A stretch of 46,864 nt of DNA, the filler included, from Sphacelaria rigidula (taxonomy: Eukaryota): assembly GCA_964200075.2 (NCBI GenBank). It is 2 parts of 2 records of this genome, joined end to end, with 100 filler letters (N's around TTAATTAATTAA, not from the genome) between each part and the next. Parts side by side here need not be neighbours in the genome. Positions count along the whole stretch, not along the records: positions 23,489 to 46,864 come from CAXNAA020000266.1; 1 more part is not named here. One strand, written 5' to 3'. Below, piece after piece: positions 1 to 46,864 of this stretch (within the stretch, counting starts at the first letter, position 1; each line of letters begins with the position of its first letter). The translations under genes were made by a program, and so were the position numbers. The notes below the pieces were generated by a model, which was not told the origin of the DNA, ran no database searches, and saw only the letters and a program-made list of their open reading frames with translations.

Positions 1-319
1 ACGAAGATTTTAATCCTCCGGGTTCTCATCCTCAATCAATAGCACCATCCTCAATATAGATGATTGGCTGTTATGCAGAGTTGGACCGCACAGGCAGGCA
101 ACCACCGGACTGTACTGTCTGTACTGCTGCAAGATGGCTTCAAGGTCGTCAACATCTCCATCATGGGAGAGAACCACCAAGCCTAGAGTAACACATGTCA
201 GTAGTTTGGGGGAGTACAGCCTGAGACTGCGCTATACTGCCACCAGAGCCAAGAGCGTCGAGAAATGGTCGAGACACTTTAAAGCTGAGCAGGAGGTAGA
301 GGCAGCAGCTTGCGAGTGG

Positions 320-760
320 AAAAAAAAACCATGTGGTCATCATTTCGGGATTCGAACTCGTGACCTGTGCAAATGGAATCGGATATCTACCAGTTTGACC
401 ACTGGGGCACGGGGGCGCAGCCCCGTCACACGATAACTGCTCGTCATAGCCCAATTCGACGGGTTATGGGCTGAAATTTTACAGGAGTGCCCGGGATGCG
501 ATTACCCACCGCCTGGTTGAACGTACATTCGTTACTTTCAATTTAACGCGGAGTTATGGCGATTTTCCTGTTTTCGTATAAACTTCAAGTCGCTCTAACT
601 CCTTTCTTTTTGTTTTTTTTCAAGTGTACAGACACTAGTCCTGTCCGGACTGGTGATAAAAATGTTGCGTCAAATTTTCAGCGCCTAACTCTTCGAATTA
701 CCGCCTGCCGGCCCTTTCTGCTGTTTCGTTATCCTCACAGCTGGCCCAGCTCGTACTTTT
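320..760. repeat. Dispersed ~450-bp repeat with an embedded tRNA-like segment, copy 1
   Basis: Shares GATTCGAACTCRTGACCT, GCCCAATT, TCAAGTCGCTCTAACT, AAATTTTCAG and CTGGCCCAGCTCGTA with the copies at ~7136-7625, ~15386-15870 and ~23600-23770. Confidence 0.75.
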
Positions 761-1254
761 TTTGCAGCCGTTCGGCGGCATGGTTCAAGCACGAGCTACA
801 AATTTAAAACACATTTTCTTGACCCAAAAAACACTCATTTACAAAAAAAAACGATCGGACATCGTCAAGGGCCCGTACAAATATAGGTACCTTTACTCAT
901 GGGACAGAGTAAGTATGCATATATTTATGCATGACAGGTTTACATCACGGCCCAGGCAATCAATGCATTCATCTAGCAGAAAAATTATATCCCCCAATGC
1001 GGGAGGAAAATCGAAATCCATCCACACCTTGTATTATGACCGATCTTGCGTCGGGGGTTTAACTCGGGAGCCCACTTTTTTTCTAATCTGATACGTATAC
1101 GGGTGTTTTCAAACAAAGTAGAGCCTGCACGTGTACCGTCGTGCAGGCATAAATCGTATCCTCTGCATCTGCACGCCCTACTATGTACGTGCATCTGCAT
1201 CTCGCCTTGAACCTTAGAGTCAAGACGGTGTAGAACTGAAGATATTACCGACAT

Positions 1255-1985
1255 CACCGCTGCCAAATGCGAGCCTGCCTCCCGGTGTCGCGAACAATTT
1301 TTTGGCTACCTCGTACTGTACTGTGTATGTAAAGCACAGGATCTTTTTTGTCCTTGTATCGCTTTTGTCTGTTGTATTTGCAAAGTGCAGCAACCACCTC
1401 GTACTGTGTTCGCGAGTACAGCTTGTATTTGTAACGTTGCACTGCAATGCTGTGTTCGCGAGTTCAGCTATGTTCACGAGTACAACCTGTACTTGTAACC
1501 TTGCACTACTGTGCTTGCGCAGTGCAGGCTGTAGTCGGAAATACAGTAGAACAAGGTTACAAGTACAGTCTGCACCTGTACTGTGTTTGGCAAAGTACAG
1601 CCTGTACTTGTGACCTCGTACTGTTGGCAAAATACACGGCCTGTACTTGTACCATTGTATAGTAGTTACTTTGTCTTCTAGGATTTCAAATTCATTGCAA
1701 ACTTGGAGTGCGCAACGCTTCATGTAACGTGTTTATGACGTTTCATGTAACGTGAAACGTCTAATGCACGTGTAACGTGTAATAGACGTTACACGTTACA
1801 TGCAACGTTTCATATTACGTGTTTTGAATGTTTGGACAATTTGACGTTGACGTTACGTTTCGTTTGGCACGTTAAAAAAAATCAACGTTACGTGAACGTT
1901 TCATTTGAAGATTCAACGTTACGTTTCGGCCAAAACGTAATGTGTAACGTTGTGGGACGTGTAACGTGTATACCCAGACCCTGGA
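1255..1985. repeat. Two adjacent motif-dense blocks (TACAG/CTGTA-rich ~1310-1660; AACGT/ACGTT-rich ~1715-1970), probably MITE remnants
   Basis: High density of short reiterated motifs in both orientations. The second block ends CCCAGACCCTG, resembling a hAT end. Confidence 0.55.
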
Positions 1986-2488
1986 AATTTCAGGGGGTGG
2001 AGATTTTGGGCGGGGAGGAGCGGGAGGGGTGAATGGTCGGCCTCTTTCCCATACTGATGGCCCCTTGCACTCTCCGCAATTCAGGCCCTCTTCGTTTCGG
2101 GTGTTGTGGCATTGCCATACAAGACACGCAGTATAGCGCTGGTCAGTGCTACACGCACCATGAGAGTATTTATTGAAACGTTCGTAGCTTGCAAAAAACC
2201 CGCAGGCCTCAAATTCGTCTTGAAATACCTTGCACGAATTCCCGGACTACATATATCACAATATTTTGGAAGTATCACATGAGAGGTATCAATTTACGAA
2301 CCACGGGAAAGACATCTCGGACTGTGCGGCATACCTGACTTTGCAATTTCCTGTCGCATAAACGAAGAAACGAATGAGACCACTGTGATCCCATCGATGC
2401 CCCTCATTGAATTCGGTGTATATAGGTCAAGTTTGAGGGCGAAGGAGTCGATGATTACGGTGGGCCGTATCGAGAAGTATTCACACAG

Positions 2489-3592
2489 GTCGCCGCAGAG
2501 CTCACGTCCACTGCAGACCAACACCGGGGGGATTCGCCCTCAGGCCAACCGTCGTGTGTCCTGCCCATCCTGGAGCCTACTTCGACCTCCTCGGCGGGCG
2601 GAGCGCGATGTGTGGGATTGGAATTTTCTGTTCCAGCAGAAGTTCGCCCGCGAGGTCGCCTCAACGCATACACATTCCTCGGACAGGTGATGGGCATCGC
2701 CCTTCGCTGTCGAGTGGCGGCACCATGGAGACTATCGAAAGTTTTCTGGAAGGGCCTTGTGGGCGAGGCGTTGCAAGAAACCGACCTTGAACACGTCGAC
2801 TTTGAAGCACACGCCCTTGTCCGGGGCGTGAAAGACCACATTTCGACTCTACGCAAAACACAGCAATTCACCGAGAGAACGACTTCTTCCCAGGTGACTG
2901 ATTGCTTCACCTGGACCGCACCCGCACGAGGTGAAACGGTGGAGCTGAGGCCAGGGGGGGCAGAGCTGACGGTGAGAACAGCGGAATTGCCCGAGTACGC
3001 GCACGCGGTGGTGCAAGCGCGAATTCACGAGGGTGACACGACTCTTTTTGCTGTTAGGGACGGCCTGGCATCGGTTGTGCCCGCTGCGGTTCTTCCTTTG
3101 TTTGCATGGGACGAGGTGGAGTTACAGGCATGTGGTCGGCCCGGGGTGGACGTGGACCTGCTACAGGCCAACACAGAATACGACGACGACATCTCCACGT
3201 CGGATCCGCACATCCAGTCGTTTTGGCGTGTGCTCCACGCTTTTGATGATCGCGACCGCTGTCAGTTTTTGCGCTTCGTGTGGGCGCGTTCTCGCTTGCC
3301 GACAAAAGCGGTAGACTTTCACCAGAAGTTCAAGATTCACACTCCGACGAGCGAGGGCGTCAAGGAAGATCCGGACCAATACTTGCCCAAGGCACACACG
3401 TGTTTCTTCTCCATTAATCTACCCCGGTATTCGACGGACGAGGTCATGGCCAAGAAGCTGAGCTACACCATGTACAATTGCATCGAGATGGACGCCGACT
3501 TCCGGTTGGCGGACAACGAAATGTCGGACTGGGCTGTTGGCAATGGGAATGCCACCGGCAGGGGTCAGGGGTCAGAGCCGGTACAGCGGTAA
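2489..3592 (+). CDS. Terminal exon of a HECT-domain E3 ubiquitin ligase (HERC-like); upstream exons not identified in the window
   Basis: Acceptor cacag|GTC at 2488/2489 is in frame with ORF 2612-3592. HECT motifs are present: FLGQVMGIALR, VELRPGG, FWRVLHAF, FLRFVWARSRLP and catalytic LPKAHTCFFSINLPRY. Stop TAA at 3590-3592. Confidence 0.92.
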   Translation, partial: VAAELTSTADQHRGDSPSGQPSCVLPILEPTSTSSAGGARCVGLEFSVPAEVRPRGRLNAYTFLGQVMGIALRCRVAAPWRLSKVFWKGLVGEALQETDLEHVDFEAHALVRGVKDHISTLRKTQQFTERTTSSQVTDCFTWTAPARGETVELRPGGAELTVRTAELPEYAHAVVQARIHEGDTTLFAVRDGLASVVPAAVLPLFAWDEVELQACGRPGVDVDLLQANTEYDDDISTSDPHIQSFWRVLHAFDDRDRCQFLRFVWARSRLPTKAVDFHQKFKIHTPTSEGVKEDPDQYLPKAHTCFFSINLPRYSTDEVMAKKLSYTMYNCIEMDADFRLADNEMSDWAVGNGNATGRGQGSEPVQR

Positions 3593-4057
3593 TTAACGTC
3601 TTCGGCAGAATACATGATGAAAGCCAGCCTCCTGTGCGGAAAACCTCCAAGAATAATGTTGTAGACGGTAGGTATGGGGGCACTGCCGTGGTGCGCCGTG
3701 TTCGTGAGGCAGCCAGAGCGTGCCGGATCTTGGAGAGCCCGCACCCTGAGCTAACTTGTATTCGTTTAGAAATACGTGGTGTGCAATAAGAAGTGAGATA
3801 GATTGTCGTAGGCTAAAGTTAAGGACAAGTATGAACAAAGATTTTTATGCAACTCCCATGCCGATTGCTCAAGAGAGGGCCCATGCCCATTGCTCAAGAG
3901 GGGGCTTATCGTCGCAAAAACGCATATACTTCGTACATACTTCAGTTCCCGGCACGAGCGAAACAACGAGAGGTAAGTCGCTTGTGCTCAATGCGTAGGG
4001 CAGGATACCTGTCGGTGCCATCATGATGAAAAGACATCACTGACAGTTGACAGGTCG

Positions 4058-4220
4058 TGAATATATTATCCATAAGTGGGCAAAGGCACAGCCCGTGAAC
4101 TTGAAAAACACGATCACGCCGCTAACGATGCATACAGTTGTGAATAAATTATCCATAAGGGGGCAGAGGCACATCCCATGGGCTTGGCAAAATAAGCATG
4201 ATCACGCCGCTAACTATGCC
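4058..4220. repeat. Diverged tandem duplication (~80 bp x2); a 25-bp x2 duplication is also present at ~3855-3906
   Basis: GTGAATA.ATTATCCATAAG.GGGCA.AGGCACA...GATCACGCCGCTAAC.ATGC occurs twice. Confidence 0.75.
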
Positions 4221-4825
4221 ACCACAGCGATAGCAACCCAGGTAACGCCTGTCTCAGGTTCGGAGCAGACTGCATAATCAGATTCTGCTAAACATGGGTG
4301 ACTCTTACTCAGACCATAGCGCCACAGTAGGGAGTAAATACCGACAAATTACAGCGAACATGAGAAGTTCCATATCGTTGGGCCACCCGGTTACGGAACA
4401 CAAACGCGACAGACCTCAGACGGGCGCAACAAGCTAAAACCTTAGCTACACTAGTCATGATAAGGGGGTTTGAACTACATGACACGTACAACCTAACAGC
4501 ACTCGAGCCATGCAGATTAGCTAGACAACTCCATCTCATCCTCTACAACATTGGCAACGTTGATGAAGAACCGCCCCAAAACCGAGTCTACCGTTGCACA
4601 TGAACCAATCCCCCACCAACCGACTGGGTTGCATGCAAAAACACCCACATTCAAATGGTCTACGTGCGCACAACACAAGGGGGTATAAGACATGCTAAAA
4701 AGCAAGACGGGATATGACTTCAACTACGTTCTGGGCGGCAGAGGAAAGGTAGTAGGTCTACATGTACTACTCAGTTCAGCCCGACAGTAACAGGCAGGGG
4801 CAATCAGTGCGAAGGTTACTCGCCG

Positions 4826-5638
4826 TCACTTATCGTCGTCGTCATTGCCAAACAGAAAGAAATCTTTCTCCGACAGACCTTCAAACGCTGCTATCTCGTC
4901 AGCATAGTCGCCATCGTCTTCATCATCAAAGTCGAATGTGTACTCATCGTCGCTCAACTCGCCCGCATTCGAACCACTAGAGTCGGCGGTATCACCGCTC
5001 TCCCTCGCCGCCGCTGCCGCATCGTCCTCTTCACCCACCCTGTCAATCAAGGCCATCAAATCCACGGCGGCTCCAATATCTGTGTCCTTGAAGTACAGCT
5101 CCGGCACGCGCTTCATTCCCCTCAAATTCGTCGCCAATGCACTCCGAATCGCCCTCGTGTTCTTCACGCACCATGCGTAGGCTTCTCGCTTCTCCAGAAC
5201 GTCGCCGTAGACAGACACGAACACCTTAGCCGACCGTAGGTCGGGTGACATAATGACATCAGCTACCGATATCTTGGACCTTGTACTGTCGGCTATCTTA
5301 TCGTTCGTCTTGATCCCATGGCCCAACCTCAGAATTTCCGCCAGCTCCGTAGCCATGAGCTGCGACACCCGAGCCTGCCTCTTTGACTCCCCACTTGATC
5401 GAAAAGAGTTGCTCCTTGCCATCATGTGAATTGTTTCTCGTCGCGGCCTTCGCATCCCGGGGTTCCACCGTGCTTGTCTGCGGTCGCCTGCTGTCGGTAA
5501 CGATGCGGCGCAACCCTGACTGCTGCAACTGCGAGATGCTGATGGTGGCCATCGTGTGATGGGTGTAAAGCCGGACACCCCTGAACAGCCACAAAGGCTA
5601 AATACTACGCTCACGAGAAGAAGAAACCGCGGAGACAT
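4826..5638 (-). CDS. rbfA: Ribosome-binding factor A, plastid-targeted, intronless, 270 aa
   Basis: RbfA motifs: RQARVSQLMATELAEIL, ISVADVIMSPDLRSAKVFVS, IRSALATNLRGMKRVPELYFKD. The N-terminus is a hydrophobic signal peptide followed by VSG|FTP (ASAFAP-like) and a Ser/Arg-rich transit peptide. The C-terminal tail is acidic. Confidence 0.93.
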   Translation of the reverse strand: MSPRFLLLVSVVFSLCGCSGVSGFTPITRWPPSASRSCSSQGCAASLPTAGDRRQARWNPGMRRPRRETIHMMARSNSFRSSGESKRQARVSQLMATELAEILRLGHGIKTNDKIADSTRSKISVADVIMSPDLRSAKVFVSVYGDVLEKREAYAWCVKNTRAIRSALATNLRGMKRVPELYFKDTDIGAAVDLMALIDRVGEEDDAAAAARESGDTADSSGSNAGELSDDEYTFDFDDEDDGDYADEIAAFEGLSEKDFFLFGNDDDDK

Positions 5639-5824
5639 AGTATGCCTGCACTCCGACAGACATCCACGAGCAAAACACTGTTCATGCCATCAGTCTGATG
5701 TTGATCACTAGTCCATGACAATTATTGCATAAATTAGGAGACCGATTAAAGGGAAAGCACGTCGTGCATCAAAGTCCGAGACAACATCAGCGTCACTGCA
5801 AACTGTTTTGCACTGTTCTAAGTG
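5639..5824. promoter_or_regulatory. Putative bidirectional promoter and 5' UTRs shared by rbfA and larC
   Basis: Only 186 bp separate the two divergent ATGs (5638 on -, 5825 on +). Confidence 0.55.
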
Positions 5825-5896
5825 ATGAAAATCGCATACATAGATGCATTCTCGGGTGTGGCCGGAGACATGGTTTTGAGTGCACTACTCGATGTG
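5825..5896 (+). CDS. larC: larC exon 1
   Basis: [24 protein letters not shown], followed by donor gtgaga. In-frame TAA lies two codons upstream. Confidence 0.9.
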
Positions 5897-8800
5897 GTGA
5901 GATGAGATACGTTGGATCAAGGAGGTTGAGATGGCTGTTTGATGCCCCGTTTCTTGCGGGGCTTCGTGCGGTTTGTAGTGTCCTCCTATACTCCTACGCG
6001 TCTACCCGTAAGGCATTTGCTTTTTCATGTTGGACAAATGAGGTTTGATATATGGCCAGCCGAATCCTGCTGTACTGAGTTTTAGGTTTCGCCCGAAATA
6101 ATCCTCAAGACATCATCCTAGTGCCATATTGTTGAGTTCGTGTTAGAGTTGGGTGCTTGCCACACTATTGACTTTCGTTCCTTCGAATAACCAGGGTTTT
6201 CACTATATGTCGTAATATACCACCCCCTTCCCCCCCGCGCGCGAAAACGGGAGGCTCACCGCTGAAGCAAGGAGTATTCTGTCCCTGGAAAATTCTTAGC
6301 GATATTCATGTTTACCTTGGAGAAGTTGGGGTGGCGCAGCTCCCTTCGTATAGATAGTGTCGAGGTGAAATATATTTCTGGTGAAGGATGTTTCCTTGTA
6401 ACACGGTGTATACCACCCGCGTATGATAACTCTGAAGTTTTGGGGAGACTGCTTTCTTGGGGCTCGAAGGGAAGCGGTAAAGAGAAGGTGCCGTGGCAAC
6501 GTACAGTGCATTAGGTGCCGGAATGTTCTATAGGTGCCAATAATTCCCTAAATAGCCTGAAACTTTCCGCCCGCGTATGTTATCCACGGGGTGGTATACA
6601 ACGTACGGGTGACGTACACCTGACGGCCTGTTCTACTGCGGTGCAGGAATGATATGACCCCTTCTGTACAATCCACTATACTGTATTATCCATGTAGTGG
6701 CTGCGCTGTAGGCTATATCGATCATGACTGATACGATACACCAATGTGTACGCCCTGAATGATTCTTTGTTTGAACGATTAGAGAGCTCCAAAACGAGAG
6801 TGGCAGCGTTTTACTTGCACCAACTCATCAACTACACGTTACCATTACCCGTCAGGACCAGCTGATATCGGATTAGTTGATAATTCGACCAGCCGTAGCT
6901 GGTGCAAATGTTGGGTTCACACGTGCGCATACCATTTGTATGTACGCAAAGTATCCAGTTTGGGGAGTGCCTAGAAAAGCGTTATGCTTGCGATTTTCGC
7001 TCTTGATAGTACAATACGAGCGGGGCGAGCAGTGAATCCTGCATTCGCTTCCCACACGACAACTTCTCAAGTTTCCCAAATCAGCGCGACGTGAGCATAT
7101 CGCTGTGAACTGCAGATCAATCTGTAACACACGGCACCGCCGTTGAATGAAGAAATAATGAAAAAAAATATTACTGCATCATATATAACTTTAACGACGG
7201 ACGAAAATGAAAGAGAATATATCGCGATTCGAACTCATGACCTCCATGACTGGAGTCTCCTGTATTACTTGGATTAAAGGGGCGCGGCCGTGTCACACAA
7301 GAAGTGTGATGCGACGCCCAATTTGAGTTTTTTTTTGGCCGAAACTTTACGAGGATGTCCTGGACGCGAGTGCGCACAACGTTGTTCGGAGTGCAGCCGT
7401 TTTTAACATTTTTTCACGGACTTATAGCATTTTTCCTGTTTTTGCTGAAACCTCAAGTCGCTCTAACTTCCTGCTGGTTTGTTTTTACTCTGCACCCCCA
7501 ATAGGGTTGCCTGGGTTGATGATAGAAGTGTCGTGTCAAATTTTCAGTGCCTAACTCTTCGAGCTATCAATCGCGTCGCCATTCTTCATTAAAAAATCAC
7601 TGTCAGCTGGCCCAGCTCGTAGTGGTTATCGAGTTGCTTTCACGGCGCAGTGAGATACAGATGTCATCCATGTCGGTTGTTTCCACCAAAACACCCAAAA
7701 CACGCAGTTTTGTTTCCTTTTTGAACATATTTTATAATCCAAAAAAACCGAGGCTTTTCAAACACAGGACAAGCTCTCGCTTGACTTACCATCATCTCTG
7801 AACCCATCACAAGTCTCGCACGACCGCCTTTGAACCGATTCAAGAACATCGGGACGTGAAACAGTCACGTGCAGTGCCAGTAATGTAACGATCTTTGAAG
7901 AAATCGAATATGGGGCAATTGAGATAGATGGTGCTGGCCACCGCCAATCCCACTTCCTCGCCATTAGCTACGTCAAAACCGCGAAAGTTGGTCATGACTC
8001 AGGAGCATTCTTTGGTTTTCTACTCACGTTTCACTGGGTACGTATGATGCGATATTTCGTGGCCGAAAAGATCGGGAGACTCGTGGGTAAAAACAGCAAC
8101 CCCATCCTGCGGTGTCTACTCCCGAGGATGTCTGTCCACGTCACAAAGCACATCCCCACGCTTGCACTATACGTGTGCTCTCCTCACACTACAGGGAGTC
8201 CCTCTGGAGCAACTGCTGGCCGGACTCAGAACGATTTCCCCGATCGCTGATGAGTGGAATCTTGAAGTACGCCGAGTCACACGAGGATCGGTGAGCGCAC
8301 GTTGCGAAGGGTTGTGCTTAGATATGCGATGTTGAAGGCAAGCGTCCCAGCGAATTTACTTGGAGGGGGAATGGAGAGGCTACTTATTTAGCTGAGGATC
8401 GAAGGACAGTGTCGACTAGGACCGGAGAATCTGCTGTGGAGGCCACCTAGAAATCGATGTGAAATTCATGAAGTCGTTCGCAATCACCGAGGAAATCTAG
8501 AGACGGCATTCGAACATTGTTCGTGATGTACCTCAGTCGGAAAATCTCGCCCCACCGACAAAAACCTCACCCTATGACACCAATCATTTAACTCTTTCAC
8601 AGCGAGGAAATCAACCATTGCGGTTGACAGTGCTTCTATCGGCTATTGTATTATAATAGACGGAAGATCGAAGCCGATTCGACCAAAAAATCACTGTCGG
8701 AGTCACAGGACTAACTAACTCTAACTAGTTATCGCTACGCACAATCGTGAATACAGGGTTCCATCGCCGGTGCACACGTGACGGTAACGAGCAAGTATCA

Positions 8801-11800
8801 GCACCGTCCGGTTGCCCCCCCTGGGGCAGTCCAAGGTCCAAATGGTGATCATGACCACACTCACGACCACAGCGACAGCAACAGCCATAGCCATAGCCAT
8901 AGTCATGGCCACGGGCATAGCCACGGGCATAGTCACCATCACAACGAGACAAGTGCGGAAAGTGGTGCGGAAGAGACCCCAGGAGTTAGCGAAGGCAAGT
9001 ATTTTGACCAAGTACCCGCAGGCTAATGTCTAATGTCCGAAGCAAGCGTCAGGGCCAGGTTGTGACGAACGTCCGGCCAAACAGAGGGTGCTGCAAGATT
9101 TAGATGAAGAACGCGCCAGGTTCGATATCTATATGTATATACGTGTCAAACCACTGCGCCGTTTTTTGCGGCGAGTCACGGCGAAGTCTCACCTTCTAGC
9201 CAAAGTGTTCTATCGTCGATTACTCCGTCTCCCCTCTTGCGACCCTACCACCCTGCCAAAACTCCAACTCACGGTAGCCCATCGAACATGGCTGGTATGA
9301 GATAATCGGCGGTCAAGGTCTGGAAGGAGCTCCAAAGAGTGACTACTGAGGTTCAACAGCGTGTTCTCCCAGTTGTCGGTTGTCGGTTCTTGACATTCCG
9401 TTATCACTCTCATCACAGTTACCATAGTCACCACGGTTACATGCTGCCCATACCTATAGGTTGTGTGGTTCATCATTTTCGCGGACATCGAAGAATGGAA
9501 AACTCATTGCATGTTTGCTTTGTAGGCGGGGGGGCGCAAATCCATTCTGCAGCGCTTGTAAGGCTTGGCCCTGACTGCGCTTGTACGTATCTCATATTTA
9601 TTCTAGCAAGGGTAGTTTCTGTGAGCCGACAACCAAAAACCGAAGAATGGGCCAAAAATTGCAGCATTTAGTGAAGACAGCTGGAGAGAATCGTGTGCTA
9701 GCGTAAAAGGCGAGCGAGAGACTTGTTAGACCCTGCGGACAGAACGAGAGCTCCACATCCGTGCCAGCATGCAGAGCGCACGCGTTGGTTTTCTTCGACC
9801 TTACGGTAGACCTTTTCACTATTTTGTAGGGTACCGCTGTTTGGTGTCACTGAGATACATGGTCCAACCCGCCCATTGACGCTGTGTGCACAGCCGACCA
9901 GCCTTCGAGCACCGTTCAACACGATCCCGTGCGAAATCTGAGCACGATCAGAGATATGATAATGGAGTCGGGTCTGCCGACAAAGGTCAAGGAACGCAGT
10001 GTTGCGATATTTACGGCTCTTGGCGAGGCCGAAGCCGCAACTCATGGGTCGACACTAGAACAGGTGTGTTTCATACCCGCAGTGAAATGAAAGAAGATTG
10101 TGGTTGTTTTTATGTGTATATATGTTGTACATTTTGATCCCTCCGAAGGGATCAACCATGTGTTTCCCCGGTGCATATACGCCTCACACTTGGCACCGCG
10201 GATTGGATCAGAACTCCCGCACTCCGTCAAGTCTCGTCAAACAACAAAGCCCAGTCATACTCTTTTTTCTACTCGCTTCCTCGCGTTTCAACGGCGGATA
10301 TGAGATACTGTCTTCGAAGCAAAAACCTAGACGTATCTGGCTCGAAGTGAAACCGCATTTTCCCGACCCATTCAATGGCTTCAGCTGTACATATTTAATT
10401 TTGACCACCGCGACGCGGCAGCATGCGATACCCTTGCAGTTGCACGCCCGACATGTGACTCCAGGTGCATTTTCACGAAGTTGGGGCCATTGACAGCATT
10501 ATTGACACGGTGGGGGTCGTGTATGCGCTACACCTTCTTGGAGTGGAAAAAGTCTACTGCTCTGCGCTGCCTTTCAGCGAGGTCAGTTTTATGCGTTGGT
10601 CGCCCCAGTAGGCCGTAATTTGCCGTTGCAATGGACTGCTGCTAGCCACGCGTACCGTTGCGTCTGAATGTTGAGGTTTGCTTGGATCTGGGTGGTACCG
10701 AGCTCTTGTCGCGAGTTTACGGGAAATCCTGGCATGTTGACATGCACTGTACACCGCCGTGCTTGTTTCTTCGGTAGGCGGAGTTGTGTTATTCCGTTAT
10801 TCGATGCTTCATATCTTCATGTTTCGCATTGCGCTGGGCTAGTCTTGAGCTCCAGTAATCCAGGCATATTTTCCGCAGGTCCCAACTCTTCCCAAGTCTA
10901 CTTGTTGCACTGATCTCTCCACCCCCTCGGCGTTTTCCGTTGCAGGGTACTGTGTGGACGGCGCACGGCATTCTTCCTGTCCCTGCGCCGGCGGCGCTTC
11001 GATTAATGCTCGGCATTCCCACGTGCCCTGGGCCAAAAAGGTGAGCGGACTCATTTATTCAGTTGCCCACACGAAGTTCACCCCCCTTTCTCTTGAGGAC
11101 TCACCCACCCGGTCGATACTGCACCCTGGACGATAGACGATAGACAGTGTCTATTCCGATTGAAATATAATCTTCCATAATAGACGTCATTATTGTCGTC
11201 GGTAATGGCTATCGATCGACAATTTTCCCTGTCTAATGCCGTCTGCAATGTCTGTCGTTAGATCCATTTCTCAGACTATTGCCGGGGCAGCAGTTAGTTG
11301 CGGCCCTACATCGAAAGCTATTGCCGCCAACCGAATATGTCGATAGGTAGCTCTCCAAATCAATTGATGACATGAATGGCTATTGAGAAATCGTGTACCG
11401 CATACATTGATGGTGGCGAGGGCTATTGATAGATCGCGTTCAGAATCTATTGATGACAGTTGCTATCGATAGATACATACCAATATCTACTGTGGTACAC
11501 GATGGCTATTGATGGGTATTCTCTGTCGTCTATTGCCACACCTATAATGCAACAGACTATCTAGAGCATACACTATTTTAAGGAACGGTAGATAATTGAA
11601 CATGTGGTGGGTATGTTATGATACTACATATGCAAATGTGACGTCATATTCTCTAAGTTTGGAAAATATGTATGTTATAGGAATCCGCGACATGTGTGGA
11701 CAGAAGTTTAAAAGCTTCGTTGTTGTGGTGGTGTTGGTAGTCAGGATTCTCCCTCTGATGGACAAGAGCGCTTAGAGTACTTTCATGTGTGGGTGAGATG

Positions 11801-14800
11801 CGCTTATACCCTGGAAAGAGGGAGTTTGCAGTGGAACATTGCCGCCGCAATAACCCTGGAAATGTGACTGTCAATGTCCACTGTCAGTCATAATCGACTG
11901 ACATCACTGTATATCGATAACTATTGTAGGCAACAATAGATGCCGGACAAGAGACGGAATGTATCGTTGCCGTGACAATGGAGTGGCCAAGTCGTCTATC
12001 GATGTATGTTATTCGTTACAACAAGCTCTCAATTGTGGCCGTCAGTGTCTACTGCTAATCGCAGTTGGATCTGCATTACGGCCACCAATACAAATTGCTG
12101 ATCACAATAGAATCGGAATCGCGGTCATTAATGTCTGTCGATGGTGACAGTACGACCTGAGTCGCAGCCACCAACATGTATTGCCGGCCACAGTAGGAGC
12201 TGATGACGTCGATCAATAGCCCCTGACACACATTCTTCGGTGGATGCTTCCGCCTTGGACAAAAGCTGTTGCCAGCTATCGCCTCAGGTAGTTACGTGTT
12301 CATGTGCTGGGATTATTGCCGTTGATGCCGTGAGACTACCGCATGTAAATGTCTTACTTGAAAACCTGTCGTTGGCGACGTAGGGTATCGATTGATACTC
12401 CCTACAATAGTTCACTTTTTTTTCGTCGCACTTTGAATCCTTTCTCTTATTCGGACGAGTCAGTGGTCTGACGGGATCAACCATCTCTCTCATCTATCTC
12501 ATCTCTCCCCAGGTACATGCCTTACTGCACTTTGGTCTCGCGGATTGGGTCATGACTATCAGCACTCCCGCACGGCGTCAACCCTCGTCAAAATAACCCA
12601 GTCAAGTCCTTTTTGTTTACTCACATACTGACGCTTTCGACGGTGGAATCAGATATTTCGAAGAAAAACACCAACGCATCCGAACCTTCGTTGTATCCAC
12701 CCCAGATGTTGACAACAGTCGAACCGTTACACCACCGGGGCGTCATTGTTGAGGGCAAATGCTATCGATAGATTGTTCACCGAATCTATTCATGGCGGCA
12801 ATGGTTGTCGATAGGTGGCTCACCAAATCTGTTAATGATGGCAATGGCTCTCGATAGATGGCTGATCAAACATATTCATGGCGGCGATGGCTATGGATAG
12901 ATACATCCCAGAATCCAGAGCAGTATAAGATGTGCATCGATGGCCAATTATCTTAGTCTGTTGTTTGCAATAGACACGCTTACAACATCTATTGTCACTT
13001 GCAATACATATCAATATGTGGAGCGAGCGTGAAAGAGGGACGGCAGCGACCGTCAAGGCTAGACGATGATTTTCCTCGTGTTACGTGGGCAAGGATTGAC
13101 CGTGGTCGACGTGTTCGGCGGTTGAATCACTCGGCACCGGATCAGGTCAGATGTAGGGAGAGTCATTCCCAGGGGGTTTGACGGTGGCTCTTTAGGTTGA
13201 GCTCATTATACCGGCAAGGTCCTGTTGCTTAGGGTCCCAGAGTCGGCTGCACAGATACGAGAGTTTCGGACCTCTCGAACAGTCTACGGTTGAGACTGCT
13301 CCTGTAACGGCCTTGTCTGGCTTACACGTCATATTAGAAATCTCTCCGCACATACAAAATAGCCACTTCCAAGAATACATGTGTTTTCCCCCAGCGTCCA
13401 TCCTCTGCGTCTATTATTGAAGCAATGGACAATTGTTGTGTACATGATCCAGAGTGTGGTCGATATGCATCACGGGGGGTGGTCGATCGTTCAGCATACC
13501 ATGCTGCCGTTCCTTCACGGTAACGAAACTCAGGTTGGCGAGCCGAACATTGCCCTGTGAAGCGAAGCTCGACGTCTGAGTGTATCAGCTTCCCGTGAAC
13601 TTCTAAAAGGCACAAGTCGACCACGGACTTGGCCCCCACTTGAACTGGGGACAGCATCATTCTCACCCCCCAAGCCCTGTGTGCTTGCCTTGTCGATCCG
13701 GAGGAGATAGCGCTAAGGGCGAACTGGTGACACCCACTGGAGCAGCACTGGTCCGCGTGCTTTCCTCGGAATTTGGAAGGCCGCCGCTTTTCACTCCGCA
13801 AGCCATTGGTTAGTTATGAGACAAGGAGTCGAATCTGAGCGTGCCGACCGTTTGTTCGGACTTGCGTCACGTTTCTTTTTCAGTTTGTGATTTCGGTTGT
13901 CGATGAGATGGATGTCTGTGGCATCATGGCGCCACACGCTCTCGTGATGAAGACCTGTGAGCCCGTAACCGACCTTGTTAGTTTTCCGGGGATTTTGTCG
14001 GCCGACAGTCCCGCATGTGTTTGGAGGAGGGTCGTTGTGGGCATCGATAGGCGCTAGATGGAGCTAGCCAGATACCACGAGTTCCACGAAAGTATGTGTG
14101 AAGCCAACAGGCGTGCAACAGCTGCTGTTGCCATGGTCGAGGGGAGCGGGGGGGTGGTGTGTGTTGTCATCCCATCTATTCGGGGCACCAGTTTACCCCT
14201 CTCGGTATATGTGGGCGCATCAGCCAGGGTGATACAGGGGTAGGCCAACACTTTTTTTTTTTGCTGGTGCACGTGGTCTTCCTCCCAATCTTGACACATT
14301 CATTCCTACTTCCTGTACTACTTGTACTGCCGATCATCGCTACCATTTATGACGTACTGATGTACTGTGCCGGTCGATCAATGTGCCACTGGCGGTGGTT
14401 TTTGCAGGACTGTTGCGACACACGCCATATGCGTGGCATCGAGCTTCTCGAAGCAGACGACTCTCCCGGAAAAAACTATTCCGAGCCACCCCCCGTGAGC
14501 CCGTCCATTTTGCATCCAAGGATCCGGGCGGTCAGATTAATGCTATTCCTTTGGCGAGCAGGGTGGGTCGTTGTCTGTTGATTCGGCATTATTTCCACTT
14601 GGAAAGTGAATGTGAGGCCCAGATGACCCACCCCAACGGTCAAACTCCTAGATGGCCAGCTCGAGTGTGAGCTGATGAGGGGAATTTTTTCTTCTCCGAT
14701 TTCGAATAATCTCGGGTGTCATTCTCCACGTGGGAAATCCTACAGTTTCCAGCGGATTGTTGTTTTTGTGTTTACGCCACACCTGACGCGCAGGTATTGG

Positions 14801-16690
14801 AGCAGGCACCAAAGACTTCGACAAACACCCCAACATCCTGAGGGTAATCGTGGGATCTTTAGCACCACCACCGAAGGCTGTGCAGCCACTTCCAGTCCAA
14901 GACATCACCGCTGGTGTCGCTGATGCCGGGACACAGGACTGGACTGCGCGGCAGCTGTGGATGCTGGAGGCTAACATTGATGACATGACGGGAGAGGTTG
15001 CGGGGTATTTGACGGAGAAATTGCTGGCAGGGGGCAGCCTTGACGCGTGGGTTAGCCCCGCCTTCATGAAAAAAAGTCGCCCGGCGTATACTGTTCACGT
15101 CCTGTGCGAACCTCAAGACCAAGAACGGTTTGTGCGCTTGCTCTTTGTTGAGAGTACCACTTTGGGGGTGCGGAGATATTCCGTAGATCGCTGCTCGCTT
15201 CGGCGAGAGACTGTGCCCTGTTCCACGACTTTTGGGGACGTGTCTGTCAAGGTGAGAGTTCTATGAGCTGGGCCAGCTTGAAAGCTGCTAAAACTTGCTC
15301 ACACCACAGCTTCCCCAGTTTCCCGAATGAACCCGATGTAAGCATATCACTGTGAAGTGTAGACCAACGTGGTGACACACGGTACCACCGCTGGATGAAA
15401 AAGAAGAAGAAAAAAATGTACTGCATAATGTATGACCTTAACGACGGACGAAAGAAAAAGAGAATCTGTCGGGATTCGAACTCATGACCTCCATAATTGG
15501 AGTCTCCCATCACTTGATTTACAGGGGTGCAGCAGCGTCACGGAATGTGTTGAACGCACGGCCCAATTCGACGAGTCTTGAGTTGAAATGTCAGGAAGAC
15601 ATTCTGCACCCAAGGAACTGATACTTCACGTGTCCAGCTGCAGATTCTCCTTTATTCTTGGACTTATGGCATCATCTTGTTTTTGCTGAAATTTCAAGTG
15701 CCCATAACTTTTTCTTCTCTTTTTTTATATTCTGGTCCCGTGATCTTCTGCATTTCGATCATTAAATGCTGCTGTGAAAATTTCAGCGTCCAACTCCTAA
15801 TATCGCGCCGTACGTCGCCTGAGCGAGATTCACACCTACTCTTGGCTGGCCCAGCCCGTACGGCTTTTCGGGATGTTCCCTGTCGTGGTCGTCTCGTGGG
15901 GGTTTCTTTTTCTTGTTATTCAGGCAACATCTGCTGATCCAAAGGAACGTTCGTCGCTGCGCTGGACTTTTTTCTCGTTTGGATGTTTTCGCTTGTTACT
16001 GTGCCCCACTTTAATTTGTCGTGCTCGTCTACTTGTTGACACCATTGCCGCGTTTCCGCATGCCTGCATGGCGCTCCCGTGTGCCGAAAAAATGCCCGAG
16101 CGGTCTGCGAGACCCGTCCACCTTGTGTCACATCTAACGCGCAAAGTCAAAAACAGTAACGCGCACGGCTTCCTGCTACTCCCTGTGTTTTGTCGTTGTG
16201 CCAGGTGGCATGGCTGGATGACAAGCCCGTCAACTGCAAGCCGGAGTACGAAGATTGTAAGGTAAAATCAGCGGTAGAACTTTCGTGTTTGACCCTGTAC
16301 CGCCCTGGAGATTACGCGTTTCATTTGTCGACCTATCTGTAGCAAGGTATCCTCTGACATGAACAAAATATTCACAACGTCGCCGGGCGGATGGCTCTAC
16401 AGCCACGTGTGTACAAAAAGCATGAAGTGGTGCGGCTCGCCCCCGGAGTGGCGATGGTTGCGCATGAAAGGGAGCTCAAGCAAATTCCTATTGCATGCGT
16501 ACACTTGGAGTGGGTGGAGAGTAACTGTGACTTGAAGCGAATACTCGCGCGACATGAACTTTGCTGCTACCGTTTGTGCACCCGTTGGGCGTTGCAGGCA
16601 TTGGCCGCTGTGGCAGGTGTGTCTCTACAAGTGGTCATGGATGCAGCGCGGGCGGCGGCACAGACTTCGATTGCCGGGCAGGCATCCTGA
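5825..16690 (+). CDS. larC: Nickel-pincer cofactor biosynthesis protein LarC (nickel insertase), complete 10-exon gene, 497 aa
   Basis: Exons 5825-5896, 8195-8290, 8757-8994, 9894-10063, 10465-10581, 10946-11040, 13711-13808, 14794-15251, 16205-16261 and 16598-16690 join with consistent phases into 1494 nt. LarC motifs: [23 protein letters not shown], a His-rich tract, [86 protein letters not shown]. Confidence 0.93.
6218..6596. mobile_element. TA-flanked (Tc1/mariner-like) MITE, compound, in larC intron 1
   Basis: TA|TACCACCCC ... GGGGTGGTA|TA, with an additional internal left end TACCACCCGCGTATGATAAC near 6410. Confidence 0.6.
7136..7625. repeat. Dispersed ~480-bp repeat, copy 2 (larC intron 1)
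   Basis: Alignable by eye to 15386-15870 (TTAACGACGGACGAAA...GATTCGAACTCATGACCTCCAT..TGGAGTCTCC) and to 320-760. Confidence 0.75.
8195..8290 (+). CDS. larC: larC exon 2
   Basis: tacag|[32 protein letters not shown]|gtgagc. Confidence 0.87.
8757..8994 (+). CDS. larC: larC exon 3 (His-rich)
   Basis: tacag|[16 protein letters not shown]...DHDHTHDH...[20 protein letters not shown]..., ending at probable GC donor AG|gcaagt (phase 1). Confidence 0.82.
9894..10063 (+). CDS. larC: larC exon 4
   Basis: cacag|..[36 protein letters not shown]|gtgtgt. Confidence 0.9.
10195..10337. repeat. Dispersed ~140-bp repeat; second copy at ~12539-12680
   Basis: Both copies read CGCGGATTGG...ACTCCCGCAC..CGTCAA..CTCGTCAAA...CCCAGTCA...TTCGAAG.AAAA. 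Confidence 0.65.
10465..10581 (+). CDS. larC: larC exon 5
   Basis: ccag|[39 protein letters not shown]|gtcagt. Confidence 0.92.
10946..11040 (+). CDS. larC: larC exon 6
   Basis: tgcag|[31 protein letters not shown]|gtgagc (phase 2). Confidence 0.92.
11122..13010. mobile_element. CACCCTGGAC-started element(s) in larC intron 6 with 43-bp periodic arrays; interrupted, right end not identified
   Basis: Starts CACCCTGGACGATAGACGATAGAC. Units of CTATTG-N8-aatgGCTATCGATAGat-N12 lie at 11190-11535 and 12743-12965. Confidence 0.65.
13711..13808 (+). CDS. larC: larC exon 7
   Basis: gatag|(S)[32 protein letters not shown](G)|gttagt. Confidence 0.9.
14794..15251 (+). CDS. larC: larC exon 8
   Basis: cgcag|(G)[20 protein letters not shown]...[11 protein letters not shown]...FMKKSRPA...ESTTLGVRR...FGDVSVK|gtgaga. 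Confidence 0.93.
15386..15870. repeat. Dispersed ~480-bp repeat, copy 3 (larC intron 8)
   Basis: Homologous to 7136-7625. Its 3' part (15740-15870) is near-identical to 23641-23770. Confidence 0.78.
16205..16261 (+). CDS. larC: larC exon 9
   Basis: ccag|[19 protein letters not shown]|gtaaaa. Confidence 0.9.
16598..16690 (+). CDS. larC: larC exon 10 (terminal)
   Basis: tgcag|[30 protein letters not shown], matching the typical LarC C-terminal helices. Confidence 0.85.
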   Translation, partial: ALAAVAGVSLQVVMDAARAAAQTSIAGQAS

Positions 16691-18211
16691 GCTTCTACTT
16701 GGCTTGATAGAATATTTTTGGTAGAGGGGGGAGGGAGGGAGGGAGGGGATAACAGACTTGCCCGACTTCTGTGGCGTTTGAAACAGGAAATGCGGGTAAT
16801 AGGAGGCTTCAAAAATGATATCTTGTCATGTACCGTATGAGACAAAATTAGTTCAGTCTTTGCCCTGTCGAAGGTTAGCTTGGAAGAAGACAACAGAGTG
16901 CCGCTGCATTCTGTCGCTTCCTGGCCCGGAGGCGTTCTGACGTTTCGGAACAGTACTCAGGGCTATCATGTTAGCTTCGCAACTCGTTCAGAATTCCCCA
17001 CTCCCAGGTGTACCTACAAACACAAAACACAACCAGCCTTGGGCACCTCCGACAGACACACCTCCCCGAAAAACAGGGCAAAAGTGCATGCCATATGTCA
17101 CGGCTCAAGACTGTCCCATGGCGATGAGGTGTAGCTCATGGCGAATTTGCGAATGCTTGCAAGTGTTTCTCAACGTCGAAGTAAGTGTACGAAAATTCCG
17201 AGGCCAAGTACAGTGGGCGGCAGCAGCGAACCCGTAGGCTGGCTTCACCAACTGCTCTGCCCAAGAATGTGTCTGCGGTGTAAACGGGACAGCATCAAAG
17301 AAGCAGCACGAAAAGTAGGTCCCTGCAACCGTATAGCCGACCTGGATTGCGCTGCCCGCTTTCATCGCACTCACTTCACCACTTTACACTACTATCCTGG
17401 GACACCAAGTACGACCTGGTGGTGGTATTGTTGGCGGTTTCGTACAAAAATCGAGATTTTGAACCTGAATTCTTCCCCGCTTCCGCTGGAAATTGGTGGA
17501 GGTTTGGCTGACATAAAGGCGACGGCGAGACCTATTTCAGCTCCGAATTCATCATCGTTCAAAGGCTATGACCAAGGCGAATATCGGGGGGAAATAGCCG
17601 CAGTATTATACGCCGTACTGTCTCAGATTTTCATTATCTTTGGAGGCTGGTTCACTCGAGGTTCGAAAATTGGAACCTTCAATTTTTGAGGAGAGGGGCG
17701 CATCAACCAGCAACCGTTAGAATGCCATGCCTGCTGGTGTTTTTTAGTTAACATGATATTTATTTTAGAAATTCCCTTACAGAAAATGGGCCCAACACCT
17801 CTAAAACATACACACGTGAACAGCCTAAACTGGAAAATGGGGCTCATTTATCAAATGAGCCTCATGTACTCCAGGATTTCCGTTTGATTTTCCCCAAATA
17901 GTTGCAGCGGAAGCGTTTTCGGCCAATCACACGTACTTCCGAAATTGATTTTCGCGAACTTCCGTAACCATCCATCCTCGAACAATCTTTTTCATTAATT
18001 AATAATGAATTTAACTATAGATACTTATGTTAGTCAATTAATAAATTCAAGATTTTCGGATAGTTGATAGATGGTCGGTCGGGATGAGAAATGTATTTTA
18101 CTTTTCGCATAGTAAGGAGAAGACTATATAATACATATGTATCGGGAAAACAAACACATTTTTTTTCAGGCAGTTCCTCATGGCAAACAAGGAGGGAAGC
18201 TCTGTAAAAAA

Positions 18212-19228
18212 TCCTTCTCCGTCGTTTTATGCCCTAAAAGAGAGCTAACACTGACGCTAATCCTAACCTACTCTACTCGTTGAGACGGTTTTAGGCGGTA
18301 GTGTTCAACACTTCTTTGATAAGAACATTCCCGGAAATTTATCACTTGCTTTGAGTGTAAACACCGATATTCGGATCTTTGGATGGGCTGGCAGCCCCAC
18401 AAATGCCCCTAGCGTGCGCAGAACGCATTTTCGTCCAAATCGGCGCCTGCGGCGCCGATTTGAGGTCTGCCAACGCCACACCCTGCCTAAGGAACGCTTT
18501 GCATCCCTCTCGCCCGAAGATTCTCGGTATGCCGTGGGTTGGGGTTAGGATTAGCGTCAGTGTTAGTTCGAAATAATATGTTTCCAAGAAATTTTACAAT
18601 CGAACAAGTGATGAACACACAACAATCCTCTCGTGAGATTGAGGGTAAAGCGCTGATTGAGAGTGGCTCTAATCACTCGCTTTAACTCGGCCAATTTTTC
18701 ATTCCGTGCGCGCTTTTCTTTGCCTTCATCACTGGCGTTTGCTTACAGCTACACGTCGATATCGTACTCAGGGATTTCAAGGGCCTCGGTGGCAAGCTAA
18801 TACATACAGAGAGCATATCGGGCCTCCTCGTGGAGGGGCGTTTCGCCATTGAAACGATCTATTCACTGATTGACCGTTTTTCGCTCTTATTCGTATCCTT
18901 TAACCTCATTCTCTCGAAACCGTTGTTACACCTCGTTCCAGAACATCTCCGCGTTTTTCGGTGGCGGCAATTTTTAGTTTGACCAAACTTGCATTTTTGT
19001 CCAGAGATGGTCAAGTCCGGAGAAAAATGGCAGTTGCTTTCTAGATCTGACCATTCTTGCCCGTCTTCAGACACAAGTGCAAATTCGGTCAGAATAAAAA
19101 ATGCTGCCACCGGAAAACACGATGATGACCTGGAGAGCCATTTCAACGAGTAAAGCAAGCCATTCCAACGTGTGAAATAAGTCCGCCTACTGTAGCTCTC
19201 TTTTAGGGCATTAAACGGCGAAGAAGGA
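18212..19228. mobile_element. Nested inverted-repeat element(s)
   Basis: Outer ~36-bp arms at 18212-18247 and 19193-19228 share the core ATGCCCTAAAAGAGAGCTA. Inner perfect 24-bp arms at 18245-18268 and 18543-18566. Confidence 0.65.
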
Positions 19229-21041
19229 CCGAGGAGGCATCCCTGTAGATTACACCACCAGGGGTTTCCAGCAACTTTCTATTTGTGTCTCGACGCGTAC
19301 GTTGACGACCGCGGGGAACAACCTCTCAGCGAGATTGAGAGTGGCTTCGGTCACTCGCTTCAATATCGTCACTTCTTCGTTCCGTGTGACCTTTTCTTTG
19401 CTCACGTCACTGGCGTGTGCTTACAGCTACACGTCGATATTCTATTCGGGGATATCAAGGGCCTCGGTGGCAAGCCACTGCAGAAAGCGTACCGAGCGTC
19501 GTGGATGGGAATTTCGGAACTGGAACGATGCGTTCGATGTTTGGTCGTTTTCTACCCTCGATCGTATTCTCCACCACCAATCTTACGATAAGATTGTTGG
19601 GGGTACGTCATATGTGGAATCGGTTTCAATCCCATCTGAAATGATTTGCGTGATCCAGATTGGCCAGACGCAACGCGATCGAGGGGTCAAACCACGATCA
19701 AGGTATACGGTTATCACGAAGATGTGCAACTTGTAGGGAGTGGAGGAAAGAACTTGCATTCGCCTGTTCAAAATCTCAAGAGTAAAAGGCAAAGGATGGC
19801 CGCATTGCCGGGGAGTCACTTCGATGCTTCCGGGACAGATCTCATTGTTGACATTCCAGTCTTCAATTTCATCCTTCCATCACCGGACAACAATATGGAA
19901 AGATTCATAGAATTGACCGTGTCCTTCCTTCCTCAAAGTGCCGATCACACGGTCCGGACGGTAACCCGATAGTACTTTAGATTCATGGACGTTTCCGCGA
20001 ACAGTTCGGAAAAATGAGTTCCGAGTGCATCAAAGCTCGTCCACCCTGAAACTGCAAGCATGTTCGCTCGAAATTGAGGCAAGTTCTCGGCTAGTGGCTA
20101 CATTCGAACATCGACCTGATACTGCAGAGCCGATATTTCACTAATTGTAGCAGAGCAGGCACACGTCTCTCAAGTGATCCTGGCCCTCGATAGACACCGA
20201 AAAAAACCTATGGTGTGGCGAACCGGGCTTCCATCCGTGCAATTAGCACCAAAAAATCAATTGTAAGAGCCAGTAGTGACGCCAACATTCGAATTTCGAC
20301 CGTATTCGCGAGAAGGGAAAATTACATGCCAAATGCTTCCCTGACTCCTCACGCCTCCATCTTTCTTGTTTCTACAGAAAAAATAGGTTCGCAATCGTGA
20401 CAGAGTAATCATGCAACCGTCGGAAAGTAGCGACGGCAACATGCCGTTGCAATTGGCACTCCAACTGGTCGTCAAAAACTGCTTTTATGACCCGTGATAT
20501 TTGGCACTTCATGTAAATTTTGACGATCATCGTTGCCCTCATCTGTACACATACGCGATATATTTTGTACACATTTTAATTCAACGCCTCGTACACGGGC
20601 ACGTTTTTTCGTTGTGGTGAAAGCACACACAACGCAGCGACAAAATACGGAAGTCTAACCTCCCGCACATACACACTGGCCGAACGCACGTGAAAATGGT
20701 CAAGACGCTTCTTTTTTTGCATGCTTACAGTTTGTATATCTACCGTCAGCAACAGACACATGGCCAGAGAGAAAACAACTAGAAGACAGAGTTACACACC
20801 GGGCCGAGCCAGACACGGATTCCACTCATGTCAACAACCATCACGTACGAATCCTTATCTCCAAGCCTCCAACGCGTCAGGAATCCATTCGGGGTGATGA
20901 GAAGAAGAGCCTCTGCGCACACGTAGGTCACAATCGTAGCCAATTGCCTGTTCAACCCAACTGACAGCGGTGTTCAGACACATAAAAAAAAACTCGACAA
21001 AAAACGCACGAAGACTTCTCTACAAGACTCTCAATAATCAT

Positions 21042-21449
21042 CTAAAAGAAGTCAGCGAAAGGCGCCTGGAAAGGAAGCTTCGCTTTGTCCGACTCCAGGC
21101 CTGTGTACATCTCATAGGGCGCGGTGTCCACGTTCTCCTCGATCATCATGAGTGCAAGCTCTTCCTGAGTTACGGTGTCTTGGTCGAGCAACTTCTGCGC
21201 CAACTTCTCGAGAAGATCCCGGTTGTCGCTCAGAATCTTCTTGCCGCGGAGGTACGCCTGGTTCACGATTCGCTCCGCCTCCTTGTTGGCCCTCTGGGAC
21301 ATGGGCGCCGACCAATAATCCCCCTGGTGGTTGTCGTAACCCATGTTGATGACGTGAGGACCAATCTCGTCGCTCATGCCCCACTGTGCCACCATTTGGT
21401 ACGCCATGTTCGCCACCTGTTGGAAGTCGTTTGATGCACCGGTGGTTGC
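21042..21449 (-). CDS. ftsH: Terminal exon of an FtsH ATP-dependent metalloprotease (peptidase M41 C-terminus), probably plastid-type
   Basis: Polypyrimidine tract and ttccag| acceptor, then ATTGASNDFQQVANMAYQMVAQWGMSDEIGP...AYLRGKKILSDNRDLLEKLAQKLLDQDTV. Upstream exons were not found before the linker. Confidence 0.9.
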   Translation of the reverse strand, partial: ATTGASNDFQQVANMAYQMVAQWGMSDEIGPHVINMGYDNHQGDYWSAPMSQRANKEAERIVNQAYLRGKKILSDNRDLLEKLAQKLLDQDTVTQEELALMMIEENVDTAPYEMYTGLESDKAKLPFQAPFADFF

Positions 21450-23388
21450 CTGGAAGTAGAATTGGAGAAAAGGGAGGAATGAAGAGAGGAGTTGGAGAGA
21501 AACGGGGGAGGGCAGACGTTGGCGATCAGATATTCCATACTGAATCACAATACCGTTTGGAGAACCGTATTTCAAGATTGATGCAAGTGCATCATACGCT
21601 CAAAGAGGAAGCGTCTGATTTGTCCCGGTGGGACATTGCCCAAACTCAAGTCTAGAAAATATGTCGGTGAATATTCATATCCGCAGTCAACAGGGGAGAC
21701 GTTGGAGGAACACAACGCGACAACATGCAAATATCGCCATGTTCCACCTTGAATGCCGACCCGTTCACTACACAATCCATGAGGCGAATAGGATGCGAGC
21801 GACATATACTGGGGCAGCATGTCGACGTACGCGCGGGGCGCCGGGTTGTCCCCTGTCGACATGTATTACTGGGTGGCAGGGGACGTCATGCCCTCGACTC
21901 GGAGCGAGTACTTGCATGAGGGATACACTCATTACTCATATCATACTTCCTGGTCATTCGGTAGAATTACATTACACACCAAGAGATGACCTGGGTTGAT
22001 TGGCGCAACCTCTTCGGAGTTGGTAGATGGAAACAAAAAATATGACAAGATTTCGAATGGGAGTTGGGGGCTCGAAGAGCCTATATATGCCTGCGCTGTC
22101 ACAAGCATGAGCAAGATTCCAAGAAAAAAATCATCTTACACTTGGCATTTGTGCAGAGAATCATGTAATTCAGAAGCCGACATTTTACGTGCAAGCTGGT
22201 CGTGCCCGCCGAATGATCGAAGGCACCACCTCATGAGGAGTCAGAGGTTGGAGAATCGGTGAGTCGGCGATTTTGATACAACTCTCCAGTTCACGAACAT
22301 TTCATACATGAAAAACCTGGGACGGGAGAGCTCAAGCATGGGGGCGCAGCACACGCCCGTTTGTGCGATTGTGTACAAATTTCCAAACTGTATGGGCTCG
22401 GACGATCTCAGCTCAGGCTTTTTGTCGGAACTGTCACCACTGTAGCGGACACTCGGAGCAAGCAGACGGGGACTCCAGGGACTCTGCACACGGACGAGAC
22501 GTTCAAATCAATCTTCCCCCCATCGTATTTTTAAAAGCTTGTTGAAAGTATTTCTGACATGTATCTCGTCATCATTTTGTTCTACAGTTGGATGCAGCTA
22601 CTGCGCAATTCTGTACCGTACGCTCGTGCGCTGGTTCGTGTGTACTAACCCCATTCCTTATCAACCTGAAAAAATACCAAGAATGTATGCGTTCGTTGCC
22701 CTCTCCTTCGTGGCACTGATGCAAGAGCTCCGTGTTTCGGTTTTAGATTGGCGAAGGACGAGAGCTTTGTAAAAAAAAATGAAAATCTTCACGTGGTGGT
22801 CGTGGCAGGTGGCAGGTGGCACGCACGACCGCATTGTGGGGTCAGCAGCGGGCACGCCTTTTATCGATACTTAACCCGGAATATTATCGACTGAAAGTAG
22901 CTCACACACGCCAACTCTTCTTGGGCTCACGGCGACCACTTCATTTTACCCTAAAAACATCCGTATTTTGACATAACTGAGAAAAAGTCGAATGTGGAGC
23001 GGTTGATGATATCAAGCTAAAGTTGGGACCATCGACCTCTCCCAAGTTGACTCGTTCTCTGCCATGCTAGAAATAGGATATCCCGAAAAATATCACGGTT
23101 AAAGTGGCGGTAGAAGAATACACTCTCGCTGTTGGGCCCAGCTCACGATCGTGCGTGCATCAGCCGCGACTCAACCAAGAGTGTTGATAATACAACGCTC
23201 CCGTCTTTCGCCAGGAAAATACCAAAGCGCGGGATTCGTTTATCAGTGACACGGAGGGAACAGTTGCGAAGGGATCAATGTTCAATACTTCTGCGGGGGG
23301 GGGGGGGGGGGGAACTCATTTTTTTTTTGCTTGAGCGATTTGGCCTTTGACCCCGCACCCCTTTCGAGGGCGGGCACCAGGGGGGGGG

Positions 23389-23488
23389 NNNNNNNNNNNN
23401 NNNNNNNNNNNNNNNNNNNNNNNNNNNNNNNNTTAATTAATTAANNNNNNNNNNNNNNNNNNNNNNNNNNNNNNNNNNNNNNNNNNNN
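23389..23488. other. Artificial contig linker or gap: N44-TTAATTAATTAA-N44
   Basis: Exactly 100 bp, symmetric, with a 12-mer that gives stop codons in all six frames. Confidence 0.95.
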
Positions 23489-23600
23489 CACCGGGAGGGA
23501 GTCGTGTCCTGGCGCTTTCCAGTTGTGCATCCCCCGGACTGCTCGTCTAGTTTCCTTCAGTGTTGGTGCTGCCCCGAGCGGTACTGAATCCCCAATGCCT
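23489..23600 (-). mobile_element. LINE (RTE-like) ORF2 fragment, truncated by the contig end
   Basis: Translation PLGAAPTLKETRRAVRGMHNWKAPGHDSLP matches the pre-RT KAPGxDxxP motif of non-LTR elements. Confidence 0.75.
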
Positions 23601-24654
23601 ATAACTTCTTGTTTTTTGTTATTTTCTTCTTTGCTGCTTACGTGATCTTCTGCAATTCGATCATAAAAAGCTGCTGTCAAAATTTCAGCGTCCAACTCCT
23701 ACTATCACGCCGTACGTCGCCTGAGCGAGATTTACACCTACTCTTGGCTGGCCAGCTCGTAGGACTTTCGAGTGCTAACGAAGAATACTGTAACATACCC
23801 AAAAATGAAAAATGCCCAACTGAGCCCTGCATAGCGCAGGGAGGGGGTGAAACATCCCAATCGCTCCAGCGAAATTTTTTACAGACCTTTATGTTTTATT
23901 TCCACCTGTTTATTGCGCTAGAGTCGAAGAGGAATGTGCTCCTAACAAAAAAACAGCCAATAACACCTTCTGTCCATTCAGCTCGTCAGTCGTTCAAAAT
24001 TGAGCGCAGAGATGATTTTTGTTTCGGAATGTGGCGCGGATGTCCATTATCTCCCGATCTCTGAACTTCGGGAGCAAGCCCTCGCTGGGATGAGCGGTGG
24101 TACGCAGAAAAACTATCGAAAATCGTAGACTACGAAAAACTTATAATAATTCCGTATTTCAGCTGAAAAGTACTACATATCAAACTCGAGATTCCCGGTA
24201 TATTTGACAGTAATATGCCGGCAACCTTGAGTTTGAGATATCCCAATACCTCATACAGTGGCAAGTAATGGAAACTCGATACGGAGGAAAGCACCCGTAC
24301 GTACGGCGAATAATCTGATACTACTACTGTCTACTGTAGAAAAATCCCTGGTACAGTAGTGGTATACATTTCCGGGGGGAGCCAGATCGATGTAATGCAA
24401 TTACGACAGTTTGGAGAAGAGTCGAATGGTGTGGCTTCGAACGGAAAAATCCATGGGCAGAAACAAGGGTATCTGGTTGTACGAATCATAGCCCACCTCT
24501 ACACTGTTGTGTACTGTACTTGCTGTGTTCTGTAGTACTGCACTTCATTCATCCTGCTGCACGACCCGTGTCCTGACTTACTGAGTGACGCCGCAGCGCT
24601 CAGCGAGATCGATCTCAGGCAAGGCAATGTTGTTGTCGGTACAGTATAATTTAG

Positions 24655-24752
24655 CCCTTGGACGGCGAGAGTAGGTAATCTGTTGAATCGAAATCAATTT
24701 CTCTTGAAAAAATTATGCATGATCTAGATGGACTACTCTCGCGGTCTAGAGA
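24655..24752. mobile_element. piggyBac-like MITE copy, opposite orientation to 26081-26178
   Basis: ttag|CCCTTGGACGGCGAGAGTAGG...CAATTTC..TTGAAAAAATTATGCATGATC..GATGGACTAC is the reverse-complement homologue of 26081-26178. Confidence 0.7.
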
Positions 24753-24990
24753 TTGACATTATAATAATATCGAGTGAAAAGTTGATAGTTACCGTATCAG
24801 CATTCCACAGGGGAATCTTCACACAGGCTTTCCTTGATTTTTACAGCACCCTCCTCCCAGTGCATGCGTGGGGCATGCTCGTGCCACGGCGTGGCACGTG
24901 ATGAGCTACAGGGAAATGAACTTCTGCAGAAAGAGAGCAAGCAGGGTAGTGGTGGAATAATACAGAGGTAGCCATGAAGAAGGAAGAGAG

Positions 24991-25333
24991 CACACGCGGC
25001 CATTTGTTTACCTTAAACTTCCTCCAGGTGGGTACACTTTTCGAGCCTCCGGAGGAATTGAATGCCTCCGGAGGGGTGCGCGGCCCTCCGGAAGAGATTT
25101 TTTGGTCCCCTCCAGAGGGGTTGAACGCCTCCGGAGGCTTATTCTTGCCTCCGGAGGGCCGCGCATACCCCCAAATACCTCCGGAGGGGTACCGGAGGGG
25201 TACGTGGCCCTCCGGGTCGGTAGAGTTTGGTCTCCTCTAAAGGCATGGAAGACCTCCGGAGGCTTGTGTTCCCCCTGGAGGGCCACGCATCCCTCTGGAG
25301 AGATTTTGGGGTGTAGCCAAATGGCCGCGTGTG
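24991..25333. mobile_element. CAC-ended MITE with internal CCTCCGGAGG palindromes
   Basis: 16-bp perfect TIR CACACGCGGCCATTTG / CAAATGGCCGCGTGTG. AG occurs on both flanks (2-bp TSD). About 14 CCTCCGGAGG-like copies inside. Confidence 0.85.
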
Positions 25334-25399
25334 AGTAAAATCCAAAGGTAGTTGTGGCCAACAGAGAGAGATGCTGACGGTCGGAAAAGAGAAGCGAAA

Positions 25400-26076
25400 G
25401 GGGGGCGCACGTATCGGAACGTCACTGGTATCGGAGTGACATGTTCCGTGAGATTTACTGAAGAGTAGTTTCTGGTGCCGGGGTAACAGGTTGCGTTAAA
25501 TCCCGAAAAGGTAAACGTGAGATCCACTGGTGAACAGTGGTGGTCACTGGCACGAAGGAGGGGCAAACGGCTAGGGAAGTCACTGGTCCTAGAGTGCCAG
25601 GTTCCCTGAGATTTACGCGAACAATATTCGAGTAAGCACTGGCACGAAATGGAGGCAAACGGCTAGAGAAGTCACTGGTCCCAGCGTGACAGGTGCCTTG
25701 AGATTCATTGATGAAGAGTGGTGGAGTAGTCACTGGTGCCGAGGTGACAGATTGTGTGAAATTCCAAACACATGAAATTCTGCGACGAGCGGGAGGCAAA
25801 TTGCGAGATGGGGAACGGAAGATCTTCTGCTGTGCGGTATGTCACAGAGAACGGAAGGATGAAATATTGCCATCTGGTGCGTCGCAGTGCGGGTAATTTC
25901 TGCGCTGTGGTGCGTCACAAAATGACATATGTGTGCAGGGAGACCGTTCCAACATAATGTTAATGCCTAATAAGAATACGAGGTTTTGGGCGCTTCGCAC
26001 CACCGCTCAAATCGAGCGATTCCAAGGCCAAGGATAGTGTGGAGTGTTTGACGCTGGACATATAATTTGCAGACAA
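25400..26076. repeat. Dispersed repeat family with internal TCACTGG subrepeats; other copies at ~30240-30555 and ~32985-33420
   Basis: GCGTCAYAAA..TGACAYMTGTGTGCAGG is shared by all three copies. GGCGCTTCGC.CCACCGCTCAA is in two copies and CACTGGCACGAAGGAG..GCAA.CGGCT is in two copies. Confidence 0.7.
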
Positions 26077-26080
26077 TTAA

Positions 26081-26178
26081 CCCTTGGACCGCAAACGTAG
26101 TCCATCTGAACCATGCATAATTGTTTCAAGTGGAATTGATGCCTATTCAACAGATGACTTACTCTCGCTGTGCAAGGG
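26081..26178. mobile_element. piggyBac-like MITE (98 bp)
   Basis: TTAA|CCCTTGGAC...GTGCAAGGG|TTAA. Confidence 0.82.
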
Positions 26179-27074
26179 TTAAGAAAACTAGAGGAAAAAA
26201 TGGGCATCTAGACAAATATCATGATTTCCTCGTCAACGAGAAGATCCCACAGAGGATGAAAGAACCCAGCTGCACAGAACCGGTCATTATCGGTCAAAAA
26301 TCGTCAATGCGAAGACCTGACAGAAGACACTGATTCTACACTGCTCCTGTGCACACCAAAACTCAACCGGTGGGTACACAGAAGACACCATGACCCAGGA
26401 GGTGGGGGCTATAACTAGCACTGGAGCAGGGACACGGCCATTTGAATTTCACAGGCCTTGACGGTACATTTTGATGCAAACGCGTCCTTCGGGAGGGGAT
26501 GGAACGATATCTTCGTCGGTTGTCGGCAGTCCCGTGAAGAAAAACCAAAGGTGTCACTGCTTGCGGTAGGCTATGGGCGTTTTTTATTCGTACCTGTCAC
26601 GTCTTCAGGTAAATTGTTGCCGGCCGTAAATGACCCATGCGTCGGATAACACCTCTTTCATTCTGGGATTTTTCTGGAGGGGGTGCGTTGATTTTGTTTC
26701 GGGAAGATGGGGCAGGGGTCATGAAGCAGTAGGGTAAGGTGAGTACGTTTGGACGATGTCTCCCGCGAATTCAGGGAGATCGTCACTCGTGTGTAAATTG
26801 CATATGTAATGGGCCACAAAGGTAGATACCACCCCCATCGTGTTTGGGGAGGGCTTACAGCGGTGTGAACCCCGAATGGACAGAAACAGGTGGTCGGGGA
26901 TAAATACTCTAATGTTTACACGTTCTATTTATGTGCTCCTGTGTTTGGGTGCATCGCCGTTCCACATGTTCGGGAGATTAGAAACGGATTTCTTCAAGGA
27001 ATGGGAGGTCTTTAATGATTTATACCAAGACGGTCGAATCTTCACCTCCCTGGAAGCCCGTGATGTCTCGGGAC

Positions 27075-27113
<39 letters not shown>
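27075..27113. repeat. (TTG)13 microsatellite
   Basis: Read directly from the sequence. Confidence 0.95.
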
Positions 27114-27116
<3 letters not shown>

Positions 27117-28099
27117 TTGCAAAAATATTTAAATTCGCGACGTGGCCAGGGCCGCGTTATGAGAAAAAAATGTGTCAAGAAGAGAAACAAAACCGCTTTG
27201 CACATTTTCGACCGTATCTCATAGAGCGTCACCGAATTCAAGTCTGATTGCGGCGGAATTCCCATCAGATCACGAGCTTTCAAGGGAGTAACGGTCGTTT
27301 CGGACGATTCGATCGTGCTGGTGTAAATCACGAAAAATCTCTCGTTCCGAGAAAAAAAAACGTTCCTAATCTCACGAACATGTTGTTGTTCGTCTGTAAC
27401 AGGCCAAAACGGTAGATACCACTCGTGTGATCATGTCTGGGAAGGGTGGAAAAGTATTTTCATCCTTGTATTTTTCCTTCACTGTTGGAGTAATCCAAGA
27501 TACTTGCCATTCGATAGGCGGAAAGGTGGATACCACTCCCGGGGGCGCCTGTTTTTCATCGTCACATGCGGTTTGAGTCCTGGCATGATCGATTGCTGAA
27601 GAAAAGTTTGAGATGTGAACAGTGAGGTTTGCGAGGGGCAGGGAGGTCCGGAGATCGCTGATGTGCCATGCCGGCACGGACCATACAAGATACATGTTGT
27701 TCAGGAAACGAAGAGTTTACCCATTGAACCAGTGAGCGCTCAGTATTTAGTTTAATGGGTAAACTCTTGCCTTTGTGCCAGCAGCCCCCCCTCGCCCAGA
27801 TCTGACTTCACCAATGTGGTTTATTCACTATTATGCGTCATCTGTCCAATTTCGGGCTCTCAGTGAATTTTACAACCTCTTGCCCGCGTGGGTTGTTGGA
27901 CACATCATTTTTCCAGGTGACATTCATGCTGACTCAATAGATGATCTATTCTGGCGGATCAAAATCTTTGTGTATCAAAGTATAATAATCTCAAAAATGT
28001 GCCTGGATTACCACGAATGTATCCCCAGTGTACTCGTAGTTACTGAGTTGTTTCGTGTGTATGTTGTCATCCCGTCTATTCTGAACGCCAGCTTACACC

Positions 28100-28420
28100 A
28101 TTCGGTATATGTGGGCGTATCGGCCGGGGTCACACAAAAGGAAGGCCAGCACAAGAGATTTTTCGTTTTCCCTTTCTTTTAGTTCTCCACCTACATACTG
28201 CGGTGCTTGCCTTATTTTTTTATAGCGAGAGGGCCTCAACGGTCCCTTTCCCTCGTCGACCGTGAAGGCGATTTTTTGTGTACAAACGACGCAGGCGCTG
28301 TCCACTGTTGGGCATGTTGTGAGAAAACGTCGCAAATCGTGTGACTTTACCGGGCTTTGAACCCACGGCCCAACCGTAAAAAATTTTCGAGGTTACCAAC
28401 TGAGCCACCGGGGCGACCGG
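28100..28420 (-). mobile_element. tRNA-derived SINE
   Basis: The minus strand begins CCGGTCGCCCCGGTGGCTCAGTTGGTAA (A box) ... GTGGGTTCAAAGCCCGG (B box). No intact cloverleaf. The 3' boundary is approximate. Confidence 0.7.
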
Positions 28421-29055
28421 TGGGTGGAGGAGGGGAGAAAAATCATCTACCTTCATAGTCGGCACTTTCGGCTATACAGCAGATTCATTTTCCAGGTGAA
28501 ATTGATGCCGTCTCAACAGATGGCATATGCTGGCGGATCAAGTATGTTGAGGTCGAAAGTCTCAATAACGTGGTCTGGATTACCCCGGATGTACCCCAGG
28601 GTAGTTGTGGTCGTTATGAACCCATTTAGGACCGGACTTCCCCACAATGAAATGTTTGTAGCACTTTTTCCCCGCAATCGTGTGGTAGCGGCAGGTGTCT
28701 ATTTGTGTTCTTTTGAGTCGAAATGATACCGATTCACAAAAAAGCCCTTGCAGCGTCATTTTGACCTAAGAACAACACAAATAGACAACTGCCGCCAACA
28801 CACGGTTGTGGGGTAGAAGGTCCCAAAAGGGGTATTGGGACTTGTTTCAGGACGTATTTGTTTACTTTTCGAGAAACTTTCCAAAGAAAAAAAAATCTGA
28901 CAAAAATCAAACGCCAGATATTCTGAGTAATATGCACGCGGTCTTGAATCGTTCTATTATTTAACCTATTTGAGAAATCTGCTGTCACATTCTTCAGGGA
29001 GGAGGTGTTTTTTCCCGAAGAAGTCGGGAAAGTCTGGAAAAAACAGTGGCGTTAG

Positions 29056-29636
29056 CCTTTGACGGCGAGAGCAGGTCATCTGTTGAACCGGTATCACTTT
29101 CACTTGGAAAAAATATGTATGATCCAGATGGACGACCCTTGCGGTCCAAGGGTGATCCCGATTCTGCAGATGGCTTTCTCTCGCTGTCTAGGAGTTAAGT
29201 AACGATCCCTACTGGGTTGTTTCGTGTGTGCAGAAGGGAACACAGACCCTGTACGAATCCCGTGTAGCCGGCCTCGATCTCCTGGCCGATCCTACATCAG
29301 TACATTGTGTTATCCCTCCACCCACGTACCCAGCACTTCCGGTTATCCAGCAGTCTAATTATTGCACTCCTAACGGCTTTTCGCCAACATTAGCCCTTTG
29401 ACGACGAGAGCATAGGTTATCTGTTGAACCGGCATCAATTTCACTTGACAAAAGTATTCATGATCGAGATGGACTACCCGCGAGATCTAAGGGTGATGCC
29501 GATTCAACAGGTGACCTACTCTCGCTGTCTAAGGGCTAGCCCTTTGACGGCGGGAGTAGGTTATCCGTTGCATCGGCATCAATTTCACCTGAGAACAATA
29601 TGCATAATCGAGATGGACTACTCTCGCGACCAAGGC
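29056..29636. mobile_element. Cluster of three piggyBac-like MITE copies (about 29056-29194, 29394-29535, 29540-29636)
   Basis: Repeated CCTTTGACGRCGAGAG...CTGTTGAACCGGYATCA..TTCACTTG...GATGGACTAC...CAAGG. The last two copies are joined at CTAG. Confidence 0.75.
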
Positions 29637-32600
29637 GTTCACACAAACCGGTATCACTTCACCTCACACAAGACAGTGTGGTATGTACCGACCCTGTGCA
29701 ACACCAGGACTCACGGAAGACGCCACGGCTCAGGGGATAGGGGCTGCAATGATGTACTGAAGAACTCACTATGAATGTGTTCGACGCTGCATTCTCCACC
29801 AGATGACAAGCTTTCGGTAAGCCTTCAGCGCCGGAGGTGCTGATATGTGGAATCGGTATCATTTCGACTTGAAGAAGGCCTGAATAGGATGCCGATTTCA
29901 CAAATAAATGAACAGCTCAGGTGGGTCGGGGGTTTGTTGAATAGGCATCATTTTCAGACCTCATTCAAGTGAATATAATCTCTACAATGACAATGTGTGA
30001 ATTCTCGAAGCACTCTGTGCCTACGGAGCCATGGAACACCTTCGCTGTCCGAGTGTTCACGGTCTGCCTTTCTCGGGTCACGGTTGGGCCTAGTGTTGGA
30101 AGTGCAGTTGGGGCAGTCTATCAAATATTCGGATATTATGGAGAGAGGGGCTAAAATCGAAATTGAGCCGTGTGACTGCCCCTTGTTGAATCGGCATCAT
30201 TTTCAGGCCCCTTTCAAGTAAAAATGATGCATACAACGTCAGAATATGTGAATTTCCGAACGAGTGGAACTTCGCGACGAATGAAAAATTCCGAGGAGGG
30301 AAGCGAAAAAGTGCGGTTTATCACAGAGAGGGGAAGAATAAAATACTGACACATAGTTCGTCGAGGTACGGGGAAATTCTACGCTGTCGTGCGTCACAAA
30401 ATGACACCTGTGTGCAGGGAAGCCGTTCAAAAATATGCTTAATGCAAATTGATGACAGAAAGCTTTTGGCGCTTCGCGCCACCGCTCAATGGAGTGTTTC
30501 CCAAGGCAAAGGTTCATGTGGAGTGTTCGGCGCTGAACATATGATTTGCAGATCATTTGATATTCTAAAGAAATAATGGGATCCTAGAAAGTGCATGTGT
30601 GTAGGTTGGCGATCGCACATCAGGCATAGAACTGCCCGTACAAGCGAAATGAGATAATCAGCCCGCGAGAAAAATGAACTCATCCACTTACAAAAGTTAC
30701 CTGCCAGTAGGGCTCCGTGCCCTCGGGGTAACCTGTGCATTGAAGTGCGCAACTTGATTCAAACAAAGGGCCTTAATCTGTTTTAGAGTCATGGCCTGCA
30801 TAGCCCCTCGGAATTAAAAAACATTGAAGTATTACATTGATCTGCGTAGCCAATCGAATCAGATCGCGCAGAGGAGGGGGGTATGGCACAAAGATGTCGC
30901 GGTGAGGTTGAATTGGTGGTGCAGCCGTGTGAGCCGAAGGGGCGAGTGGGTAGCGATTTTGCCGTCTGTTTGGATACATGCATTACTAACGTATCCCCTG
31001 CAGGCAACCTATTGGCATCGCACCGAACGATAGAGTACGCCGCTGTATGCACAGCCCCCGAGTACCCTTCGAACCGCCTTCTCAGACATTGTGTGTGTGG
31101 GCACCGGTGATTGTACTGTTGAAGTAAAGTGCGGTCGCCGACCTCTCGCAGTCATCGCTGGTATTTATGAATATTGGTGAAGATTTACAGTACATATATA
31201 CAGGTCGATGGCGCCGTGGCCTTTCCGATTGCCTCGCAGTTTCACAGGGAGGTCACCAAAAATATGTTGACTGTAGTTTGTACCCCCATACATGTGCAGG
31301 CAGTATCATGTTGTTCACTTTGCGGGGTCGTTGCTTGGCATGGGAGCGAGAGATGGGTAAATCGTATGAAGCTGCTTGCTGTTGTGCAACGAACAATCTC
31401 TCCAAAACGAGCCTGTTTTGATGATTCAGTGCCGATTGTCGCCGGCATACGTGGTTCGGCGGATTATGTTACCTCATTAAGAATTGCTACTGTACTCTCT
31501 GCGAGGGTTGTAGCCCACTTCATCGAACTTTCATGCGCCCAGTTTGACTTTTGGCCGGATGAACAATTTGTCGACCAGTCCACGAAAACGGTTTCGCAAG
31601 TGACCCCAAAAAGTCATCTGGGAGTGCCCTCGAAGTTTTTCGTGGACTGTTTACTGTTTGAGAAATCATTCGCCCGGCTGAAAGCACAAATGGACCTACG
31701 AAAAGGTCGGAGAGGGCGATGGAACCCTCTCGGGAAAGTACAGCAAGACTTTCCGAGGTGTCACAATCGGCAAAGCCTCGAACTACTCGTACTGCTGTTG
31801 TTCTCGGGGGAAGATTGGCGCTGAATTGCCCAATAAAATATATAGTAGTGCTATGCACGGCTTTCGTGGAGAAAATGTGTTCAAACCCCTGATAAAATAT
31901 AATTTGAATTTTCGTGCAACGATTGTGTGGCCCGTTTTTGCCGCACATCAACTACATGCCGATACAGTTAGTACAGTAGTGGACGGTCTATCTATTCGTT
32001 TTGTGGCATTTCGTGATATTTTCGTGGTTGGCGATTTCCTTGGGCTCTTTTGCTTGTCACCGCTTATCACATTGGGGATCTGAAGATACTTGTATCCGCT
32101 TCACATTCCAAGAAAAATAAATCGTCTGTACTCAATACTCAGTGACTTATGGACTGACTGGTCATCGGGGATCGTGACACCTTTCAGTCCAGATTCTTAC
32201 TCTTCAGTATTTTCGGTTGATCGAGTCTGTCCTGATCATCTTTTGTAAAGAAATGTACAATTTTACTTTTTTGAAATTCCACCTACTCATTGCTCTACAG
32301 CCGAAAAACTGTGTTTCACGGCCAATAATATCCTCCTCATAGACGGCTTATTTAGTCGTATCGCCCGACAACACCAACTAATACTGGCTTGGGCACTGTT
32401 TTTCGAGGATGATCTGTATATTGTACCAAAATCTACCGACGCTAGCAATTTCGAGTTCTATCGAAGAATAGTACGTCAGGAAAACCACAAAACACCGCTG
32501 AATAGTTAGACCGCCCACTACTGTAGTTCTTGCATCACGAGTGTTTCTTCAATGCCAAAACACAATGCACATCCCGCAACAGCACCCGCCACCTCAACAA

Positions 32601-33498
32601 ACGGTCAAAAACATCTGAGACGGAAGCAAACATCACCGAGTAGAAATTCCGCAAAGCATTCGCTCCATCTCAGAGGAAAATTCACGCCAGGTGTTCTCAC
32701 GATGAGTAGCAGTAGATCGATCTACTCCACCTGTTGCCCATATCAAACCTTTGACGACGAGCATGAATAGGTCATGCGTTCGATCTGCATCAAATTAGCT
32801 TGGAAAATGACCACATAGAACCACATATTTTTGAGCTTAAAATCGAGATTTGTTGTTGGAACGGAAGGTTTTTCGTGACTTATACCAAGGCGGTCGAATC
32901 GTCCGAAACGGCCGTCACCGCCCTGAAAGCCTGTAACCTGACGGGAATTATGTTGCAAAAATATTTGGAATAGACGAGGCCAGCACAGTCAAACGGCTCG
33001 GTGTGTCACTAGTGTCAAGTTCCGTGTGTTGAAATCCCAGGAAGGAAACGTTAAACGGCTCGTCACGTTAGTGGTGTCGGAGGTTCCGCGCGTTAAATTT
33101 CTAGGGGGAGAGGCAAGTGAAGAGTGTCGCGGAAACAGGTTGTGTCAATTCCGAGTCGGGAAACGCGAGATTCTGGTGAGCAGCTCACTGGCACGAAGGA
33201 GAGGCAAGCGGCTGGGGAAATCACTGATCCCAGAGTAAATTCCGCCGAGGAAGGGCAAATTCCGCGTGGGGAAACGGGAAGTTGCTGAGAAGGCGCGGTT
33301 TATCACAGAGAAGCGGAAGGATCACATACTGCCACCTGGTGCGCCGGGGTGCGGGGAAATGCCGCGTTGTCATGCGTCATAAATATGACACCTGTGTGCA
33401 GGAAAGCGGTCTGAAGAATAATAACATGTGTATAATAAAAATATATACATGAAAAATACCCCGTCACCCGTACGAGCCTTGATGTTTATAAATGTTCA

Positions 33499-34441
33499 CA
33501 CCCTGGACAACACAATATGTAATATATATTGCCCGCTCAATATGTCGACGCGTCGGGTGATCAATATATATTGGGCAAACGACATGATGACACGAGAGAG
33601 GGTCAATATATATTGTGCCATCAATATGTTAAGGCTCGCGACATGCAAAATATATTGACCGAACAATATATCACGACACGCGCCACCTCACTATATTTTG
33701 GCCGAGTAATATGTTGGTCCGAGAAAACACCAATATATATTTGTCGAGTAATATATTGGCTGCCACACGAGGTCAATATATATTGACGATTCAATATACT
33801 CGACACCCGAAGCGCCAACATATATTGCCGCCCCAATATGTCGTGCGTCAATGCGTCCAATATATATTGGGCGGACACTATACGAGGGAACCGACGGTCA
33901 CAATACATGTTGGTGTAGCAAAATGTATTGATTTTCAACATATTTATTGGAAATTGTATTGGAATGAGTATAATAGGCAGTTCTTTGTTCGCAGGCGCCA
34001 TTCAAAGACGTATTTTACATGCCGAAAATGCTCAATGTATTCCTCCGCAAGCGTGTTCAATATATATTGGCTGCACAATAGCTATCCGATCAACGTGCGC
34101 AATATATATATTGGAAAAACAATACTTCTGCATGGTTTGCGTTTAATATATATTATGGTAACAATATGCTACGGGTCGCCTCGACTCAACATATATTGAC
34201 GCTTCAATACACGCACGGCCGGCATGCATAATATATATTGAATGTTTTATTCTCGGAGCAACTGCATGCCCAATATATATCGGCATACATTACTTCATGA
34301 TCATGACACGAGCAATATATGTTACTGCTTCAATATCTCCGAGGATATCTCAACGCAACATATATTAAAAGGACAATCTTTGCGCTGGCTCCAATACAAA
34401 ATATTGGTATCATATTGGAACATATTGTATTGTCCAGGGTA
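33499..34441. mobile_element. Non-autonomous TIR element (CACTA/EnSpm-like ends) filled with a 42-43 bp periodic repeat-spacer array
   Basis: TIRs CACCCTGGACAACACAATATG / CATATTGTATTGTCCAGGGTA. About 18 units of CAATATATATTG-N6-CAATATR-N17/18. Confidence 0.8.
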
Positions 34442-34663
34442 TAAGCAACCCAGCCCCGGTGACCACAGGGGTACCAAAAGGCGCATATCGACCCGCGTTT
34501 TCTGTCGTCGTGATGTTTAGCCAATATATTTATGTTACATGCTGGAAAGGGGATGGGCGGCCCCGCACGGTGGCCAGATAGGTATCAGGAGGCATATATA
34601 CCGGGCCGCCTCTTCTATCACCATTTTTTCTGACCAGTATATATATATATATATATTATATAC

Positions 34664-35701
34664 GTCAAACGCATTCGACAACTTTCCGGAGTAGTGCGCG
34701 CGAACTTCTACGGCTCCCTTTGAAGTTTTTCCCGATCTGCACGGGCTCCGGCACCCATCGCGTCTAGATCTTTCTCAAAGCGTACACCATACTTATAGCA
34801 TCTAATATATATTGACCGGCAAATACATCGACACACACGTAGACCCAATATATATTGACCGGTCAATATGTTCCCACCAATGCGATCCTAATATATATTG
34901 GCCGTGCAGAATGCCGTCGCCCGCGCTACCCCAATATATACTGATGGAACAATATGGGTTCAACCCCATAGTACCAATATATGTATTGGACGAGCAATAT
35001 GTATGCAGTCCCACGACATCAATATATATTGGGCGCGCAATACGTGTGCAGTCCAAGGGTACCAATATATATATTACACCGGCAATAAATCGCAAAATTC
35101 CAATATGATCGACGAATATATATATATATATATATTGAAAATATATTGTATTGTCCAGGGTGTGATAAATATATGTATATGTCAAACGCATTCGACAACT
35201 CTCCCTAGTAATGTACGCGAACTTCTGCGGCTCCCTTTGAAGCTTTTCTCAATTTGCACGGGCTTCGGCACCCATCGCGTCTGGATCTCTCTCAAAGCGT
35301 ACACCATACTTATAATATCCAATATATATTGACCGACCAATACATTATCACCCACGCAGACCCAATATATATATATATATATATTGATCGATCAATATGT
35401 TCTCACCAATGCGACCCTAATATATATTGGTCGTGCAATATGCTGTCGCCCACGCTGCCCCAATATATATTGGTGGGACAATATGTGTTCAACCCCACAG
35501 TACCAAAATATATTTATATATATATATATATATATTTATTGGGCGAACAATATGTATGCAGTCCCACGACATCAATATATATTGGGCGCGCAATACGTGT
35601 GCAGTCCAAGGGTACCAATGTATATTACGCCGCCAATATATCGCAAAATTGCAATATGATCGACTAATATATATTGAAAACATATTGTATTGTCCAGGGT
35701 G
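34664..35701. repeat. Tandem duplication (34664-35162 and 35181-35701); each unit ends in the same right TIR and carries a 7-unit 43-bp array
   Basis: Both units start GTCAAACGCATTCGACAAC and end TATTGTATTGTCCAGGGTG. Their spacers are alignable to each other. Confidence 0.88.
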
Positions 35702-36784
35702 TGCTACATCTAAAGAGTTGTGCGGGCGCTCCGATACTACGGTGTCATACTCTACTTATGCACGTCGGTTGAACGTTGCACAACCGCTTGCCACCGGTGC
35801 TACTGCTACTCCACTGCACGGTGGTGCTATTCCCCTGCGTTTTCCCCCGTCTCGCTGGGTTTACTTTGCGGTATTAGCGTATCACCGTGCATGACTCTTG
35901 AGGGCGTTTGGGGTCTGTATGACTGTCCCTAAGTGGTACTATTCACGGCTGATTGTGGTTGCCTATGGACGGGGTGTCTATCATGGGCAAAGTCGGTGGT
36001 CGAATAGCGGCCGGCAAACCTCGGCACAAAAATGTTGGACGTAGTTCGGAGATCGAGACGCATGGCGCACGTTTGGACGAGTGGACGATATGGGAAGATC
36101 TCGGAAAAGTGTGGCCACCATTGCTGTGCCACCGTTGGAAGAGCGGATTTATGGTATCTCGGCTGCCCTTGAAAACCGCGAGGTTCATGCACGTTTCTAG
36201 CGCGGAAGAGGAGACAGGTAGGTGGCGTTTTCCGCCAAAAGCAGGGGTGCGGGTGTTTCGGTCGGCCAGATCGCCGGGCATGTCGTCTCATGTCGTGGTG
36301 CAGCCTGTGCCTGATCGTGACCGAAAACAATTTAGGTATGCCTGGAACTGTGTTGATTGTGTTCACGTAAATCGAATCTTTCATCAGCATCTAGCAAAGC
36401 GTGAAAGTGTTCAGCCTGTATTCGAGTACTGCTTCAATCGGGGTCTTCTGGCAGTACCTCTTTCGCTAATGAAAATGTATTTTAGATACTTGAAAAAAAG
36501 TATATCTGGTAGTACAGTAGTGTGTGCATCACGACTATGAAGCTCGTCGTGAGTAAGTGCGTTACTATCACATGCCCTCCCTTGACACCCGTGCGTCAGT
36601 CATGCGCCTTAGTCATAGCGAAGATCAGCTTACGATAGGTTGATCGCGGTTCGTGCGTGCCCGTTACACCCACTCGTCGCGATAATAGTGCGCTGACTTT
36701 GGCTTCTGTCAACCTTGTTGCTGCACTCATATTATGACACCACCTCCCCCCTCCCTGTCCCGCTATCGCTCTCAATATACAAAG

Positions 36785-37504
36785 GAAGCCTTGGAGGCTG
36801 GTATGTCGGAGAGCCTATTTCGCCGCCTGTGTGAAGCTCATCCTCAATCTCTTCAACGGTTATCCTACCAGTACCGCATGAACGGCGACGTTATGACGCT
36901 CTGCAACGACCTCACATACTCGGGCCGACTGCGTTGTGGCAACGCGCGGGTGGAAGGCCAACGGTTACGTCTCCCACGCGAAACAGCAGCTATTCCTCCG
37001 CCTTCCTTTCCGCCCGCGTTGGCGCGTAACGCAAGCGGCGGCCAGAGTGCTTTGCCTTCCTCGTGGCAAGGCAGAACACCACCTGAACAGGTCGTACCGC
37101 GTCGCCGACAGTCCGACAACGGCTGCAGCAACAACACCATCACCGACAGGGATTTTCCCACGACCGATGTTCGAAACAATCATACTCCGTGGCTGTCCGA
37201 AGTTCTAGATCCGGAAAGAAGAGTGATTTTTTTGGACACAGACGACATTTCTCCTGCGGAAAATGACCGAGTCAGCGCGGAAATCGGGCGATCCAATGAC
37301 GTGAGCTCGGGCGGTCTGGGGAAACGACCGTTCGCTGGACTAGAGCTTAGATCGGCAGTGGCAGATAAGGGGAAGGGGGAGGGGCGGGCCGGTTCTTTAG
37401 TCAACCGGGTCGAGTGTGATGTGGTCCGGTTGCTGGCATGGGGGCTGGACAAGGCCGGGTTTGATCTGGGCGAGGCTGGAGTGATTTCACCATATCGCTC
37501 GCAG
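36785..37504 (+). CDS. DNA2: DNA2-like SF1 helicase/nuclease, third-last exon
   Basis: EALEAGMSESLFRRLCEAHP..LSYQYRMNGDVMTLCNDLTYSGRLRCG...WLSEVLDPERRVIFLDTD...LVNRVECDVV...GVISPYRSQ|gtgaat. Acceptor aaag at 36781-36784. Confidence 0.85.
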
Positions 37505-38185
37505 GTGAATTGTGCTGTCACGGCGTCAGAAAAGTTGATAATTCATGACTGATTCCGCGATAGCCCCCCCACGAACAAAGCCTGGTTTGGGGAGGCAAAA
37601 GCTACATGTAAGTCAAAATGGAAGGAGCTGAGCACACTGAGCAGCTGGGAATTCCCACGCTTGGTATCGTTTTCGCTAATGTCGCCTATATTTGGTGCCT
37701 CATGCAGCCTGAAACCAGCTGTCGTGCGCTGTATGGTCAGTTTCTTCGTGAGAGTTTTGGGGCTGGTTTTGAGGGGAGGGGAGGGTATCGCAGCATCACT
37801 CTCATGCAGTGTAACGCTTTTCTTGTCGTCGATCTCGATGATGCTCTGGTTCGGTTTTAGGGCCCGGTTCGCAGCCCTCTTCATAATGAAGTGTGTAACC
37901 ATATTTCTGTCGGCATATACTGATATGTTATCCGAACGTGCATTATTACTTTCAGTAGTGTGCAATATTGAGGAAACAATGGACACGTCTGACGCATGCA
38001 CTTCTTTCAGTTTTTGGCTGTCTCTGAGGGAGCGGGTGATAGGGCGACGGGAATCCATGACCGGTGGAATGGTATACTCGCACAGCGTGTGTCGAGGACA
38101 CATATTGTGCGACGATCCATCAATCATACCCTCTGCTACAATGACTGCTGACCAACGCCAACAACTTATGTCGTTCGTTTCACAG

Positions 38186-38272
38186 GTCCATTTGCTGCAG
38201 TCGGCGCTGAAGCCGTCGTACGCGAGCCTGGAGATCAACACCATCGATAAGTATCAGGGTCGAGACAAGGAG
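38186..38272 (+). CDS. DNA2: DNA2-like helicase, penultimate exon
   Basis: cacag|VHLLQSALKPSYASLEINTIDKYQGRDKE|gtaagc (SF1 motif V). Confidence 0.88.
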
Positions 38273-38415
38273 GTAAGCCCACTTATCGTGACCCTATTCC
38301 TGGTCCTAAGTCTACTACACCGCTGACCTTTGCCCAAAATATCGGGTGTCATTGCTATTGTATCATGTACCAAGGATTGAAAAGAGATCAATCGAATGAC
38401 GACTTTCAACCTCAA

Positions 38416-38525
38416 GCCTTTGACCGCCGGAGACGGTGCATCCGTGGAATCGGCGTCGTTTTCAGTTCTTTCTCAAGTGGAAGCGACGCCGATTCCATAA
38501 AGAGATCATATTTGGCGATCAAAGA
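38416..38525. mobile_element. Palindromic MITE related to the piggyBac-like family, in the last DNA2 intron
   Basis: Ends CCTTTGACCGCC / GGCGATCAAAGA, with an internal hairpin TGGAATCGGCGTCG..CGACGCCGATTCCA. Confidence 0.55.
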
Positions 38526-38881
38526 AAAAGCGTGACCGGAACCTCAGTGTGGAGATGAACGCCACCATTGGTCTATAATCAGAACGGTGGATGAGCTACA
38601 TACGAGAAACTGACCCATTCCTAATCTTACAATCCCTTCCCTATGGCCTGATCCTTGCCGCGTGCTGAGGTCTCGAAACATCTTCGCGAAAACCGTCTCC
38701 ACATATATATTTTCGGCTCCTTTCCGTCGGTGTTTGGATGTGCTAATGGCAACACTCGCTCATTCTCTGCGAACGCTGTCGGCATGAAATAATATGGTTT
38801 GGCTTTGAACACTCCTACCCCCCTCGCCCGCGCACACACGGATCCCTACACCGTTTCCTCACCGCCCGACCCGGAGATCAG

Positions 38882-39379
38882 GTAATCATGGTGTCCTTCG
38901 TTCGTTCAAACGCGGAGGGTACAGTGGGTCATCTCTTGAGGGACTGGCGGCGATTAAACGTGGCGTTGTCACGGGCAAAGTCTAAGCTCGTCCTGGTTGG
39001 CTCTCTGCGTACTCTGTCAAGCTGCGCCATACTGTCATCGTTAGCCTCTATCCTCAAAACCCGGGGATGGGTTTACCGGCTCCCCCCGGGGGCGCATTTG
39101 TTCTACCCCCGGGGTCTCGCGGAGCACGAATCTGATTTTGGAGAAGGACACGACGTGAAGCGTAACCTTGGACTGGGGAAATCTGGCCCCACTGGAAAAT
39201 ATGCGCAAGTGCGCCCGTCGAGTAGCGCAGTGGCATTGCCTCGTGGGAGTAGATCGGGCGGCGTTGGGGGTGATGGAGGGATGAAAGGGGGTAGGGGTAA
39301 TGGGAATGGTGGAGGGATTGTGGGCGGGGGTAGTGGTGCTTTCGCCGCGAGGGTTAAAGGCAGGAGAAGTGCTGATTGA
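38882..39379 (+). CDS. DNA2: DNA2-like helicase, terminal exon
   Basis: tcag|VIMVSFVRSN..VGHLLRDWRRLNVALSRAKSKLVLVGS (motif VI, DNA2-type LLxDWRRxNVA), followed by a Gly-rich tail and TGA. Confidence 0.88.
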   Translation, partial: VIMVSFVRSNAEGTVGHLLRDWRRLNVALSRAKSKLVLVGSLRTLSSCAILSSLASILKTRGWVYRLPPGAHLFYPRGLAEHESDFGEGHDVKRNLGLGKSGPTGKYAQVRPSSSAVALPRGSRSGGVGGDGGMKGGRGNGNGGGIVGGGSGAFAARVKGRRSAD

Positions 39380-40539
39380 TGTGTAATGTGCGTGCGTGCG
39401 TGTAAGTGCTCGAGTTTTACGTGTAATGGTGCTCTTTTGCTGTTCGATGTTTTCGTGTGTTGTCCTGTGTATGATGTGATTTTGGCGACGTCTCTACCGC
39501 GGTGTATGTGCTCCCGGATAGAGGGAGAGTAAAGATGTTGTGCCCGTTGTTTCGTTTCGTATCCATATGATTGAATTTCAGGAACACGCGCTCTGTATGC
39601 CTATCGGTGTAGCACCAAGCACATTTACGTATCATTTGTGTTCTCTTGTTCAAAGGGGGCTGATGCGGTCGAATGGAGCCCCCTTGCGATCATGCAAAAT
39701 GGCATTTGAAGGCAAATATTGTTGTGTCTAGTTAGTTATCAAGCAACATGCGGTATAGAAAATAAATATCATCGAAACCTCGTGCCTATACCATAAATCG
39801 CATGCTGTTGTGAAAACATATACTCATTTTACGCGTGTGTTTCGAAGCTGGTCGTGGCGTTGAGTAACAGATTTCCCAGCGACATACAATTTTTGATTAT
39901 TTTGGTTGTTGCCTTCAAAATTATCTTCAAGTGTTCCTGCTTTTGGCTTCCTACGCATTAATGTGAAGACAACAACAACGCAGGTCAGGCCGCGAAATTT
40001 TTGTGCACGTGCACAAGAAGAGCTGTGTGGCATGCTTTTGAAAGTGAGGGTACTGCTACTGTACAGTTCTGCATCTTCGAGGACACGTTTCTATTTTGTG
40101 TTGACACCGATGGTATATTTCAAAAGGAGTGTTGGTTGAGCGTGTTCTCTGTTGTATGATCAGCGACGTAGGTATGTTCATATTTCAAAACGATGAAAGT
40201 CACCGTGATACAATCACCCCGCATATATGTATGGTTGCATCTAAACCTGCAGCTCATTTTTTGTTTTTCCATGTTTTACTCGTATTTACTAGACTACTAG
40301 CTTCACCGCAGCATTGATCACAAGTTTATTTCCATTGAGGTGCGACATGATCCGAAATCCCACGCAGACTGAGAACGTGCACATTTTCGGTGGCCCCAAG
40401 GGTCTGCCGAGCGAAATTTTCCAGACACGTAGCCCCCCCCCCCTCACGGACATTTTTTCGAAAATTGTCACGATTTTTTCGATTTTTTTTGTCAAGTTTC
40501 TCGCAAGGAGTTGATCAATAAATACTGTTTTGATTATTT

Positions 40540-41145
40540 TTGTTAATTTTGTTACAAGAAATTGATCAATAAACGCTGACAAAAACCGAAAAGTTTGGTG
40601 GGCTTCGTGGGGTTCGTATATCTGCTTCTGCTCCCTGCCCGTTCTGTCCCGATGACCTCAGATGCCGGAGGGCAATTTTTCGGCAATTAAAATCATCCGT
40701 TTAAAAAATATATATTTTCGGTTAACTTTGTTGCAAGAAATTGATCAATGTACATTGACAAAATCCGAAGAGTTTGGTGGGCTTTGCGGGGTATATATTT
40801 GCTTCTTCTCCTTTACATATTTATTTATATATTTGAAACATAAAATTATATAATAAAGGGATCATATGCTATGTATTATATAACATCTATTATATATTAA
40901 TATATGATTCTAAAATACAGTATATGCTGCCCCTTGATGAATATTCGTATATATGATTTCAGTACATAATGTACAATATGATGTTTATAATATATACAAA
41001 ATAGTATATATTAAGGAGAAGCATATGTGTAATATAGACCTATAATATTGACCTATATTATATGGTACACAAAATATGAAATATAATACATGGTATGTAA
41101 TATATTATACATGATATATAATATATCATCATATAAGTATATCTA
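40540..41145. repeat. Duplicated ~90-bp repeat (40545-40635 and 40725-40812) followed by a very AT-rich low-complexity tract at the Gypsy truncation point
   Basis: CAAGAAATTGATCAAT...TGACAAAA.CCGAA.AGTTTGGTGGGCTT occurs twice. 40815-41142 is strongly A/T-rich. Confidence 0.7.
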
Positions 41146-41149
41146 CTGT

Positions 41150-44100
41150 CTCCGGCAGCTGACCGCATCCATCAACGCTGGCATGGCAGACAGCATTTGA
41201 TATGCGTGGCAACATCTTTTTGACATGGATGGCCACCAGAAACGATCTCAGAGTCTATCATACGTTGCTTTGAATGCGAGGTGTCCACCCGACGCGGGGG
41301 CATCATGGCACTCATGTAAGATCAAATCACGGAGGGTGGTGGGAACGACTAGCTGATCATGGAAAGCTTGGTTCTTGCGCAGATAACCAGGCAAATACGA
41401 ACGGAATAACACGTCTTCGTTTAAGAAGTCCTTGCTCATGGAACCTTTGCTTTCACCATGTGGGAGCGCTATGTCAGGCTCGCGTACGTAGTTTAGATAC
41501 GCACTAAACGCTTTGCGCTGTTCTTCCTGGAGTTGGGCAGGATCGAGCACAGGGAATAACGAAACGGCACTAGAAAACAATTCCGTGTCGTTTTGCACTA
41601 TGTCAATCTCGTTCAACGAGTCGGCGGAAGTTTCGTAGTCACGTGGCCCAGGTGAAAAGTACGGACGATCACTCGGCACAAACTGGCAGACAGACGCTAA
41701 CGCCGGTTGGTGTGCCACTGATTCAGTTCAAATTTCGCCGAACAAACGAGATTGTGCGTCGGGGACTACGTTCAGTTTCTCGGGTACATACTCTACAGTA
41801 AAGTCGTAATTTTGGAGAGCAATAGCCCAACGAGTGAGCATGTTGCTAGTATCTTCCATGTAGTACAAAGCGTGAATGCGCTAATGCATGCACTACTCCA
41901 TAACACTCCAAGGGTAGGTCGAGTAGAGTATACTCAATACTCAGTAATTTTGAAGAGTCATACTTTTAGTACTCAAAATTTGAGTAGAGTATTTGAGACC
42001 GTACTCGACCTACTCAAACGTCGAGTAGAGTAAATACTCGAGTATTTTACTCGAGTACTCAAAAGTACGTACTCTACTCGACCTGCCCTTGCAACACGCT
42101 TTCATCGACACTGAATAGTGTCGTTGCCCATGTTTAAAGCGGTGGCTATAGTAAGCAATGATGTCTAGGGACTTGTCATCATCCTTAAACAGCTGGGCAA
42201 GGAAAGCACCACATCCAGTTTCAGACGAATCAACGTGGACGACAAACTCTCTGGGAAAACCCGGGGAATGTAAAACCGGTGCTGGAACCAATAGACGCTT
42301 GATGTGCGCAAATGTAACATCGTGGTCAACATTCCAAGCTTTTTTGAAACGAGATTTTGTGGCATACTCTTTTTCCGTGAGTTCCACCAAGGGTGCAGTA
42401 ACTTCGGCGTAATCAAGAATAAAACGGAGCACAAAATTAACTACCCCAAGCACTGAGCGAAGTTCTTTGATGCAGGTGGGTGTCGGTAGTGCGTTGATAG
42501 CTTTGATCCGATCCTCCCCAACAGAGACGCCGTCTTTGGAAATTACGTGCCCGATATATTCAATCGATTTAGAACCAAACGCGATCTTTGACGGTTTCAA
42601 TGTCAGTCCGGCTGCCTGCAGAGCTACGAATATGCTCTCCAAATACTTCAAATGATTGTCGAAATTCGCTGACAAGACACAGAGATCATCCATGTAAATC
42701 AACAATTCGGGAATGTGGCCTAACATTTCATGGGCCATCTCAGTGAAAACCTACGGCGCATTACACACCCCAAACGGCATTCTCTTACAACAGTATTTGC
42801 CTTGGTTGGTAACAAACGCCGTACGCTCTACGTGGTCTGACCTTTCTGGAAGCTGCCAGTACGCGCTCTGTACGTCGGCAACGGAGATGAACTGTGCGCT
42901 ACCGACGGTGTAGAGGTCGGACTCCATGTTCGCCATCGGCCACGTCTTGCGAATCAGCAGCTTATTCAACGTAGTACGGTAGTCGACGCAGAAACGAGGT
43001 TGTCCATCTTTACGAGCGACGATCGTGACGGGGGAAACCCATGGGCTAGGTAGTTCTTCAATGATCCCGTCAGTGAGCATATCATTCACGCACTTAATAA
43101 TAACGGCTTCGGCGCGAAGGTTGGCACGGTACGGTCGGCGGCTCACAGGTTTAGTGTTGGGCGGCAAGGGAAACGTTGCGTCATGGGTGGTGCATTTTCC
43201 GAGTTCACTACGGTTCAACGAAAACACGGGACGGTATTTTGCACACAAATCTAAAACTTGAGCTTGTTGCTCAGGGGAAAACGGGGAGTCAGCGAAAGCG
43301 TTCTGCAACGGTTCGGTGAGTTCTTGGCGTGCATGAGCGATTTCACCCACGGTTTTGGGAGTCGCTACAACGAACGGCATGCACGCAAAGTTTGTCAGGT
43401 TGTACGATATCAACTGGAGACAGTTTCGCAAGGACTAGGTTGTCATGCAATGCGAGAGACTCCGACGACGGATTGGCAACTTGTAAGTATACTGCGCCAT
43501 CTCGAGCATGCCAAGTAGTGAAAGTACGCGCGACGAGTACACGTTCAAATTCGATGGGGAAGTCACCAGATTTGATTTCTTCAGTTGTCATCAAGCGAGG
43601 TTCAACTACAACGGTGGTATCATATAACGGTATGACCTCCGAGTACGCTTTTACGATTGCGTTATGCCCGGGGGAATGTTATAATGTCGATGCAGGGTGA
43701 TCGAATGCTCCCGTGCTCTTTTGTGCACAGCAGCAACGGTGAACGTGGATGGAGGCGTGATGCTGGCGCGTGGTACTTTACGATGTAACGCAGGGAGAGC
43801 GGTATCATTCGATGCAAAAGTCAGTTGTTCGTTCTTCCAATCAAGTACTGCACGGAAACGAGACATTGTGTCATTGCCAAGCAAGATTTGACCAGGGCCG
43901 AGGGAAGGGATCACCAAGGCATCAATACGGCGGGAGACGTCTCCCGAACGAACGTTTAACGAAAGATAACCCAACACTTGAAGTGATGCTCAAATTTGCG
44001 GCATTTGGCTTCATGTGAGAGAGTGATACGGGCTCGAGTTGAGCAAACGATCATGTGGGATGTCGTTTCAAGTACGAAAGTGAGACACACGTGATATCAC

Positions 44101-46540
44101 TTGTAGTATCAATGGTCAACTCCGGAACGAAATGATCATTCATATATCCAGGCGTACGAACACGCTTGGACGAAAAAGAAGACGACAACGAAGACTTCTT
44201 CCGCGACAGCGAAGAAAGATAACGGGAAACACGTGTTTTCTCATTAATTCCGCCATGATGTTCGATTTTCTTCCTCTTACGGCCGCTCGAACTATGATTC
44301 AATGCCGGTTCTACCTGAACCTCTCTGCTGGCCTTTGGTTTTCGGGCACTTCGAACACCAATAGACTCGCTACGGTCCACGGGGGAAATGGCTGCGCCAA
44401 CGGGGCACTCTAATGTTCTAGCGGGGAAGCTCACGGGAGAATCTACCCTGACACCAAGACGTGTTACAGCAGGCAACGGCTGACTCTTATCTATCGAATC
44501 TCTACAGTCATGCTGGCTACGCGGAAAGCTATGCGACTCAGGACTCGCAGGCAACGAATTTGCAAGTGACGCTAAACGACTACGGGGTAGTTTAACGCCC
44601 TTTCTACCAAGCGACACGATACTGGTAGGTTTTATCCTAAGTGCTACGGGCACAACACCTGGGCACCCCTACTCGGAGCCGGAATCCTCCCGCCGGGTGC
44701 GCCGACGGCGGCGCTTGGACGGTGACGTCCCGGCGGCGATCTCTGCAGCCTCAATTTCGTCATCCTCTCTGCGCTCGCAGTGGTCGAGGTCGTGGGAATT
44801 CCGCGATTGGCACTTTTCATAAGTGCAATCCTCGCGGTCGGGATCGAGGCGGTGACCGTATCGAGCACTACCGCTACAGCGCGACGAGCGAGCGCCGTTG
44901 CGGTTGCGGTTGCTACCTCCCGACGAGCGACCACGGGAGTTGTTCCTGTATTTCCCGCCACGGGCATTGGTGTTGCTGTTGCGACTGCCCCCAGCAGCGC
45001 GCGTGTTGGGGTTGCTGTTGCCCCTGGTCGCTGCGGACGCGATCACGATACGCGGGGATGGGCGAGTGGCAGCAGCGCGAGCGGTCGCCTGCTGCGTAGC
45101 AGCTTGCGCCTGTGACACGGGTTGACGAGACGGACGATGAGGTATAGCGGAGGAACCACTCAGTGCACTGACAGTGATCCCATTGGAATTGACGGCTTCG
45201 CTACGGCGAGCACGTTCTTCGGCCCCCGCAACGATACCGGTGCCTCGTTTTGAAGTTGCATGAGACGGAGAGTCGGGGTGAGACCGATCTGCCAGAGCTC
45301 GACTGTCATGCAATCCCACGGAGTACGACTCCCTTTTGCCCGCTCTACCGCTGCCATGAAACGAGACAGCATGGTACGGTAACAAAGGGCATACGAGGCT
45401 ACGGACTCGTTGGTCCCTTGGTTGATGGCAGCGACTTGGGCTGCGCCTTCTTCAATCGAGTTTGCGGAGAGAAGGAAGTGCAAAAGTGTGTTCACCATCT
45501 CTTTCCACGTACGGGGGGGAGGGTGGGAACCTGGGGTTTCGGGATCAGGTGTGTCTGCGGCATTTGCGCAGTTGATCTGCCCCGAGAGGATCTGTTGAAT
45601 GAGAGTCAGAACCTCTCCTGATCCTACAAGTGCAACGTGCTTGAGAGCAATGTTATCGGCATAAACAGGGTCCGACGAGACAGCTGCTGCCTTCAACCCA
45701 ACAATCACACGAAAATGATTCAAGGTTTAAAGTACGTCTTGAGAGTTATCACCAGTCAAACGAGTGAAACTACGCAGGTCAGCTGCGGTGACGGAAACGT
45801 TGGCAGTAGTGCTTAGGTACGAACGAGCAGGCGCGGGTGTAACGCTAACGGCGTTGGCTGGCGCATTTCTAACGGTGGAAATTGCTGTTTCAACTGACGG
45901 AGTTGAAGTGACCGCTACTGCACTGCTTAGTGTGGGGGCTACGGCAACGCACGGTGTTGACGTAAGAGCCGGGACTGCATGGGCAGCTGCGGGTAGTACG
46001 GGCGCGCAACTAGGTGGGGCCACCAACGACGATGCGGGTGGTGCGCCACTACTAGTAGGCGCAAACGGAATTGCTGGTTCGCTCGGCGACGATGCCGAGG
46101 GCAGCGGCGGAAACGATTCGCGTGGTGAAACAACGATGTTCTCGTCTTGTGCGGAAATGTTACCCTCTTCACTTACGTGTTGAAACGCTTCCGCTGGTGT
46201 GGTGCCGGCTACAGCTCCGTATACCGCAGAACTTGCTATGAAGGGCTCGGGTTGACGACCCTCCCGGAGGGGCAGCATTCACGCCTGAGTTTCCTCCTCC
46301 CACAGGATCCGCACAAGGTCTCCGGGTTCGAGGAGAGCAAGAGCATCCTCGTGGCGCGCTACGGGCACGCTGGCTCTAGCAGCAGTGCTGGCTCTAGCAG
46401 CAGCGGCTCCATCAGCGGCGGCTTTGGTTGCGAGGTTGACGACACGGTCGTCATCGTTGGCGTCACGGTCGCCATCATCGTTGTCGTTGTCGTTGTTGTT
46501 GGCGGCACGACCCCGAGGAATTCTAGGAACGGTTCTGTGT
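41150..46540 (-). mobile_element. Degenerate Ty3/Gypsy LTR retrotransposon internal region (gag-PR-RT-RNaseH-partial IN), with many stops and frameshifts; LTRs not identified
   Basis: Gag-like ORFs at 44669-46557 include CTYEKCQSRNSHDLDHC. Protease: IDTTSDITCVS and ILLGND. RT: PWVSPVTIVARKDGQPRFCVDYR, MPFGVCNAP, IYMDD. RNase H: FVVHVDSSETGCGAFLAQ, LTRWAIALQNYDF. Integrase Zn finger: HECHDAPASGGHL...FWWPSMSKDV..CLPCQ. Domain order PR-RT-RH-IN. The integrase core is missing. Confidence 0.92.
41909..42091. mobile_element. hAT-type MITE inserted in the Gypsy RNase H
   Basis: TIRs CAAGGGTAGGTCGAGTAGAGTA / TACTCTACTCGACCTGCCCTTG. Imperfect 8-bp TSD taacactc (41901-41908) / caacacgc (42092-42099). 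Internal TACTC/GAGTA repeats. Confidence 0.82.
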
Positions 46541-46864
46541 AACCCCGGCCAGGACAACGGTTTTGGACGGCCATCTCACGTCACTCTACCGGTCAATCTA
46601 TGGTGGCATTGGCATCTGTTCCCTTACATATTTATTGATATATTTATAAGAGCAATGGCCTGGAAAAGGTATACCTTCTCGTTTTTTGCCCAAGAAAGGT
46701 ACGAAAAATGGCCAGATACACGAAAACAGCCAAACACGCTGTTTTGACCGTCATCGCACCGAAATTTTCACGCATATCATTTGGGGGGGCCATTGGCACC
46801 CGGGCCTCGAAAAATAACGGGAAAAAAATATGTTACTCGAGAGGTATGGCCACGCGAAAACGGA

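Follow-up and report, generated by a model that had tools for sequence, protein, structure and literature searches.

What kind of element is a stretch of DNA in which a 12-bp palindrome recurs every 42-43 bp, each copy being parted from the next by sequence that differs in every unit? This question is raised by a locus in the window, the term used here for the whole stretch of 46,864 nucleotides that was analysed, where the original prediction placed a single element bounded by terminal inverted repeats (TIRs) at 33499-34441 and filled by a repeat-spacer array. The region 33497-35703 is one decayed, partly tandem-duplicated copy of an abundant non-coding TIR transposon family. Our main reading, to which we give a probability of roughly 0.7, is that this family represents a high-copy, non-coding and non-autonomous TIR transposon of a stramenopile alga, carrying helically phased modules that would bind a transposase. 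The host is most likely a brown alga. The window itself is nuclear eukaryotic DNA, with short exon-like ORFs matching HECT, RbfA, peptidase M41, nickel-insertion and AAA_12 helicase domains, and with a fragment of a Ty3-type retrotransposon; the nearest matches of the HECT ORF are stramenopile proteins (at most 49% identity), and no tRNA was found in the window.

The modules are best introduced by the palindrome CAATATATATTG, which, with up to two mismatches allowed, matches the window 45 times (1.72 expected; maximum of 5 in 100 shuffles). Twenty of these matches fall in 33520-34367, 17 in 34803-35676 and eight elsewhere. All 18 palindromes originally listed are present, five of them with no mismatch, seven with one and six with two. 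Array A (33520-33943, + strand), defined by palindrome matches, spacings, autocorrelation and information content, comprises 10 units of 42-43 bp, all in one orientation, in which the palindrome is followed by 6 nt, by the half-site CAATAT(G/A) and by about 18 variable nt. Its palindromes start 42, 42, 42, 43, 42, 43, 42, 42 and 43 bp apart, and the autocorrelation over 33520-33943 peaks at lag 42 (0.474, the largest shuffle value being 0.345). Sequence inspection and spacings mark an irregular centre at 33944-34057 (+), without the 42-bp register and with ATTG and CAAxAT fragments abundant in its left part. This is followed by array B (34058-34400, +), whose 8 units of 42-44 bp are oriented like those of array A and are more decayed; here the spacings are 42, 44, 43, 42, 42, 42 and 43 bp, the value of 44 corresponding to a 2-nt expansion of TA.

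The strict period that had been proposed is therefore borne out, with unit lengths of 42-44 bp, and so is the proposal that only the motif and the spacing are kept, since what is conserved is the 12-bp palindrome plus the CAATAT half-site 6 nt downstream. Across 17 units, the information content amounts to 1.0-2.0 bits at positions 1-12 and to 1.0-1.4 bits at positions 19-24, with about 0.1-0.2 bits at positions 13-18 and 0.8 bits at position 26; the remaining positions lie around chance (0.13), within a range of 0.0-0.5 bits. The half-site is within one mismatch of CAATAT in 15 of the 18 units, and the exact single CAATAT half-sites at offset 18, as read off the listed positions, number 15, all of them on the + strand. 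The density of CAATAT reaches 29.5 per kb in the element, 70 times the value of 0.42 per kb for the remainder of the window. Each module thus consists of three CAATAT half-sites, two of them placed head to head to form the palindrome and the third 6 nt downstream. In every array of 33497-35703 the modules share one orientation, both halves of A/B included. This common orientation of all units in both halves was absent from the original prediction.

These arrays start directly at the tip of the element. The left TIR, CACACCCTGGACAACACAATATG (33497-33519, +), is recognised by inverted-repeat search, motif count and contig exits, and has two parts: an outer one, CACCCTGGAC, common to a second family discussed below, and an inner one, CAATATG, which is the half-site of the arrays. 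Written as CACACCCTGGACAACA-CAATATG, this terminus passes directly into the first palindrome. Since the palindrome is made of two CAATAT head to head and the inner TIR is CAATATG, the array repeats the inner TIR.

The inverted termini of the original prediction are real, the start being at 33497 (CACACCCTGG) and the end proposed at 34441 being internal. At 34401-34443 the right terminus occurs inside the family unit, reading TATACCCTGGACAATACAATATG on the minus strand, and three ATATTG half-sites at intervals of 10-11 bp come before it (period 10 at 34401-34427); the arms 33493-33520 and 34420-34447 form an inner TIR pair of 28 nt with 86% complementarity, and neither contig alignment nor translated copies treat the 945-bp piece ending at 34441 as having a family boundary there. 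Repeats, contig depth and copy alignment assign the following non-array segment (34442-34802, +) to the repeated family as well. This segment holds a (TA)13 run at 34638-34662, and a duplicate of its final ~140 bp lies at 35183-35319. The proposal that the array fills the element holds for A/B up to 34441, beyond which two further arrays follow, with termini at 35164 and 35703. Array C (34803-35141, +), identified by a tandem-repeat period of 43 and an autocorrelation of 0.532 at lag 43, has 7 units of 43 bp and leads into another right terminus at 35142-35164 (minus strand, CACACCCTGGACAATACAATATA), with the AT-rich ATAAATAT next to it.

The sequence at 35176-35680 (+) is a tandem duplicate of 34659-35141 (direct repeat, 87%), made up of the ~140-bp segment and array D (35320-35680). 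The C/D block hence consists of two tandem copies of ~520 bp with 91% mean column identity, whose length differences are (TA)n expansions in palindromes. In array D, such expansions within two palindromes lead to periods of 55 and 69, and with this TA slippage the decaying arrays C and D illustrate the loss of constraint. The family unit ends with the outermost right TIR, CACACCCTGGACAATACAATATG on the minus strand (35681-35703); the pair formed by 33497-33529 and 35671-35703 is 33 nt long and 85% complementary, and the family termini can be written as CACACCCTGG...CCAGGGTGTG. The 19-mer terminus has four matches in the window (0.03 expected). With a length of 2.2 kb, or ~1.7 kb without the local duplication, the family unit exceeds the small size of MITEs, which are usually below ~800 bp. 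ORFs of at least 80 aa inside 33497-35703 had no Pfam match, and there is no transposase coding capacity.

The extent and the abundance of the family were derived from Logan contigs of four public sequencing runs, one of them labelled algae metagenome, aligned to 32500-36500. Over 33438-35715, the summed contig depth was 11,475-74,384 in run X3, against 25.9 on the flank (35716-36500), and 5,896-28,455 in run X4, against 14 on the flank; the non-array segment 34442-34802 alone had ~20,000 in X3, against the same 25.9. Although summed contig depth is no copy number, the contrast with the flank is hundreds- to thousands-fold, and 33438-35715 is thus a high-copy repeat. Contigs depart from the window sequence at 33495/33497 (27+47 in X3, 15+24 in X4, 12+20 in X5) and at 35703 (70, 72 and 17, respectively), and the low agreement among the flanks of these departing contigs (0.40-0.47) indicates unlike flanks and therefore dispersed copies with defined ends. 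No break was found at 34441 in the aligned contigs, and 85 contigs of X3 cover the nearby place 34450. In addition, the translated array ORF retrieved 8 protein representatives among 1.84 billion proteins, all 8 being translations of other copies on separate contigs, and one of them, P0104, is colinear with window 33756-34683, running through the internal terminus at 34441. Because copies and contigs cross 34441, the family unit is 33497-35703, and the element first predicted is only its left part. As a side observation, contig joints that jump over 529-601 bases could be explained by copies in which the C/D block occurs once; these are represented by one contig each, with short sides, and were left uncounted. 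Run X6, one of four runs with small shares that are guessed to be RNA, also contains short contigs of the family, with RNA and DNA origin being indistinguishable.

Searches in other collections returned chance matches. In a metagenome collection, the 18-nt terminus gave 36 loci with a single match each, none of them with CAATATATATTG and two with a partial palindrome word, and these 36 loci were rejected as family members on the grounds of their single matches without CAATATATATTG. The palindrome followed by 6N and CAATAT gave 6 and 82 loci in viral and prokaryote-genome collections, respectively, all single matches and judged to be chance.

The outward look of the arrays, with repeats parted by unlike spacers of fixed length, had led to the more speculative suggestion of a CRISPR-like array that acquires spacers or is processed into small RNAs. 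In the form weighed here, the spacers would come from invaders, or the transcript would be cut at the palindromes. The spacers are indeed GC-richer, as had been noted (0.59 vs 0.49 in the window). Their history, nevertheless, speaks of descent rather than acquisition. Host contigs align at 90% identity or more across the spacers, and translated copies from other contigs have the same spacer-encoded residues in the same order, with differences consisting of substitutions and of gaps of 6 and 13 residues, the latter being about one module. In the younger arrays, adjacent units of C and of D share 13 of 18 spacer nt (P=0.002 for C; P<0.001 for D), for which reason we consider that the arrays grew by module duplication and then diverged. 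A search of spacers with shuffled controls, as the original prediction had proposed, gave, against the rest of the window, best matches averaging 12.83 of 17, against 12.72 of 17 for shuffled spacers, that is, no better than the controls. Folded as RNA, 33497-34441 is far more stable than shuffled sequences (z = -8.97, 20 shuffles). Such a score is to be expected where 18 AT palindromes can pair with one another and TIRs are added, and it is silent on processing; no Rfam family matches the window. A CRISPR-like or small-RNA array is therefore highly improbable. The sharing of spacers across copies, which had been named among the marks of an ordinary subterminal repeat, does place the family within that type, of which it represents an unusually extensive and regular case.

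Duplicated modules could equally be expected in an old 42-43-bp minisatellite inside a MITE-like element, amplified by slippage and without any role in transposition, where the motif would be the least mutable or the latest homogenised part of the unit. Besides the spacer sequence shared by adjacent C/D units, this explanation would account for C and D being called plain 43-bp tandem repeats (75-78%) by TRF, for the two tandem ~520-bp blocks as the product of a duplication-prone locus, and for the weak residual similarity among the spacers of array A (7.39 vs 6.56 ± 0.22 of 18, P<0.001); transposons with internal tandem repeats, such as Tetris and Galileo, are also known, as far as the available accounts of them go. 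Similarity across the whole unit, as in a plain minisatellite, is partly present in C and D and is not seen in A and B. Indeed, no residual spacer similarity was found in array B or in the comparison of A with B, and the in-register spacer identity of A and B is 0.273, against 0.262 expected from composition, so that their spacers are mutationally saturated. Under neutral decay, 18 positions would not remain at 1-2 bits beside 22 at chance, and the (TA)n core, being the most slippage-prone part, is expected to be the least stable and yet is the best kept. The identity of the conserved half-site with the inner TIR also stands against a minisatellite, which we consider unlikely on the whole.

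A further argument in favour of transposase-binding modules comes from the length of the units, which is kept despite the saturation of the spacers: it is 42-44 in 16 of 16 units. In a simple neutral simulation, all units stayed within 41-44 with P=0.016 at a pairwise distance of 2 and an indel:substitution ratio of 0.03, and with P=0.0011 at a ratio of 0.05; from 0.03 upwards, P did not exceed 0.016. Each unit was given 22-24 free positions. Because the model takes the units to have diverged from a single one and uses borrowed indel rates, it represents support for a kept spacing, not proof of it.

The same layout is found a second time in the window, at 11122-12943, with a different half-site. 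The left end of this second family has CACCCTGGAC, exact, at 11122, followed by GATAGAC GATAGAC and by 8 units of ~43 bp (11122-11540, +); its module consists of the palindrome CTATCGATAG, with TCTATTGATG 23-24 nt later. Palindromes related to CTATCGATAG start at 11209, 11252, 11337, 11380, 11423, 11463 and 11506, and the autocorrelation of this array at lag 43 is 0.407 (largest shuffle value, 0.360). A second array (12744-12943, +), oriented like the left one, has 5 palindromes at 43-bp spacing (12762, 12805, 12848, 12891 and 12934), an autocorrelation of 0.534 at lag 43 and a tandem-repeat period of 43 with 3.5 copies; likeness across the unit, as in a plain minisatellite, is partly seen in this right array. 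As in the first family, each 43-bp module combines two inverted sites with a lone third one, and all modules face the same way. Here the half-site is GATAGA/CTAT, and the distance from the palindrome start to the lone site is ~24 nt, compared with 18 nt in the first family. The GATAGA/CTAT half-site matches the sequence adjacent to the family's own tip. A second family that repeats the layout with another half-site, matching in turn its own tip-proximal sequence, is difficult to reconcile with a minisatellite.

No right terminus of the second family was found in the window. The 10-mer CACCCTGGAC alone has 5 matches, against 2.09 expected, a number reached by 4 of 100 shuffles and considered not significant; what gives weight to its being shared is where it stands, at the start of the second-family array. 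A 14-nt identity, GCTTATACCCTGGA, between 11802-11815 and 34433-34446 (minus strand) had no extension in blastn.

The modules might also be sites for a host DNA-binding protein, for example a transcription factor that binds as a dimer, or a protein of chromatin or of matrix attachment. The element would then disperse an array with a regulatory or architectural role, and its transposase would need only the tips. Dimer-type sites typically have this form, an AT-rich palindrome of 12 bp accompanied by a half-site; the cluster is located ~250 bp upstream of ORFs matching the helicase domain AAA_12 that start near 35953, and MITEs spreading transcription-factor motifs are described in the accessible part of PMC5950925. 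However, the half-site belongs to the TIR, and in the second family it differs along with the TIR-proximal sequence, which ties it to the transposition machinery. Furthermore, the motifs of the window copy decay like its spacers, with no sign of host constraint at this locus. At 33649, 34229, 34281 and 34367, the palindrome is restored by the letters found in most host contigs, as is the half-site of unit 2, where the loose-end consensus is ...GAGCAATATG...; the family ancestor would thus have had cleaner modules, and the window copy is decaying. Nine well-supported private changes were counted in arrays A and B, four in palindromes and five in spacers, and this 4/9 is about the share of motif positions. 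The private changes of the window copy look like neutral decay in place, and palindromes that decay as fast as spacers give no sign of a host function there. Family-level selection on motif and spacing, for its part, rests on one copy plus contig summaries. Taken together, sites for a host protein seem quite improbable to us, and transposase-binding modules are retained as the preferred reading.

The assignment of the family to a known superfamily is hindered by its target site. In other copies, the palindromic sequence AAATATT(T/C) adjoins both ends, with a hint of GT...AC beyond it in the contig flanks. Being palindromic, this flank fits a duplication of TA, ATAT, AATATT or AAATATTT, or else a longer TIR. 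The flanks of the window copy are ATAAATGTT on the left and, on the right, ATAAATATA following 35164 or CTACATCT following 35703, and no clean target-site duplication was found around it. The CACTA/En-Spm superfamily, to which the original prediction had looked, is not supported: the tip is CACAC(CCTGG), not CACTA, the termini are not 5'-CACTA...TAGTG-3', and there is no 3-bp duplication, since the window flanks GTT and CTA/ATA differ. A symmetric 3-bp duplication is excluded in any case, because the flank on both sides (AAATATTT) is a palindrome of even length. Membership in piggyBac fails as well, for lack of the TTAA target duplication: TTAA adjoins none of the four termini in the window, nor the consensus flanks of other copies. 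Among 161 of the 194 stop-to-stop ORFs of at least 80 aa in the window, no match to a DNA-transposase family was found, and the mobile-element domains in these scanned ORFs were only retrotransposon RT, RNase H and integrase.

Arrays of transposase sites in transposon ends are known, even if they are usually short and irregular. In CACTA/En-Spm elements, many short motifs bound by TNPA lie inside the TIR element ends, irregularly spaced and in both orientations. The family shares with them the many subterminal motif copies and a tip that begins with CAC, and differs from them by its strict period and single orientation. The Drosophila FB foldback elements have internally repetitive ends, with long inverted arms of repeats. 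Galileo and Tetris are described, in the accounts available, as foldback-type elements with internal tandem repeats, and the likeness in this case includes mostly non-coding TIR elements, a bulk of short tandem repeats and the ability to seed tandem arrays. Contrary to foldback repeats, which form long inverted arms, the array of 33497-35703 runs in one direction, with an inverted repeat of only ~23-33 bp, and conserves a motif within the unit rather than the whole unit. A foldback element was thus rejected, given that long inverted repeat arms are absent and that all modules in every array have the same orientation.

Two other systems come closer. The subterminal repeats of Lemi1/Emigrant and Sleeping Beauty correspond to the inner half of their TIRs and are cooperatively bound by the transposase, and Emigrant is a non-autonomous element relying on a transposase supplied in trans, according to the accessible text of PMC1636448. 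Both the pogo-like Lemi1/Emigrant and the IR/DR of Sleeping Beauty share with 33497-35703 an internal motif that is the inner TIR, and their TA duplication is one of the four readings given above for the target site; in that text, each of their ends has one to three repeats, and a long array of strict period is absent. Since the transposase binds such repeats in these systems, the inner-TIR repeats of the family may likewise be sites of the transposition machinery.

The nearest described parallel, by analogy and as far as the available text of PMC11707139 goes, would be the left end of piggyBat. According to that text, GCGGGA occurs there at bp 11-16, 55-60 and 99-104, that is, with a 44-bp period; an imperfect palindrome follows each GCGGGA after 3 bp, each module binds the transposase independently, the third module restricts activity, and arrays of subterminal repeats exist in many uncharacterised transposons. 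Both piggyBat and 33497-35703 would combine a short motif with a nearby palindrome, head to tail, at a period of about four helical turns (44 vs 42-43 bp), with a first module that begins inside the terminal repeat and two ends that are not mirror images. However, piggyBat is described with 3 modules at one end, whereas the family has ~25 modules filling the element; the order is motif, 3 bp and palindrome in the former, and palindrome, 6 bp and half-site in the latter; and the TTAA of piggyBac stands against the AAATATT(T/C) that adjoins the tip in other copies of the family. No description of the family was found in the literature. The brown-alga genome preprint (10.1101/2024.02.19.579948) deals, in the part accessible, with repeat masking only, and there may be a repeat library among its supplements in which the family is included.

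The phased protein-binding scaffold put forward in the original prediction is the reading of the arrays best supported by the sequence, from which we infer protein binding, the selection on spacing and the identity of the binder. According to this mechanism, the outer tip CACCCTGGAC would be the part recognised for cleavage, and the CAATAT half-sites would act as docking sites for a transposase, or for an accessory DNA-binding protein, supplied in trans. With a period of four helical turns, successive modules would lie on one face of the DNA, so that many protomers could bind side by side, giving the element a higher avidity for a transposase that it does not encode. The arrays would expand by tandem duplication of modules; lineages that keep transposing would retain only the half-sites and the module length, with spacers drifting to saturation, and each inserted copy would then decay neutrally.

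A bolder extension of this mechanism, which we put forward tentatively and hold to be rather less than an even bet, would be an undescribed brown-algal cut-and-paste lineage defined by the conserved cleavage tip CACCCTGGAC and by modules with family-specific half-sites, each an inverted pair with one single site, set at an unvarying four-turn period over the full length of the element. Its members would form a protein-coated, phased filament, and non-autonomous copies of ~25 modules would behave as high-avidity parasites, or sponges, of the transposase. If true, it would represent an extreme, genome-scale version of the three-module end that the available text describes for piggyBat. What is new here is a high-copy family made almost wholly of modules at a strict four-turn period, together with a second family within the same 47 kb in which the layout is kept and the half-site changed. 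If binding is confirmed, these families would provide a natural experiment on the separation of tip recognition from site-specific docking, on the tuning of mobilisation in trans by module number and phasing, and on how a non-coding element may out-compete its autonomous partner.

The family also bears on the annotation of brown-algal genomes, in which such an abundant repeat can be mistaken for coding sequence. A protein record exists for at least one copy: the representative P0098, with 76% identity over 72 residues, carries an NCBI name that makes it a product of the brown alga Sphacelaria rigidula, and is deposited as an unnamed protein product.

A second element of the TIR type is found at 11122-12943, and its start is formed by the same 10-mer, CACCCTGGAC, that begins the first family, the high-copy non-coding TIR transposon. 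Its modules are 43 bp long and consist of a palindrome, CTATCGATAG, and a single site, TCTATTGATG, both of which differ from the palindrome and half-site of the first family. No right terminus of this element was found in the window. Both elements also contain the exact 14-mer GCTTATACCCTGGA, which lies within the second element at 11802-11815 (+) and recurs at 34433-34446 (-), where it comprises the first family's internal terminus, a right-terminus copy inside the unit, plus the outward 7 nt. By blastn, the identity between these two places stops at the 14-mer and does not extend, and GCTTATACCCTGGA may represent a variant tip common to another subfamily.

Within the first family, two palindromes of the duplicated array, the second copy of a tandemly repeated block, have a (TA)n core that has grown into microsatellites (35363-35386 and 35504-35541), and the TA length varies at 34102 and 35065 among host contigs from public sequencing runs. 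The protein-database match P0098, which is on record for Sphacelaria rigidula as an unnamed protein product, is a translated copy of the non-coding repeat of this family, and is probably a spurious gene model.

Outside these elements, an LTR retrotransposon of the Ty3 type is represented by a fragment at 41251-43434 (-), perhaps reaching 46278, with matches to RVT_1, RT_RNaseH_2, and Integrase_H2C2 that fall in separate frames; the fragment is probably degenerate. Adjoining it is an AT-rich stretch (GC 0.37) in which a 51-bp unit is tandemly repeated 1.9 times at 40477-40573, and a (TTG)15 microsatellite is located at 27075-27119. Two runs of 44 N, at 23389-23432 and 23445-23488, are either gaps in the assembly or masked sequence. 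The sequence CCCTGGAAGCCCGTGATGT, at 27048 (region 27045-27066), recurs in the loose end of one contig from the public sequencing run X6, which departs from the window sequence at 32911 (region 32860-32911), and contig depth is elevated in the bins 32500-33035. The window holds more dispersed repeats, part of them with a CCCTGGA core (13 sites).
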